The notes under the pieces are model-generated. The model was not told the DNA's origin, did not search any database, and saw only the letters and a list, made by a program, of their open reading frames with translations. From Patescibacteria group bacterium (lineage in GTDB: Bacteria > Patescibacteriota > Minisyncoccia > UBA6257 > UBA9933): 59,348 nt of DNA. This document shows positions 1 to 59,348 of this stretch, piece by piece (position 1 is the stretch's first letter; every line of letters begins with the position of its first letter). The stretch covers positions 39,754 to 99,101 of the forward strand of contig JBBUDV010000002.1 of NCBI GenBank assembly GCA_038057075.1, read 5' to 3'. The position numbers were made by a program, and so were the translations under genes.

Positions 1-896
1 TAAATTTTTCGGTTATTTAATCCTAATTCAGTTTCGTATTTCCTTAAGTCCTCCGCTCTCTTTTGAGCGCCCTCTTGTAATTTTAATGACTGACCACCAT
101 CTTGATGCTTGATGTAAATGCGAAAACTGCCGCCATTTATGTCGTTTAATTCAACATCAAAAACATCCAGATTGTGCCGCTTTAAAAGATTTTCAAGGGA
201 AAGCAAGGAATAATATTCAAGATGTTCGTGACATATATTATCAAATGCGTTTTGTGAAAGCATCAATGGTAAGTAGCTCATTTGAATAATGAAGACTCCG
301 TTTTTATCCAGGCATTTAGCCGCGTCGGAAACAAATTTATTGGGATCATCCAAATCATAAAACATCGCGATGGCGGTTATGGCCTTGGCTTTTTTATCCC
401 CAAATTCTTTCTGCCATGCCTCATAACCGAAAAAATTGTTGATAATTTTTGTCGTTCCAACGCTATTATATTTCTCTAAATTTTTCGCGGGTTCAAACCC
501 AATTAAATTTAATCCGGAGAACTTATAGCCGCGCAACAAGGTGCCGTCATTAGCTCCAATATCCATAACAAAATCTTCCGGTTCAAAAGAAATTAGCGAT
601 TCAACTTTTGCCGCAATTCCATTCAATTCATCCGTCATAGTTTTATTCGTTCCGGAAAGGTACCAATATCTCCTATACATTACTTCGTTAGAAACGGTGT
701 GTTTTAATTGCAAAAGCCCGCAACCGCCATCATTTTCATTACAAAGAACCAACTCTAACGGAGCTTTTTCAGCTTCATTCATTTCATTTTCTTCTAAGAA
801 ATCTGAAATATACAAATCGCCGAGAGATAAAATCGGCGTTAATTTTTCAAATCCGCAAACGCGACAATTATTTATAATCCTTGAAACAGCGCTCAT
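1..896 (-). CDS. SAM-dependent C-methyltransferase (NDP-hexose C-methyltransferase-like); C-terminus lies beyond window start
   Basis: Absent from the ORF track because it has no stop inside the window. Manual reverse translation from the ATG at 896..894 gives MSAVSRIINNCRVCGFEKL...GGCGLLQL (Cys-pair zinc ribbon), then VMDIGANDGTLL (SAM motif I), and stays open to base 1. The + ORFs 282..479 and 541..903 are antisense shadows. Confidence 0.7.
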   Translation of the reverse strand, partial: MSAVSRIINNCRVCGFEKLTPILSLGDLYISDFLEENEMNEAEKAPLELVLCNENDGGCGLLQLKHTVSNEVMYRRYWYLSGTNKTMTDELNGIAAKVESLISFEPEDFVMDIGANDGTLLRGYKFSGLNLIGFEPAKNLEKYNSVGTTKIINNFFGYEAWQKEFGDKKAKAITAIAMFYDLDDPNKFVSDAAKCLDKNGVFIIQMSYLPLMLSQNAFDNICHEHLEYYSLLSLENLLKRHNLDVFDVELNDINGGSFRIYIKHQDGGQSLKLQEGAQKRAEDLRKYETELGLNNRKI

Positions 897-1059
897 AGTT
901 TAAAAATAATATCAAATTTTAAAAATAATGTCTATTTAAAAAACGATCTTAAATTTTCATTGAAAACAAACTTTCTATGGCTAAAAAACACTTTATATAT
1001 TTTATATAAAATTTTTTAATCCAAGGAGATAAAAAACGGAATTATAATAACCAAAAACT

Positions 1060-2304
1060 TTAGTTCACTATAAGGTAGCTCAAGCAAGCCGGGTTGGTCA
1101 CAGGAGCTTTATTAGAGGTTATGACAAAACTTGAGCTGGTAGTGCGACTACTTATGCTGTAGATGCGACCTTCTCTTGTATTACAGATAATACCCAATCT
1201 TGAACCTAATGAAAAATCTTCTGTGATAAAAATCTGACTATTCGCGGTTACGGCTGTTGTATTAACAGTTAAAGTATCATTACCAGCAGGCATAACCACA
1301 CTTCCTGCGGGGGCTGAACCGCAATTCGCCGGTGAGGTCGTAGAACTACAATTGGAAGTTGTGCCCATTTTTGTCCAATTAAGCAAGCCATGGATAGTGG
1401 TAGTAATACCAGACTTTCCAATATTAATGGCATTTGCAATAGACGTTCCAATATTAAGTATGCCGCTTACTACAACATCAAGTGCCTTACCAGCTTGTAA
1501 AAACAAGTTGCCGCCTGTAAGCGTAGTGTCTGTCCCGTCATCTGCGAATAATGAATCACCAATTACACTTGATGATATAAATTTTGCGATACGATTCGGG
1601 GTTCCGAAACCTGTGATGGAAGGAGTGGTGGTGGCAGGAGTTACGGTCATTCCTACCGCGATCATACGGCCAGCGGAAGAATTAGTCGTGTTTAAAGTAA
1701 GCGAAGCGGCGGGTGTCTTTGGATTAGTAGTTGGTTCAAAAAATCCAAATGTGGGAGAACTGTATGTTTCTCTTCTGGTAGTGTCCATTCCTGCCCCGAT
1801 TGTTCCCCCTGTAGCATTTCTCCCAAATTCTAACGCCCAAGAGTTGTCACTCATGGATGACCAAGTATTCGCTAAATTAGTCGCAGAAGCGCTGCTTACT
1901 GTTCCAATAGCGTCCGGCTGGCTCGATGTCTTTACTCCGCTTAAAGAATAAGCCGAACCCGCAACCGCGGTGCAACTGCCATTCCAAGTTATATTAACGT
2001 TATTCGCCCCGGTTGGAGGATTAAGAAGATAATAAAGATAAACGTTTTCATTTGAATCGCTAGTATTGGAAACGGCCAATGTCATTGCCTGACCACCATA
2101 AGTGGGAGCGGCACTTGGAACGCATTTTGAAAGCATTGTAAAACCAACAATTACCATATTCCCGTTATTAGCAAAAGAAAAAGTCAAAGGACTGGTGCCA
2201 CTGGTTGGTTGATCATTTAAAACATTATCAAAAGCAATGGCTCCAAAACTTATTGCTGGAAAAAATATTATAACCGCAGAAACCGAAATTAATAATTTCT
2301 TCAT
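1060..2304 (-). CDS. secreted Thr/Ser/Gly-rich protein, function unknown
   Basis: 414-aa ORF with signal peptide MKKLLISVSAVIIFFPAISFGA. No catalytic motif recognised. Visibly GC-richer than its neighbours. Confidence 0.55.
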   Translation of the reverse strand: MKKLLISVSAVIIFFPAISFGAIAFDNVLNDQPTSGTSPLTFSFANNGNMVIVGFTMLSKCVPSAAPTYGGQAMTLAVSNTSDSNENVYLYYLLNPPTGANNVNITWNGSCTAVAGSAYSLSGVKTSSQPDAIGTVSSASATNLANTWSSMSDNSWALEFGRNATGGTIGAGMDTTRRETYSSPTFGFFEPTTNPKTPAASLTLNTTNSSAGRMIAVGMTVTPATTTPSITGFGTPNRIAKFISSSVIGDSLFADDGTDTTLTGGNLFLQAGKALDVVVSGILNIGTSIANAINIGKSGITTTIHGLLNWTKMGTTSNCSSTTSPANCGSAPAGSVVMPAGNDTLTVNTTAVTANSQIFITEDFSLGSRLGIICNTREGRIYSISSRTTSSSFVITSNKAPVTNPACLSYLIVN

Positions 2305-2329
2305 ATTAATTTTTAAATCTCTGCCTTAT

Positions 2330-3001
2330 TTATTCGGCGAAGATTGAGTTATTATTTATTATATTTATTTTACTATATCCCAAACTTTTAACCAAATCCA
2401 CTGATGTTTCTCCTGTTGTCGCCACCATTAATTTAGGATGACATTTCCTAATGAATTTACCCCCACCTATAAGCACATTATCTTCATAACCCTCTGCATC
2501 AATTTTTATGACTGAGGGTAATAATGATTCCTTTTCAATGATTTCGTCCAAAGTCACACAACTTATTTCTTTGCCTTGGCCAATTCTAGCTTCAAGCGGA
2601 CTTCCTCCGCTTACTTTTCCGAAAAGAACCGTTCCTGATTTATCTGAAACCGCGTAAGGAAAAATTTTGATATTAAGGTTATTTAGTTTAGCGTTTTTTT
2701 CAAGATTTTTTATGTTTTCCTCAAGCGGTTCAAAAGCAAAAACTTTTGCCCCTTTTCTGGCCGCTATCAATGAATAATAACCGGCCTGCGCCCCGACATC
2801 AAAAACAACGTCATTTTTAGAAATCATCCCGCTAAATTTTTCAGCTTCGCCTTTTTCATAAGTTCCTATCCAATAGCCGTTTACTCCCGAACCCTTTACC
2901 CACCTCATTCCCCGTAACGGTCCGGATAAAATAAATACCACCGCTTTTTGGGGAATAATATTTAAAATTCTTCTAATAATTATTTTTATAAAAGGCCTCA
3001 T
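2330..3001 (-). CDS. FkbM-family SAM-dependent methyltransferase
   Basis: VFDVGAQAGYYS (motif I), FAFEP, and the IKIDAEGYE signature typical of FkbM-type methyltransferases. Confidence 0.75.
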   Translation of the reverse strand: MRPFIKIIIRRILNIIPQKAVVFILSGPLRGMRWVKGSGVNGYWIGTYEKGEAEKFSGMISKNDVVFDVGAQAGYYSLIAARKGAKVFAFEPLEENIKNLEKNAKLNNLNIKIFPYAVSDKSGTVLFGKVSGGSPLEARIGQGKEISCVTLDEIIEKESLLPSVIKIDAEGYEDNVLIGGGKFIRKCHPKLMVATTGETSVDLVKSLGYSKINIINNNSIFAE

Positions 3002-3013
3002 AAAAAATAATGC

Positions 3014-4108
3014 TTATCTAAAAAATTTCTTTAAATTTTCTCCAAAAATCCATTTCCTATGGCTAAAAAACACTTTATATATTTTATATAAAATTTTATT
3101 AACCCAAAGCGGCATTAAAAATAACGGCATGGCTATCCAAAATTCCGGAAAATTCCAATAATATTTAAACATTTTCCATCTTTTCCCTTTCGGCGTATCC
3201 CAACCGCCAATCCAACCAACTAACATACCTCGCCAAAGAGAAGCAAAATTTTTTGTTAAGATCCGACGGATAGCTCCCTTAGAAAATTTTCCATCAAATT
3301 CGTGAATAATATTATAAAAATTTATTCCGTAAACTTGAAACCCATCATTGTTAATTGTGTTTATTTTATCAGTTGTCTGCGACATTGTACGATTCCCCGT
3401 CAAGACAGCCGCTTTTAATTCTTCTTCTGATAACAAATGACAAATTACATAAGGCCCTCTCAAAAAATAAGATTTGCCGGGGCTAGAAATAATACCAAAA
3501 GTAATAACCATATTAGCGAAAGCCGAGCCAAGATACTTTTGAACAAGGCCAAAAAACGGTCGAACCATTTCCTTATTAAATATCAAAGTAGATACAAGGC
3601 CAATGTTTGTTCCTATATCATCCAGCGCTTCATCGCCATTCTTAAAGAATTTGTCAGGTTGGGACACGGCGAGTGTTCCGTTATTAATCACTAAAAAATT
3701 GGCCCAGACAAAATTAATATCTGAATTTTCTTTCACTAATTTCAAAACCCTATCTATGCCGCCCGGGGCCATTTCATCATCATCGCTAAACCACCATACA
3801 TATTTTCCTCTCGCTTTATCTACCAAAAAAAAGCAGGCTCTATCAAAACCAATCTTTTTCCCTTTAAAATACCTATAATTAATTTTAGAATCTGCAAGTT
3901 TCTTAAAAATCTCTACTGATTTTAAATTCACGCTATCGTCTCGAATTATTAATTCCGTTTCTGAAGTTAATTGCGGCAAAACCCCGCGAAGCATACGTTC
4001 AAAATCTTTGGGGCGATTATATGTAGGAACGCAAATACTTAATAATAGAGGGGAATGTTCTTTATTTTTGTTCTCGATGTTAGGATTTTCATTTAAATTT
4101 TCTTGCAT
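3014..4108 (-). CDS. family 2 glycosyltransferase
   Basis: LSICVPTYNRP N-terminal GT2 motif, IIRDDS and WWFSDDDE (DxD-like). Confidence 0.75.
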   Translation of the reverse strand: MQENLNENPNIENKNKEHSPLLLSICVPTYNRPKDFERMLRGVLPQLTSETELIIRDDSVNLKSVEIFKKLADSKINYRYFKGKKIGFDRACFFLVDKARGKYVWWFSDDDEMAPGGIDRVLKLVKENSDINFVWANFLVINNGTLAVSQPDKFFKNGDEALDDIGTNIGLVSTLIFNKEMVRPFFGLVQKYLGSAFANMVITFGIISSPGKSYFLRGPYVICHLLSEEELKAAVLTGNRTMSQTTDKINTINNDGFQVYGINFYNIIHEFDGKFSKGAIRRILTKNFASLWRGMLVGWIGGWDTPKGKRWKMFKYYWNFPEFWIAMPLFLMPLWVNKILYKIYKVFFSHRKWIFGENLKKFFR

Positions 4109-4114
4109 AGTTTT

Positions 4115-5020
4115 TTATTTTCTTTTTGCTGTAATATATCCAACATACATATTTCTATTTTCATCGCTCGCATATTGTGGCACATAAACATGTGTTGGGC
4201 CTGTATGAAAAATCTCAAACCCAGCACCTTTAATGTAAGGTTCAAGTTTTTCAAAGCCGTAATGATATTCAATCAGCATATCTGAAAATCTCCGTAAAAT
4301 TTCCTTCGGCGTATTTAATAGAATTTCATATTCATATCCCTCGGTATCAATTTTGAGGAATCCGTCTTGAATATTATTTTGTTCAACAATTTGCCTAAGC
4401 GTAATAATCGGCACTTTTTCTCCGAAAATGGGCTCTTTAATTCCTGTTCCAAACATATCGTCCATCTTCGAGTCTATCATCATCGTGCCTGATTTACCGC
4501 TAACGGCAGCTAACACAAGAACGCACGAGTCGGAAAAACCATTGGTCCGCAAGTTCTCTTTCGCAAGATGAAAAAATCCGGGAAAGGCTTCGTATGCATA
4601 CACATATTTAGCCCCTTTTATTAGAAAATAAATCGCCGTGTCACCAAAAGCCGAGCCAATATCTACAACTTGTTTGTTTTTTACTGGAGCGAATTTTAAA
4701 AAATCTTTGTAGGGATCTCCGCCAAAAATCTCCAAAACTGTATCAAATCCCCATTTGCCAAAATTAAATTCTAATTTGCGAGAATGATAAAGAAAAATAA
4801 ATTTATTTTCTTTATCATAAAGTTTTGCGGTTGGAAAGTGAAAAAACAGATAAACACGACGTATATATTCGCTCCAAGATCGTTTACTTAATTCAAATTT
4901 ATAACCGTTCCGAAAATTCGCGACGCATTTATCTTTTAGTTGAAACCAAATAGATAGAACACCGAGCCAATTTTGCGTAGTTTTTATTATTAAATAAAGC
5001 CTATTCAATCTCGTTAACAT
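4115..5020 (-). CDS. FkbM-family methyltransferase
   Basis: VVDIGSAFGDTAIYF (motif I), YAYEAFP, LKIDTEGYEYEIL. Confidence 0.7.
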   Translation of the reverse strand: MLTRLNRLYLIIKTTQNWLGVLSIWFQLKDKCVANFRNGYKFELSKRSWSEYIRRVYLFFHFPTAKLYDKENKFIFLYHSRKLEFNFGKWGFDTVLEIFGGDPYKDFLKFAPVKNKQVVDIGSAFGDTAIYFLIKGAKYVYAYEAFPGFFHLAKENLRTNGFSDSCVLVLAAVSGKSGTMMIDSKMDDMFGTGIKEPIFGEKVPIITLRQIVEQNNIQDGFLKIDTEGYEYEILLNTPKEILRRFSDMLIEYHYGFEKLEPYIKGAGFEIFHTGPTHVYVPQYASDENRNMYVGYITAKRK

Positions 5021-5068
5021 ATAAAAAATAATATATTAAACGAGTAAAACTATCAATATATGTGGTTT

Positions 5069-6094
5069 TTATATTTTTCCTATCATTTTACTTAACTGCG
5101 CTTTCATGCTGTATCCGCTTTTTATACATCTTTCTCTGCCAGCTTTGGCTATTTTTAAACGCGCCTCGCCATCAGCCAGATATTTTTTTATTTTCTCCAA
5201 AAGCTCTTCGTTTGAACCGAAAAATACGGCTTCCTTATCTTCTTCAAAAAATTCCAAATGTCTTTTTGTTCTTTCTCCCAGCATAAATCCTCCGCAAGCC
5301 GGAATTTCAACGCTGCGACTCGTTACTTCATCCCTGTTTATTTTTCTCAAAAAACATAAATTAATTTTTGTGGCGCTTATCGCCTTCGCATAATCATCGC
5401 TATAAAGCGGTTGATTTTTAATTATTAAATTCGGGTTTTTATTTTTCCACAAACCCCAGCCATTTCCCCAGATAACAATTTTAATTCCTTTTTCAGCCAA
5501 AAAAAGCATTTTTTCAGCTCTATCATTTTCAAATGAACCAATAAACCCGACATCACAAGCAAATTTCTTTTTTTCTTCATCAGTTAAAATCATCGGCCGA
5601 TGAACTTTCTCATCATAAGAATCTAAAAATAATTCAGTTTTTTTCGCGCCAAGAAGTTTTAATTCTTCAAGATTATAAACCTTGGTTGTAAAAACAATAT
5701 CATAATATTTAAGTCCGAAAGTGTAATATAAAGAACGGTTATGTCGCGCGTACATATCGTCTTCAGAAATAGAGATTAATCTTGCATTTGGCAATCTTTG
5801 CCTAATATAACGCAGTGTTGTTGGTTTAATAGTATTTCCTTTTTCAATCCATACAATATCAAACTTTTCCGATTTTACCGCCTCGCGAATTTTTTTATTT
5901 ACCCTAGTTAAATCAAGCGGCAGTTTTAATTTCCAAAACAATCGTTCTAAAAAACTCGGCTTATTTATACCTGGAATAAAAGGAACAGTGACCATTGAAA
6001 ATCCCTTAACTTTATTGCCCAAATCCGTTAACGCATGAAATCTCTGGAAACTCCTGCCATATTCATTTAAATCGCCTATAAATAAAATTTTCAT
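5069..6094 (-). CDS. CgeB-like glycosyltransferase-fold protein
   Basis: The C-terminal region (SVEIPACGGFMLGERT...FFEEDKEAVFF) resembles the CgeB/Glyco_trans_1_2 family. Assignment is from memory of the family only. Confidence 0.5.
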   Translation of the reverse strand: MKILFIGDLNEYGRSFQRFHALTDLGNKVKGFSMVTVPFIPGINKPSFLERLFWKLKLPLDLTRVNKKIREAVKSEKFDIVWIEKGNTIKPTTLRYIRQRLPNARLISISEDDMYARHNRSLYYTFGLKYYDIVFTTKVYNLEELKLLGAKKTELFLDSYDEKVHRPMILTDEEKKKFACDVGFIGSFENDRAEKMLFLAEKGIKIVIWGNGWGLWKNKNPNLIIKNQPLYSDDYAKAISATKINLCFLRKINRDEVTSRSVEIPACGGFMLGERTKRHLEFFEEDKEAVFFGSNEELLEKIKKYLADGEARLKIAKAGRERCIKSGYSMKAQLSKMIGKI

Positions 6095-6109
6095 TATTAT
6101 TCAGTGGGT

Positions 6110-8359
6110 CTATTTAATATATCTTAACACTTCCAATATCCCTTCAATATCTTTTTTATGGCTATAATTCTGAATAATTTCAAAAGATTTTTCGCTAAAT
6201 ATTTTTCTTTTATTTTCATTTAATATTAATTCTTTTAGATATTCGGCTAATTTTTCAATATTACCCAATGGAAAAATAAATCCATTTTGATTTTCTTTTA
6301 TAAGATCAAGGGCGCAACCAACCATATCAGACACAATTACCGGCAAACTAAAACACATTGCCTCATTAACAACCAAGCCCCATGTTTCCCCGATGCCCGA
6401 AGGCAAAACAAAAATATCGGATAATGCGTAATATTCCGGTAATTCGGTTTGATTTTTAAAACCGACAAAATGAACATTTTTTAGATTGTGTGATTGGGCA
6501 TAATTTTCAAGATCTCGCCTTAAATTACCGTCCCCCACAAAAATTAATGAAATATTCTTGTGTTCTTGTGTTTTTATGTTTTCAAGATTTTTATACGCTT
6601 TCAATAAATCAAATGGTCTCTTTTTTTCTATCAATTTTCCGACAAAAAGAATAACTATGGCATCTTTTTTTATTCCTAATTCCTCCCGTAATTTATAATT
6701 CTTAATTCCTAATTCCTTCTTCGCTGTTATATATCGTTCATTATCAACCGCGTAGGGAACAAAAAATAATTTTTCATCCGGTACCCCATAATATTTGTAA
6801 AATTTTCTATTTTCTTCCCCGATATACAGAAACGAGCTAATTCGCGGAAAAAATAATTTTTTGAAAATAAATTTTTTAACCTTCTGTTTCCAACCGCTTT
6901 TTAATAACTCCTGATTTAATGGACTCTCTCCCTGAATGATAACCGGCGTACCAATTATTAAGGCCGTAAAAAACGCCAGCCAATTAACAAAAGAATTCCA
7001 ACCGTAAATTAGAACTGCCTTATAGCGCCCGCGGACTAATGCAGAAATAATCCCAAAATTCAACTGCCCCCAAAAACCACTGGAAGGACGCAATGAAAAA
7101 TTCTTGAGAAATTTATGTTTATAGCCATCAAGAATCGGAATATCCCATTTTACTTTTACGCCAAAATCAGATTCATAAGTTTCTTTTACGCCAAAATCCC
7201 AGTTAAAATACACCATTAAATCAACTTTTTCAGAAAAGGCGAGCTTTCGCAGTAGCGGTACCTGATACTGTATTGCGTGCGACATAATAATTGCTAATTT
7301 AGGAATTTTAAATAAATTTAAAATGTCTTTAACACGCTCTTTATGACAAACCTTGCTGTATTCTTTAAGAATGCTATCGCGCAAAAATTTAGGGTCAAAA
7401 AATTTTTTAGGCGCCTTTCTTTTTAAAACATTAATAATCGCCTCTTTTAATTCTTCTTGATTATCGGGGTTGATGGTATATCCCAATTTGCCGTCAAAAT
7501 TTTTTTTCTCATATTCCTCGCCTTGATTACCGCCAATTATCGGTTTGCCGCAAGCAAGCGCCTCAAGTAAAACAATCGCCGGAAAACCTTCTCTTTTTGA
7601 CGGCAAAATAAAAACATCCGCTAAATTATAATAATCGACCATTTCTTCATCTTTTGCCGGACCAGTTAAAATAACATTATTTTCTAATCCCAATTCTTTT
7701 ACAAGATTTTTCATTCTTTCCGCGTCATTACCTCCTCCAACAAGCAAATATTTCACATTTGGAATTTTCTTTACAATATCGGACATCGCTCTTACTACTT
7801 TTTCATAACCCTTATTATCAACCTCTGAATATGAAAAACGGCAGATGGTTAAAATTATTTTTGAATCTCTCAAATTATGCCTTTTAATTAAATTTTGAGA
7901 TTTTTCTTTAATATAAAATCTTTCTCCATCAACAGAATTAGGTAGAGCAAGAATTCTTTCGGCTACCTCTGGAATTTGCCTGATAATATTTTGAGCGGTC
8001 TGATCAAAAAGTTTGATAATAAATTTTGCTGATTTCAACGCGCTCTTATGTAGCACTGGAATATTGGCAACTTCAATGCCATAAACATTAACCGTATATT
8101 CTATGCCTAATATTTTTTTTACAAAATAACAAATTGGAGTAAATGCAATATGTGAACAGCAAATAATATTTGGCTTCTTTCTAAAAGATTCTAAAAAAAC
8201 CCTTACAATAAAAGAGATTTTTTGAAATAATTTAATGCCATAAAGCGGTATAAAAAAAACATCCGCTCCCGCTTCGCGAAGCGCGTCTATAAATTCCCTA
8301 TTATATTTTTCGATTCCGCCAATTTTATTAATATCAGCGGCAATAAATAAAATTTTCAT
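6110..8359 (-). CDS. fused double GT4-type glycosyltransferase
   Basis: 749 aa with two GT-B/GT4 modules, each carrying an E-x7-E region (REGFPAIVLLEALACGKPIIG and GETWGLVVNEAMCFSLPVIVSD). Confidence 0.75.
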   Translation of the reverse strand: MKILFIAADINKIGGIEKYNREFIDALREAGADVFFIPLYGIKLFQKISFIVRVFLESFRKKPNIICCSHIAFTPICYFVKKILGIEYTVNVYGIEVANIPVLHKSALKSAKFIIKLFDQTAQNIIRQIPEVAERILALPNSVDGERFYIKEKSQNLIKRHNLRDSKIILTICRFSYSEVDNKGYEKVVRAMSDIVKKIPNVKYLLVGGGNDAERMKNLVKELGLENNVILTGPAKDEEMVDYYNLADVFILPSKREGFPAIVLLEALACGKPIIGGNQGEEYEKKNFDGKLGYTINPDNQEELKEAIINVLKRKAPKKFFDPKFLRDSILKEYSKVCHKERVKDILNLFKIPKLAIIMSHAIQYQVPLLRKLAFSEKVDLMVYFNWDFGVKETYESDFGVKVKWDIPILDGYKHKFLKNFSLRPSSGFWGQLNFGIISALVRGRYKAVLIYGWNSFVNWLAFFTALIIGTPVIIQGESPLNQELLKSGWKQKVKKFIFKKLFFPRISSFLYIGEENRKFYKYYGVPDEKLFFVPYAVDNERYITAKKELGIKNYKLREELGIKKDAIVILFVGKLIEKKRPFDLLKAYKNLENIKTQEHKNISLIFVGDGNLRRDLENYAQSHNLKNVHFVGFKNQTELPEYYALSDIFVLPSGIGETWGLVVNEAMCFSLPVIVSDMVGCALDLIKENQNGFIFPLGNIEKLAEYLKELILNENKRKIFSEKSFEIIQNYSHKKDIEGILEVLRYIK

Positions 8360-8470
8360 CTTATAAGCTAATTTTTTTGAAACTTTCCTTGCCCACTGGC
8401 GTGACCAATGGGTTTTAATCCTTTTTTGTTCTTGTATTCTTGTGTTTTCAAGTTTTATTTCTGGCGCAAA
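8360..8470 (-). pseudogene. remnant of an asnB-like 3' end fused in frame upstream of the GT4 start
   Basis: An open 37-codon stretch translates to ...ENTRIQEQKRIKTHWSRQWARKV, against the asnB C-terminus NIKTQEQKSIKTHWARFWAKVV. The DNA block ccaatgGgttttAatCcttttttgttcttgt matches 11684..11714 closely. Confidence 0.4.
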
Positions 8471-8609
8471 CTATCAAATGAGCGCCAAAAGAAGGAAAAA
8501 AATCGCCTAAAATTTCAAAAATTTGTTGTTTTGTATCGGGAAGTTTCATATATTTTTATTTTTATTTAATGATAAAAATGTTCTTTCCGCCAGTTTGAAT
8601 AACCATTAT

Positions 8610-9215
8610 TCATTTTAAGAATTTGAATGAAGCGAGAATTTGGTTGAAAATATCTTCGTATTGTTTTTTTGCGCCTAGGATCATCCGATATTTTCCAAAC
8701 GGGAGATCTATAGAAATTCTTGGTAATTCTTCTGTGTATTCATACTTTTTACCACTAATACCTCCCACTACAATGTCGGACGTAACAGCCCCTAATTTTT
8801 CCCTGCTCAAAATAGCCCTATCAGCGAAATCCGGGGTTACAATGTTTATCAACACGGGAGGGTTAATTTGGTAATCTTTTCCCAGTGAAGCACCTACCAA
8901 ATTAAACTTACTAAACGGGCTATAAAAAGTGTTTTCATAAAAAGACCAATTGTCCAGATATTGAAACTCAAAACCAAATTGTTTATTTCGATAAATTTTT
9001 AATCCCGATTCGGCAGCTATTGTGGTAGTAGCAGCTATCTGTCGCATTGAGGACACATTATCTGATTTTTGCTTTATTTCCTGGCTTTGGTATAAAGAAA
9101 TTTTCGTCTGATTTTCAGCTTGTTTGTACTTATAAACAAACCAAGTAATAATGCTGCTAAGCGCAATAAGTATAATTAAAATAATCAGTATTTTCCTATT
9201 TAGAATACTAATCAT
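8610..9215 (-). CDS. membrane-anchored hypothetical protein
   Basis: 201-aa ORF with a single N-terminal TM helix (ILIILIILIALSSIITWFVY). Confidence 0.5.
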   Translation of the reverse strand: MISILNRKILIILIILIALSSIITWFVYKYKQAENQTKISLYQSQEIKQKSDNVSSMRQIAATTTIAAESGLKIYRNKQFGFEFQYLDNWSFYENTFYSPFSKFNLVGASLGKDYQINPPVLINIVTPDFADRAILSREKLGAVTSDIVVGGISGKKYEYTEELPRISIDLPFGKYRMILGAKKQYEDIFNQILASFKFLK

Positions 9216-9220
9216 TGTAT

Positions 9221-11596
9221 TTAAGGAACAATCCGCACAGAATCCGAGCCTTTAATTACAGTTCCATCAATTAACTTGCCTTCCAGGTTTGCTTTAGTAT
9301 CACTTGGCGTCAGTTGCAAATCTTTGGTAATGACGTGAGAAACAATGTCGACGAATGAGTCACCGTTCACATCTTCGTAACTCACCATCGGCTGACCATT
9401 ACCTTTTAATTTCACACTGGCATTGGCAAGCTTTATTGTAGTAAAGTCAATTTGCTTAACGTCAAACGTTGCGGAACCGAAGATTACGAGAGAAGTAACT
9501 CCATTGGGTTTCAAATTGATACTGTTCGGGTAACTGCCGGGTTTGATATCAATTAATACTGGAATAAAAGAATTTATTGTGCCAATTTCTAATTTTGTTA
9601 CGCCATAACCTTGACTAGGTATCTGACTTATTGGTACATCTTGGGCAAGAATTGTCGATTGATTACCAGCAGAAAAATCAAGCGTGTATGTTGCCGTTGG
9701 CGAAGTGCCGGGCTCAGGAAGAACTTGAATAATATAATCGCCGGTCTTCGCGATGTAAGAATACACTTGGTCGACAGGATTGCCATCTGCTCCACGCTCC
9801 ATTTCCGAATAATAAAGAACGCCCGGAATCTCGCGGAGATATTCTGTATCAGATGGAATAGTTGTTGTTGAAGTAATAGTGGACCCATCGGGGTCGGTTA
9901 CGATAAGATCAACGGGAGAATGAGCGGTTACCAAAACGGCTGGGGGAAGCGCAGAAACAACTCGTTTGAAAGCGACAAAACCGGTACTTGATTGTTTTAA
10001 GTTATCTTTGAGCCTACCCACTATTCCTAAGTCAGTATTTGCCGCATTAACCACATCATATCCCCCGCTATCTCCGACATACATGGCCACATGGTCAATT
10101 TCGGGATCAACATCGTTATTAAAAAACATCACATCTCCCTGCCGAAGCTCCGACTCAGTAGTTGATGTCGTATTATCATGATATTGCCCATCCGCATTTT
10201 CGGCTTTAACAAAATTATTGAAACGAGATTTATATGGATCAAAACTGCGATTATACGCCCACATTATAAGCCCAGAACAATCTACTCCTGCTCCAAACGC
10301 TGTGCCTTTCGCTGTTCTGTAGTCATAGCCCGATTTAATAATATTAGGCGCAACAAATTCGCTTAAATTATAACCCCACCCCTTGCCACCCAATAAATAT
10401 GGTTGATTAATCAGTTCTTTCGCAAGTATTGCGGCTTTAATGGATAAAGGCAATTTGACTTCAAAATCCACATTCCCCGCTGTTCCAAATTCCTGCCATT
10501 GTGAAACATTGCCTTTGTCGTCCACCGCTCTTACTCGCCAATGATATTGGCCATCAATTAAACCGTTTTTCGTTATTATCGCTTCGCTACCGGAATTGAC
10601 GAAATCGCTCTCTAATAAATTTTGTTCATTAAAATTTTGCTCTTTTTCTTTGAGTTCTATTTGAAGTTTAGCTTGATCATTATTTGGATCATTAAGAATG
10701 GCTTTAAAAATTACGGCTGAATCAGTGGTAATTGTGTTTTCAATAATTTGATTTAAGCCGTCGGATTTAAATTGTCCAAGATTAGAAATGGTCGGCGGCT
10801 GATTCAGCGAAGGGACTGCTTGATTATAATAATTAGATATTTCTTGTTGAGAACGGGCGACATTAGAAATTCTAACTTCGTCAATTATGCCTTGTATCCT
10901 CTGAGAACTCGCATAACCATAACTCCAAGTATGATGGTTAATGTATAAAGGATAAGTAGTAAAAGAAGTTAAATTAGGCGCGTAATTACTGGTAGCTTCT
11001 AAAACGCCATTAACATAAATTTTGGAATAACTCCCATCATAAGCAAAAACAACATAATACCATTGATTTGGTTCGTGCCAAACAGAACTTTCCACTCCTG
11101 CCACATTAAATTGACCGCTAAATTTTAATTGTCTAAAACTTGTCGCGCTTCCACACCCAGCATCCACATTTCTATTAATTCCTAAATCATAATCTATTGT
11201 GGCTAACAAAGTCCTATCTCCCTTAGAAACTAAACTTTGATTTTGATTCCAACAGCCCAAATCAAAACCAGTCGGATAAACCCAGACCTCAATAGAAAAT
11301 TGAGAAAAATTTGTTAAAGAAGAAGAGTGAGGAACAGTGATATAATCAGATTGTCCGTTGAAATATCTGGCTTTGCCAAATTTGCCGTCAACAATAGTAG
11401 TGCCAATAGCGCTGCCATTATTAACGCCAACACTATCAATTACAGTACTACCGCTTATCTCATTAAACCTCCATAAAGCAACGGTATTAATGTCAATATT
11501 AAATAAATTGTCAGCCGCAAAAGAATTATTGGCGATAAAAACAAAACTAAAAACCAAAATACCCGAAAGAAATAATAACTTAATTTTATTGTTCAT
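9221..11596 (-). CDS. secreted LamG/concanavalin-like plus NlpC/P60 cell-wall hydrolase-like protein
   Basis: Signal peptide. The N-terminal LamG-like region has LWRFNE...ALDFNG-type motifs (ARYFNGQSDYITVPHS, IEVWVYP). The NlpC/P60 core has GVDCSGLIMWAY ... DHVAMYVG. Confidence 0.7.
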   Translation of the reverse strand: MNNKIKLLFLSGILVFSFVFIANNSFAADNLFNIDINTVALWRFNEISGSTVIDSVGVNNGSAIGTTIVDGKFGKARYFNGQSDYITVPHSSSLTNFSQFSIEVWVYPTGFDLGCWNQNQSLVSKGDRTLLATIDYDLGINRNVDAGCGSATSFRQLKFSGQFNVAGVESSVWHEPNQWYYVVFAYDGSYSKIYVNGVLEATSNYAPNLTSFTTYPLYINHHTWSYGYASSQRIQGIIDEVRISNVARSQQEISNYYNQAVPSLNQPPTISNLGQFKSDGLNQIIENTITTDSAVIFKAILNDPNNDQAKLQIELKEKEQNFNEQNLLESDFVNSGSEAIITKNGLIDGQYHWRVRAVDDKGNVSQWQEFGTAGNVDFEVKLPLSIKAAILAKELINQPYLLGGKGWGYNLSEFVAPNIIKSGYDYRTAKGTAFGAGVDCSGLIMWAYNRSFDPYKSRFNNFVKAENADGQYHDNTTSTTESELRQGDVMFFNNDVDPEIDHVAMYVGDSGGYDVVNAANTDLGIVGRLKDNLKQSSTGFVAFKRVVSALPPAVLVTAHSPVDLIVTDPDGSTITSTTTIPSDTEYLREIPGVLYYSEMERGADGNPVDQVYSYIAKTGDYIIQVLPEPGTSPTATYTLDFSAGNQSTILAQDVPISQIPSQGYGVTKLEIGTINSFIPVLIDIKPGSYPNSINLKPNGVTSLVIFGSATFDVKQIDFTTIKLANASVKLKGNGQPMVSYEDVNGDSFVDIVSHVITKDLQLTPSDTKANLEGKLIDGTVIKGSDSVRIVP

Positions 11597-11639
11597 ATAT
11601 TTTATTATACGCCTTTATAAAATCATCAGCAACATTAAA

Positions 11640-13463
11640 CTAATTAAATTTATTTAAAACAACCTTTGCCCAAAATCTTGCCCAATGTGTTTTGATGCTT
11701 TTTTGTTCTTGTGTTTTTATGTTTTTATGTCCCTCTGTAAACCATTTTTGGAACGGAAAAGTAAAGCCCATCTTATCACGATCCCAAACCTCTCTCGGCA
11801 AAAGATCGTGCACGGCAGATACAAGAAGAGGTTTGGGTCGTAAATTTTTAATTTTAAATTTTAAATTTTTAATACTTGAATTCAATTTAACCTCCGGCGG
11901 CAAACTGCTTAAATATTCAACCAAAGGATGGTCTAAAAACGGCACGCGTATTTCAATTGAATGCCGCATAGACATAAAATCCGTGTCTTTTAAAAGCTGA
12001 TTTTGAAGATAAAATTTCAGTTCAAGATAGGAAAGTAGGTCGGCGGAATGCAAGGAAGTTAAAAGTTTAAAGTTAAAAGTTAAAAGTTGGATTTCTAAAT
12101 CTCTTATAAAATCTTCAACTTCAGCAACGCTAATATTTAAAATTTTAGCAACTTCTTTTGGCGTAAATAATCCCCTTATCGTCAAATAAAAATTCAGCGG
12201 CGTGTCTTTTCTTAAATAATTTAATTTTGCCAAGCGCCCTTCGAATAATGAAAAGATCCCAAGCGGAAATTTTAAAAATCCCGGCAATTTCTGGATTTTC
12301 CTCAATAAAACCGCTTTTTTAAAACTCGGATAGCCCATAAAAATCTCGTCGCTCCCCAATCCGGATAAAACGGTTTTTACTCCGGCTTCTTTTGCGGCTT
12401 TGGCGATAAAATATGTATTCACGCCGTCAATTGTCGGCTGATCCATCGCCTCAAAAATTTCATCAAAACCGCTTTCAAAATCATTTTTTGTTATTTTAAT
12501 TTCTTTGTGGTTGCTGTTGATTTTTTTTACAACCATTTCCTGATATTTTTTTTCCGAAAATTCCTTTTCGTCAAAAACAATTGATAGTGTTGATACGGGT
12601 TCTTTTCTTTGTTTTGCCGCCAAGGCGGCCAAAGCCGAAGAATCCAATCCGCCGCTTAAAAACACGCCCAGCGGCGCGTCGCTTATCAAATGTAACCTCG
12701 CTGATTCTTCCAATAAATCCCTTATTTTCTTTTTTGCGGCTTCAAAATTGTCATTTGATTTTTTTAAAAAAGCGTCAAGCGCGTCATAATATTTAACTAT
12801 CTTTTGATTGCCACCAGCTTCTCTTACAAGATAATGACCGGCCGGGACAGCTAAAATCCCTTCTATCGTCGTCATCGGCAATGGCACAAAACCAAAAAGC
12901 AAAAATCCAATCATTGCTTGCGGATTTTTTTCAGCCGCAAACAGACCGCTTTTCTCCAACGCTTTAACTTCCGAAGCAAAAACTATTTTATCCTCGTCGT
13001 TGTAATAATAAAGCGGCTTTATTCCGTAGCGGTCTTTGACTAAAAAAAGTTTTTTTTGATTATCATCCCAAAGCCCAAACGCGAACATTCCCCGAAGCAT
13101 TTCAAAAGATTTTTCGCCGTATTCCGAGTAAAGCGCCAAAATAACCTCCGTGTCGGTTTGAGTTTTAAAAACATAACCCTTTTTTTCTAAATCTTTTCGG
13201 AGTTCTAAAAAATTATAAATCTCGCCGTTAAAAATAATCCATGATTCGCCGAATTTCATCGGCTGATGTCCCACTGATGACAAATCAAGAATAGAAAGTC
13301 GCCTGTGCCCGAAAACTATTACGCTTGATTTAAACTTATCAAAAAAGACCCCTTCATCATCAGGGCCCCTTCTTTTCTGACAATCATTCATTTTTTCGAC
13401 CGCGTCTTTCAACTCGTTTAGATTTCCTCCTTTATTTTGATAGATGCCCGATATTCCGCACAT
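11640..13463 (-). CDS. asnB: asparagine synthase (glutamine-hydrolysing)
   Basis: MCGISGIY N-terminal nucleophile Cys. SGGLDSS PP-loop motif (FLSGGLDSSALAALA). 607 aa. Confidence 0.9.
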   Translation of the reverse strand: MCGISGIYQNKGGNLNELKDAVEKMNDCQKRRGPDDEGVFFDKFKSSVIVFGHRRLSILDLSSVGHQPMKFGESWIIFNGEIYNFLELRKDLEKKGYVFKTQTDTEVILALYSEYGEKSFEMLRGMFAFGLWDDNQKKLFLVKDRYGIKPLYYYNDEDKIVFASEVKALEKSGLFAAEKNPQAMIGFLLFGFVPLPMTTIEGILAVPAGHYLVREAGGNQKIVKYYDALDAFLKKSNDNFEAAKKKIRDLLEESARLHLISDAPLGVFLSGGLDSSALAALAAKQRKEPVSTLSIVFDEKEFSEKKYQEMVVKKINSNHKEIKITKNDFESGFDEIFEAMDQPTIDGVNTYFIAKAAKEAGVKTVLSGLGSDEIFMGYPSFKKAVLLRKIQKLPGFLKFPLGIFSLFEGRLAKLNYLRKDTPLNFYLTIRGLFTPKEVAKILNISVAEVEDFIRDLEIQLLTFNFKLLTSLHSADLLSYLELKFYLQNQLLKDTDFMSMRHSIEIRVPFLDHPLVEYLSSLPPEVKLNSSIKNLKFKIKNLRPKPLLVSAVHDLLPREVWDRDKMGFTFPFQKWFTEGHKNIKTQEQKSIKTHWARFWAKVVLNKFN

Positions 13464-13564
13464 TTTTAAACATTAAAGCACTAGAACACTAGAGCACTAG
13501 AGCACCAAAACAAAAAGCATTAAATCAATTAATTTTATACTTATGTTTTAATGTTTTAATGATT

Positions 13565-14176
13565 TCATGTTTTAATGTTTTCCACAAATTTCCTGACTTT
13601 TTCTTCTTCTGGATAATATTTTAAGATAAGCTTTCCAATTTCACGCGCTTTATCGTTATAACCGTGAGCCATATAAAGGTCAAAAAGTCCTTGTAGAAAA
13701 ATTAATCTGTTGGAACTGTATTTCAATCCTTTCTGGAAAATATTAACGGCTTTCAAATAATAGCTCTCATCTTTAAATTTAAGCGCGACTATTTTGTAAA
13801 TTGAACCTAATGTGTATAAATTTTGGTTGAAATTGAATCCTTTTTCTTTTTTTAAAATTAACGCCATGCGATTCTCGGCCTGCCTCGCCAAAATATCAAT
13901 AACCTGCTTATCGTTTTGTTGATTTATAATGTTAATTAAAATCCCCAGATAATATTGGGTTATTTCGTCTTGGCCGACAGGCGAATAAAAATCCAAAACC
14001 GGGTTAAATAAATTATTAAAATCATCAAGCGTGCGGACTTTGCCGCCTTGGAGATTTAAAACCGCATCTATATGCGTCTGGGCTTTTCTTAACGGCAAAT
14101 AAGAGCCGAAATAAACCGCCACAACAGCAGTAATAGTAAAAACTGAAGCGATTAATTGTTTGAAAGTAGCGGACAT
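13565..14176 (-). CDS. membrane-anchored TPR-like hypothetical protein
   Basis: 203 aa with an N-terminal TM helix and C-terminal TPR-like helices (YYLKAVNIFQKGLKY..., LYMAHGYNDKAREIGKLILKYYP). Confidence 0.45.
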   Translation of the reverse strand: MSATFKQLIASVFTITAVVAVYFGSYLPLRKAQTHIDAVLNLQGGKVRTLDDFNNLFNPVLDFYSPVGQDEITQYYLGILINIINQQNDKQVIDILARQAENRMALILKKEKGFNFNQNLYTLGSIYKIVALKFKDESYYLKAVNIFQKGLKYSSNRLIFLQGLFDLYMAHGYNDKAREIGKLILKYYPEEEKVRKFVENIKT

Positions 14177-14233
14177 AAAGAATAATTTAAAATTTAAAAT
14201 TTTTAATTTTCATTGAATTTTCAATTAAATAAT

Positions 14234-14602
14234 TTAAAGATTGTTTTTATCTATAGTAGATACAATTTTATGAAAAATCATAGTTAATTCTTGCGCTTCA
14301 TTCCATATTTTTTTCAATTCCTCTTCTTTATCCGGAATACATTTTACCATCATTCTTAACCAATGTTTAGTTTCTTGCGATTCTTTTTTACAAATAAAAA
14401 TTTTGTTTCTAAAATCTCTCTTTGAGCTTGCGCCATTAGCTTCCATATAATTTGCTCCAATACTTGTTCCAGATCTGATAATCTGATTAATAATAGGTTT
14501 GGTAATTATATCCTGTTTTACGTTTCTGCAAAATTCAATAATATTTTCTCCGAATTTCGCGGTTCTCTCTTCTAAATCATAATTATTTGATAATTTTGTC
14601 AT
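14234..14602 (-). CDS. four-helix-bundle protein (23S rRNA intervening-sequence protein family)
   Basis: RSGTSIGANYMEANGASSKRDFRNKIFICKKESQETKHWLRM matches the family signature. Confidence 0.8.
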   Translation of the reverse strand: MTKLSNNYDLEERTAKFGENIIEFCRNVKQDIITKPIINQIIRSGTSIGANYMEANGASSKRDFRNKIFICKKESQETKHWLRMMVKCIPDKEEELKKIWNEAQELTMIFHKIVSTIDKNNL

Positions 14603-14640
14603 TTTAAATTTACTGAAAATTTTAAATTAAAAATTGAAAA

Positions 14641-15957
14641 TTATTTACTCGTAAATTTCCAGTTCGCAAACGCCAAAAACAAGAAAAGATTAATATATAT
14701 CGGTAGAACGTCAAAAAGCACCAATCCCTGAACAAGATAGGCAATAGGCAAGGCAAAGAGTAACGCCTTGCCGACTAATGACTTATAACTTATAACTGAT
14801 AACTGATTTTTATTGCAGTTTGATTTAAAAAATTGCCAATAATAAACGATAAAAATCCCCAAAAAACTAATTAGTCCCAACATTCCGGTCATCACTAAAT
14901 AATCAAAAAAGATATTGTGCGCCCGGTCATACCAGGTTGTAAATTGCGGCTGATAATATTTTTCAAAAGCCACGGTAAAATTTTCCGGACCCCATCCCAA
15001 TATCGGCCGCTCTTTGAACGCCTCTATTGATTCTTTCCAAAGCAATAGACGCGTCTGAAACGTCTCGGTTCCAAAATTGACGTCCAAAATTCTGTTTCCG
15101 CCGCCAACCTCCGATGAACAAAACGGCATTATATTTATTGAACGCCTGTATTTTATCGCCAACCCTCCGGAAACAATCAATAATACAACCGACAATAAGA
15201 TGACTTTCTTTATTTTTCCCTTCGGCAGAGAAAAAAACAGATAACAAAGCCCCGCGATTACAGCCACGCCCAAACCCAAAAGCGCTCCTCTGGTTTGAGT
15301 AAAAAGCAAAAAAATAAAAAACAGAGCTGACAGACCTATAAAAAATAATCTTTTAAATTTTATTTTCTCTTCAACGGCCAAATACGCGGCGTAAAATATC
15401 GCGAAAATAAGATATGTTCCGGTATAAGCCGCATTGCCTAAAGAGCCGGAAAATCTAAGACATAAATTGGAACCGATAAAATTCCCAATATTTAAAGCGC
15501 CTGCCAATCCGTAGCCGATAACCAAAGCGGCAACCCCAACCAAAACAATAAACATTTTTCTCCAGGATTTTTCATCTCTGAAAATCGCCACAAGAAGCGC
15601 GAAAAAAATAAATAAATGTATAAGCTGTAAACTTCCTTCGCCCCGTTCAAAATTAGACCAAAAAGACGCCGTTGGATTCACGCCGAAAAATCCCGCCAAA
15701 ACGAAAATAAACGTGAAAATCGCCACTGCGATAACCAAAGGCTGTCGCAATAAATTCGTAATTCTCAATTCGTAATTCGCAATTCTATTATTTGTCGCCC
15801 ATGCCCAAATAAAAAACACCAGCGCCAAATCAACGACAATTCTAAAAAAAACATACTTGCCGACAATAAAAGGAAACAAAGTGCCTTGATAAACGATTGC
15901 CGCGCTAAAAGGCGCGAGATAAAGAAAAAATTTTGATATCTTTAAATAATTAATCAT
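14641..15957 (-). CDS. O-antigen ligase-like (Wzy_C) polytopic membrane protein
   Basis: 438 aa with many TM helices and the TQTRGALLGLG motif typical of O-antigen ligase/Wzy_C loops. Confidence 0.7.
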   Translation of the reverse strand: MINYLKISKFFLYLAPFSAAIVYQGTLFPFIVGKYVFFRIVVDLALVFFIWAWATNNRIANYELRITNLLRQPLVIAVAIFTFIFVLAGFFGVNPTASFWSNFERGEGSLQLIHLFIFFALLVAIFRDEKSWRKMFIVLVGVAALVIGYGLAGALNIGNFIGSNLCLRFSGSLGNAAYTGTYLIFAIFYAAYLAVEEKIKFKRLFFIGLSALFFIFLLFTQTRGALLGLGVAVIAGLCYLFFSLPKGKIKKVILLSVVLLIVSGGLAIKYRRSINIMPFCSSEVGGGNRILDVNFGTETFQTRLLLWKESIEAFKERPILGWGPENFTVAFEKYYQPQFTTWYDRAHNIFFDYLVMTGMLGLISFLGIFIVYYWQFFKSNCNKNQLSVISYKSLVGKALLFALPIAYLVQGLVLFDVLPIYINLFLFLAFANWKFTSK

Positions 15958-15959
15958 AA

Positions 15960-18350
15960 TTACAAATTATTTATTATGTTCCACATTCCTTTTTGCGCCA
16001 AATCAATTAAAACTTCCATATCGTCTTTTAGGTCTTTAAACTGCTTTAAATAATTAGCGACCTTGATAAAATTTTCCGCATCGATTTTAAAAGCGTAATA
16101 TCGCAAAGCCGCCTCATAGTATTTTCGGTCAAAAGCGAGATTTTCTCCCCGATTCAAGCTCTCGGTGATTAATTCCGCCACTTTATCCAACCGACCATTA
16201 ACATTATAAATCAAAAGTGTTGCGTCTTTGTCTCCCAGCATTAAAGCGCTTAAATTAGGATCAACTTTATCAACTTCGGCAAGCGCTTCCAAGGCCTCTT
16301 TGTTTTTGCCGGCGATAGTTGATACTAAAGCCAAATGATAATGAGCTCGCGCCGCTTTTGGATTTAAAGAAATAGCGTAGCGAGCGGTTTCGATTGCCTC
16401 ATTATAACGTTTCTGTCCCGCCAGATTAAAAGCCAAATGATAATAAACTTCCTGCCTGTTGGGCGCGCGTTTAACCGCCTCCCGCATCAACTTTTCCGCT
16501 TTCTGATAAAGCGGGACAGCCTCTTCTTCGCTTACAACTCTCGTTATGCCGTTCAACATTTCAACCTCCCTGATTAACACTCTGATATCGTATGGCTCTT
16601 TTCTGGCAACTTCATCCATTCCTTTGATCAACAAATCACCAAGCGGTCGAAATTTCGGATTGCCAACGTACTCAATTTTGTAAAAAAACTGGTCCATATA
16701 AATAGTATCAATGCCGCTACCTCTAATATTGTGTTGAGCGAAATTATAAGGCCACATCGCTTTTTTCAAATAATCCATAACAACATTGACATCCTTGCTT
16801 ATGCCAGGAGAAGCTTTAAAAAGCCGGGCTTGAATATAAGGAACGAGATTGTAGAAATATAAACTATACCCAAGAACAACAATAAATGCCGTAACTATAA
16901 ACGCTAATGGAAATTTTAAACTAGTTTTTAAGTTTTTAAGTTGGTAAGTTGGTAAGTTTTTAAGGTCGTCTGTTTCAGACATCACATAACCTAAAACAGC
17001 AAAAAAAGTCATATAAGAAATAATCTGGTCAAAAACAAAAAGATTTTGGACAAAATAAGCGACAAGACCGGACATTATAACAGGAACTAGTAACTGATAA
17101 CTATTAATTAAAGCGCGGGATTTAAATAAAGAACGAAGTGCGAACCAAAATATTCCCAGATAAGCGATTAAACCGAAAATTCCCTGCATTACCGCCACGT
17201 CAATTATTTTATTGTGCGCTCTATCCAACCAGGTTTCGCCATAGACCGCGTATTCCGGGTCATAGTATTTTTCATAAGCAACGATGTAATTTTCCGATCC
17301 CCAACCCAAAATCGGTTTTTCTTTGAAAGCGCTCCAGCTTAATTTCCAAGTAATGAGCCGAAATTGAGTTGAGGGGTCGTTGACGTCCAAAATTTTCGTT
17401 TGCGCCAAACGATTAAGGCCGGGAATTTTTTGCCATATTTCCGAGCCACGGGTGATAACAAAAACAGCGCTGAAAAGTGTAATAAAAATTAGCAATCCTA
17501 TGCTTAACTTTTTGATGTTCAACCTCCTAATAGGAGGTTGAACATCCTTAAATTGACTCCCAAATATTGAAAAATAAATTAGTAGGATAAAAACTCCGGC
17601 TCCCAATCCTAAAATCGCGCCGCGGGTGGCGGTGATAAAAATCATTGCCGCCGACAAAACAATTATTAATAAAGAGAAATAGCGCCACCATAAAAGTTTA
17701 GAAGTTCCAGAGTCTAAGAGTTTAAAAACCCGCCCCGCAACTCCCGCTTTAGCGGGATGCTTCGAGGTTTCAAAAAATACGATAGCGGCGAACATCATCA
17801 GGAAAAACATATGAGTTGCCAAAAAAGCGGGATTGCCGACATAGGAAATCGGCCGCGCTTCCGGCATTAAAGCGAAAGGGAAGTTTTTAACGCCAAAATA
17901 TTGCAAAAAAGCGTAGAAAATGACGACGAATCCGACAACTAAAGAAATTTTGAAATAATTCAGCCAATCCTTTTTTTCAAAAACCGACACCGCCATTATT
18001 AAAAAAGCGAAGAAGTGAAGTATTCCAAAAAGCCCTTCGCCTCTTTCCAAATCCCCCCAAAAAGCGCGGTAAGAATTTTCGGCGAAAACAGCGCTAACAG
18101 CCAAAGAAAGAAAGAATAAAGAAAGAAAGATAAAGAGAGGGCTCTTAAGAAAGTTTAAATGTTTAAATGTTTTAAAGTTTAAAAAAAGATAAATTAAAAA
18201 CAAAATCAGGGCGATTTCAATAACGGTTCTGAAAAACAAAGTTTTGCCTAAAATAAAAGGGAAAATAGTGCTCCAGCTTATGATTAAGGGAGTAAGGGCG
18301 GTTAGAAAAAGGAAAAATTTTATAGATGATTGAAAAAATTTCATAAACAA
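15960..18350 (-). CDS. O-antigen ligase-like membrane protein with C-terminal TPR domain
   Basis: 796 aa. TATRGAILGLGAG loop motif, multiple TMs, C-terminal TPR repeats (YYHLAFNLAGQKRYNEAIETARYAISLNPKAARAHYHLA). Confidence 0.7.
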   Translation of the reverse strand: MFMKFFQSSIKFFLFLTALTPLIISWSTIFPFILGKTLFFRTVIEIALILFLIYLFLNFKTFKHLNFLKSPLFIFLSLFFLSLAVSAVFAENSYRAFWGDLERGEGLFGILHFFAFLIMAVSVFEKKDWLNYFKISLVVGFVVIFYAFLQYFGVKNFPFALMPEARPISYVGNPAFLATHMFFLMMFAAIVFFETSKHPAKAGVAGRVFKLLDSGTSKLLWWRYFSLLIIVLSAAMIFITATRGAILGLGAGVFILLIYFSIFGSQFKDVQPPIRRLNIKKLSIGLLIFITLFSAVFVITRGSEIWQKIPGLNRLAQTKILDVNDPSTQFRLITWKLSWSAFKEKPILGWGSENYIVAYEKYYDPEYAVYGETWLDRAHNKIIDVAVMQGIFGLIAYLGIFWFALRSLFKSRALINSYQLLVPVIMSGLVAYFVQNLFVFDQIISYMTFFAVLGYVMSETDDLKNLPTYQLKNLKTSLKFPLAFIVTAFIVVLGYSLYFYNLVPYIQARLFKASPGISKDVNVVMDYLKKAMWPYNFAQHNIRGSGIDTIYMDQFFYKIEYVGNPKFRPLGDLLIKGMDEVARKEPYDIRVLIREVEMLNGITRVVSEEEAVPLYQKAEKLMREAVKRAPNRQEVYYHLAFNLAGQKRYNEAIETARYAISLNPKAARAHYHLALVSTIAGKNKEALEALAEVDKVDPNLSALMLGDKDATLLIYNVNGRLDKVAELITESLNRGENLAFDRKYYEAALRYYAFKIDAENFIKVANYLKQFKDLKDDMEVLIDLAQKGMWNIINNL

Positions 18351-18397
18351 TTTACAAAATTAAATAAAGTATAAAAGTTTCAATATTTAAAAGCAAA

Positions 18398-18445
18398 CCA
18401 AAAACCGCCCGTCGGCGGTTTTTGGTTTGCCTGCTTGTTGCAGGC
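18398..18445 (-). terminator. tandem hairpins downstream of the surface-protein gene
   Basis: A 12-bp stem (CCAAAAACCGCC / GGCGGTTTTTGG, 18398..18425) with a U-tract in minus sense, plus a GCCTGC/GCAGGC hairpin at 18429..18445. Confidence 0.75.
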
Positions 18446-18481
18446 AGGTCCGATTATTCGCTATCGGGAAACTCAATTCGG

Positions 18482-21400
18482 TTAGTTACTAACAGTAACT
18501 GAGCTAGACGGCAAAATCTTGACGAGCACGCCATTTGCCCAATCAGCGGTGGATTCGGAATGTCCGACCACCGAGTAATCAGACCAAACGAATGACGGAG
18601 CCGCGTCGGTCGCAGTACCAAGACTGCCGCGAACGCCAGCAACAGTCGTGGCGGTTACAAGAGTCGTCTCTGAACGATACAAATTAACCTGAGCTGAAGC
18701 GGCGCCAACGGTGCCGGAAACATCGGCAAAGGTTAACTGCAGTTCATATTCCTTCTCAGCCCCAGCCGCAATTTCTTGAGCGGAGGCAAGAAGAAGCGAG
18801 ACATAACCGGTATTACCGCCCTGAATCGCTACATTCTCGCCAGTTGTTGCGCTAGCTGAGCTGAAAGCTGAAGCAAGGTCGAGGTTAGAACCGGTTGAAA
18901 CATCTTTCAAGGCAACATTGCCCGTTGTGCTTGGAACAGCAGCAACAGCTGACATAGTCGCTCCGGTCATTGATACCTTGAATTGAATCTGTTTCCAAGC
19001 AACGGTCTCCGGACCATCGGCTTTAATCTTAAACTTCATTACCGCTTTTTGGCCGGTAGCAAGTTTTTCAGTAGTAGCAGTCGGAGCCGCGAAAGTCGGT
19101 TTTGTCTTGTAGACGACTTTCTGTTTGCCTGTGGCGGCGGTAACTGCGTTGTCTTTGGCAGTTGAACCCACAGCTTCAAAGGTTGTGCCTGAAGTGCCCA
19201 TTACGCTCACATAAAGCGATGTACCGGTATCGGCGCCGGCTGAAATTGAATTCAGAACGCCTTTAACAGTCAAGGTCTTATTAGAGTCTTTAGGAATCAC
19301 CCAGCCAAGGCCTTCAACAATCGCGATACCCGCGTTGTCGCCCGAAGCGTTAACCGTGTAACCGGCTGCGGCGCCAACTTGAGTCGCGCCATCATAAAGT
19401 TTGATGGTCGGCGCGTCATCGGCAGTGGCGGTCGTGGTAGCTGTCGCGCTATTGCTGGCAGCAACCAAGATTCGCATTTTGTTAACAGTCATATCCTCGT
19501 TCGTTGAGGTAAAGCGGAATTTGCCCAAGACACTTTCAGTATTGGCAATTACGATGCCTGCTTCTGAATCAACGTCATCAGGAGCAACGACAACCGAAAC
19601 ATCTCCGGAAGTGGTAATGGTATGACTTACCGTACCGCCGGAATTAGCAGCTGTACCTGTTAAGGTCGCGCTGTTTCCATCCGCGTCATTAGCAGTAATA
19701 TTGGCCGTACTTACCGCGGCAATGTTGAAATAATAAACATCGCCGTTAGTGGCATTCGCCGAAATACTGCCTTTCAGGATCAACACCTTTGTCACACCCT
19801 TGGCAATAGTAAGATTCAAATTGTCAAAGGTAGCGGTCAAAGCTGAAGAATCCAATGATTTTACGGTTGAAACTAAAGTATCACCATCATAAAGGGCTAA
19901 GCTCTGAACTTCTCCTGAAGTCAAAGTGCCTGACGAAGAAGTGGCTGTGACTTTAACAGTGCTCAACTTGATATCGCTGGAAATTGCCCTAAAACTGAAG
20001 CCAGCCAAATTTTTACTGGTCGCGCCCTGGACATAAGTCTGGGACGACGGTGTTGAAGCCAACTGAACATCAATAGTCGGGGCCTTAACAGTTTGAGCGT
20101 TCCCGGCAATTATTGACGCCGGAACGATATTGGCAGTTGCCACAAACTGATTATTGTCCAAGTTCTTAATATCGGATGCCGTAAACGCCAAAAGATTAAT
20201 TTTGAGCGTGCCGTCCGCGGTATTGGTAGAATCAACGTCAACCGTCAATTTAAAGGTCTTGGACGTGCCAGCGCTGATATTAATGATGTCAGTATAGGTA
20301 AAGTTCGTTGTGGTAAGATTTGTCGCGCTCGTTATCACAGAATTAGAACTTACATCCCATACTTTAGCATCACTATATATCCCTATCGCGCCGACTGTGG
20401 TTGTGCTGAATCTCAAATTACGGATTTCAATGTTGTTTTTGGAAGCGATGGTGAAATTATAAACTTCAACATCCTGTCCGCGAATCGCGATATCTCCAGT
20501 AATCGGACCATTAAAGGTAATTGTTACATCGCCTCCGGCGAGCGTAATCGCGTGCGATTCGGTGGCGGTGTCAAATGCAGTGATATCCGGGTTAACTGAA
20601 TAGCCATAGGTTTTGCCTGTGGCAACGACATCTCCTTTGCTGTCAAAGTAAAGCTTAATAGTGTCGCTTACCTTGGCGGCGCCGGCAACATCAACATAAA
20701 CCCTGAATGTCCTCTCCTGTCCTTTTTCCAAGAGATAAGCCGTGTCAAAAACAAAAGTTACTAAGTCTTTGGCGCCGACTGAAGCCGCTTTTGCCAAAAA
20801 AACAGTTCCAGAAGCATCCTTCAAAACAAAATTTGAAAGATTGCTGTTGGAAATTGAACCGCCCTGAGTTAACGCGAGTTGTTTAATCAAAACGTCTTCT
20901 GTCGCAGAAGCGGTTAATTTAAACTCGGAAACCTGAGCGATAAGTTGGCCGATATACGGATTGGAAAGCGAACCAGTTGAAGTAGCGGTAACGCCGCCAA
21001 CTGCCTGGCCGCCGATAGTCATCGTATTGCTTACCAACGCGCCTGTCGGCGTTGTATCGCCGGTAGCAGACACTAATTCAAAATAGTGAATATTGCCGGC
21101 GCTTGCGTCAGAAGCAACATCCACTTTTAAGCTCAAAGTTTTTGTTCCGTTAATCGCTAAAGCGAGGTTAAGAAACGAAACTTCATGCGTGGTTGAATTG
21201 ATGCTGCGACCGCTGGTCAATCGTGTATTGCCTTCATAAAGATAAAAACCGGTTGAAGCAAAATCAGCTGTCGCGCCGATTCCTTTTCTTTTAAAGGTAA
21301 GCCCTGTGATTGTCCCATTGCCGGAAACCGTGAATTTCACGAATTCCGCGCCAGAAACACCTTTTGGAATAGTTGTACCAGCCGGATTCGTAGAATCTAA

Positions 21401-21865
21401 AGCTAAAACTAAACCGCTGGTTGGAACAGTTGTCCCAGGGGTTGTCGGTGTTGTTCCTACCGCCAATGAATTGATGTATGACCTCGTTATTGGTCCGAAA
21501 TATCCGGCTGCCGGAGAAATTCCGACTCTGGCCTGATATTTTGCCAACGCCGCTTTGGTCATTGAACCAAAGTAGGTTGTCGTGACGGAGATTACGAGAT
21601 CTCCTTTACTAACTAAGAATTGCTGCAAGGCCTTAACTTCAGTTCCCTTTGAACCTAAGGTGAGGTCTTTGGTAAAGGTTGTTGAAATTGTAGCCGCTTG
21701 GCCTCCTTGCAACTGCGCGATTAACACTTGGAGTTGAGCGATTTGAGCCAATAAGCTCTCAATCGTAACGGTTTGAGCCGAAGCGATCATCACTCCGCCC
21801 GCAAATGTAATTGCAGTCGCCAAAGAAAGTCCTATCGCAGCAACTTTCTTTACTTTATTACTCAT
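18482..21865 (-). CDS. large secreted surface (S-layer-like) protein with a peptidoglycan-binding domain
   Basis: 1127 aa. Signal peptide, coiled-coil LLAQIAQLQVLIAQLQ, PG_binding_1-like segment (GSKGTEVKALQQFLVSKGDL...YFGSMTKAALAKYQ...GYFGPITRSYI), then a long Thr/Ala/Ser/Val-rich beta-type repetitive region. GC-richer than the surroundings. Confidence 0.6.
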   Translation of the reverse strand: MSNKVKKVAAIGLSLATAITFAGGVMIASAQTVTIESLLAQIAQLQVLIAQLQGGQAATISTTFTKDLTLGSKGTEVKALQQFLVSKGDLVISVTTTYFGSMTKAALAKYQARVGISPAAGYFGPITRSYINSLAVGTTPTTPGTTVPTSGLVLALDSTNPAGTTIPKGVSGAEFVKFTVSGNGTITGLTFKRKGIGATADFASTGFYLYEGNTRLTSGRSINSTTHEVSFLNLALAINGTKTLSLKVDVASDASAGNIHYFELVSATGDTTPTGALVSNTMTIGGQAVGGVTATSTGSLSNPYIGQLIAQVSEFKLTASATEDVLIKQLALTQGGSISNSNLSNFVLKDASGTVFLAKAASVGAKDLVTFVFDTAYLLEKGQERTFRVYVDVAGAAKVSDTIKLYFDSKGDVVATGKTYGYSVNPDITAFDTATESHAITLAGGDVTITFNGPITGDIAIRGQDVEVYNFTIASKNNIEIRNLRFSTTTVGAIGIYSDAKVWDVSSNSVITSATNLTTTNFTYTDIINISAGTSKTFKLTVDVDSTNTADGTLKINLLAFTASDIKNLDNNQFVATANIVPASIIAGNAQTVKAPTIDVQLASTPSSQTYVQGATSKNLAGFSFRAISSDIKLSTVKVTATSSSGTLTSGEVQSLALYDGDTLVSTVKSLDSSALTATFDNLNLTIAKGVTKVLILKGSISANATNGDVYYFNIAAVSTANITANDADGNSATLTGTAANSGGTVSHTITTSGDVSVVVAPDDVDSEAGIVIANTESVLGKFRFTSTNEDMTVNKMRILVAASNSATATTTATADDAPTIKLYDGATQVGAAAGYTVNASGDNAGIAIVEGLGWVIPKDSNKTLTVKGVLNSISAGADTGTSLYVSVMGTSGTTFEAVGSTAKDNAVTAATGKQKVVYKTKPTFAAPTATTEKLATGQKAVMKFKIKADGPETVAWKQIQFKVSMTGATMSAVAAVPSTTGNVALKDVSTGSNLDLASAFSSASATTGENVAIQGGNTGYVSLLLASAQEIAAGAEKEYELQLTFADVSGTVGAASAQVNLYRSETTLVTATTVAGVRGSLGTATDAAPSFVWSDYSVVGHSESTADWANGVLVKILPSSSVTVSN

Positions 21866-22274
21866 TTCTTTATTTTCTTGTTTTTATCATCAACGAATAG
21901 CTTGCCCAGAGCTTTGTTGAACGGGCTTTTTGTTATTCGCTGATTTTAATTCTGTTTTCTAAATTATTTTAATTATTTTCGGAAAGTTATCGTCTTATTA
22001 ATCGACCCGCTGCCATGCCGTTGTGAGGATAGGCCGCAAGCTTAATACCACAATAACTCTGACAACTAGTTAAATCATGAAGCATGGAACATGGATCATG
22101 AAGCATCTTTAGTAAAGATTTTTAAAAATAAAAATCCTCACTAAATTGTGAGGACAACTAAATACACTAAATTTAAGAACTTAATTCATGGATTTTTATG
22201 TTCCATGTTTCAAGCTCTATGCTCTATGATTTTAGTTTAGTCCTCACTCCAAACTAAAATTCAATGTATTTTTA

Positions 22275-22302
22275 ATTTTAATCCCTTAAAAATTTCTGTC
22301 AA
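22275..22302 (-). promoter_or_regulatory. sigma70-type promoter for the surface-protein gene
   Basis: Minus sense reads TTGACA (22302..22297), a 16-nt spacer, then TAAAAT (22280..22275). This implies a ~400-nt 5' leader. Confidence 0.5.
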
Positions 22303-22356
22303 CCCCATTCAGTAAAATCAATTGGATATTTTGGGGATATCAATAAATATAACGAC

Positions 22357-22380
22357 AAAATGAAACGAGTGTTTCATTTT
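22357..22380 (-). terminator. rho-independent terminator of the wHTH gene
   Basis: AAAATGAAAC-gagt-GTTTCATTTT hairpin, about 100 nt downstream of the stop at 22477. Confidence 0.55.
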
Positions 22381-22476
22381 TAACCCACCACCTATAACTT
22401 ACAACTTACAACAATTTTAAGGCTTAATTCCTGCGTTTTTGTAGTTAGTAGTTAGTTGTCGGTTATTAGTTGTTAG

Positions 22477-23331
22477 TTATTTCTTCAACGTATAGAAGCT
22501 TCCAGGGCCTGAAGTGCCAGTTTTTTCAATTAAGCCGGAATCATTAAGCTTTTGCAGATAAAATCTAATAGTTCTCTCGCTTATTTCCGGGAAAAATGCG
22601 GCAATTTCTTTGGTTGAAACCTTGCCGAACTCTTTAATTTTCCTGTAAATAAGGTTTTGCCATGAATCCTGAACGCTTTCTTCATCAGTTTGCGCTGTTT
22701 CTTGCCGAATTATTGCCTGCCTGCCGATAGACACGGCCGAATTATTTAGTTCGGCAATTGCCGAACTCTGATTTTGCCGAACTACTTGCGAAGAGCTTTG
22801 CCGGGTTCCCGACATCACTATTGCCGAACTACTTGTAGTGAGCTTTGCCGAACTATTGTTTTCTTTTGATTTCTTTGCCAAATTAGAATCCTGATTTTGC
22901 CGAATTTCTAAGGCCGGCTGCCGAACTACATCAACAAACTCTCCCATAGCCATTGGCGGCTGTGAAAAAATACTTTCAATAAAAACCGCTTCTTCCGGAT
23001 TTTGAGATGCTTGTTTTACTAATAATTCCTCATGTTTTTTAACAGCGTTATGAAGATTACTTAGCTCGCGGTACAAAACCCTCGCATTGACGATTTTTAT
23101 CTCTCCTATGGCTTCCGCAAGCCGTATAAGCGATATTAATTTTTCTATTTCAAAAACATTTTTAACAACGTCGCTTTTTAAATCAGAATGGCCGTATTTA
23201 TGAACCAAATTAATAGCCCCGTCTTCCAGATTTTTTTTCAAATTATCCTGCTTGACCAAGACCGCGCAACGAAAAACCGCCCAAGCGATTTCAAAAGACC
23301 GATTTTTGATAAATTCAAGATTTTGAATCAT
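22477..23331 (-). CDS. putative DNA-binding regulator with C-terminal winged helix and a repetitive Ser/Gln/Arg linker
   Basis: 284 aa. The C-terminus KVSTKEIAAFFPEISERTIRFYLQKLNDSGLIEKTG is wHTH-like. The central region has RQNQ/SSA repeats encoded by the TTGCCGAAYT array. Confidence 0.55.
   Translation of the reverse strand: MIQNLEFIKNRSFEIAWAVFRCAVLVKQDNLKKNLEDGAINLVHKYGHSDLKSDVVKNVFEIEKLISLIRLAEAIGEIKIVNARVLYRELSNLHNAVKKHEELLVKQASQNPEEAVFIESIFSQPPMAMGEFVDVVRQPALEIRQNQDSNLAKKSKENNSSAKLTTSSSAIVMSGTRQSSSQVVRQNQSSAIAELNNSAVSIGRQAIIRQETAQTDEESVQDSWQNLIYRKIKEFGKVSTKEIAAFFPEISERTIRFYLQKLNDSGLIEKTGTSGPGSFYTLKK
22702..22927. repeat. array of TTGCCGAA(C/T)T motifs at ~21-24 bp spacing, including a 20-bp perfect palindrome
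   Basis: Copies start at 22702, 22758, 22774, 22821, 22845, 22897 and 22918, with degenerate copies at 22722, 22798 and 22875. The palindrome AGTTCGGCAATTGCCGAACT lies at 22748..22767. Confidence 0.8.
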
Positions 23332-23337
23332 TGCCGA

Positions 23338-23366
23338 ATTCTATAAATAGTTCGGCAATATGTCAA
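23338..23366 (-). promoter_or_regulatory. sigma70 promoter of the wHTH gene with embedded TTGCCGAAYT operators; near-leaderless
   Basis: Minus sense reads TTGACA (23366..23361), a 17-nt spacer, then TAGAAT (23343..23338), with the ATG 6 nt further on. Motif copies lie at 23331..23340, 23349..23358 (inverted) and 23372..23381. Confidence 0.6.
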
Positions 23367-23427
23367 TCCCGTTGCCGAACTTTGACAAACAAGCTAAAAT
23401 CTATAAAATTTAATAGAAGGTTATTTT

Positions 23428-23510
23428 GCCGGGGTGTCGTAATGGTAGCCGAGCATGACTCAAAATCATGTGGCCGTAAGGCCGTGAGGGTTCAAGTCCC
23501 TCCCCCGGTA
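23428..23510 (+). tRNA. tRNA-Leu (anticodon CAA), class II with long variable arm
   Basis: Manual cloverleaf: GCCGGGG acceptor, UCG/CGA D stem, CAUGA-CUCAAAA-UCAUG anticodon arm, GGCCGUAAGGCC variable arm, GAGGG-UUCAAGU-CCCUC T arm. CCA is not encoded. The acceptor closes with a G-U pair. Confidence 0.85.
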
Positions 23511-23514
23511 CTGG

Positions 23515-24099
23515 ATGAAACAAAAACAACTCAATCCTGATAAAAAATTATTAGCTTATATAATAGGTCTTGCTCTTGGTGATGGGAATCTTTCAAATCC
23601 AAACGGAAGAGCAGTGCGGCTCAGGATAACTTGTGACAAAAAATATCCATTTCTTATTAAGGAAATCCAAAAATCAATACGAACACTTTTACCGGAGAAT
23701 AAAGTTTCTATTGTGCATAGAAAAGGCAATTGTTTGGATATAAGCTGTTTTTCAAATTATTGGGAAAGTTTATTGGGTTGGAAAGCTAAAGAAGGAAGTA
23801 AAATAAAACAAACTGTAAGTGTTCCTTTTTGGATAAAGAAAAATAGAAATCACTCAATCCAATGTTTAAAAGGTTTAATAGAAACCGACGGGTCTATTTA
23901 TAGCGATAGAGGTTATAAAATGGTAAATTTTGTTACCTACATCCCGAATTTAGCAAATGATGTTATAAAAATGATTGAAAACATAGGCTTTAATCCGAAT
24001 GTTCAAAAATTAAAAATTTCAAACAATATCAAATACACCATAAGAATATCAAGAAATGCCGAAAAATTTATAAAGACCGTCAAAATAAACAAAAGCTGA
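23515..24099 (+). CDS. LAGLIDADG-family homing endonuclease (two-motif, monomeric type)
   Basis: LAYIIGLALGDGNL and LKGLIETDGSIY motifs. 194 aa. Starts 5 nt after the tRNA-Leu 3' end. Confidence 0.8.
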   Translation: MKQKQLNPDKKLLAYIIGLALGDGNLSNPNGRAVRLRITCDKKYPFLIKEIQKSIRTLLPENKVSIVHRKGNCLDISCFSNYWESLLGWKAKEGSKIKQTVSVPFWIKKNRNHSIQCLKGLIETDGSIYSDRGYKMVNFVTYIPNLANDVIKMIENIGFNPNVQKLKISNNIKYTIRISRNAEKFIKTVKINKS

Positions 24100-24144
24100 A
24101 TAAAAATATCGCTCCGATGTACATCGGAGCGATATTTTTATTCA
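24097..24144. terminator. 48-bp perfect palindrome acting as a bidirectional terminator
   Basis: TGAATAAAAATATCGCTCCGATGT|ACATCGGAGCGATATTTTTATTCA. It covers the stop codons of both convergent genes. Confidence 0.75.
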
Positions 24145-24617
24145 AACTTGATTTTCATTTTCTTTGACTTTGTTTTATTCAATTTCGGCAAAACTATCCT
24201 TAAAATCCCGTTTTTGAAATCCGCCTTGGCATGGTCAGGATTGATTTCCTGCGGCAAAATTATTGAACGGGAAAATCTGCCCCAATAAAGCTCCTGATAT
24301 AAATAATCCTTTTTTTCTATTTTTTCTTTCTTTTCCCTTTTACCTCTGATAGTGACTGACTCCGGAGATATTTCCACGTCCAAATCGTCGGTCAAAATAC
24401 CCGCGATAGGCGCCTCTATCACAATATCGTTATCGGTCTGATAAACATCCAAAGTAAGCTGACCGTCTCCCTCGTCAAAAAATATTTCTTCTCCTTTTTT
24501 ATCTTCTTTCATATCAATGTCTACTTTTTCAGCTTTAACCAATTTTGGCTCAAAATCATCCGTTTCTTCGGAAACTCCGGCTAATTTTTCAAAAAATTTT
24601 TTAGTGTCTTCATTCAT
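24138..24617 (-). CDS. Hsp20/alpha-crystallin small heat-shock protein
   Basis: Alpha-crystallin domain: LTLDVYQTDNDIVIEAPIAG...GRFSRSIILPQEINPDHAKADFKNGILRIVLPK. Confidence 0.85.
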   Translation of the reverse strand: MNEDTKKFFEKLAGVSEETDDFEPKLVKAEKVDIDMKEDKKGEEIFFDEGDGQLTLDVYQTDNDIVIEAPIAGILTDDLDVEISPESVTIRGKREKKEKIEKKDYLYQELYWGRFSRSIILPQEINPDHAKADFKNGILRIVLPKLNKTKSKKMKIKFE

Positions 24618-24711
24618 AATCGCTTCGCTTATATAATCCTAATCCCCAAATGATATCCTAATCTACAAATAAATATTATTCGGGGTATTCGGATAAATTC
24701 GTAAATTCGGA

Positions 24712-25380
24712 TTATATTTTATTAGATTTCTTAAGCTTTTCAAAATCGTAAAAAATGAAAAACGCGACAAATACTAAAAATAATATGGAATAAAACGCTC
24801 CTCCATTAAATATTATTATAAAGTAATTAAAAATCGCATGCAACAAAGTGGCAAAAATCAATCCCGTCAAAATAAACAAAAAGAATCCTTTTTTCTTTAT
24901 CAATCCTTTTGCCCAATAATAACCGACTAAAGCGGAACTCAAAACATGAAGTAAAGTGGCTCCTAAAAACCTGAAAACCAATATCCCCGCTTTTTCCGGC
25001 ATCGCTTCGGAACCTATCATTATAGAAACGTTTTCCACTGCCGCCATGCCCGCGGCCGCGGTAACCATATAAATCATGGCGTCAATCGGCTCGTCAAAAT
25101 ACTTGCTTTTTTTAACTATAAGATATGTCGCCGCGAATTTAAAAATTTCTTCCAGCGCCGCGAAACCCGAAACCGCAAAAAATCCATTTTGGTTTATGGT
25201 ATTGTTATCCAAAAAAACCTGAAAATAATATTGAATCGCGACGGCAATTACGGCGGCGGACACTCCGCCCAAAAAAACCAAAAAAACCATTTTTCTCGGT
25301 TCCGGATGAATATCTTCTTGTAAAAAGAAACTTAACCAGATAAAACTCGGCAGCAAACCAAATAAAATAAATAAAACCAT
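24712..25380 (-). CDS. PrsW-family intramembrane glutamic/metalloprotease-like protein
   Basis: Polytopic. FAALEEIFKF, AAVENV and LHVLSSALVGY motifs resemble PrsW. Confidence 0.65.
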   Translation of the reverse strand: MVLFILFGLLPSFIWLSFFLQEDIHPEPRKMVFLVFLGGVSAAVIAVAIQYYFQVFLDNNTINQNGFFAVSGFAALEEIFKFAATYLIVKKSKYFDEPIDAMIYMVTAAAGMAAVENVSIMIGSEAMPEKAGILVFRFLGATLLHVLSSALVGYYWAKGLIKKKGFFLFILTGLIFATLLHAIFNYFIIIFNGGAFYSILFLVFVAFFIFYDFEKLKKSNKI

Positions 25381-25424
25381 GATTTAATTATAAACAAAAT
25401 AAACCTAATAGAAAAAGAAAATTT

Positions 25425-25545
25425 ATTGTAGCGCGGCCCGGCGACTGAGCGGGCATGGTGTCACGATAAAATCGGGACGAGCGAAGGAGCCGAGCCAGTG
25501 AAGCCGCTCGCTGGGCGGCTAAACGGTAGCGAAAGAAAGTTTCTT
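25425..25545. other. GC-rich structured intergenic element (candidate small RNA or REP-like element)
   Basis: A ~120-nt GC-rich island between two AT-rich minus-strand genes. Local hairpins GCCCG-n9-CGGGC and GAGCG-n21-CGCTC. It shares the words GGCTCGGC and CTTCGCTCG with the 298-bp repeat. Confidence 0.35.
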
Positions 25546-25554
25546 TTTCTAAAC

Positions 25555-26808
25555 TTACACCTCAAACCATCCTTTAATAATATTATCTTCAATCAACTCC
25601 CCCATTTTTTTCTCTCCGAAATATTCAATGAAAATTTTATTCCACAGCGATTCCTGATGATGATATAAATATTTTGTCATTTCTTTTCTTTTGACCAAAT
25701 CCATCGCCACGTCAACTAAATTAAAACTGACCAAAACATCCAGCCCAGCGTCCGTCTTATAATAATCGCCTATCCAATTCAATTCATGCCAAAAACTCAA
25801 GTCAGCGGGAAATCCTTGTAACTCTCTTGATATAAGTATAAACATTCGTTCCGCCTTTTCCCAATGGAGCGCCTCGGGATTGACGTGCGGTTCAAACAAA
25901 CGCCAATCATATTGGTCGTCTTTGGCCAGATATCTTTGAATTATCAACCACTGGCTTTTGTCCGACTTTGGCAATCTTGAATCCGGCACGTCTCCGCGAA
26001 GCAGCGAAATGAAGTTTTGGGCGAATGTTTGTTCGTCTTGAGCCAATTTTATGAATAATTTTGAATAAAACGCGACTTCGTTGAAATAATGGAGAATTAA
26101 CGCAAAATTTCTCAATGTTTCCGCGGAAATGTTCAACTCAATCGGAATTATGTAAATCAGTCCCAGTTCTTTCAAATGGCTTATATTATGATGTTTTTTA
26201 TTTATAAATTCTTGCGCCAAGTCGCCCCACTTTTTGGACAGCGCGATTGTCGTAAATTCTCTTTCTTCAAAATCACTCGGTTTGAGCGTCGCGTATTGCG
26301 GCAAAAATTCGCTGTTCAGCCATTCCGCTCCCTCCACAAACCTTAAACTGGAAAATATCTCAAAAAAATCCTCGTTTTTTATGAGTTCATCAACGTTTCT
26401 GTAGCCGAGTGATTTTATAACTCTGTTAGGCGGTTTGGTTTTCAAAAATTCAAGCGCTTTTTCTTTTTTCAAGAAAAATCCTTTCGGCTGGTTCAATATC
26501 ATTTTTGTGGTTGTTAAAATTTTGCCCCAGTCCTCGGCAAAATTGGCTCTGGGAAATCCCAAAAATTTATGAACCGCCTCGTTGTCCGACTCAACCCTTT
26601 TTATCAAAGCGTCGTAAATATTCTTCGCGCGCGGATTCTCGCAGATTTTCAAAATTCCGCACCTGCTTTTTATCATCGCCTCATTTTCCTCTATGATTTT
26701 ATCCATCACTCCTTTCTTCCCGGTAACTGTTTCCAATCTGTCCGTTATGGCGCGTATATTATCTTTGTCGGTTCTTAAAATTTTAGCGATTTTTTCGTAT
26801 GCCTGCAT
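25555..26808 (-). CDS. hypothetical protein (417 aa)
   Basis: Long intact ORF with no motif I recognise. Confidence 0.5.
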   Translation of the reverse strand: MQAYEKIAKILRTDKDNIRAITDRLETVTGKKGVMDKIIEENEAMIKSRCGILKICENPRAKNIYDALIKRVESDNEAVHKFLGFPRANFAEDWGKILTTTKMILNQPKGFFLKKEKALEFLKTKPPNRVIKSLGYRNVDELIKNEDFFEIFSSLRFVEGAEWLNSEFLPQYATLKPSDFEEREFTTIALSKKWGDLAQEFINKKHHNISHLKELGLIYIIPIELNISAETLRNFALILHYFNEVAFYSKLFIKLAQDEQTFAQNFISLLRGDVPDSRLPKSDKSQWLIIQRYLAKDDQYDWRLFEPHVNPEALHWEKAERMFILISRELQGFPADLSFWHELNWIGDYYKTDAGLDVLVSFNLVDVAMDLVKRKEMTKYLYHHQESLWNKIFIEYFGEKKMGELIEDNIIKGWFEV

Positions 26809-26892
26809 GTTTCAAATTAAAAATTAAAATATCAAAATTAAAAATGACAATTTAAAATTTTTTGTCGTTAGTTGTTGGTTGTTAGTTGTTGG

Positions 26893-27471
26893 TTATCTCA
26901 ATTTTTTGTACGCCACTACTATCAAAAACGCCAGAGCGATGCCTAAAATTATAAACCTCAAATAATCCTGCATCGCAGACCAGTATTGCAAAGTTCCTAT
27001 AAGCAAAGATAATAAACCGCTGAACATAAAGCTCGTTGAAATCATTTGAACCGCTGTTATAAAGAAACTGCCGGTAATCGCCATTGTCCCGGCGACAATC
27101 CAAATGATAAACACGTTTCTTCTGTAAATATTGTTTATGCTGTCAAAATCTTTACGGCACGAATAATCCTGGTCGCACCACCCTGTTAGCTGCTGATTTT
27201 TTATTTCTATTATTGGAACATCCGCCGGTTTTCTGGAAACCGCGGGAGATTCATAACCGACATTCTCGGTCCATAAACCGCCGACATTTTCACAGGTTTC
27301 TCTTGTATTCAACGCTTGCTTCAGCCGTTCCGGCTTGCAAAAATTATTGTAATCCGGCGCTTTATAAAAAGTATTGATGCCGTAATTAATAAACAAATTA
27401 AAGATAATAATAATCGCCAACCCAAGCCCGAACTTTTTTAAATTAAAATTGAATATGTTTTTTAATTCCAT
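26893..27471 (-). CDS. membrane protein, Cys-containing extracytoplasmic loop
   Basis: 192 aa with an N-terminal TM and C-terminal TMs. The overlapping ORF 26882..27103 is out of frame and was rejected. Confidence 0.5.
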   Translation of the reverse strand: MELKNIFNFNLKKFGLGLAIIIIFNLFINYGINTFYKAPDYNNFCKPERLKQALNTRETCENVGGLWTENVGYESPAVSRKPADVPIIEIKNQQLTGWCDQDYSCRKDFDSINNIYRRNVFIIWIVAGTMAITGSFFITAVQMISTSFMFSGLLSLLIGTLQYWSAMQDYLRFIILGIALAFLIVVAYKKLR

Positions 27472-27600
27472 GTTTCAAATTAAAAAGTAAAAATATAAAA
27501 AGAAAAATAAAGTTTGAAATTAAAAATTGTTTTAATTATTTTACTTTTGAATTTTTCCTTGTCATTTTTAGTTTTTCATTTTCTGTTTTTAATTTTACCA

Positions 27601-28485
27601 TTATTCATGTTCGCTTTTTATTTTGCCCCCGAGTGTTCTTAATTCCTTCAACGCTTCAACGGCTTGCTCTTTATTCGGCGGAATTCCATGCCATAAATAA
27701 TCGCTCTCCATAAAACTCACGCCCTTACCCGGAATGGTATGCGCGATTATCACCGTGGGCTTTTCATAAATGGCGCGCGCCTCGGAAACCGCGGAAACGA
27801 ATTCCAATATATTATGGCCGTCAACTTCAATCACGTGCCAGTTAAAGGCTTCGTATTTGGCGCGAAGCGATTCCAAAGGCATCACGTCTTCGGTAAACCC
27901 GTCTATCTGAATGTTATTTCTGTCCACGACTGCGGTTAAATTGTTCAATTTGTTTTTTCCGGCGAACATCGCCGCTTCCCACAAATTCCCCTCCTGATGC
28001 TCGCCGTCCGAAAGCAAAGCGTACACGCGATACTTTCCTCGTAGTGAACTTGTCGAACTATTTTTATCCAGTTTCGCGGCTAAAGCGAATCCGATGGCCT
28101 GCGATAATCCGGAGCCGAGCGGCCCCGATGTCGTTTCAATTCCCGGCGCCGAACCGCGGTGAGGATGACCCTGAAGACGACTTCCTAATTTTCTCAAAGT
28201 TTTTAGTTCTTCAATCGGAAAATAACCCGCATGAGCCAAAGCGGCATACAAAACCGGACAAATATGGCCGTTGGATAAAATCAACCTGTCTCTGTCCTCC
28301 CAATTGGGATTTTTCGGGTCGTGGTTCAAAATATGAAAATAAAAAGTTGTAAAAATATCGGCCATTCCCAAGGGGCCGGCTGAATGGCCTGAACCCGCCT
28401 CAACAAGTTCCTCTATAACGTCTTGGCGAATTCTATTGGCCATTTCTTCCAAAAATTTCAATTTTTTTTCATGTAAAACGTCCAT
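27601..28485 (-). CDS. transketolase, N-terminal (TPP-binding) subunit
   Basis: GSGHSAGPLGMADIFTTFYF, ILSNGHICPVLYAALA, LSDGEHQEGNLWEA. 294 aa. No C-terminal subunit is adjacent. Confidence 0.85.
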   Translation of the reverse strand: MDVLHEKKLKFLEEMANRIRQDVIEELVEAGSGHSAGPLGMADIFTTFYFHILNHDPKNPNWEDRDRLILSNGHICPVLYAALAHAGYFPIEELKTLRKLGSRLQGHPHRGSAPGIETTSGPLGSGLSQAIGFALAAKLDKNSSTSSLRGKYRVYALLSDGEHQEGNLWEAAMFAGKNKLNNLTAVVDRNNIQIDGFTEDVMPLESLRAKYEAFNWHVIEVDGHNILEFVSAVSEARAIYEKPTVIIAHTIPGKGVSFMESDYLWHGIPPNKEQAVEALKELRTLGGKIKSEHE

Positions 28486-28508
28486 AAATAATAATTGAAA
28501 ATTTATTC

Positions 28509-29165
28509 CTATCTCCCTATTCCTTTTACCGAATGGTCCTCAATTATCGGTTCTTTCGTTTTTACCCTTGGAATTATCAGATCCGGAACCATAAATAACA
28601 ATATCACACTCGCCAAAGAAAGAACTCCGACGATGAAAAACACGACGGAAAATCCGAATTTCTGCGCCAAAACGCCCGCTAAAATAGCGGAAACAAATGA
28701 TGTCAACCCCACGACAGTGCTGTCAAACGACCAATCAAAAGAAAATCTTTTGGAATCAAGGTGTCTTGAAAAAATTCCCGCCCATGACGGCACGTAAAAT
28801 CCCATCGCAATGGCATAAAGAAATTGGGCCAAAAACAATTGCCACAGCGTTGAAGTTTTAGAAAGCATAAACGCCGCCACTGCCGCCAAAAACAAAGAAA
28901 TAAGCAAGGCGTAAAAATCGTCTTTTTCGCCGTCATGCTTATCTAAATAATTGGCCACCGGTATCTGCAAAACCGACTTCACAAGCCAATAAAGGCCCAT
29001 TATTAATCCGACCGTCACTATAGTGGCACCGGCTACTTTGGTAACCACAAAAATTGAAAAAATCGGCTGTACCATGCTCCAACCGCCTAAAAAAAGCAAA
29101 TCCGACAAAACCAAAAACTTCACCACGCGATTCACTTTTATGCTGATATCAAAATTAATTTTCAT
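28509..29165 (-). CDS. half-size MFS-like transporter (6 TM)
   Basis: 218 aa of hydrophobic helices with a YLDKHDGEKD loop. About half the length of a canonical MFS. Confidence 0.45.
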   Translation of the reverse strand: MKINFDISIKVNRVVKFLVLSDLLFLGGWSMVQPIFSIFVVTKVAGATIVTVGLIMGLYWLVKSVLQIPVANYLDKHDGEKDDFYALLISLFLAAVAAFMLSKTSTLWQLFLAQFLYAIAMGFYVPSWAGIFSRHLDSKRFSFDWSFDSTVVGLTSFVSAILAGVLAQKFGFSVVFFIVGVLSLASVILLFMVPDLIIPRVKTKEPIIEDHSVKGIGR

Positions 29166-29207
29166 AACTGCGTATAGTATACCAGAATTTTGACTTTATA
29201 AAAAGAA

Positions 29208-29235
29208 ATCCCTTTGACATTGCGTCAAAGGGATT
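29208..29235 (-). terminator. rho-independent terminator
   Basis: AATCCCTTTGAC-attgc-GTCAAAGGGATT followed by a T-tract in minus sense. Confidence 0.7.
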
Positions 29236-29284
29236 AAGTAATATAAGGAGGTTTTTTATCTGGTCAGCTAATCACTACTAACTT

Positions 29285-29902
29285 TTAATTTTGATCGAAA
29301 AAAGTTCCGGAACATTCTGCGGCTTCCAGATCGCCCCCTTTTATAACGCAATTACTGCTTGTAAGAGTTGGGTTACACGTGATTTCTCCACTAGAAAAAT
29401 TACCCCCCTCCCATTTTTTTAATACAGATACCAAGTCCGGTATGTTAAATTTGCAAGTGCCGTCTTTGCCGTCCGATTTCTTTTGGAGAGTATTTTGTTC
29501 ATCAATAATTTTTTGGGAAACGCCTGGAGGAAATGCCAGGTCGGTTTTTTCGTTTTTAAAATAAAAAAGGCATTTAGATCCTTCTGCGCCGATGATTTCA
29601 TTGATACCGTGGCCTGTTATCTTAATGCCAAAAATATCTATAGTAGAACTCTTAGTAAATTTTGCCGGCGTACAATTTTGAGCAGCCTGGATAAAACAAT
29701 TCCAATTATTTTGGCAATCCAATACAGATTTTGCTAATAAATTAGTGCTTGTAACTGCTACCGGAAAATTTTGGGCAGTCTCCCCTGGTGAAATTGATTT
29801 CCCTTTTTTATATTTATAATAAGCAAAACCGCCTATTCCCAAAACCAAAGCAGCGACTAAAATAATAACTAATGTAATAGTATATCCTTTTTTATTATTC
29901 AT
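29285..29902 (-). CDS. membrane-anchored Cys-rich extracytoplasmic hypothetical protein
   Basis: 205 aa with an N-terminal TM (YTITLVIILVAALVLGIGGFAYY) and 8+ Cys. Confidence 0.5.
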   Translation of the reverse strand: MNNKKGYTITLVIILVAALVLGIGGFAYYKYKKGKSISPGETAQNFPVAVTSTNLLAKSVLDCQNNWNCFIQAAQNCTPAKFTKSSTIDIFGIKITGHGINEIIGAEGSKCLFYFKNEKTDLAFPPGVSQKIIDEQNTLQKKSDGKDGTCKFNIPDLVSVLKKWEGGNFSSGEITCNPTLTSSNCVIKGGDLEAAECSGTFFDQN

Positions 29903-29962
29903 ATTTTATAAAATTAACTATTAAATTTAATACAACATAATTAAATATTTTTTAAAAAAATA

Positions 29963-29980
29963 GGGCGCATTTCTGCGCCC
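29963..29980 (-). terminator. rho-independent terminator
   Basis: GGGCGCA-tttc-TGCGCCC followed by T7 in minus sense. Confidence 0.7.
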
Positions 29981-29988
29981 CTTAATGT

Positions 29989-30900
29989 CTATTCAAAAAT
30001 TTTGTAGAGAGGGAGATACGCTTCGCCGGAAGAGCCAAAACGTGAATTATTAATCTTTTTACCATCAGGTTTTTGAATTTCAAGAAACATCAAATATAAT
30101 TTTTCCTTACCAATTAACGATTTAACATTTTCCAATTCTGATTTGGTTATTATAAAAGTTTGGTCTGAATTGTTAATAATTATATTTTTTTCAAAAATTG
30201 GAACGTCTATAGGATAACGGCGGATACCCGTTCTTTCTGTATATATTATTAATTTGGCGGGAATGCTGATATTTTTGAATTTTTGGTCATTAAAAAAGAT
30301 TGTGGGATAACTAAGTTCGTCTGTTCTGGCATAATTTGAAATTTTAACATCAATTGATTTAGAATTAGTGTTAATTTTTTTCCATACTTTAATGTATTCT
30401 ATCCTGCTATAAAACTGGTTATTGTTATAAATATGGGTTAGAAGGTAATATACGGAAAATAAAGCAATAATAATTACCCCGCTTATTATTATTGCTTTGA
30501 AACGTTCCAACTTTGATTTATCAAAAATCTTTTTAGGTTTTTCGCTTGATGTTCTTTTTATAAAAAAATATAAGGCAAATAAAGTCAGGGGAAGAATCAC
30601 AATCGGCCACGAAAATATTACATCAAAAAAAAGATAAGAATATATAACAAATGTGTCCAAATTGAATCCTCTAGATATAAAATCATTTATTAAATCTTGA
30701 ATGCCAATATCGTGAGTTAGAAAATATATAGATAACAAAATAATAATAACTACTTCAATTATAATTATTGTTTTGAAACGTTTTAAATGAATTTTGATAT
30801 TATTCATTTTTTTATTATACCAAACCAGAAATAAATAAAAAATCCCACAGGGTATACCCTGTGGGATAGTTGTTTCATTTAACAGATTTAACGCATCCAT
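29989..30900 (-). CDS. membrane hypothetical protein with an internally duplicated TM module
   Basis: 303 aa. Two similar segments (RFKTIIIIEVVIIILLSIYFL / RFKAIIISGVIIIALFSVYYL). Confidence 0.5.
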   Translation of the reverse strand: MDALNLLNETTIPQGIPCGIFYLFLVWYNKKMNNIKIHLKRFKTIIIIEVVIIILLSIYFLTHDIGIQDLINDFISRGFNLDTFVIYSYLFFDVIFSWPIVILPLTLFALYFFIKRTSSEKPKKIFDKSKLERFKAIIISGVIIIALFSVYYLLTHIYNNNQFYSRIEYIKVWKKINTNSKSIDVKISNYARTDELSYPTIFFNDQKFKNISIPAKLIIYTERTGIRRYPIDVPIFEKNIIINNSDQTFIITKSELENVKSLIGKEKLYLMFLEIQKPDGKKINNSRFGSSGEAYLPLYKIFE

Positions 30901-30938
30901 CCGTCATTTCTGTTTGTCATAACACTCTGTACTTTTGG

Positions 30939-32477
30939 CTACATGCAAGGGCTGGTATATGTGTAAATAAGACGAATACTGGCTGACTTGCTGGATTTAT
31001 CCGTTACCGTAAACGTAAGTCCCATGCTGCCTATGGCTGGGTCACCACCCGCGGTTGCGCTGACGCTGTATATACCATCACCGGCTATTATATCACCATT
31101 AAGTCCTTCGTCGTTGATATAGATATTGGGATTTATATACCCGTCATCAGTGACATAGGTAACGGAGCCAATATAGCTTAACCCGTAAGTGTGCGATACG
31201 GATATTTGCGCGAGCACCTCGGTGCAGTCAGTGCCGGAATTAGGAGTTAAAGACGCCCAGTTTATTGTTGGGACTGGGTCAACTCCTTGGGCGGGTTTTG
31301 TCGCCATATACTGTTCGGCAGGCGTAAGCGCCGGAGGCAATCTTGAATTATTTCCAACCTTATCTCCGATTTCTTCACGTTCCCAACTTACTAGCCCTAT
31401 ATCATTATTAACTCTGGCTGCTTCATAAGCCGCTTCTGTAAGGCCAACGCAGTTAAAGGAATCAGGGCCTTTTACTAATGACCCCTTCAGCATTCCAAAG
31501 AGAACTCCTGTTGTTTGTTTCCGCGCATAAGGTTTCCCGACTTGCAACTCAACATAGCTGACTATTATATCACGTTGCTGTTGAGTCAATGGGCCGATGT
31601 CGCCATTTGGCTCCCGAGCGCCCATATAAATACTATTGTCTTCAAAGCCGGCAGTTACCGGGCATGATTCAAAAGTATTTGGGATATTGTAATACGAATA
31701 CTGAATGCCGTCCCAAAGTGCCTCAATAACATTATACTTATGGCATCTTTGAACATCAGCAGAGGCATACTCTGGATGATCGCCTAACCATTCTTTTTCT
31801 CCGGTATAGATTCCAACATGCCCCGGCCTCCAGCCCGCGCCCAAACCTTCAAACGTCAATTTATATAGCAAATCTCCGGGCTGCGGAGTGCCGATATCAT
31901 GTGGCTGCGTGCCATTCCATCCGGTTACTTGATAATCACTGAAGTGATTTATCTGCGCAATCATAATGTTGTTTATGGTATCCACAGATAAAACAGTCGC
32001 TTCAGTCCAAGTTCCGGAAGATTTGTCAAAATAATACAATTTCAATCCGGCCTTGCTGGATATGCCAGCATCGCTTAACGCCGCATCAGAAAAAGGTATT
32101 TCAACAATCGCGGGACTTAAAAAAGTTGTGCCATCAGGACCAAAATTAACAGGCGCGCCGACGTAATTTAATCCCAAAGGAAGCGCCTGTGGATTTGAAA
32201 CTTCTCCCACTGTCACATTTGTGTCATTTAATAACGCTCCGGCGGGTATCGTCAGTTTTAATTCATTAATAATACTTGTGTCATCGGCTACCTGAATAAC
32301 GCCTCCCGCTGCCGCGTTTACATTCTGTGATGCGACTTGACGGGTGGTTGTTGTGTAGTCATATCCGGAAGGTGGTGTAACTGGTTGTACGACATTGCTT
32401 CCTCCGCCCTTACTACAACCCATTACAACGGCAAATAAAACAACACCCAACAACCCTATTACTAGTGATTTCTTCAT
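30939..32477 (-). CDS. lipoprotein with a permuted NlpC/P60-like (papain-fold) domain
   Basis: Lipobox VVMGCS. GHVGIYTGE precedes FNCVGLTEAAYE (His-before-Cys order). I prefer the ATG at 32477 because AAGGAGGA lies 6 nt upstream; the ORF track starts at 32525. GC-richer than its neighbours. Confidence 0.6.
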   Translation of the reverse strand: MKKSLVIGLLGVVLFAVVMGCSKGGGSNVVQPVTPPSGYDYTTTTRQVASQNVNAAAGGVIQVADDTSIINELKLTIPAGALLNDTNVTVGEVSNPQALPLGLNYVGAPVNFGPDGTTFLSPAIVEIPFSDAALSDAGISSKAGLKLYYFDKSSGTWTEATVLSVDTINNIMIAQINHFSDYQVTGWNGTQPHDIGTPQPGDLLYKLTFEGLGAGWRPGHVGIYTGEKEWLGDHPEYASADVQRCHKYNVIEALWDGIQYSYYNIPNTFESCPVTAGFEDNSIYMGAREPNGDIGPLTQQQRDIIVSYVELQVGKPYARKQTTGVLFGMLKGSLVKGPDSFNCVGLTEAAYEAARVNNDIGLVSWEREEIGDKVGNNSRLPPALTPAEQYMATKPAQGVDPVPTINWASLTPNSGTDCTEVLAQISVSHTYGLSYIGSVTYVTDDGYINPNIYINDEGLNGDIIAGDGIYSVSATAGGDPAIGSMGLTFTVTDKSSKSASIRLIYTYTSPCM

Positions 32478-32586
32478 GACCTTTTTCCTCCTTTTTAAAT
32501 TGTGAAAGAACTTAAATTTTCCCAATAAGGGGAAAATTTATAAGTATAAAATACCAAGATTTTAATTGATTGTCAAATGCTCAGCA

Positions 32587-32928
32587 CTACAATCCTCTAA
32601 AACCAAATAAACCTATTATATAAAAAACAATATTTCCCAATATAAAAGCTCCGTTCAATTTAGCAATAAATGAAAAAGAATATTTGTTTTTTAAATTACT
32701 ATTAAATTTCCATAAAAACCATGTTATTAAAAAGAAGATTAAAATTGGTATTATAAAACTTACTGCGATAAGAAAAATAAGAATAAATTTATCGTAACCC
32801 TGCCCAAAAAATTTTGATAATATATTAAATAAATCTACTGTTATTAAATAATTAGTGCTAACAAAAAAAGCCACAGCTGACATAAACCCCAAAACAAAAC
32901 TCAAAATATACAATAATGATTTTTTCAT
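32587..32928 (-). CDS. small polytopic membrane protein
   Basis: 113 aa with 3-4 TM helices. Confidence 0.5.
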   Translation of the reverse strand: MKKSLLYILSFVLGFMSAVAFFVSTNYLITVDLFNILSKFFGQGYDKFILIFLIAVSFIIPILIFFLITWFLWKFNSNLKNKYSFSFIAKLNGAFILGNIVFYIIGLFGFRGL

Positions 32929-32931
32929 AAT

Positions 32932-33075
32932 TTATATTATATCAAATTCAATATATGAAAACAAACTTGGTGCACTTGATGCAGGAATCACATTTGATCC
33001 GCCGCCTCCACTACAACCCGTTAAAAACACAACCAGTACAACAATTAGCACTGCCATCCCCGCGAGCTTTTTCAT
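32932..33075 (-). CDS. 47-aa putative lipoprotein; truncated paralogue of the 5' end of 30939..32477
   Basis: Below the ORF-track length cut-off. Manual translation gives MKKLAGMAVLIVVLVVFLTGCSGGGGSNVIPASSAPSLFSYIEFDII. It has the same SD and leader block as the large lipoprotein gene. Its stop lies 3 nt before the next gene's ATG. Confidence 0.45.
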   Translation of the reverse strand: MKKLAGMAVLIVVLVVFLTGCSGGGGSNVIPASSAPSLFSYIEFDII

Positions 33076-33131
33076 AATTCACTTCCTCCTTTTTAAATTG
33101 TGAATGAGCTAAAATTCTCCTCTTATTCTGG

Positions 33132-33175
33132 CTTTGTTCGTAGAATTTAGCTATCGCTAAATTCTACGAACAAAG
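33132..33175. repeat. perfect 20-bp-stem hairpin in the leader of the short lipoprotein ORF
   Basis: CTTTGTTCGTAGAATTTAGC-tatc-GCTAAATTCTACGAACAAAG. Confidence 0.85.
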
Positions 33176-33255
33176 ATAATATAGGAAAATTTATGAGTAC
33201 AAAATACTAAAATTCTAAACTTAATTATAATACAATTACAAACAACACCACATTA

Positions 33256-35784
33256 TTATTTAACGCCAAACTCCAATTCCTCTCCTTTTAATCCGACTGA
33301 AATTTTGCCGCCTTTTTGAATTTCGCCTTTGAGAATTTTTTCCGCCAAAACGCTTTTAATTTTTTCCGAAATCACCCCGCGCAAAGGTCTGGCGCCAAAC
33401 ACCGGGTCGTAGCCGATTTTAGCCACAAATTTTATAACATCGTCCGAGAATTCCAAAATTATTCCCTGATTTTCCTCCAATGTCTTGCCTAATTTTTTAA
33501 GCTGCAATCCCGCGATTTTCAAAATGTCGTCCGGCGAAAGATTTTTAAAAACCATGATGTCAGAAAATCTGTTTAAAAGCTCCGGTTTGAAATAAGCGGT
33601 TAATTTCTTTTTAAATTCGTCTTTGAAATCTTTGATTGATTTTCCGGACTCCAGTTGTTCTTTGATGTATTCCGAATTCGCGTTTGAAGTGGAAATAATT
33701 ATCGTATTTTTAAAATCAACGACGCGCCCCAAATTGTCGGTTAATCGTCCGTCATCAAAAACCTGCAGAAAAAGATTTAAAACATCCGGGTTCGCCTTTT
33801 CAAATTCGTCCAAAAGAATCAAAGAATACGGTTTTTGAATAACGGCTTCGGTAAGGCCGCCGCTGATTTTGCCGTCAGGCGAACCGACAAATCGGAAAAA
33901 ACTCTGTTTGTCCTGATATTCGGACATATCAAATCTAATCATCGCTTCCTCGGAACCGAATTGCGTTTTCGCCAGAATTTTGGCAAGTTCCGTTTTTCCC
34001 ACGCCCGTGGGCCCTACAAACAAAAACGCCGCAATAGGGCCGCTTGTTCTGGAAAGCCCGGCCCGATATTCCCTCAAAGCGCCGGCAACGTTTTTAACCG
34101 CTTCTTCCTGGTCTATCAAATCAACATGAATTGAATCTTCAAGATTCAACAATTTTGCGGCCTCGTCTTTTGTGGCTTTATGAATCGGCACATTGGTTTT
34201 TCTTTCAGCCACGGAAATCACGTGGTCCGCTCTTAACGCCTTGTCGCCTCGTTGAGTCGCGAAAGCCAACGCCTCTTTCAAAAGATTTTCGGCGCTTAAG
34301 GGAAGTAAGATTTGATGAAAATATTTATGCGCCAAAATCACGGCTTGCTTAATCGCCGGAAAACTCACGATAATTCTGTATTGGCGTTCCAAAATCACGC
34401 TTTCATAAGTCAATAACCGAATAGCGTCGTCTTCTGAAATTTCTTCAACCCTGATTATTTCAAAAGCGTTTATGAAATCGCTCCTTGATTCCAAGTTTTG
34501 TTTGAATTCTCTGGGATAAGTGGCGCCGATAACCTGAAAAACGTCAGTGGTCAAAATCGGCAAAATAATGTCGGCGGCGTTCATATAATTTTCTCCGGAG
34601 GTCTTAACCAAATTATGAATGTCGGAAATGTACAAAATCACGTTACTCGCGCCGCTTATTTCTTCAACCACTTTTAACACTCTTTTGGAAATCTCCGCGG
34701 GGTCGGCTCCGGAGACCAAACTGCTTATTTGAAGCGAAACCACTCTTTTGTCAAAAAGATTTTCAAAAATTTTATCTTTAACGATACTGAAAGCAAGATG
34801 ATTTACCAGCGTTTCTTTGCCGCTGCCCGGTTCTCCGACTAAAAGAACATTGGGTCTCGTCGGTCTGGACAATACGTTAACCATTTGCTCATAATCCTTT
34901 TCGTGGCCGATTAAAAAACCGATTTCTCCTTCCCTGGCCGCGTCTGTTAAATCAACGCTAAAATTATCCAAAACCGGCGTTGGTTTGGCGGTCCAAGCCC
35001 TGTTCATATAGCGATGCCTGATCTTATTGGTATGTTTACGCGCGAAACCGCCCAAGGTCTCAGGCAACAGCCACGCCCATGATTGTTTAACCCTAAATCT
35101 GCTGAAAATCAAAGCTTTTCCCAAATCGCCGCCATCAATTCCGAACAGATAAAAAATTTTCCGTATCGCCTCGTCATTCGCGCAACTCAAAACCGCGAAT
35201 AAATTATTCGTCCCAATAAAAGAATCCTTATTCGCATACGCTTCAAAAAACGCCGACTTTATAAATCCCGCGACTTTTTCAATTAAATCTTTTTGATTGT
35301 AAAGTTTTTGATTTTTAAGTTTTTCTATTTCTTCGTCAATTTTTTTCTCAAATTCCTCGGGAGTAACTTCCAATCGCCACAAAGCGCCGCGAATCCCCTT
35401 GCCGCGAACCAATGATTTTAACAAATAAAGATAAAAGCTTCCGCCAACGGCAAGTGTCTTGTTAAAAGCTTTTTCAATAAGACGAAAACTTTTCGGCGAA
35501 ATATAGTCGGCGACGTTTATTCCCTCAATTAAATGATTGTTCAACTCTGTTACGGAATGAAGGGCCTTTTTTGCGGTATAAAAACGATCTGCCAAAAAAA
35601 TCGCGATTAAAATTCCCAACCATTTAAGCCAGTCAACATCGGATAAAATAAAAGTAGCCGTTCCCGTAACCAAAACAGCGTATGTTAAAAATGCGCATAT
35701 TCGCCACAAATATCTCAAAAAAGCGGGGAATTCCAGTCGCGGCTCCGAAAATAATAATTTTTCAGGATTTATTTTTGTTTCCAT
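33256..35784 (-). CDS. membrane-anchored Clp/Hsp100-type AAA+ ATPase (ClpA/B/C-like) with degenerate first ATPase domain
   Basis: N-terminal TM helices. D1 Walker A is GEPGSGKET and D1 Walker B is ILYISDIH (degenerate). D2 has GPTGVGKTELAK, LILLDEFEKA and GARPLRGVI. Confidence 0.75.
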   Translation of the reverse strand: METKINPEKLLFSEPRLEFPAFLRYLWRICAFLTYAVLVTGTATFILSDVDWLKWLGILIAIFLADRFYTAKKALHSVTELNNHLIEGINVADYISPKSFRLIEKAFNKTLAVGGSFYLYLLKSLVRGKGIRGALWRLEVTPEEFEKKIDEEIEKLKNQKLYNQKDLIEKVAGFIKSAFFEAYANKDSFIGTNNLFAVLSCANDEAIRKIFYLFGIDGGDLGKALIFSRFRVKQSWAWLLPETLGGFARKHTNKIRHRYMNRAWTAKPTPVLDNFSVDLTDAAREGEIGFLIGHEKDYEQMVNVLSRPTRPNVLLVGEPGSGKETLVNHLAFSIVKDKIFENLFDKRVVSLQISSLVSGADPAEISKRVLKVVEEISGASNVILYISDIHNLVKTSGENYMNAADIILPILTTDVFQVIGATYPREFKQNLESRSDFINAFEIIRVEEISEDDAIRLLTYESVILERQYRIIVSFPAIKQAVILAHKYFHQILLPLSAENLLKEALAFATQRGDKALRADHVISVAERKTNVPIHKATKDEAAKLLNLEDSIHVDLIDQEEAVKNVAGALREYRAGLSRTSGPIAAFLFVGPTGVGKTELAKILAKTQFGSEEAMIRFDMSEYQDKQSFFRFVGSPDGKISGGLTEAVIQKPYSLILLDEFEKANPDVLNLFLQVFDDGRLTDNLGRVVDFKNTIIISTSNANSEYIKEQLESGKSIKDFKDEFKKKLTAYFKPELLNRFSDIMVFKNLSPDDILKIAGLQLKKLGKTLEENQGIILEFSDDVIKFVAKIGYDPVFGARPLRGVISEKIKSVLAEKILKGEIQKGGKISVGLKGEELEFGVK

Positions 35785-35785
35785 A

Positions 35786-36154
35786 TCACTTTAAGAGTTG
35801 TATAACCGGGGAATAGCCGATGATTTTATAGAATATGAAAATCGGGATTGCGGACCATCCCACAAACGCCGCTAAAGCCAGGGCCAAAAAAACCGCGTAA
35901 AAAACGCCGCCAAAAACCAGCCGCCAAAACCTGAAAAAAAATCCCAAAACATACCCTATAATGGAACTGTCTTGATAAAGCGGTTTGAATAAATTACGAC
36001 GGGTTATTTTAAAAGCGAAAAACTTGTCAAATTTTTCCAAAAGCGAAACAATGAAACCGGCGTAAATTTGAAAGCTCGTAAAATACCAATGCCTGATGAA
36101 ATTGGAAATTCTAAAAGATATTCTGTTTATCGCGAAAATCAAAAAATTACCCAC
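35786..36154 (-). CDS. small membrane protein, translationally adjacent to the Clp-like ATPase
   Basis: 122 aa with a GTG start. Its stop is 1 nt before the ATPase start. Confidence 0.5.
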   Translation of the reverse strand: MGNFLIFAINRISFRISNFIRHWYFTSFQIYAGFIVSLLEKFDKFFAFKITRRNLFKPLYQDSSIIGYVLGFFFRFWRLVFGGVFYAVFLALALAAFVGWSAIPIFIFYKIIGYSPVIQLLK

Positions 36155-36253
36155 GTTTCAAATTAAAAACTGAAAATGAAAAGCTGAAAATTAAATTTAA
36201 AATTTTACACTTCTCACTGTCATTTTTCATTTTTATTTTTCTATTTTTAATTT
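36155..36253 (-). repeat. 99-bp leader/promoter block identical to 48214..48312
   Basis: Base-by-base identical. It begins immediately upstream of the start codon in both copies. Confidence 0.9.
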
Positions 36254-36346
36254 TATTTATCCATTATACCCTATCCCTTTAAACAAACAAAAAGCCCCGT
36301 AACGGGGCTTTTTGTAAAAATATACGCTCTATGATATTTTTTATCG

Positions 36347-37024
36347 TTATTCGGTCTGTTGTCTGAATTTTTCCAACAATCTCGCGGCGTAATCTTTGCC
36401 GCCCATTCCGAAAGCGATACCTCCTGCCAAAGCAAGCATCGCAATCAAACCGGTAATCAGAGTCTGAAGGATATAAACATTGATTCCCAATTGCATCAAA
36501 GCAGTGATGAAACCGAAAACCACAACTACCCACCAAACGAACGAACCCAAAAATTTTGAAGCATGGAGTTTGGCGCTCATAACTGAAGCCGAAGTTAATC
36601 CCTTAAGGAATCTGGCTAAGATTAAAGTCGCCAACATAATCAACACGGAGACGATTACGTTAGGAATGTAAATAAGCACCTGCCCCAGGAAGCTTGAAAA
36701 AACTTCCAATCCCAAAATATTGGAAACCGCCAAAATGAAAACTATTACGAAGAACCAATAAACCAATCGGCCGAAAAATCTCGCTGAATTCAAATTCATC
36801 CCCGATCTTTCGATATAAACCGAAACTCCCATCTTTCGCAAAAGAGAATCCAATTTAATCGCCCGAATAATCTGTTCAATAACCGAACCGAATACCGTCG
36901 CGATAATCAATCCAATAATAAAGACGATTAAAGCGCCGATGAGTTTTGGAATGAAATTAATCACCCCAACCCAAACATTCAACAGCGAACCGACAAGCGT
37001 ACTGGTTAAACCTTGAATATACAT
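36347..37024 (-). CDS. TM-helix-repeat membrane protein (mechanosensitive-channel-associated type)
   Basis: 225 aa with repeated TM hairpins. Family assignment is tentative. Confidence 0.45.
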   Translation of the reverse strand: MYIQGLTSTLVGSLLNVWVGVINFIPKLIGALIVFIIGLIIATVFGSVIEQIIRAIKLDSLLRKMGVSVYIERSGMNLNSARFFGRLVYWFFVIVFILAVSNILGLEVFSSFLGQVLIYIPNVIVSVLIMLATLILARFLKGLTSASVMSAKLHASKFLGSFVWWVVVVFGFITALMQLGINVYILQTLITGLIAMLALAGGIAFGMGGKDYAARLLEKFRQQTE

Positions 37025-37175
37025 GATAAAATTTAATTTAAGTTAATAATAGTATTGTTAATTTCGACCTTTTGAATTATTTCTTATTTAATTATAGCAA
37101 AAACGAAAATTTTTCATAGTTCCCACTATCCACAGGCGTATTTATTGTAAATTAAAACATAATTCTGATAAAATT

Positions 37176-37544
37176 ATGGAAATGAAGTTTTTGGCAAGAT
37201 TGATATTTTCTTTTTTTTCCGGCCTCTTGGCTCTTTGGGCCGCTACTTATTTTATCAAAGGATTCGCCGTTTCCGGAGACCTTAAAAATTTTTTAACCGT
37301 GGCCGCGATATTTACTTTGATAAATTTATTCATTAGGCCGATTCTCAAACTGGTTCTAACCCCTGTTATATTTTTAACTTTCGGCTTGGGAATAATAGTC
37401 GTCAATGCCCTGACTTTGTATATTCTTGATTATTTTTCCCAAAGTGTTAGTATTGACGGCGTATCGTCATTGATATACGCTACGCTTATCATAAGCGTAG
37501 TTAATATTATTTTACATTTTTCAGCCAAGCATATTTCCAAATAG
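37176..37544 (+). CDS. phage-holin-4-like / DUF360-type small membrane protein
   Basis: LINLFIRPILKLVLTPVIFLTFGLGIIVVNALTLYILDYF resembles the family. Confidence 0.6.
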   Translation: MEMKFLARLIFSFFSGLLALWAATYFIKGFAVSGDLKNFLTVAAIFTLINLFIRPILKLVLTPVIFLTFGLGIIVVNALTLYILDYFSQSVSIDGVSSLIYATLIISVVNIILHFSAKHISK

Positions 37545-37586
37545 TATTCAGTTTTAGTTATAAGTTATAGGTTATCAGTTAATAAT

Positions 37587-37799
37587 ATGTATCTCTCCAT
37601 CGCGCAAATCATCATCTCAATAGTTTTAATAATTTTAATTCTTCTTCAAGAACGGAGTTCGGGACTTTCCGGCGCTTTAGGCGGCACCGAAACCGGCGCG
37701 TACCAGACCCGCCGAGGCATTGAAAAAATAATTTTTGTCGCAACCGTCGTTTTAGTCGTCGCCTTCGCCGTCTTGTCGCTCCTTAATTTGATTGTATAA
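37587..37799 (+). CDS. secG: preprotein translocase subunit SecG
   Basis: 70 aa with two TMs and LLQERSSGLSGALGG, typical of SecG. Confidence 0.75.
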   Translation: MYLSIAQIIISIVLIILILLQERSSGLSGALGGTETGAYQTRRGIEKIIFVATVVLVVAFAVLSLLNLIV

Positions 37800-37826
37800 A
37801 AACGGATTAACCCTTAATTCAAACTT

Positions 37827-39476
37827 TTGTTTTTACAATTACCCAAAATTTTTAATTCTTTTTCCAAAAAAGAACGCATTGTATTTATCGCGGCTTTTTT
37901 TATATTTCTCGCAACCTCTTTTCTTTGGATAATTAGATTTTCGGAAACACATACTTTACTCGCTCCGGTTGACAGCGGCGAATATACCGAAGGCGCCATC
38001 GGCCAACCCGTTTTCGTCAATCCCGTTATCGCTTCAAACAGCGGGCCGGACAACGACTTAAACCAACTGATTTTTGCCGACATGAAAAATTTAATTGAAA
38101 CCTACGGAGTAAGCGACGATAAAAGAGTATGGAACATCAGAATTAAAGGGGATGTGATTTGGCAGGACAACCAACCGCTCACAACCGACGACGTGATTTT
38201 TACAATTAAAGCCATTCAAGACCCTGATACCAATTCGCCTCTCTATTCTTCATGGAAAGGAGTCAAGGTGGAACGAACCAGCGAACGAGAAATAAAAATT
38301 GTTCTGCCCAATCCTTACGCTTATTTTGAAAATAACCTACTTGATTTAAAGCCGATTCCAAAACATCTTTTCTCCGGCATTCCTTTCGCGCACATGAAAC
38401 TTTCCACCTACAACATAGAGCCGGTCTCAAGCGGGCCGTTTAAATTCATCAGTTTTGAAAAAAGGCGCGACGGATTTATCACTAAATTTATTCTGGAAAG
38501 AAATGATTCTTTTCCCGGCGACAAGCCGCATCTTGATAAATTTTCTTTCCGTTTTTATCCCAATGAAGAAGAGGTGATTAAGGCCTTTAATTCCGGAGAA
38601 ATTGACGGATTTTCGCCGGCTGATTATAAAAATCTCTCAAAAATTTACATTCCGCACAAAGTTTTTAAAATCGTCATGCCTCGTTATTATGCCGTGTTTT
38701 TTGAACCGCAAAACAATGTCTTGCTTAAAGACAAAGGTCTAAGAGCCGCCTTAAACTACGCCACGGACAAAGCCAAAATCGTCAAAACGATTTTCAAAGA
38801 CGCGGCGATTCCGATTGACGGTCCGCTTCTTTTCCAAAATCACGATTACGACCCAAGCGTTGATTTCTCAATGGAAAAAGCCGGCGCGATTTTGGACGAA
38901 CTCGGTTGGACCGTAAATCCTGACGGCGTAAGGGAAATCAAGGAAAAATTGTCTCTGAAAAAACTGGAATTCGGCCTGACCGTTTACCCGACGCCGTTTT
39001 TAACGGAAACCGCAAAAATAATAAAAGACGACTGGGCTAAAATCGGAGTTAAAATCAATTTAAACTTCCCGGCTCCGGCCGATTTTGAAGAAGATATAAT
39101 CAAACCGAGAAATTATGAAATGCTTCTTTTTGGAAACATTTACGGAAAAAATCTTGACCCGTTTTCCTTCTGGCACTCAAGCCAAAAATTCCACCCAGGC
39201 CTCAATCTGTCGCTTTACGAAAATAAAAATGCCGATTTTCTCATAGAAATCATTAGAACCGATTTTGACCCGAATAAACGCCAAGAAGAATTAAAAGAAC
39301 TTCAAAAAATCATTAATGCCGACACTCCGGCTGTTTTCCTTTACTCGCCCCACTATATATATGTCAGCTCTAAAACTTTAAGGGGATTTGAACAAAATTA
39401 TTTGTCCCTTCCCGGCGACCGCTTTTCAAACATCAAAGATTGGTATGTAAGGACAGTTAGAATATTTAAAAAATAA
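37827..39476 (+). CDS. ABC transporter substrate-binding protein, family 5 (peptide/nickel type)
   Basis: 549 aa with an N-terminal anchor. Has the length and motifs of an SBP_bac_5-like fold (WQDNQPLTTDDVIFT, LFGNIYG..DPFSFWHSS). Confidence 0.7.
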   Translation: MFLQLPKIFNSFSKKERIVFIAAFFIFLATSFLWIIRFSETHTLLAPVDSGEYTEGAIGQPVFVNPVIASNSGPDNDLNQLIFADMKNLIETYGVSDDKRVWNIRIKGDVIWQDNQPLTTDDVIFTIKAIQDPDTNSPLYSSWKGVKVERTSEREIKIVLPNPYAYFENNLLDLKPIPKHLFSGIPFAHMKLSTYNIEPVSSGPFKFISFEKRRDGFITKFILERNDSFPGDKPHLDKFSFRFYPNEEEVIKAFNSGEIDGFSPADYKNLSKIYIPHKVFKIVMPRYYAVFFEPQNNVLLKDKGLRAALNYATDKAKIVKTIFKDAAIPIDGPLLFQNHDYDPSVDFSMEKAGAILDELGWTVNPDGVREIKEKLSLKKLEFGLTVYPTPFLTETAKIIKDDWAKIGVKINLNFPAPADFEEDIIKPRNYEMLLFGNIYGKNLDPFSFWHSSQKFHPGLNLSLYENKNADFLIEIIRTDFDPNKRQEELKELQKIINADTPAVFLYSPHYIYVSSKTLRGFEQNYLSLPGDRFSNIKDWYVRTVRIFKK

Positions 39477-39493
39477 TTTGCTATAATTAAATT

Positions 39494-39634
39494 AATCCCT
39501 CACCCTTCAAATACCGAAAACCCGGACATTTTACTTGAAAAACAAAGATTAAAATAAATTATTGATTTTTATTAAAAAACGCTATAATTTACAAAAGGTT
39601 TTGTGAAAATGACGTATTTGAAGGGTGAGGGATT
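39494..39634. repeat. 21-bp perfect inverted repeat flanking a 99-bp promoter-bearing spacer
   Basis: AATCCCTCACCCTTCAAATAC (39494..39514) and GTATTTGAAGGGTGAGGGATT (39614..39634). The spacer holds TTGATT-n15-TATAAT (39562..39588). Confidence 0.9.
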
Positions 39635-39645
39635 GACATCTTAAA

Positions 39646-39981
39646 ATGAATATAGAAGAATATAAACAACGCGCTAAACTTATAAGAGATAATGAAATTT
39701 ATAAAGTATACGATCTCTCCGAGCTTGATAATTTAACCGTCTCTTTAACCGAGCTTTATCCTCAAAAATCAACCACCGGTCACTCCCATGACAAAGCCGA
39801 CGAGGTTTATATTTTTATTGACGGCGAAGGAACGATAGAAGTCGCTAACCAAACGATGAAAGTTAAAGGCAAGGATATTATCCTTGTTCCTCGCGGCGAT
39901 TTTCATAAAGTTCATAATAAAACGGAAAAAAATTTAAACTTTTGGACAATCTTTGAAAAATACGGGGGTAGAGGGAAGTAA
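39646..39981 (+). CDS. cupin-domain protein
   Basis: 111 aa. GHSHDKADEVYIFIDGEG...GDFHKVHN cupin motifs. Confidence 0.7.
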   Translation: MNIEEYKQRAKLIRDNEIYKVYDLSELDNLTVSLTELYPQKSTTGHSHDKADEVYIFIDGEGTIEVANQTMKVKGKDIILVPRGDFHKVHNKTEKNLNFWTIFEKYGGRGK

Positions 39982-40076
39982 AAATTAACTTACAATTTAC
40001 GACTTATAACATTTTCACTTTATAGCTAAATTCCGATTGTTTTTGGTCGTTAGTTGTCAGTTGTTAGTCGTTTTTC

Positions 40077-40160
40077 GCCCAGGTGGTGAAACTGGCAGAC
40101 ACGCAGCGTTCAGGTCGCTGTGACCGTAAGGTCTTGGAGGTTCAACTCCTCTCCTGGGCA
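40077..40160 (+). tRNA. tRNA-Leu (anticodon CAG), class II
   Basis: GCCCAGG/CCUGGGC acceptor, CAGCG-UUCAGGU-CGCUG anticodon arm, long variable arm, GGAGG-UUCAACU-CCUCU T arm. Confidence 0.9.
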
Positions 40161-40208
40161 CACCAATTTTTACTTTTAAATAAATTAATAATAAAAAAAT
40201 AATAAAAT

Positions 40209-41945
40209 ATGATAACAAAAAAAACTCATAGAATATTCAGGACTGAAAAACCGGAAAGAAAACATGTTTTAAAAGAAACCCACCAAGATGCGGTCAAATT
40301 TGTGGCGCTTGGAGGATTTGAAGAAGTCGGTCGCAACATGTCCGTTTTTGAATATAAAAACGAAATTGTCCTGTTTGACGCGGGCCTGCAATTCCCCGAA
40401 GAAGACACTCCGGGAATAGATTTTATCATTCCCAACGTTGAATATCTGGAACCGCGCAAGCACAACATTAAAGGCCTTGTCATAACCCACGCGCATTACG
40501 ACCACATGGGCGCGCTTCCTTACATTTTGGGAAAAATCGGCAACCCGACGATTTACACCACGGCGCTTACCGCTGAAATCATCAAAAAAAGACACGGCGA
40601 ATTCCCCAACGCGCCCAAACTCGACATTGTAATCATCAAAAACCGCGACACTATAAAACTCTCGGACAATCTTGAAGCCACGTTTTTTGGAATCATTCAC
40701 AGCATTCCCGATACCGTCAGTATCCTATTAAAAACTCCAGTCGGAAATTTTGTTTACGCGACCGACGTTCAATTTGACTACGCCGAAGACGGTTCGCCCA
40801 TCGGCTTGGAAGAATTCAAATGGGTCGGAAAAGAAAATATACTCGGCTTGTTTTTAGACAGCACCAACGCGGAAAAAACCGGGCCATCAATTTCCGAAAG
40901 GACCGTAGAGAAAAACATTGACGAGATTTTCAAAAAAGCCACAGGAAGAATTATTGTCGGCGTTTTTGCTTCGCTTCTTAACCGCATCGGGGAAATCATA
41001 AAAATCGCGGAAAAACACAACAGAAAAGTCGCCATCTCCGGACTTTCAATGAAAACCAATCTTCAAATCGCCCAAAATCTCGGCTATATCAAAACTAAAA
41101 AAGGCACCATTATCTCGCTTGAAGAAATCAACAGATATAAAGACGATAAAATTTTAATTTTATCAACCGGCGCCCAAGGAGAATCAAACGCCAGTTTGAT
41201 GAAAATCGTCAACGGCGAACATAGAAGCGTCAGAATCAAACGAGGCGACGCGGTTATTTTCTCTTCATCAATAATTCCGGGCAATGAACGTTCTGTTCAG
41301 GTTCTTAAAGACAATTTAAGCCGCCAAGGCGCCAAGGTCTACCATTCTACGCTTGTGGACATTCACGCTTCGGGGCACGCCACCGGCGAAGAGCTTAAAA
41401 TCATCATTGAAACGGTTAAACCTAAATTATACATTCCCATTCACGGTTATTATTTCATGCGCGCCAGTAACGCCTCGCTTGCGCAAGAAACCGGAATCCC
41501 CGAAAAACACATCCTACTTGTGGACAACGGCCAAATCATCGCCTTTTCAAAACACGGCGTTGAAGTTCTTGAAGAAATGATCCCAACTTATTACGTTATG
41601 GTTGACGGCTTGGGTGTCGGCGACGTCGGTGAAATCGTCATGCGCGACCGAAAGGTTTTATCTCAAGAAGGAATGGTGGTTATCATCTCAACGTTGGACA
41701 GAAAAAGCGGCAGATTTCTAAAAAATCCCGACATCATTTCCCGCGGTTTTATTTACCTCAAAGAAAACAAAGAGCTTGTGGAAGATTTAAGAAGAAAAAT
41801 CAAGGGAATCGTCGGAAAAATTCCCAAACACCAGCAACTTGAACCCGATTATATAAAAGCGCTCATACGTGACCAAATCGGCCAGTTTTTGTATACTAAA
41901 ACGAAACGCAGACCAATGGTGCTGCCAGTGATAATACAAGTATAG
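40209..41945 (+). CDS. rnj: ribonuclease J (beta-CASP metallo-beta-lactamase)
   Basis: VITHAHYDHMGALPYI motif. 578 aa with beta-CASP architecture. Confidence 0.85.
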   Translation: MITKKTHRIFRTEKPERKHVLKETHQDAVKFVALGGFEEVGRNMSVFEYKNEIVLFDAGLQFPEEDTPGIDFIIPNVEYLEPRKHNIKGLVITHAHYDHMGALPYILGKIGNPTIYTTALTAEIIKKRHGEFPNAPKLDIVIIKNRDTIKLSDNLEATFFGIIHSIPDTVSILLKTPVGNFVYATDVQFDYAEDGSPIGLEEFKWVGKENILGLFLDSTNAEKTGPSISERTVEKNIDEIFKKATGRIIVGVFASLLNRIGEIIKIAEKHNRKVAISGLSMKTNLQIAQNLGYIKTKKGTIISLEEINRYKDDKILILSTGAQGESNASLMKIVNGEHRSVRIKRGDAVIFSSSIIPGNERSVQVLKDNLSRQGAKVYHSTLVDIHASGHATGEELKIIIETVKPKLYIPIHGYYFMRASNASLAQETGIPEKHILLVDNGQIIAFSKHGVEVLEEMIPTYYVMVDGLGVGDVGEIVMRDRKVLSQEGMVVIISTLDRKSGRFLKNPDIISRGFIYLKENKELVEDLRRKIKGIVGKIPKHQQLEPDYIKALIRDQIGQFLYTKTKRRPMVLPVIIQV

Positions 41946-41990
41946 ATAATGAATAACGAATTATGAATAATGAATTATGGCCATCCACAA

Positions 41991-42028
41991 TTCTTAATTC
42001 TTAATTCTTAATTCTTAATTCTTAATTC
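41991..42028. repeat. tandem heptamer (TTCTTAA) x5.4 ending 2 nt before the trpS start
   Basis: Read directly from the sequence: ttcttaattcttaattcttaattcttaattcttaattc. Confidence 0.9.
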
Positions 42029-42029
42029 A

Positions 42030-43019
42030 GTGTCAAAGCCCGTTCTCGTATCCGGCATCCAGCCGTCGGGAAAACTCCATATCGGAAATTACATTAGCGC
42101 GCTGAAAAATTTCGTTTATCTCCAAAATTCCGGCCGCTACCAGTGCTATTTTTTTGTCGCGGATCTTCATTCTCTCACCGCGGATTTTAATCCGTCTGAA
42201 AAATACAAACAAATAATTGACGTTGTTTTGAATTTGCTGGCAGTCGGGATTGACCCGAAAAAATCCGTGATTTTTGTCCAGTCGCAAATTCCGCAACACG
42301 CGGAGTTAACGTGGATTTTAAATACCATCACTCCTTTAGGAGAATTAAAAAGAATGGTTCAGTTCAAAGACAAGGCCTCCCGTCAAGATGAAGTTAATGT
42401 TGGACTTTTTGATTATCCCGTTCTTCAAGCCGCCGATATTCTTCTTTATGACGCCGAAGTGGTTCCGGTCGGCGAAGACCAGCTCCAACATTTGGAACTC
42501 ACAAGAACTTTGGCGCGAAAATTCAACTCAAAATTCAAAAAAATTTTTATTGAACCAAAAGAACTTTTAACCGAAACGCCTAAAATAATGGGTTTACTTG
42601 ACCCGTCCAAAAAAATGTCCAAATCAGTCCCGCAAACTTGCTTGTTTTTAGACGATTCATCGGATGTAATAAAAGAAAAAATAAAACGCGCCGCCACCGA
42701 TTCAGGCCGCGAAGTCGCCTATCACCCGGAATCAAAACCGGCAATTTCCAATTTAATAAGAATTTATCAGGGCTTCAGCGACTTGACTGCCAAAGAAATT
42801 GAACATAAATTTGAGGGCGCTACTTACAGCCAGTTCAAAAAAGACCTTGCCGAACTTATTATTGAATCATTGAGGCCGTTTCGGGCAAGGAAAAAATTAT
42901 TGTCGCGAAAAATCGGTTTTGTTGAAAAAATAATGGAATCCGGCCGCAAAAAAGCCGAAACCCAAGCCGCCAAAAAAATGAAGCAAGTGAAAAAGGTTTT
43001 GGGACTTATCAAAAAATAA
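42030..43019 (+). CDS. trpS: tryptophan--tRNA ligase
   Basis: GIQPSGKLHIGNY (HIGH-type) and KMSKS motifs. GTG start. Confidence 0.9.
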   Translation: MSKPVLVSGIQPSGKLHIGNYISALKNFVYLQNSGRYQCYFFVADLHSLTADFNPSEKYKQIIDVVLNLLAVGIDPKKSVIFVQSQIPQHAELTWILNTITPLGELKRMVQFKDKASRQDEVNVGLFDYPVLQAADILLYDAEVVPVGEDQLQHLELTRTLARKFNSKFKKIFIEPKELLTETPKIMGLLDPSKKMSKSVPQTCLFLDDSSDVIKEKIKRAATDSGREVAYHPESKPAISNLIRIYQGFSDLTAKEIEHKFEGATYSQFKKDLAELIIESLRPFRARKKLLSRKIGFVEKIMESGRKKAETQAAKKMKQVKKVLGLIKK

Positions 43020-43043
43020 TCCGCCATTAGCGGATTATTTTTT
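43011..43043. terminator. bidirectional terminator overlapping both stop codons
   Basis: 14-bp stem AAAAAATAATCCGC / GCGGATTATTTTTT with loop catta. Confidence 0.75.
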
Positions 43044-43472
43044 TTCTATTTTTTCAATTCTTCTTTTATCTTTTTCCAAATCGGAAAACTGGGTTTTAAG
43101 CCAAACATCAACGATTTTTTTAGCGGCTTCTTCATTGGTTAATTCCGAAGCCAAACTTAAAACATTTGTGTCGTCATCATATCGGACAAGTTCCGCTTGT
43201 TTAACGTCCGTTACCAAAGCCGAGCGCACTCCTTTAAATTTATTCGCCACAATATCCACGCCGGCGCCGGAACGGCAAATTAAAATTCCTCGGTCTTCCG
43301 GATTATTGGAAATTTTTTGAGCGACAAGTTTTGCGAAATCCGGATAATCGTCGTTCGCGTCATAATTAACATTGCCTAAATCAACAACTTGATAGTCGCC
43401 TTCAGTTAAAAATTTTTTCAAAGATTCTTTAAGTTCAAACCCCCTATGGTCAGCCCCAATATAGATGTGCAT
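43035..43472 (-). CDS. rpiB: ribose-5-phosphate isomerase B
   Basis: MHIYIGADHRGFELKESL...ICRSGAGVDIVANK. Confidence 0.85.
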   Translation of the reverse strand: MHIYIGADHRGFELKESLKKFLTEGDYQVVDLGNVNYDANDDYPDFAKLVAQKISNNPEDRGILICRSGAGVDIVANKFKGVRSALVTDVKQAELVRYDDDTNVLSLASELTNEEAAKKIVDVWLKTQFSDLEKDKRRIEKIEKK

Positions 43473-43551
43473 GAATTATGAAGTGTGAATTAAGAATTAA
43501 GAATGTAATTTTGCATTTTCCATAATTCATAATTCATTATTCTTGATTCTC

Positions 43552-44580
43552 TTATAAGTTCTCCGCTGCTTTCAAAACATGTCTCACCAGCGTCACCACA
43601 TACCCCCATTCATTGTCATACCACGCCAAAACCTTCACTAAGTCGCCTCCGATGACCTTGGTGAATTTCAAATCCACAATCGCGCCATGCGGCTCGCCGA
43701 TAATATCCGAAGAAACAATTTGCTCGTCAATTGTTTTTAAAATCCCCTGCCACCTCGGGTCTTTCTCCGCTTTTTTGAAAATCTCGTTTATTTCCTCAAC
43801 TGACGTCTTTCTTTTTGCCACAAAAGTAACGTCCGCAAGAGAACCCGTGATTATCGGCACGCGGATGGAAATGCCGTCAAATTTTCCTTCCAGTTCCTTA
43901 AAAGCTCTTGTCACGGCGATAGCCGCTCCCGTCGTGGACGGAATTAAATTCTGTCCGCTAGCCCTGCCCCGCCTGAAATCGTCTCCTTTGACGGCGCTGT
44001 CAACAACCGATTGCGTATTGGTCAAAGCGTGGATTGTGTTTAAAACCGCTTTTTCCACCCCAACACTTTCCGCCATCACGGCGATTACCGGAGAAATCCC
44101 GTTTGTGGTGCAGGAAGCGTTGGAAGAAATATCACACTTTTTCATGTCGCCTTCATTGATTCCCAATAAAATTGTTTTGCCAAGTTCGTTATCGGCGTCT
44201 TTTGCCGGAGCGGTTAAAACCACTCGCTTGGCGCCGGCGTCCAAATGTAATTTGGCTTTTTCATACGATTCAAAAACACCGGTAGATTCAACAACAATAT
44301 CAATTCCCAAGTCCTTCCACGGCAATTTAGCCGGATCTTTTTCCTGAACAAATTTGATTTCCTTGTCGTCAATAATCAAAACGCCTTTCTGTTTGTCGCT
44401 TTTAACTTCTCCCGGAAAACTTCTATAGACCGTGTCGTACTTAAACAAATACGCTAGATTTTCCAAGTCGCCTAAATCGTTGATAGCAACCACTTCCATG
44501 TTTGACTCGTCAATAATTTGCCGTAAAAACAAGCGACCAATTCTCCCAAACCCATTGATTGCAATTTTTGTTTTTTTCAT
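43552..44580 (-). CDS. gap: glyceraldehyde-3-phosphate dehydrogenase
   Basis: INGFGRIGR and the SNASCTTN active-site motif. Confidence 0.9.
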   Translation of the reverse strand: MKKTKIAINGFGRIGRLFLRQIIDESNMEVVAINDLGDLENLAYLFKYDTVYRSFPGEVKSDKQKGVLIIDDKEIKFVQEKDPAKLPWKDLGIDIVVESTGVFESYEKAKLHLDAGAKRVVLTAPAKDADNELGKTILLGINEGDMKKCDISSNASCTTNGISPVIAVMAESVGVEKAVLNTIHALTNTQSVVDSAVKGDDFRRGRASGQNLIPSTTGAAIAVTRAFKELEGKFDGISIRVPIITGSLADVTFVAKRKTSVEEINEIFKKAEKDPRWQGILKTIDEQIVSSDIIGEPHGAIVDLKFTKVIGGDLVKVLAWYDNEWGYVVTLVRHVLKAAENL

Positions 44581-44659
44581 AATAAATTTTATTTTTTAAT
44601 AAATTTTAAAATTTTTTTATAACAATTTACGCATAAAAGAATGAATTATAAATAGAGTG

Positions 44660-45025
44660 TTAAACTTTTTCTAAAACAACCGTTCTATACTTGCAATCAA
44701 CCAATGCTTTATAACCAAACTTTGTCAGAAAACTGATACCCGCTAACGGGAAACTGTCGGATATTAAAACTTGAATGTAATTTGTCGCTCCTTCCATTGA
44801 CGCAATCGCAAGAGCTACGGGAACTTCAATAACCTGACCATTAGCAATTTGCGTTTTAGTAACACCAACAACTTTAAGACCAAGTTCAATCGCTATCTCT
44901 GGAGTTACTTGTAAATCACCAGTAAAACCAGTGTCTAATATAACAAAAGGGGTTTGCACAGATTGCCCCCAAGCCACAACAACTTTTATTAAAGGTATAT
45001 TTTCTACGAAAACACCGCTAATCAT
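44660..45025 (-). CDS. retropepsin-like clan AA aspartic protease (single lobe)
   Basis: VILDTGFTGDLQV contains the D-T-G catalytic motif. 121 aa. Confidence 0.65.
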   Translation of the reverse strand: MISGVFVENIPLIKVVVAWGQSVQTPFVILDTGFTGDLQVTPEIAIELGLKVVGVTKTQIANGQVIEVPVALAIASMEGATNYIQVLISDSFPLAGISFLTKFGYKALVDCKYRTVVLEKV

Positions 45026-45034
45026 TTTACAAAT

Positions 45035-45310
45035 TTAAAGGTCAGTAAATGTTTTTGCCATCGTTTCAGCAACATCAAAACCTATTTTTACAACATAAAA
45101 AACCTTGTTTGGATGATGCTCTCTGGCTAATTCCAATGCTTCTGCGCTTGTATTACCGAGATATACTTCTTTACTATCAATATCAATAGCCAAAAACCTG
45201 CCCCTTTCTTTAGGGTCATACTTAACTTTAATCTGTTCGTAGATTTTAGCCCCCTCTTCGGCTATCTTTTGAATATCAGCTTTTTTTATGAGTTCTTCGT
45301 TGTTATTCAT
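45035..45310 (-). CDS. small partner protein upstream of the aspartic protease (DUF5678-like, from memory)
   Basis: 91 aa. Its stop lies 9 nt before the protease start. GRFLAIDIDSKEVYLGNTSAEALELAREHHP. Confidence 0.45.
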   Translation of the reverse strand: MNNNEELIKKADIQKIAEEGAKIYEQIKVKYDPKERGRFLAIDIDSKEVYLGNTSAEALELAREHHPNKVFYVVKIGFDVAETMAKTFTDL

Positions 45311-45532
45311 AGGTTTAGAGAAAAATAATAATATTAGTATAGTGATGATTTAGGGACAATACAAGCATTTACGATTTACTCTGCCCAACTACTTACTATT
45401 TCCGCCTTTAATTTTTAATCAAGTTTTCGCAATTTCCTTATTATCTAATTTCATTTTTTATTAGCCAACGGGCCATCGGGAAAAATAGGGTTGTAGATAA
45501 CTGAAATTTAGCTATTGTACTACTCGCTATTT

Positions 45533-45940
45533 TCAGGAGATTTTTATCTCCATTAGGTTTTCGCCCCTTCTCAAAACTTCCAGCATATACGATAACCACA
45601 GTCCTACACCCCACATTTTTTTGTCATCGTGCTTTACATAAACCCTCATAATACACTTACCGCAATATGGATCTTTTATATTTTCAGGATAGTTTTTGGC
45701 CAAGTTCATAAAAGCCATCCGACCCACTTCGCTAATATCCCAATTACAGCTATGAGTATCGATCTCCACGCGATTAAAACCTTTGGTTCTGTGTATTCTA
45801 AAGGTGAGACGGGCTGATTGACTATGCAGAGTAATAACAGATATGTGAGCGTATCCGTTTTTACAAGCTGATTTTACCAGTTCATCCAAGTTTTCCTCTG
45901 TTATTTCTGGTTTTGGTATAAGTCCTTTCGTGTTAAGCAT
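45533..45940 (-). CDS. hypothetical protein (135 aa)
   Basis: Intact ORF with no recognised motif. Confidence 0.4.
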   Translation of the reverse strand: MLNTKGLIPKPEITEENLDELVKSACKNGYAHISVITLHSQSARLTFRIHRTKGFNRVEIDTHSCNWDISEVGRMAFMNLAKNYPENIKDPYCGKCIMRVYVKHDDKKMWGVGLWLSYMLEVLRRGENLMEIKIS

Positions 45941-46014
45941 AAACGCAATATAATAAATTCTAAAAATTTCTACAAGTTGCCCTACCCAGCTACCATTATA
46001 GTATCGTTGATTTA

Positions 46015-46530
46015 TTATTTGAAAAATGGAATCTCATAATCTCCCTGCCACATTACATACCGACTAACTGATTTCCCTTTCCCCTTGAAGAATTCCATCA
46101 AATGAGAAGATAGGGGAACCCAAGCATCGTAATTATTATGAAAAATATAAGTATTCCTTAAGATATGTCGGCGGTTCTCGTCATTAGGATCGGTGAATAT
46201 AAATAGCGCCGATGTTACAAATGGCACATCTAAGTCTCCTGTTTTAATAAGAGCAAAACCTTCCTGACCGCTAAAAATCCAATTTTCTGCTTCAGCTTGA
46301 AATGCAATCATTTTATTTACCGCTGCATCTTTTCCATACCACATGCCCTCTAATTGTTTCGAGGCGATTTCGCTTACGGTATTGTAATATTTCCGTTTAT
46401 TAAACCAAGTCTCAATATCACCAATGTATGGTTCGAAAATGAACAGAATAAGGAAGAAAACTGCTATTATCGTCATTATTGTTCTAAACAACCAATTTTC
46501 TTTTAGCCAATTCTTAATTTTTTCTTTCAT
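46015..46530 (-). CDS. membrane-anchored hypothetical protein (171 aa)
   Basis: N-terminal TM (TIMTIIAVFFLILFIF). Its start lies 3 nt downstream of the dehydrogenase stop (stop at 46534). Confidence 0.45.
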   Translation of the reverse strand: MKEKIKNWLKENWLFRTIMTIIAVFFLILFIFEPYIGDIETWFNKRKYYNTVSEIASKQLEGMWYGKDAAVNKMIAFQAEAENWIFSGQEGFALIKTGDLDVPFVTSALFIFTDPNDENRRHILRNTYIFHNNYDAWVPLSSHLMEFFKGKGKSVSRYVMWQGDYEIPFFK

Positions 46531-46533
46531 AGA

Positions 46534-47571
46534 TTATTTTACCGGCACCGGATATTTCGCTTCCCCTTTTTCAACAAAACTTTTAATATTCTCAATATCG
46601 GTATCTAAAATCCTCTGCAAGGCCTCTGTGGTGTTGAACGCGGTATGCGGCGTAATTACCACGTTTGGCATATTAATTAAAACGTGATTTGCCAATGCCG
46701 CTTTTAAATTATGCTCTTCCGGATGACCGTATAACAAAAACGCCGTTTCATCCTGAATCACGCCCTCTTCCTCTAAAACATCCATTCCAGCTCCGCCTAA
46801 AATTCCTTCATTAAGCGCTTTAACCATTGCCTCAGTTTCCACAATCGCGCCGCGCGCTGTATTAATAAGTATCGCGCCTTTTTTAATTTTACCTATATTC
46901 CCCATATTTATCATGTGATGCGTGCCAGCTTGTCCTGAGCTCGCCGAAGGAGCAATATACGGAACATGTAAATCAATCACGTCGGATTGGCCTAAAAGCT
47001 CGTCAAAAGAAACATATTTAAATCCCAATTGCTCCGCCAATTCCGCTTTAGGAAATGCATCAAAAGCGATAACGTTCATTCCAAATCCTTTCGCGATTTT
47101 CACCGCGTATTGCCCGATTCTTCCTGTTCCGACAATACCGATTGTTTTGTCTTTCAAATCAAAACCTCTTAACCCCTCATAATTGAAAGCGTCTGTTTCT
47201 TTAAGACGGTCAATTGCCTGATACATTTTTCTGGACAAATTTAAAAGCAACCCAAAAGCGAATTCCGCCACGGTGTTGTCCCCATATCCCGGAACGTAAC
47301 CTGTTTTAATGTTTTTTTGTTTTAATGATTCAAGATCAATATGATCAAACCCGGTGGAACGCGTTGTAATGATTTTCAAGTTCGGAAAATGATTTATAAC
47401 ATCAGCGTCAACTTTTGAACCGACAAAAACGGAAATAATTTCAAAATCATTTTGTTGCGGAAGATTGTCTTTATTTAACTTTTGTTCGCTAAAAACCAGC
47501 TCCGCTCCCGGCAACTGCGTTTTAATATAATCTTGTTCCCACTTTTCAATTTCAGCAAAAAATATTTTCAT
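46534..47571 (-). CDS. D-isomer-specific 2-hydroxyacid dehydrogenase
   Basis: IGIVGTGRIGQYAVKIAKGFGM (NAD Rossmann), LHVP...THHMIN, ITPHTA. Confidence 0.8.
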   Translation of the reverse strand: MKIFFAEIEKWEQDYIKTQLPGAELVFSEQKLNKDNLPQQNDFEIISVFVGSKVDADVINHFPNLKIITTRSTGFDHIDLESLKQKNIKTGYVPGYGDNTVAEFAFGLLLNLSRKMYQAIDRLKETDAFNYEGLRGFDLKDKTIGIVGTGRIGQYAVKIAKGFGMNVIAFDAFPKAELAEQLGFKYVSFDELLGQSDVIDLHVPYIAPSASSGQAGTHHMINMGNIGKIKKGAILINTARGAIVETEAMVKALNEGILGGAGMDVLEEEGVIQDETAFLLYGHPEEHNLKAALANHVLINMPNVVITPHTAFNTTEALQRILDTDIENIKSFVEKGEAKYPVPVK

Positions 47572-47587
47572 AATTAAATTATAAACA

Positions 47588-47616
47588 AAAAACGCCGCTT
47601 TTAAAAGCGGCGTTTT
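47588..47616 (-). terminator. rho-independent terminator of clpP
   Basis: AACGCCGC-ttttaaaa-GCGGCGTT followed by a T-tract in minus sense. Confidence 0.8.
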
Positions 47617-47619
47617 CCA

Positions 47620-48213
47620 CTATCTTCCGTTCTTTCCTTTGATTATTTCGTCAATCGCTCCGTATTCTTTGGCATCCGCGGCTGTCATATAAAAATCCCT
47701 GTCCGTGTCTTTTTCAACCTTGGCAATCGGCTGGCCGGTGTGCTTGGCGATAATCGCGTTAAGTTTATCCTTAATCTTTACAATCTGCTTCGCGGTAATC
47801 GCAATGTCCGCGGCCTGACCCTCGGCTCCGCCCATCACCTGATGAAGCAAAATCTCCGCGTTGGGCAAAGCGAATCTTTTTCCTTTTTTGCCCGCTGCCA
47901 AAATAACGGCGCCCATTGAAGCAGCCATACCGACGCAAATAGTAGAAACATCCGGCTTAATATATTGCATGGTGTCATAAATCGCCATGCCGGCAGTCAC
48001 CACTCCGCCCGGAGAATTAACGTAAAGTTTAATGTCTTTTTTCGGGTCTTCGTGTTCCAAAAACAAAAGTTGCGCGATAATCGCATTGGCAACCTGGTCG
48101 TTAATCGCTCCGCCGAGAAAAATTATCCGTTCTTTAAGCAATCGCGAATAAATATCATACGCGCGCTCGCCGTTCATTGTTTTTTCTATAACTGTCGGGA
48201 TTAATATTTCCAT
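47620..48213 (-). CDS. clpP: ATP-dependent Clp protease proteolytic subunit
   Basis: [23 protein letters not shown] (Ser nucleophile), LHQVMGG (His). Confidence 0.92.
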
Positions 48214-48312
48214 GTTTCAAATTAAAAACTGAAAATGAAAAGCTGAAAATTAAATTTAAAATTTTACACTTCTCACTGTCATTTTTCATTTTTATTTTTC
48301 TATTTTTAATTT
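48214..48312 (-). repeat. second copy of the 99-bp leader/promoter block (identical to 36155..36253)
   Basis: Identical over 99 nt. Divergence begins at 48313 versus 36254. Confidence 0.9.
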
Positions 48313-48349
48313 CTTTAATAGTATACCAATCAAACAAAATTAATCAAGC

Positions 48350-48378
48350 TTGACATTTTAAAATACGTATGCTATCAT
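48350..48378 (+). promoter_or_regulatory. canonical sigma70 promoter
   Basis: TTGACA (48350..48355), a 17-nt spacer, then TATCAT (48373..48378). Confidence 0.6.
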
Positions 48379-48446
48379 ATTAAAAATTATCTCGCAAAAG
48401 CGAGTTAAAATCGCAATTTAACAATTTCAATTAGGGAGGATGTTTT

Positions 48447-48620
48447 ATGATCAAAGTTAGTATGACATATTTTCACAAGCCCAACGTAATCAATTTCGTT
48501 GAATTGCCATTTCCGCCTTTTATCGGAATGCACATCGTCACAGAAATCAAAGAAAAGGTGGAAATAAAAGATGTAACATTCAATACGAAATCAGGAGAGA
48601 TTATGATAGTGGTTAAGTAA
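48447..48620 (+). CDS. 57-aa hypothetical small protein
   Basis: Below the ORF-track cut-off. AGGGAGGA lies 7 nt upstream of the ATG. Translation: MIKVSMTYFHKPNVINFVELPFPPFIGMHIVTEIKEKVEIKDVTFNTKSGEIMIVVK. Has its own promoter and terminator. Confidence 0.55.
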   Translation: MIKVSMTYFHKPNVINFVELPFPPFIGMHIVTEIKEKVEIKDVTFNTKSGEIMIVVK

Positions 48621-48628
48621 ACGCAAAA

Positions 48629-48664
48629 CCGCTCCCACGTTTCATCGGGAGCGGCCTTTTTTTA
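48629..48664 (+). terminator. rho-independent terminator
   Basis: CCGCTCCC-n10-GGGAGCGG followed by T8. Confidence 0.8.
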
Positions 48665-48717
48665 TTTGTAATTCGCTTATTCGTTAATTCGTACTAAATT
48701 CGTTATTCGTTGATTTA

Positions 48718-50742
48718 TTACAGGAATCTAACAATCAACAGCGCCACAATGTTTATAACTTTAATCAAAGGATTAATCGCCGGACCAGCGGTGTCTTTAT
48801 ATGGATCGCCGACAGTGTCTCCGGTAACCGCGGCTTTGTGCGCCTCCGAACCTTTGCCGCCGAAATTTCCGTCTTCAATGTATTTTTTGGCGTTATCCCA
48901 CGCGGCTCCGCCGGTAGTCATTGAAATTCCCAAGAAAATTCCGGAAATAATTGAACCGATTAAAAATCCTCCCAATGCCTTGGCGCCAAGTAAAAACCCG
49001 ACTGCCAAAACCGCCGCAATCGGAATAATCGCCGGCAAAATCATTTCTTTCAATGCCGCTTTAGTTACAATATCAACCGCGACTCCGTAATCCGGTTTTG
49101 CTTTTCCTTCCATAATCCCTTTAATTTCTCTGAATTGACGTCTTACTTCGTCAATAACCGAACCCGCGGCTTTCCCGACGGCCTTCATCGCCATTGAACT
49201 GAAAATGTAAGGCAACGCGGCTCCCAAAAACAATCCAATAATAACGCGGGGATCACTAAGATTAAAAGAAATGTCCTTCGCCAGTTTGGCCAACTCCTCC
49301 GTGTAAGCGGAAAACAAAACCAAAGCTCCGAGGCCGGCTGAAGCGATGGCATATCCCTTGGTAACCGCCTTGGTGGTGTTGCCAACCGAATCAAGAGCGT
49401 CGGTGATTTTTCTGATTTCATGCGGCTGATTGGTCATTTCCGCGATGCCGCCCGCGTTGTCCGTAACCGGCCCGAAAGAATCTATGGCGACAACCATTCC
49501 GGCGACCGAAAGCATGCTCAACGCCGCAACCGCTATTCCGTAAATCCCGGAAAACCAATAGCTCGCGGAAATTCCCGAGATGATTAAAATAATCGGCGCC
49601 AGTGTTGACTCCATTCCCACGGCCAAACCCATAATAATGTTTGTTCCGTGTCCTGATTTTGACGCTTCGGCAATCGCCTTAACAGGCCTGAATCTTTTAG
49701 AGGTATAATAATCGGTTATTACCACCATAAATATTGTCACCATTAAACCGACAAGCGCGCTGAAATAAATATTCAAATAATTTTCCGCAAAATAAAGTTT
49801 CGTGATGAAATAAAATAAACCGGCTGAAATTATAATCGCCGCGAATATTCCTTTATATAGAGCGTTCATAATGTTTTGTCCTGAACCTGCCGAAGAATTT
49901 CCCAATTTGACGAAAAACATTCCGCAAACGGAAGCCAAAATCGCCGTACCCGCCAAAGCTAATGGAAAATAAATTCCAATTGAACCGATAGTTAAAGCGC
50001 CCAACAAAATTGAGGCGATTAAAGTAACCGCGTATGTTTCAAAAAGGTCCGCCGCCATGCCCGCGCAATCGCCGACATTATCGCCGACATTGTCCGCGAT
50101 AACCGCCGGATTTCTCGGGTCGTCTTCCGGAATTCCGGCTTCAACTTTGCCGACTAAGTCGGCTCCGACATCAGCCGCTTTGGTAAAAATGCCTCCTCCC
50201 AAACGGGCAAAAATTGAAATCAAACTCGCTCCAAAGCCCAAACCAATCAGACCTTTGACATCTTTAGTGAGCAAAAGAAATCCGGCAACAGCCAGAAGTC
50301 CCAAAGCGACAACAAGCAGTCCCGTTACCGAGCCGGCTTTAAAAGCCAATGACAATGATTCCGCCAAACCTTTTTTTGCGGCTTCCGCGGTTTTTACATT
50401 CGCCCTAACCGCGACATTCATTCCGATATAACCGGCCAAAGCCGAAGCAAATGCTCCAACTAAAAATCCAAATGACATTGTCCAACCCAAAGTTAAACCG
50501 ATAATTATAAAAAGAATCGCCGCGACAACGGCGACGGTCTTATATTGCCTGTTCAAAAATGCGGATGATCCTTCCTGAATGGCTTTGGAAATTTCCTGCA
50601 TTTTAGAGTCGCCGGACGGCTGTTTTTTCAGCCACAATATAAGATAAACCGTATAAATAATTGCCACAACAACTGGAGTAAATATTAGGTAATACATATT
50701 ATATTTATGAATTACGAAGTATGGATTAAGAATTATGAACAC
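48718..50742 (-). CDS. hppA: membrane-bound H+/Na+-translocating pyrophosphatase
   Basis: [27 protein letters not shown] and [14 protein letters not shown] signatures. Confidence 0.92.
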
Positions 50743-50774
50743 AAACTCTTAGTCCATAATTCATAATTCGTTTA

Positions 50775-52016
50775 TTATTCTTCGTTTGTTTTTTCTTTTT
50801 CTTCTGTTGTTGGTTGTTTATCGTTAGTCGTTGGTTGTTCCCCGAACACTCCGCTGGCTTCCTCGGGCCTTGACTGTGAACGGATATCAATTTTCCATCC
50901 GGTTAATTTCGCCGCCAGTCGCGCGTTCTGTCCGTCTTTTCCGATGGCCAAACTCAATTGGTCTTCGGGAACCATAACTTTCGCTTCTTTTCTGGGCATA
51001 ATTTGAACTTCCTGAACCTTGGCCGGCGACAAACTCGCCGCGATAAATTTAGCTGGATCGTCATACCACTCAATAATGTCAATTTTTTCATTACCAAGTT
51101 CATTGGTTACGGTCATAACTCTTGTGCCGCGTTGGCCAACACAGGCGCCGATTGGGTCAACACTTTCTTCTTTGGCGACAACCGCGATTTTCGTTCTGCT
51201 TCCCGCCTCGCGGGCTAAGGCCTTTATTTCAACCAACCCCTCGGCAATTTCCGGAACTTCCAATTCAAAAAGTTTTTTTATGAACTCGGGATGCGAGCGG
51301 GATAAAATAATACCCGGTCTTTTTCCTTCTTCTTCCTGAACCGCGACAATGTAAAATCTCAATCTTTCTCCTATTTTATAATGTTCCCCGGGAATAGTTT
51401 CGTTGTAAAACATAATGCCCATTGCTCGGCCGAAATCAACAAACACGCTGCCTCTTTCAATCCTTTGTACCGTGCCGCTTAAAATTTCGCCTTCTTTATT
51501 TTGGAATTCTTTTCTTATTGAATCCCTTTCCGCTTCGCGTATTTTCTGTAAAATAACCTGCTTGGCGGTTTGCGCCGCGATTCTGCCGAAATCCTGATGT
51601 TCTTCCAACGAAAAAACTAATTCATCGCCAAGCTGCGCGTCCGGTTTTATTTCTTTGGCTTCATTTATTAAAATATGCCGCTCCGGATTGTATCGCGGAA
51701 GTTTTTCATCCTCGCTAATTTCCTCTTGCTTTTTATCGCCTCCTTTGCCCGCCATAACCTCGGTGTCGGCGGGTTCCTCGCCTTCCTTAATAATCCTAAC
51801 CGTTGTCTCGTCAACAATTGTTTTAACTTTCCAAAAATCCATCTTGCCGGTTTTGGAATTCAATTTAACGTGAATAATCTCTCCTTTTTTGCCGTATTCT
51901 TTTTTATAAGCCGCCGCGATAGCCGATTCAACCGCGGCAAAAATCTGGCTTTCCTCCAAACCCTTTTCTTCGGCAATCTGTTTAATGGCCCAGTTTAATG
52001 ATTTTAAATCCAACAT
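50775..52016 (-). CDS. nusA: transcription termination/antitermination factor NusA
   Basis: N-terminal domain, S1 domain ([21 protein letters not shown]), KH domains ([14 protein letters not shown]; [22 protein letters not shown]), and an acidic/Thr-rich tail. Confidence 0.9.
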
Positions 52017-52134
52017 AAAATTTTTGTATCAATTCTAATATACTAATTGTACTAATAATACTAATGAGCGCAAATTATATTCGTATAATTAGAATTCATT
52101 CGTATATTGGCATCGAGACTTTTTTATATAAGAA

Positions 52135-52153
52135 AATCCGCGAACTGCGGATT
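52135..52153 (-). terminator. terminator downstream of ruvC
   Basis: AATCCGC-gaact-GCGGATT followed by TTTCTT in minus sense. Confidence 0.55.
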
Positions 52154-52196
52154 AACTTTTCAAAGTATAGCAAATTTTTACAATGTGTCAATCCTG

Positions 52197-52676
52197 TTAG
52201 CTTTTATTAAACTTCGCGTGATTCGCCGCCACAATCGCTATTGCCACCGCGTCAAAAACGTCATCAGGCCCTTTAATTTCATCGGTTTTCAAAATCAACC
52301 TTACCATTTTCGCCACCGCCTTTTTATCCGCGTTGCCGCTTCCAGTAATATTCAGTTTCATTTCCGAAGGCGTATATTCCACAATCGGAATTTTATTCTG
52401 TTTCGTAAGAAAAATTATCACGCCGCGCGACTGCGCCACTTCTAAACCAGTTTTAACATTTTTCACAAAATAAAGTTTTTCCAAAGAAACCAAATCGGGC
52501 TTTTCTTTTTTTAACAAACTTTCATATTCAGTTGCCAGTTCCAAAAGGCGCTTTTCTTTGTCAAAAGAAATAATTTTTAAAAGTCCGCTTGATAAATATT
52601 GTAAATCAGAGCCATGGGCGCTAATAACGCCATAGCCGATTCTGGTAGTTCCCGGGTCAATGCCTAAAATTTTCAT
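52197..52676 (-). CDS. ruvC: crossover junction endodeoxyribonuclease RuvC
   Basis: MKILGIDPGTTRIGYGVI...DAVAIAI. Confidence 0.85.
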   Translation of the reverse strand: MKILGIDPGTTRIGYGVISAHGSDLQYLSSGLLKIISFDKEKRLLELATEYESLLKKEKPDLVSLEKLYFVKNVKTGLEVAQSRGVIIFLTKQNKIPIVEYTPSEMKLNITGSGNADKKAVAKMVRLILKTDEIKGPDDVFDAVAIAIVAANHAKFNKS

Positions 52677-53203
52677 GACTCAATATTTGTAACGACTTCC
52701 TGCGCGTCGTCATGCTCTTCCAGGTCGTTAATTAATTTTTGAAGTTTTTCCTTGCCGCTATCGGAAATCTGTTGTTTAAATTTCGCTTGCCAGCCGTTCG
52801 CCCCCCGTTCAAATGTCCACTGAACGCTCCCCGGGTCCGCCCATTTGGCGTCATTGTCTTTTAAAATTTTTTTAACTTCGCTTATTGTTCTATTTCTGCT
52901 GTCGGTAATCGCTTCTATTAAAATAGCAACGCCTTCCGGCCCGTAGGCCTCCATCAATAGTTCCTCCAAGTTTTCGCCAACCTCCGACGCGCGCTTAATT
53001 GCCCGCTCAATATTGTCGGCCGGCACCTGGTTTTCTTTCGCTTTATCAATTACGGCTCTTAATTTGGCGTTAAATTGCGGATTCGGCTCAGCCCCCACCG
53101 CAATCGTTATCGCTTTCAATAATTTAGAAAATATCTTGCCTTTCTTTTTATCAGTCGCTTCCTTTTTATGTTTTATACCCGACCAATGTGAATGCCCACT
53201 CAT
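52673..53203 (-). CDS. YebC/PmpR-family transcriptional regulator (short form)
   Basis: MSGHSHWSGIKHKKEATDKKKGKIFSKL. 4-nt overlap with ruvC. Confidence 0.8.
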   Translation of the reverse strand: MSGHSHWSGIKHKKEATDKKKGKIFSKLLKAITIAVGAEPNPQFNAKLRAVIDKAKENQVPADNIERAIKRASEVGENLEELLMEAYGPEGVAILIEAITDSRNRTISEVKKILKDNDAKWADPGSVQWTFERGANGWQAKFKQQISDSGKEKLQKLINDLEEHDDAQEVVTNIES

Positions 53204-53214
53204 AATAGTTAAGT

Positions 53215-54039
53215 TTAATAATTATTTACAAAATTATTAAACAAATTCATTAAAACTTTGGTTTTTTCGCCAACTTTGCCGTCTCCGACTTTATTCCCGT
53301 CTATTTTTACAATAGGAACAATATCCTTATTGGTTGCGGTGAGAAAAACCTCTTTTGCGCCACGCAATTCATTTTCCAATATACTTCTTTCTTCAACTTT
53401 AAATTTATTAACTGCCAATTTAACTATTAAATTTCTGGTGGTTCCAAGTAAAATTCCTTCTTTGGAAGTTATTAATTTTCCTTTTTTATCAACTATAAAA
53501 AAATTACTGGTTGACGCTTCCAAAGCAATCCCGTTTTTAATGTAAATAATTTCCAATGCCTTATTTTTTTCTTTTATTTCTTGATTCCGAATAGCCTCAA
53601 CGTAATTAGTAACCTTAGCTCGCGGCAAATGCCTTTCAAATTCATGGGTAATTACCGCCGCTCCTTCATCATAAATTCTTTTTGGAAGTTCTAAAAATTT
53701 TTCAATAAGAATATAACAAGTCGGCCTGCCCTTTGAAAAAGCATTGGCGCTCACACCTCCAGTTAAAATTGTCCTTATGATTGATTTTTTAAAATTACCG
53801 TTTTTAATTAATTTCCCCACGATAACTTGATATTTTTTCTCTGAAAAAGGAAGTTTTAATTTAAGCGCGGCAGCCGAATTTTTTAATCTGTCAAAATGTT
53901 CTTTAATAAGAAAAGGCTTATTGTTCTGTGTGCACATCACGTCAAAAACACCATATCCTCTTAATATTCCAATATCATAAGGATTAATTTTTATGCTTTT
54001 AGCCGATACAATTTTACCGTTAAAATAGGCCTTTGTCAT
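53215..54039 (-). CDS. class IV (branched-chain / D-amino-acid) aminotransferase
   Basis: 274 aa. YGVFDVM, EASTSNFF and GILLGTTR motifs of fold-type IV PLP enzymes. Confidence 0.75.
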   Translation of the reverse strand: MTKAYFNGKIVSAKSIKINPYDIGILRGYGVFDVMCTQNNKPFLIKEHFDRLKNSAAALKLKLPFSEKKYQVIVGKLIKNGNFKKSIIRTILTGGVSANAFSKGRPTCYILIEKFLELPKRIYDEGAAVITHEFERHLPRAKVTNYVEAIRNQEIKEKNKALEIIYIKNGIALEASTSNFFIVDKKGKLITSKEGILLGTTRNLIVKLAVNKFKVEERSILENELRGAKEVFLTATNKDIVPIVKIDGNKVGDGKVGEKTKVLMNLFNNFVNNY

Positions 54040-54080
54040 ATATTTATATGGTATCCAAAATTAAATAAATGTTTAAAAAA

Positions 54081-54602
54081 CTAAAATTCAACTCTATCCC
54101 AGATTTCAATTTTATTTTTTGCCGAAAACCCGGCATTAACCTCCAACACGTACATTGCCGGCGATTTGGAATTATAAATCGGGCACATAATTGTTTCGGC
54201 CGGACACGGCTCAAAATTTTCTTTTATATCAACAATTTTTCCTGCCCCGTTGGAAAATTGCTTTCCTTCGGGGTTATCTTTTGAAATAAAAATAATATCT
54301 AAAGGAATGAGCGTATTTTTCATCCAAAAACTTCTGGTTTCCTCATTTGGGAAAATAAACAGCATTCCTGAATCTTCCGGCATATTTTCCCGAAACATCA
54401 AACCTTTTGTCCATTGATAAGGAGTCGCCGCAACCTCAATGTCTATTTTTAAATTATTTTTTGGAAAGTAAACTGCTTGGGGGTTTTTATCAGTAAGTTG
54501 GCGAATGTAAAATTTCGGATAAATCAAAAACAAAATCGCGGTCAAAGCCGCGGCTCCGCAAAGAATAATTAAATAAAAAGTTTTATTAAAAATTTTTACC
54601 AT
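54081..54602 (-). CDS. DUF192-domain protein
   Basis: KGLMFRENMPEDSGMLFIF...FWMKNTLIPLDIIFI matches the DUF192 signature. N-terminal TM. Confidence 0.7.
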   Translation of the reverse strand: MVKIFNKTFYLIILCGAAALTAILFLIYPKFYIRQLTDKNPQAVYFPKNNLKIDIEVAATPYQWTKGLMFRENMPEDSGMLFIFPNEETRSFWMKNTLIPLDIIFISKDNPEGKQFSNGAGKIVDIKENFEPCPAETIMCPIYNSKSPAMYVLEVNAGFSAKNKIEIWDRVEF

Positions 54603-54701
54603 TAGCCTGCCCAGTTAGAAATAAATAGGGGTGAAAACATGGAATATAGCAATATAAAAAATAATACGATTGATTAATAATTACGTATAAATTTCTATCA
54701 G

Positions 54702-54999
54702 GGTGCTCAATTCTAAACTTTGCACGAACCCATTTTGAGCGGAACGACTGAACCGCCCCGCCGCCGCTCGCTAACGCTCGCCACACCACAGAAAAGTTTT
54801 GTTCGCATTTTTTGATTTGCGCGCGACGGATTTTTTCTTCTAAAAGGAAAACAAAACTTTTCTGTGGTGTCCTGCTCTGACCGAGCAGGCGGCGGGGCTC
54901 TGCGGACTTCGCTCGGACGGCTCGGCATTCCTCCCCCCAACCCCCTCCTGCCGAGCCGTCCTCGCTTCGGCAAAAGGTTTTTTCGGCGGAAAAATTCAT
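54702..54999 (-). repeat. left arm of a perfect 298-bp inverted repeat (GC-rich structured element)
   Basis: Exact reverse complement of 59001..59298, verified position by position. Starts 3 nt downstream of the tRNA-Arg 3' end in the same sense. Confidence 0.95.
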
Positions 55000-55002
55000 C
55001 AG

Positions 55003-55074
55003 CACCCTCGGCAGGATTCGAACCCGCAAGTCCTCATTAGAACAGAGGCAGTTTATCCATTAGCTTACGAGGGC
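55003..55074 (-). tRNA. tRNA-Arg (anticodon TCT)
   Basis: Manual cloverleaf: GCCCUCG acceptor, CCUCU-GUUCUAA-UGAGG anticodon arm (U-U at 31/39), GCGGG-UUCGAAU-CCUGC T arm. CCA is not encoded. Confidence 0.8.
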
Positions 55075-55164
55075 AAAGATAAAGAAGCGCACAAGTGCGC
55101 TGAATAATCTTTAGCTTCTTTTCCTCGTAAGCAAAAACATAATTGCATATTAGCAAAAACAGAA

Positions 55165-55185
55165 AAGCCTTGCAATGCAAGGCTT
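55165..55185 (-). terminator. terminator of the small HNH gene pair
   Basis: AGCCTTGCA-a-TGCAAGGCT followed by TTTCTGTTTTT in minus sense. Confidence 0.65.
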
Positions 55186-55300
55186 CTGCCGAGGGTGCGC
55201 CGGTCGTTCGCCATCTCATCCAAGCCGGACAGCAATTTTTTCCTGCGGATAATTCTCAGGCGATCAGGCTCTAACTACTGGGTCGCTTTTTCGAAGTACC

Positions 55301-55561
55301 CTATTTACCTTTGTGTTGGGTCTTTGCGCCTTTTTCGCGGTTCTCTTCCCAATGGAGTGGCTGTAGATTTCTCAACTGATCACTTCCACCCTTATCTTTG
55401 GGGTTTTTATGATCAATCTCCCAGCCATATTCTCCCTCTGTGCCATAAGAAGCGAAACGGATTTTATTGCCGTAAGTATCCTTTCTCCAAACATCAGTGT
55501 CTTTGCCCTTCATTTCTTTTGCCTTGTCCCAAACTTCCTCAATTAGTTTCTTTGAAGCCAT
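55301..55561 (-). CDS. small HNH-family nuclease-like protein
   Basis: 86 aa. WEIDHKNPKDKGGSDQLRNLQPLHWEENREKG is an HNH (His-Me finger) motif. Confidence 0.65.
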   Translation of the reverse strand: MASKKLIEEVWDKAKEMKGKDTDVWRKDTYGNKIRFASYGTEGEYGWEIDHKNPKDKGGSDQLRNLQPLHWEENREKGAKTQHKGK

Positions 55562-55624
55562 AGATTGATTGGGTGCTATTGGTTAATAATTTCGACCTTT
55601 TTCATATCTACCATCTGTGTACCT

Positions 55625-55912
55625 TCAACCACAAGTTTGACTGGTGTTTGCAGACACAAGAGCGATTGAGTCGCCAACCTCCAACAAACCCCTCGTCTGA
55701 CGGTTATGTTCACTGCACAGTGGAATAATGTACCAATTTTTGTCGTATGAACTGTCCTTTTGGACATGGGCACCGACCTCGGGCTTTTTAGTACAGCTTT
55801 TTTCCGGGCAATAAGTTTGGAGCGATTGGCGACTGTAGTTTTTCCAGTGATCCAACCAACTCCCGCATTTGCAGGAATTATCGCTTGTTCCATTGATATT
55901 GTTTACTTTCAT
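55625..55912 (-). CDS. small Cys/His-rich zinc-finger protein, possibly a His-Me-finger nuclease
   Basis: 95 aa. CKCGSWLDHW ... CPEKSC ... GAHV ... IIPLCSEHN. Preferred over the overlapping out-of-frame ORF 55576..55893. Confidence 0.5.
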   Translation of the reverse strand: MKVNNINGTSDNSCKCGSWLDHWKNYSRQSLQTYCPEKSCTKKPEVGAHVQKDSSYDKNWYIIPLCSEHNRQTRGLLEVGDSIALVSANTSQTCG

Positions 55913-56054
55913 ATTGATTCTTTTGTTTGAGTTAATTTTTTTGTACTCGCCGTCGACCTTATGGTCTTTTCAGATCATCGGGAATGCTTATATATTAAGC
56001 GGCTAAATAAAATCTGTCAACTCTGTCATACTTTAATTGCCTGTGGATAACTTT

Positions 56055-56083
56055 TTGCATATCTTTGACATATCCACTATAAT
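56055..56083 (+). promoter_or_regulatory. sigma70 promoter giving a leaderless LexA-like transcript
   Basis: TTGCAT (56055..56060), a 17-nt spacer, TATAAT (56078..56083), and the ATG at 56090. CATATC is repeated in the spacer. Confidence 0.55.
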
Positions 56084-56089
56084 ATCAAT

Positions 56090-56722
56090 ATGCATACAAT
56101 ACAAGAAAAACTACTCAAAGTGATTGATGATAAGAATATTGGCGGTCTCGCACTGCGCCAGGTCGGAGAGTTGATAGGAGAAAAACTTCCCCAAAAAATT
56201 AAACACCATCTCTCCCAGCTGGAGAGAAAGGGTTTTATTTTGATCGATAGAAAAAATAAAAAAATCAGCAGAATTAGTAACAAAGCAAAGGCTGGAGATA
56301 TTTTTGTTTCAATTCCAATAGTCGGTGCCGCTAATTGTGGCCCGGCAACTATTTACGCTGATCAAAATATTGAAGGATATTTAAAAATATCCAAACGCCT
56401 TGCTCCAAACAAAAAAAGTATTTTCGCTTTAAGAGCGGAGGGTAATTCTCTAAACAAAGCAGACATTGGTGGCAAGAATGTGGAGAGTGGAGATTTTGTT
56501 ATTGTAGATAGCGAAAACACATCACCATGCGATGGCGATTATGTTGTATCTGTTATTGATGGCATGGCTAATATAAAAAAATACCGTTTGGATACGGATA
56601 ATTCTAGAATTGCACTTCTATCAGAATCAACGCAAGAATATTCGCCAATCTTTATTCATGAAAATGATGATTTTAGAATAAGTGGCAAAGTTGTTGAGGT
56701 TGTGAAGAATATCGGGCAATAA
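56090..56722 (+). CDS. LexA-like repressor (wHTH plus S24 self-cleaving peptidase domain)
   Basis: N-terminal LexA-type wHTH. Candidate cleavage site VGAANCGP (Cys-Gly, as in UmuD). Ser in EGNSL and Lys in ANIKKY. Confidence 0.75.
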   Translation: MHTIQEKLLKVIDDKNIGGLALRQVGELIGEKLPQKIKHHLSQLERKGFILIDRKNKKISRISNKAKAGDIFVSIPIVGAANCGPATIYADQNIEGYLKISKRLAPNKKSIFALRAEGNSLNKADIGGKNVESGDFVIVDSENTSPCDGDYVVSVIDGMANIKKYRLDTDNSRIALLSESTQEYSPIFIHENDDFRISGKVVEVVKNIGQ

Positions 56723-56748
56723 TATGCTAAAATAGGATTATAGATTTT

Positions 56749-57894
56749 ATGAAGAAAAAAGAAATCAAATTTAGGTTAGCGGAATTGTTTTCTGGCCCCG
56801 GAGGACTCGCTCTCGGCGCAATCCGATCTTCCGTTGAGAATGACAATACTATTTATGGTATTGAGCCTATTTGGGCAAACGATTATGATGCCGATACCTG
56901 TAAAACATACGCTCGCAATATTCACAACGGAAATGAAAAAGGTGTTGTTTGCGCCCCTGTTCAAGAAATAGATTTTGAAAAAGTACCAAAGTTTGATGTC
57001 CTTGCCTTCGGATTTCCTTGCAATGATTTTAGTGTTGTCGGTGAGCAAAAAGGTTTTGACGGAAAATTTGGCCCCCTTTATTCTCACGGAGTCAGAGCAA
57101 TAAACACACACAATCCAAAATGGTTCATTGCAGAAAATGTTAGTGGCTTACAAAGTGCAAATGGAGGCAATGCTTTTAAACAAATTTTGAAAGACCTCGG
57201 TTCGGCAGGAAAAGGTTATATTCTCACGCCACATTTATATAAGTTTGAAGAATATGGAGTGCCACAGCAAAGACACCGAATTGTCATTATCGGCATAAGA
57301 AAAGATTTGGGATTAAAATTCAAGGTTCCCGCTCCAACTACAAAATATAATTATGTGAGTGCGCGAGAGGCAATAGAAAATCCACGAATATCAGATAACG
57401 CGCAAAATCACGAACTTACCAAACAATCTGCTGGCGTTATAGAGCGACTAAAGCATATTCCCGCTGGAGAAAATGCTTGGTATGAGGGAATACCCAAACA
57501 TTTGAGACTGAATGTAAAAGGTGCTCGCATGAGTCAGATTTATAAAAGATTAGACCCCAAAAAACCCGCTTATACGATCACCGGAAGCGGAGGCGGTGGA
57601 ACGCATGTTTACCACTGGTCAGAACATCGTGCTCTTACAAACCGAGAACGAGCACGACTGCAGTCTTTCCCCGATAACTTTGTGTTTGAAGGCTCCAAAG
57701 AAAGCGCGAGAAAACAAATCGGTATGGCTGTGCCTCCAGTTGGAGCACGGGCAGTTATTTCTGCCGTGCTAAAGACTTTTGCCGGAATTCCTTACGAGTC
57801 GGTTGAGTCAAAACTTACTAATGGAGAAGCCAACGCACGCGAGATAGCGAGCCTGTTTGATGATGTAAAGATGGGAGCTATAGTTGCTTTATAA
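56749..57894 (+). CDS. DNA (cytosine-5)-methyltransferase
   Basis: Motif I LFSGPGGLALG, IV GFPCNDFS, VI ENV, VIII QQRHR, IX RERARLQSFPDNFVF, X GMAVPP. Confidence 0.92.
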   Translation: MKKKEIKFRLAELFSGPGGLALGAIRSSVENDNTIYGIEPIWANDYDADTCKTYARNIHNGNEKGVVCAPVQEIDFEKVPKFDVLAFGFPCNDFSVVGEQKGFDGKFGPLYSHGVRAINTHNPKWFIAENVSGLQSANGGNAFKQILKDLGSAGKGYILTPHLYKFEEYGVPQQRHRIVIIGIRKDLGLKFKVPAPTTKYNYVSAREAIENPRISDNAQNHELTKQSAGVIERLKHIPAGENAWYEGIPKHLRLNVKGARMSQIYKRLDPKKPAYTITGSGGGGTHVYHWSEHRALTNRERARLQSFPDNFVFEGSKESARKQIGMAVPPVGARAVISAVLKTFAGIPYESVESKLTNGEANAREIASLFDDVKMGAIVAL

Positions 57895-58717
57895 GTTCCT
57901 CCCAATCTTTTTTTGATTTTTTCAAGAGACCGGACTCTTTAACGAACCGGATACCATCAAATTCCTGTCCTGGAATTTCTTTTGCTTCTCTCAAATCAGT
58001 GTAGCGGCACCACCCCGCGACTTCGCAGGGTATATTTACAAAGTCCGGCATCAAATCCTTGTATTTTGAGTAATGAGGTTTGTTTTTTACTGCCTCGCTA
58101 ATTTCTTCTTTTGTCAGTCTCAGTAGGTGGTCGTCAGGAATGTCGGGGCGGCAGTAAATATAAATATCTGATCTACGCTCCTTGATTTTGATTTCATTTT
58201 CCCCAAGAACCAAAAACGCACTTTTGGGTTTGGACGATTTTATTCCAACACCAATTTTAGGTGTTCTCATTTTTCCCTTATCCTCAACTCTGGTTATATC
58301 TTGGAGCACGATTTCATCACGAATATCAAAATCAAGTTCAATATTTAGACCAAATTCTCTTTTCAGAAATTTTTTAACAGCGACTTCTCCTAGTTGCCCC
58401 TTAACCCAGTTCGTGATTTTCTGTCCAAATTCTCGTTGCCGTCCTGTACCAAAGTCCGATTGGACATAGTTTCTAAAATGCTGTGCGAGGGCAAAATCTA
58501 AACACAACGCGTAGTCCTCTTTATCTAGTTCAACAGTTCTCCACACCAAGCCCTCTTTCCATTTACGAAGCACGCTCTCATCAAAATAAAATCTGCCTCT
58601 CCCGCCACTCCTTTCAAGACAGGGAAATTCTGCCGCACTTTTGAAGTAGTTATCAAAAGTCTTTTCATCAAGACCGAGAAATTCAACTGCTTCTTTTTTG
58701 GAAAGGATTTTTGGCAT
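57878..58717 (-). CDS. putative type II restriction endonuclease with an N-terminal HTH
   Basis: Assigned by position: it follows the C-protein gene, converges on the methyltransferase, and overlaps it by 17 nt. The N-terminus LSKKEAVEFLGLDEKTFDNY is HTH-like. The central region has D...(E/G)xK-type candidates but no secure catalytic motif. Confidence 0.5.
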   Translation of the reverse strand: MPKILSKKEAVEFLGLDEKTFDNYFKSAAEFPCLERSGGRGRFYFDESVLRKWKEGLVWRTVELDKEDYALCLDFALAQHFRNYVQSDFGTGRQREFGQKITNWVKGQLGEVAVKKFLKREFGLNIELDFDIRDEIVLQDITRVEDKGKMRTPKIGVGIKSSKPKSAFLVLGENEIKIKERRSDIYIYCRPDIPDDHLLRLTKEEISEAVKNKPHYSKYKDLMPDFVNIPCEVAGWCRYTDLREAKEIPGQEFDGIRFVKESGLLKKSKKDWEELIKQL

Positions 58718-58719
58718 AG

Positions 58720-58941
58720 TTATTTTATGAAAAAGGAAATGTCTTTTTTGTAGATATTTGCAAACTTTTTAATCTCTGCAACATCAAGCCGTCTTTCGCC
58801 GGACTCGATTTTTGAGATATATGACTGCGGTTTACCGAGTTTTTCGGCAACCTCTTGCTGGGCAAGCCCAGCCTCAATTCGCGCTGTTTTTAAGCGTTCT
58901 ATGATGTCTTTATAGTCTTTTGTATAAATAGACTTGCCCAT
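58720..58941 (-). CDS. XRE-family HTH controller (C) protein
   Basis: 73 aa. LAQQEVAEKLGKPQSYISKIESGERRLD. Its stop lies 2 nt before the endonuclease start. Confidence 0.75.
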   Translation of the reverse strand: MGKSIYTKDYKDIIERLKTARIEAGLAQQEVAEKLGKPQSYISKIESGERRLDVAEIKKFANIYKKDISFFIK

Positions 58942-58967
58942 ACTTATTTCTATGATATATCCTTTTA

Positions 58968-58976
58968 TGGTATAAT
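58968..58976 (+). promoter_or_regulatory. extended -10 promoter reading into the right repeat arm
   Basis: TGgTATAAT on the + strand, about 25 nt upstream of 59001. Confidence 0.4.
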
Positions 58977-58989
58977 CCCAAAATGGGAT
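58975..58989. promoter_or_regulatory. candidate C-box operator palindrome
   Basis: ATCCCAAAATGGGAT overlaps the putative -35 (TTGGGA) of the C-gene promoter. A TATCAT -10 lies about 10 nt upstream of the ATG. Confidence 0.4.
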
Positions 58990-59000
58990 ACAATGTATTT

Positions 59001-59298
59001 ATGAATTTTTCCGCCGAAAAAACCTTTTGCCGAAGCGAGGACGGCTCGGCAGGAGGGGGTTGGGGGGAGGAATGCCGAGCCGTCCGAGCGAAGTCCGCAG
59101 AGCCCCGCCGCCTGCTCGGTCAGAGCAGGACACCACAGAAAAGTTTTGTTTTCCTTTTAGAAGAAAAAATCCGTCGCGCGCAAATCAAAAAATGCGAACA
59201 AAACTTTTCTGTGGTGTGGCGAGCGTTAGCGAGCGGCGGCGGGGCGGTTCAGTCGTTCCGCTCAAAATGGGTTCGTGCAAAGTTTAGAATTGAGCACC
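59001..59298 (+). repeat. right arm of the perfect 298-bp inverted repeat
   Basis: Reverse complement of 54702..54999. Internal 13-bp, 11-bp and 21-bp stems are described in the findings. Confidence 0.95.
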
Positions 59299-59348
59299 AG
59301 ATAATACTTTCACGATTTTTGGGGGAGGTTGCCTCGCCGCTTCGCGGC

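Follow-up and report, generated by a model that had tools for sequence, protein, structure and literature searches.

Inverted repeats around a restriction-modification cassette in a Patescibacteria genome: probable parts of a tRNA-directed integrative islet

The two arms of a long inverted repeat in a Patescibacteria genome very probably belong to an integrative islet of about 6.5 kb that encodes a large serine recombinase (LSR) and was placed by this enzyme directly behind tRNA-Ile(TAT) and upstream of a DUF192 gene. Islands of this type are widespread in Patescibacteria and to date apparently not described. The window, i.e. the whole stretch of 59,348 nucleotides that was analysed, contains both arms (54702-54999 and 59001-59298). 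They are 298 nt long, 100% complementary and separated by 4001 nt, as the preliminary description had reported. On the plus strand the order is DUF192 (leftward), host DNA F, the dinucleotide GC, left arm (-), tRNA-Arg, two small ORFs taken for HNH genes, a LexA-like gene, methyltransferase, endonuclease, XRE gene, right arm (+), GC, the repeat S (+), LSR (rightward), S (-), GC and tRNA-Ile (-). In this study, we show at the level of sequence the attachment sites with their logic, the occupied and the empty site, the recurrence of the architecture, and the LSR reading frame that runs through S(-) and across attL.

The recombinase and its attachment sites

The preliminary description had seen no integrase or invertase beside the cassette. 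This is incorrect: only 155 bp separate the right arm from the start of the LSR gene, which was missed because the window stops short of it. Its ATG lies at window-equivalent position 59454, 106 bp past the window end, in the extending contig L004. The protein encoded there has Resolvase and Recombinase domains; full-length homologues also carry a Zn_ribbon_recom domain, and the serine of the YARKS motif is invariant. No named LSR model of NCBIfam matches the protein above its cut-off. Since a recombinase is encoded in cis, mobilisation of the cassette in trans need not be invoked. No recombination directionality factor was identified for the element.

The last approximately 45 nt of each arm are assigned as a P-type half-site of the LSR (54707..54750 on the minus strand, …TCAAAATGGGTTCGTGCAAAGTTTAGAATTGA, and 59250..59293 on the plus strand), the sole part of the arm that is conserved across the family. 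The remaining 250 nt or so of the left arm (54702..54999, minus strand) are variable and hairpin-rich. The first approximately 25 nt of S read as the mirror image, P'. S measures about 130 nt; its first 53 nt (59296..59348, plus strand, ACCAGATAATACTTTCACGA…) form the P' arm side within the window, and it continues to about 59420. Right arm (59001..59298, plus strand) and S thus make up a complete dyad-symmetric attP, located between the XRE and LSR genes and in LSR sense. By the same reading, left arm plus F corresponds to attR, and tRNA-Ile plus S(-) to attL. The minus strand of the left arm has the same sense as the right arm and points out of the element toward DUF192.

These assignments come from aligning the three junctions, a (left arm and F), b (right arm and S) and c (tRNA-Ile and S), with the empty site. 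All four align on one GC, which is also where the dyad centre of the attP motif falls, and which we place at 54705..54706 (-) in attR and at 59294..59295 (+) in the internal attP. To the left of this GC, b is identical to a; to the right, b is identical to c. Junction a departs from b from F outward. F (54603..54704, minus strand, from the crossover to the DUF192 start codon, beginning ACC-CTGATAG) is host DNA from the far flank and represents B' of the attB before insertion. It starts with a terminator hairpin in many other loci, and a conserved motif was not found in it, which is unusual for an attB of two half-sites.

The crossover falls at positions 71-72 of the tRNA, whose discriminator and CCA-like end are restored by S. 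GTTCG of the right arm begins at 59271, 23 nt ahead of the crossover. Generally, the distance from the start of TTCG to the crossover is 22-23 nt in the arms versus 17 nt in the T-loop of the tRNAs; the difference is 5 bp in 16 loci and 6 bp in 25. In serine integrases the zinc-ribbon motif is shifted by 5 bp between attP and attB (PMC3783163), and the observed shift fits this expected difference.

The occupied tRNA end was observed in contig L103 from the window's own population, which contains a 224-aa gene, tRNA-Ile, a directly abutting S copy (99% identical) and the 3' end of the LSR gene converging on the tRNA. The inverted S copy forms the 3' end of the LSR gene. Comparison with a cassette-free relative (contigs L095 and L096), as the preliminary description had proposed, yielded the order FtsH, 225-aa gene, tRNA-Ile, DUF192, yebC, ruvC, with 4 nt from tRNA to DUF192. 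This is the empty site. In the window's own population neither a circular intermediate nor an empty site was seen. A circular form would be integrated by the LSR through an attP rebuilt from left arm and S(-).

Two adjacent transposon-like units could be imagined instead, an IS-like S-LSR-S unit and a non-autonomous arm-cargo-arm unit with the LSR acting as transposase. Each of them has inverted repeats of its own at both ends, LSR coding sequence takes up the whole interval from one S copy to the other, and at locus L076 an LSR unit without arms lies between two convergent tRNA-Leu genes. This reading is very improbable. A target-site duplication is absent, the flanks obey attP/attL/attR logic with a single shared dinucleotide, and recombining inverted ends can only invert, not excise. 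Moreover, both units are missing together from the empty site of the relative, and L076 is equally explained by an internal attP that recombined with a second tRNA gene.

Recurrence, assembly and orientation

The layout arm(-), cargo, XRE, arm(+), S, LSR, S(-), tRNA is repeated at about 50 other Patescibacteria loci. It therefore consists of two nested pairs of inverted repeats, equal to an inverted duplicate of a whole attP, and gene conversion between the inverted copies may keep them nearly identical. Of the 59 loci that possess an S repeat, 50 have the 3' end of a tRNA or tmRNA at the outer end of S(-). In all 59 the LSR frame stays open throughout S(-), whereas the other two frames do so in 32 and 12, and the LSR tail encoded in S(-) carries a conserved motif. 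An arm HMM detected the proximal (+) copy at nearly all loci; at about 17 of them it also detected an inverted distal copy, which lies 1.4-8.4 kb upstream. Where the upstream sequence reached 3 kb or more (31 loci), an HMM of the shorter P half-site detected both copies in 15 cases, and across 80 loci this HMM gave no match outside the proximal (+) and distal (-) positions. The closed genome CP060229.1 has two elements of this kind; the repeats are intact in one of them and decayed in the other. The elements range from about 3.5 to 11 kb. At least 581 matches to the family were obtained among GTDB species genomes, as against 3 among 2.9 million viral contigs, which argues that the family is not a phage.

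Within the window the 298-nt sequence occurs in two copies only, with a GC content of 0.52-0.56 compared with about 0.30-0.45 in the surroundings. An assembly artefact had to be considered, either through collapse of a multi-copy repeat or through a chimeric hairpin join where a contig ends: the right arm lies only 50 bp from the window end, a de Bruijn contig makes its two repeat copies identical by construction, many assemblies are broken by repeats of this family, and the related contig L012 is itself a palindromic join. The earlier guess of a repeat that breaks assemblies was correct, since many MAG contigs of the family terminate within an arm or S. Nevertheless an artefact is hardly conceivable here. 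Every junction recurs in assemblies made independently from different samples. In such assemblies of Hainich groundwater, short contigs end exactly at the arm edges plus a k-1 overhang (54702+54, 54702+29, 54999, 59298), and two further contigs of 99.6 kb (180x and 199x coverage) cross both arms and span the whole structure in the same order. At least 15 further genomes, one of them a closed chromosome, show this architecture. Finally, many repeat pairs of the family are only 77-99% identical and therefore separate copies; graph collapse accounts for part of the repeat identity in short-read MAGs, still 30 of the 59 S pairs are below 99.5% identity. Together, these reproduced junctions, spanning contigs, recurrences and imperfect pairs effectively refute an artefact.

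The arms could also delimit an invertible, phase-variable segment, in which the serine recombinase or homologous recombination flips the 4-kb cassette at the arms and the LSR gene at the S copies and thereby switches expression, comparable to phage Mu G, P1 C or the 2-micron plasmid. The repeats are long and perfect, a serine recombinase adjoins them, and both unique segments have symmetric borders, so that every isomer retains intact genes. Rare flipped forms exist: the cargo is inverted in L011 and L066, and the LSR is co-directional with the tRNA in L086. Concerted evolution of the repeat copies implies that they do recombine. In P1 C and Mu G, too, inverted repeats bracket about 3-4 kb, with a serine recombinase gene just outside one of them. 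Cin and Gin are small invertases that work with an enhancer and Fis, both orientations occur in populations, and the segments carry alternative tail-fibre genes. In contrast, the enzyme of the islet is of the large integrase type, with attP/attB/attL/attR logic and an empty site, rather than a small Hin/Gin invertase, and its cargo is unrelated. The XRE gene adjoins the proximal arm in 18 of 20 loci, the LSR is convergent with the tRNA in 50 loci versus one or two exceptions, and a single orientation of 55000-59000 was found in three long high-coverage contigs of this population. This fixed orientation disfavours frequent inversion. L011 is a contig of 4x coverage, whose orientation the assembler may have chosen arbitrarily. 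The inversion proposed in the preliminary description thus finds no support in these data, and we regard a phase-variable switch as quite unlikely.

Folding of the arms and content of the cassette

Identical 86-aa shadow ORFs are present in both arms, as noted before; no such protein is on record, and a Pfam search of the arm ORF gave no match. The arms might instead encode a structured non-coding RNA in two copies, such as a leader or small RNA with a role in recombinase regulation or in insulation of the cassette, or even one that guides the recombinase. Predicted folding is strong on both strands (z = -5.9 and -7.0), and in a 9-sequence subfamily alignment compensatory double changes occur in 14 of 45 consensus pairs, which would be compatible with the structured element suggested initially. 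Both copies are also placed for same-sense transcription, one after tRNA-Arg or the cargo operon, the other as LSR 5' leader. As G-U cells (9) equal C-A/A-C cells (9), neither strand is favoured, and palindromes in the DNA would account for the pattern just as well as an RNA. A search of Rfam yielded no family match even at E up to 10, and beyond the terminal 45 nt or so both length and sequence of the arm vary across the family. The variable part matches the cognate tRNA end no better than non-cognate ends (mean longest match 6.3 versus 6.2 nt; p=0.48, p=0.39). Such an RNA is therefore unlikely. The subfamily hairpins are left unexplained by the attachment-site model. Nor does this model explain a duplication of 150-370 nt, since family-wide conservation covers only the last 45 nt or so of the arm.

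The cassette contains most of what had been annotated. tRNA-Arg(TCT) (55002-55074, minus strand) was confirmed on the cargo side, where it abuts the inner edge of the left arm, an adjacency absent from other members of the family. One of the two presumed His-Me/HNH ORFs is a small HNH protein (55301..55561, minus strand; PF01844, E=1.1e-6); the other, a 95-aa Cys/His-rich ORF (55625..55912, minus strand), has no family match. The LexA-like repressor with winged HTH and S24 peptidase (56090..56722, plus strand) matches PF00717 (4.7e-19) and TIGR00498 lexA (4.9e-26, below the cut-off of that model). The type II pair consists of a C5-cytosine methyltransferase of Dcm type (56749..57894, plus strand; PF00145 8e-72, PADLOC MTase_II 1.9e-116), and a putative restriction endonuclease (57878..58717, minus strand; PADLOC REase_II, 8.8e-23). 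The XRE-family HTH gene (58720..58941, minus strand; PF01381, 8e-16) adjoins the proximal arm divergently from the LSR gene, and orthologues take the same position in 17 other loci. The gene of the supposed C protein belongs to the conserved core of the element family. The cargo of other members comprises transporters, toxin-antitoxin genes and further genes; the restriction-modification, LexA and HNH genes would be interchangeable cargo. To call the cassette an undescribed restriction-modification organisation hence misread the unit, in which these genes are variable and the "controller" is constant.

Relation to known systems

With serine-integrase elements and prophages (A118/LI, Bxb1, phiC31; SCCmec CcrAB; XisF) the islet shares the Resolvase, Recombinase and zinc-ribbon architecture, a dyad-symmetric attP, hybrid attL and attR that share the central dinucleotide only, and a distal motif whose distance from the centre is 5-6 bp shorter in attB than in attP. 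Unlike them, it is tiny and no phage, its LSR stays below the cut-offs of the named models, its LSR frame crosses attL, and its integrated form retains a second attP, intact and inverted. The target differs as well: insertion takes place at the 3' ends of tmRNA and of numerous different tRNAs, and targeting of tRNA 3' ends is known mainly as a habit of tyrosine integrases.

The inferred excised circle would contain the site region (about 430 bp) twice in inverted orientation, and these copies would separate two unique segments, one of which encodes the recombinase. This layout resembles the yeast 2-micron plasmid, with FLP/FRT in two long inverted repeats, and engineered cassette exchange between inverted att sites. 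FLP of the 2-micron plasmid is a tyrosine enzyme. The recombinase of the islet belongs to the other class, the islet has no replication function, and flipping was not seen to be common.

As small site-specific cargo elements at tRNA genes of streamlined genomes, the islands resemble tRNA/tmRNA genomic islands and the tycheposons of Prochlorococcus, which likewise occur several per genome and carry cargo for transport, defence and similar functions. Tycheposons mostly have a lineage-specific tyrosine recombinase (910/937) plus replication modules, both of which the islands lack, and nested inverted repeats are not described for them (bioRxiv 10.1101/2020.12.28.424599).

An integrated LSR element has no need of an intact attP, an observation that counts against the model, and promoter-like sites were not predicted inside the arm. 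From its position between the divergent XRE and LSR genes, the internal attP (right arm plus S(+)) may mainly be operator or leader of the recombinase and only occasionally a second recombination site. The res site of Tn3/gamma-delta, which lies between the divergent tnpA and tnpR genes, is similarly an intergenic site of a serine recombinase, albeit one of three subsites and not a duplicate of attP. By this analogy the internal attP could serve as both recombination site and candidate operator, at which the LSR might regulate its own gene as resolvase does at res.

Inverted repeats and the genes they enclose

The two arms, at 54702-54999 (-) and 59001-59298 (+), were confirmed by a repeat finder as inverted repeats of 298 nt with 100% complementarity and 4001 nt between them, and no third copy was found across the 59-kb window. 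Their reported GC-richness was likewise reproduced (0.52-0.56 versus about 0.30-0.45 in the surrounding region). The identical 86-aa shadow ORFs noted in the preliminary description are present, but match no protein record or Pfam family. Protein coding by the arm was considered in view of a 99-codon open frame and rejected, as the frame has no recorded protein or Pfam match and its composition looks non-protein.

The gene list proposed for the cassette largely stands. It comprises a tRNA-Arg(TCT) at 55002-55074 (-), a LexA-like S24 protein, a C5-methyltransferase (PADLOC MTase_II, 1.9e-116), an adjoining ORF of 279 aa which matches the PADLOC type II endonuclease model (REase_II, 8.8e-23), and an XRE helix-turn-helix (HTH) protein; PADLOC matched both the methyltransferase and the endonuclease gene of a type II restriction-modification (R-M) system. 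Of the two small ORFs taken for His-Me/HNH-type, one matches HNH (PF01844), the second Cys/His ORF having no family match. The XRE protein, previously called a C protein, matches Control_protein models weakly (2.8e-5) and generic HTH models more strongly. Between the HNH genes and tRNA-Arg, at 55086-55187 (-), are two strong terminator-like hairpins, so that tRNA-Arg and the left arm may form a separate transcription unit ending in F, the host DNA beyond the left arm towards DUF192. Elsewhere in the window, a 110-nt direct repeat (96% identity) unrelated to the arms occupies AT-rich intergenic DNA at 36151-36260 and 48210-48319, 12 kb apart, with a third related copy near 27463-27597; a 102-nt direct repeat at 80% identity is found at 921-1022 and 3003-3104, 2 kb apart.

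Looking up the window's proteins in public assemblies yielded contigs that had been assembled independently from Hainich groundwater samples. Among these, short contigs end at the left arm's outer edge plus k-1 (54756 for k=55, 54731 for k=31), while others end at its inner edge, 54999, or begin at 59298, the right arm's outer edge. Such breakpoints are expected in a de Bruijn graph when a repeat truly has two copies. Two other contigs of 99.6 kb (180x, 199x) run from the left flank through arm, cassette and second arm in the order of the window. A planted or artefactual repeat had been suspected from the inner edges 54999 and 59001, which are symmetric about 57000; we dismissed it because independent assemblies break exactly there. 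Arm positions 119, 129, 172 and 174 (59119, 59129, 59172 and 59174 in the right arm; 54881, 54871, 54828 and 54826 in the left) vary among the Hainich assemblies and define at least four haplotypes. The variants agree between the two arms of each contig, which proves nothing, since graph collapse forces such agreement in short-read assemblies. A small hairpin lies between positions 119 and 129.

The arm folds strongly on both strands, and of the 45 consensus pairs in the window's subfamily, 14 have compensatory double changes. G-U and C-A cells are equally frequent (nine each) and thus favour neither strand for a putative arm RNA. Family-wide conservation is limited to the terminal 45 nt or so. 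No Rfam 15 family, including HEARO and tmRNA, matched the arm at gathering score, and only chance-level miRNA hairpins appeared at E values up to 10; a known RNA (RNase P, tmRNA, SRP, HEARO or others) was rejected on this basis, ARAGORN also finding no tmRNA. A bridge-RNA-like guide was considered as well: the arm has no excess complementarity or identity to the cognate tRNA end, its variable part gives no extra match to that tRNA, and a guide-RNA function is unlikely. The inner 250 nt or so may function as RNA or as a DNA palindrome.

A large serine recombinase and its element family

Contrary to the preliminary description, which saw no recombinase beside the cassette, an ORF for a large serine recombinase (LSR) begins 155 bp past the right arm. 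Contig L004, which extends the window by 911 bp, places its start at window-equivalent position 59454, and the protein begins MLKPKYFLYARKSTEDD…. The 268-aa N-terminal part matches PF00239 (2.6e-24) and PF07508 (2.5e-13), and full-length homologues (75-91% identity, about 490-580 aa) add the zinc ribbon PF13408; the Resolvase and Recombinase domains, together with the zinc ribbon of the homologues, identify the ORF as an LSR. Its Y-A-R-K-S motif, containing the nucleophilic Ser, is invariant. The C-terminal part was found on L103, a contig from the same population.

A profile search over one genome per GTDB species retrieved at least 581 loci of this LSR family, nearly all in Patescibacteria, and 80 were kept for analysis. 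A phage origin was rejected, the family being almost absent from viral contigs (three loci). For very many of the LSR genes the contig ends 100-450 bp away, and the element family accounts for many contig breaks in Patescibacteria MAGs. The megahit contig L012 (1-1989), bearing an LSR 97% identical to the window's, is a palindrome in which the reverse complement of the LSR part matches that part at 90%; a fold-back during assembly of a repeat-rich locus is the probable cause. Our full-text literature searches found nothing tying serine recombinases to Patescibacteria or CPR, and nothing specific on serine integrases targeting tRNA genes.

The arm goes with the recombinase, and the R-M cassette is not its owner. 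At locus L011 an LSR gene whose protein is 89% identical is directly preceded by an arm homologue (77% identity), whose central hairpin still pairs despite a different stem sequence. Iterative nhmmer searches located a same-sense arm copy ending about 150-200 nt ahead of the LSR start at almost every locus. Where enough upstream DNA was available, about 17 loci proved to have another copy, inverted and 1.4-8.4 kb further upstream. An HMM built from the arm's terminal 45 nt matched only at these proximal and distal positions across the 80 loci, with both copies in 15 of the 31 loci having at least 3 kb upstream. The stretch between proximal arm and LSR start, here called S (about 115-160 nt), recurs as an inverted copy directly after the LSR gene at 77-100% identity, and the outer end of this S(-) abuts the 3' end of an opposite-strand tRNA or tmRNA gene in 50 of 59 loci. 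Targets across the family are tRNA genes for Leu, Arg, Ala, Pro, Glu, Lys, Gly and Val, and tmRNA. These nested repeats give the family layout arm(-), cargo, arm(+), S(+), LSR, S(-), tRNA(-).

Besides the window, 17 loci have an XRE orthologue next to the proximal arm and divergent from the LSR; at L011 and L066 the XRE gene is at the distal end on the other strand. Most of the 17 XRE-bearing elements carry transporters, membrane proteins and toxin-antitoxin genes rather than R-M, and between close relatives the contents change among symporters, ABC transporters, zinc-ribbon membrane proteins, toxin-antitoxin, DUF3800 and R-M genes. This turnover marks the window's R-M, LexA and HNH genes as cargo. 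The R-M cassette bracketed by inverted repeats is thus cargo, and the object of interest is the element family with its mirrored attachment site. No gene resembling a recombination directionality factor (RDF) was recognised, XRE being the only conserved small gene. The closed 994,774-bp Nomurabacteria genome CP060229.1 holds two elements at different tRNAs (L041 and L055), one with repeats 100% and 98.5% identical, the other with repeats decayed to 80% and 77%. Two copies each are also present in four other MAGs (L038/L077, L023/L047, L020/L056 and L058/L083).

Attachment sites at tRNA genes

The relatives L095 and L096 share the gene order FtsH, a 225-aa gene, tRNA-Ile(TAT), 4 nt, DUF192, yebC and ruvC. 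In the window's own population (L103), an orthologous 224-aa gene and tRNA-Ile(TAT) are followed by S and then by the LSR 3' end on the other strand; this S measures 127 nt and is 99-100% identical to the S beside the right arm. In sister contigs the break falls 55, 30 or 127 nt inside S. The comparison of neighbourhoods proposed in the preliminary description therefore reveals an uninterrupted tRNA-Ile to DUF192 site in relatives, and the whole of about 6.5 kb, from S(-) to the left arm, as an insertion between these two genes. The comparison is between species, DUF192 of L095/L096 being 78% identical to the window's; in the window's own genome the empty site is predicted to read tRNA-Ile…GGCGC-ACCCTGATAG…DUF192. 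The anticodon TAT (UAU) is common to the window's population (L103:1336-1411) and the relative (L095:3998-4072); a UAU-anticodon tRNA-Ile is probably an unusual way of reading AUA in bacteria. In a Wolfebacteria contig (L093:27-6000, JACRKO010000004.1), a different six-gene set of about 5.9 kb, including DUF1573 and a heavy-metal P-type ATPase and with no recombinase called, lies between tRNA-Ile(TAT) and DUF192. This interval may be a general hotspot for variable DNA.

Each locus has three junctions: b (arm and S), c (tRNA and S) and a (distal arm and F). Junctions b and a agree up to a short core and part after it; b and c, conversely, are different before the core and the same beyond it; and a and c are in direct orientation. 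F often opens with an intrinsic-terminator hairpin, as expected of DNA that once followed a tRNA gene. For the window's element all four sites align on a single GC, the inferred crossover dinucleotide. Junction b reads …gggttcgtgcaaagtttagaattga GC accagataatactttcacg…; junction a has the same left side, then GC accctgatagaaattt…; junction c, on L103, reads …aaggttcgagtccttccaggc GC accagataatactttcacg…; and the empty site of L095 reads …ctggttcgaatccaggcacgc GC actaatggtaaaa…. Around the central GC of junction b, the left half TTCGTGCAAAGTTTAGAATTGA and the right half ACCAGATAATACTTTCACGA carry the mirror motifs AAAGT/ACTTT and TCGTG/CACGA. The mirror centred on GC and the alignment of the four sites together identify b as a dyad-symmetric attP, c as attL and a as attR. 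The tRNA receives its discriminator and CCA-like nucleotides from S.

The start of a TTCG motif is 22-23 nt away from the crossover in the arms but 17 nt away in the tRNAs, where it belongs to the T-loop; 16 loci show a shift of 5 bp and 25 loci one of 6 bp, and the window's own distances are 23 versus 18 nt. In serine integrases, the motif of the zinc-ribbon domain lies 5 bp nearer the centre in attB than in attP (Rutherford et al. 2013, PMC3783163). The matching shift of 5-6 bp marks the arm end as a P-type half-site, the B-type counterpart being the tRNA end. The arm might also be taken for a degenerate 3' end of a tRNA or tmRNA, GGTTCG and GCACC being common to both, but the spacing is 5-6 bp off and a T-stem is lacking, so that the arm end is better read as a P-type half-site. 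The serine integrases of this family appear to read the universally conserved T-arm and acceptor end of tRNAs and to repair the tRNA, a class of target of practical interest for integrase-based genome engineering.

A TIR or composite transposon is very unlikely, no transposase lying between the arms and no target-site duplication being present. The latter, as previously noted, is borne out by the element's flanks, which share only the crossover GC plus ACC, inverted rather than direct. Serine-integrase integrative elements are the closest known kind for mechanism, and tRNA-gene genomic islands and tycheposons for lifestyle. Tycheposons are defined by tyrosine recombinases and replication genes (bioRxiv 10.1101/2020.12.28.424599), whereas the window's element has an LSR, no tyrosine recombinase of the tycheposon lineage and no replication gene in its cargo. 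The family would be a main vehicle of accessory genes (R-M, toxin-antitoxin, transporters) in the tiny genomes of Patescibacteria.

Inversion and the mirrored attP

The closest parallels for geometry are the 2-micron plasmid, the P1 C segment and the Mu G segment. The 4-kb cassette or the LSR segment could be a site-specific invertible segment that flips frequently: inverted repeats bracket it, a recombinase gene is adjacent, and the geometry would permit inversion. Both orientations were sought among relatives and population contigs, and the canonical one dominates. The cargo is flipped in L011 (a 4x contig), but XRE is proximal, the canonical cargo orientation, in 18 of 20 loci. Likewise, the LSR of L086 (9791-11516) is co-directional with tRNA-Leu(tag), but the LSR is convergent on the tRNA in 50 loci, against one or two exceptions (L086, L076). 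All three long contigs of this population share one orientation, at consensus level, below which minority orientations are invisible. The recombinase itself, about 490-580 aa with recombinase and zinc-ribbon domains, differs from an invertase of about 190 aa with a C-terminal HTH. We therefore disfavour frequent inversion; the preliminary description had raised an invertible segment as one of three readings. At L076 (9798-11622) an S-LSR-S unit without an arm is flanked by two convergent tRNA-Leu genes, the arrangement that recombination of the internal attP with a second tRNA would produce. Both L076 and L086 suggest occasional use of the internal attP or the S repeat, with chromosomal inversions between tRNA genes as a possible outcome.

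An integrated serine-integrase element requires attL and attR alone; here an intact inverted attP, duplicated over about 430 bp, is retained between XRE and LSR in dozens of lineages. Current serine-integrase models predict neither this conserved inverted duplicate of the whole attP nor an integrase gene whose 3' end doubles as an attachment site with a mirror copy in the gene's own leader, and both pose a testable question on regulation or rearrangement. The repeat copies are near-identical within genomes and very divergent between genomes, which indicates concerted evolution, and S pairs fall below 99.5% identity in 30 of 59 loci. Decayed repeat pairs were examined for selection on the att cores, and their mismatches are spread near-evenly. 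Judging by its position, the internal attP copy would serve chiefly as operator and leader for the recombinase, our preferred reading; it may occasionally serve as a second recombination site, and gene conversion would homogenise it.

A bolder reading, which we think rather unlikely, is that the mirrored attP is no passive duplicate but a working part of a two-site serine-integrase system whose modules can be flipped, split or exchanged between tRNA genes. LSR module and cargo module would each be bounded by identical half-sites, allowing isomerisation of the 2-micron kind or a natural cassette exchange. The LSR would then be an integrase reading the tRNA T-arm, an unusually broad and portable target, and L076, L086 with its flipped LSR and L011 with its flipped cargo would be traces of such rearrangement.

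The LSR frame runs through S(-) without a stop in 59 of 59 loci (the other two frames are open in 32 and 12), stops 6-265 nt past the crossover within the antisense tRNA, and encodes a tail with a conserved KIGTN…DK..S…PWDF motif. The integrase gene therefore has the P' half-site as its 3' end, and S(+) is an inverted copy of the LSR coding end placed in the LSR's own leader. An LSR mRNA would carry S (window-equivalent 59296-59420) at its 5' end and the exact complement (L103:1412-1538) at its 3' end, about 127 nt, and the two could pair over a long range, a potential duplex that might restrict translation or attract RNase III.
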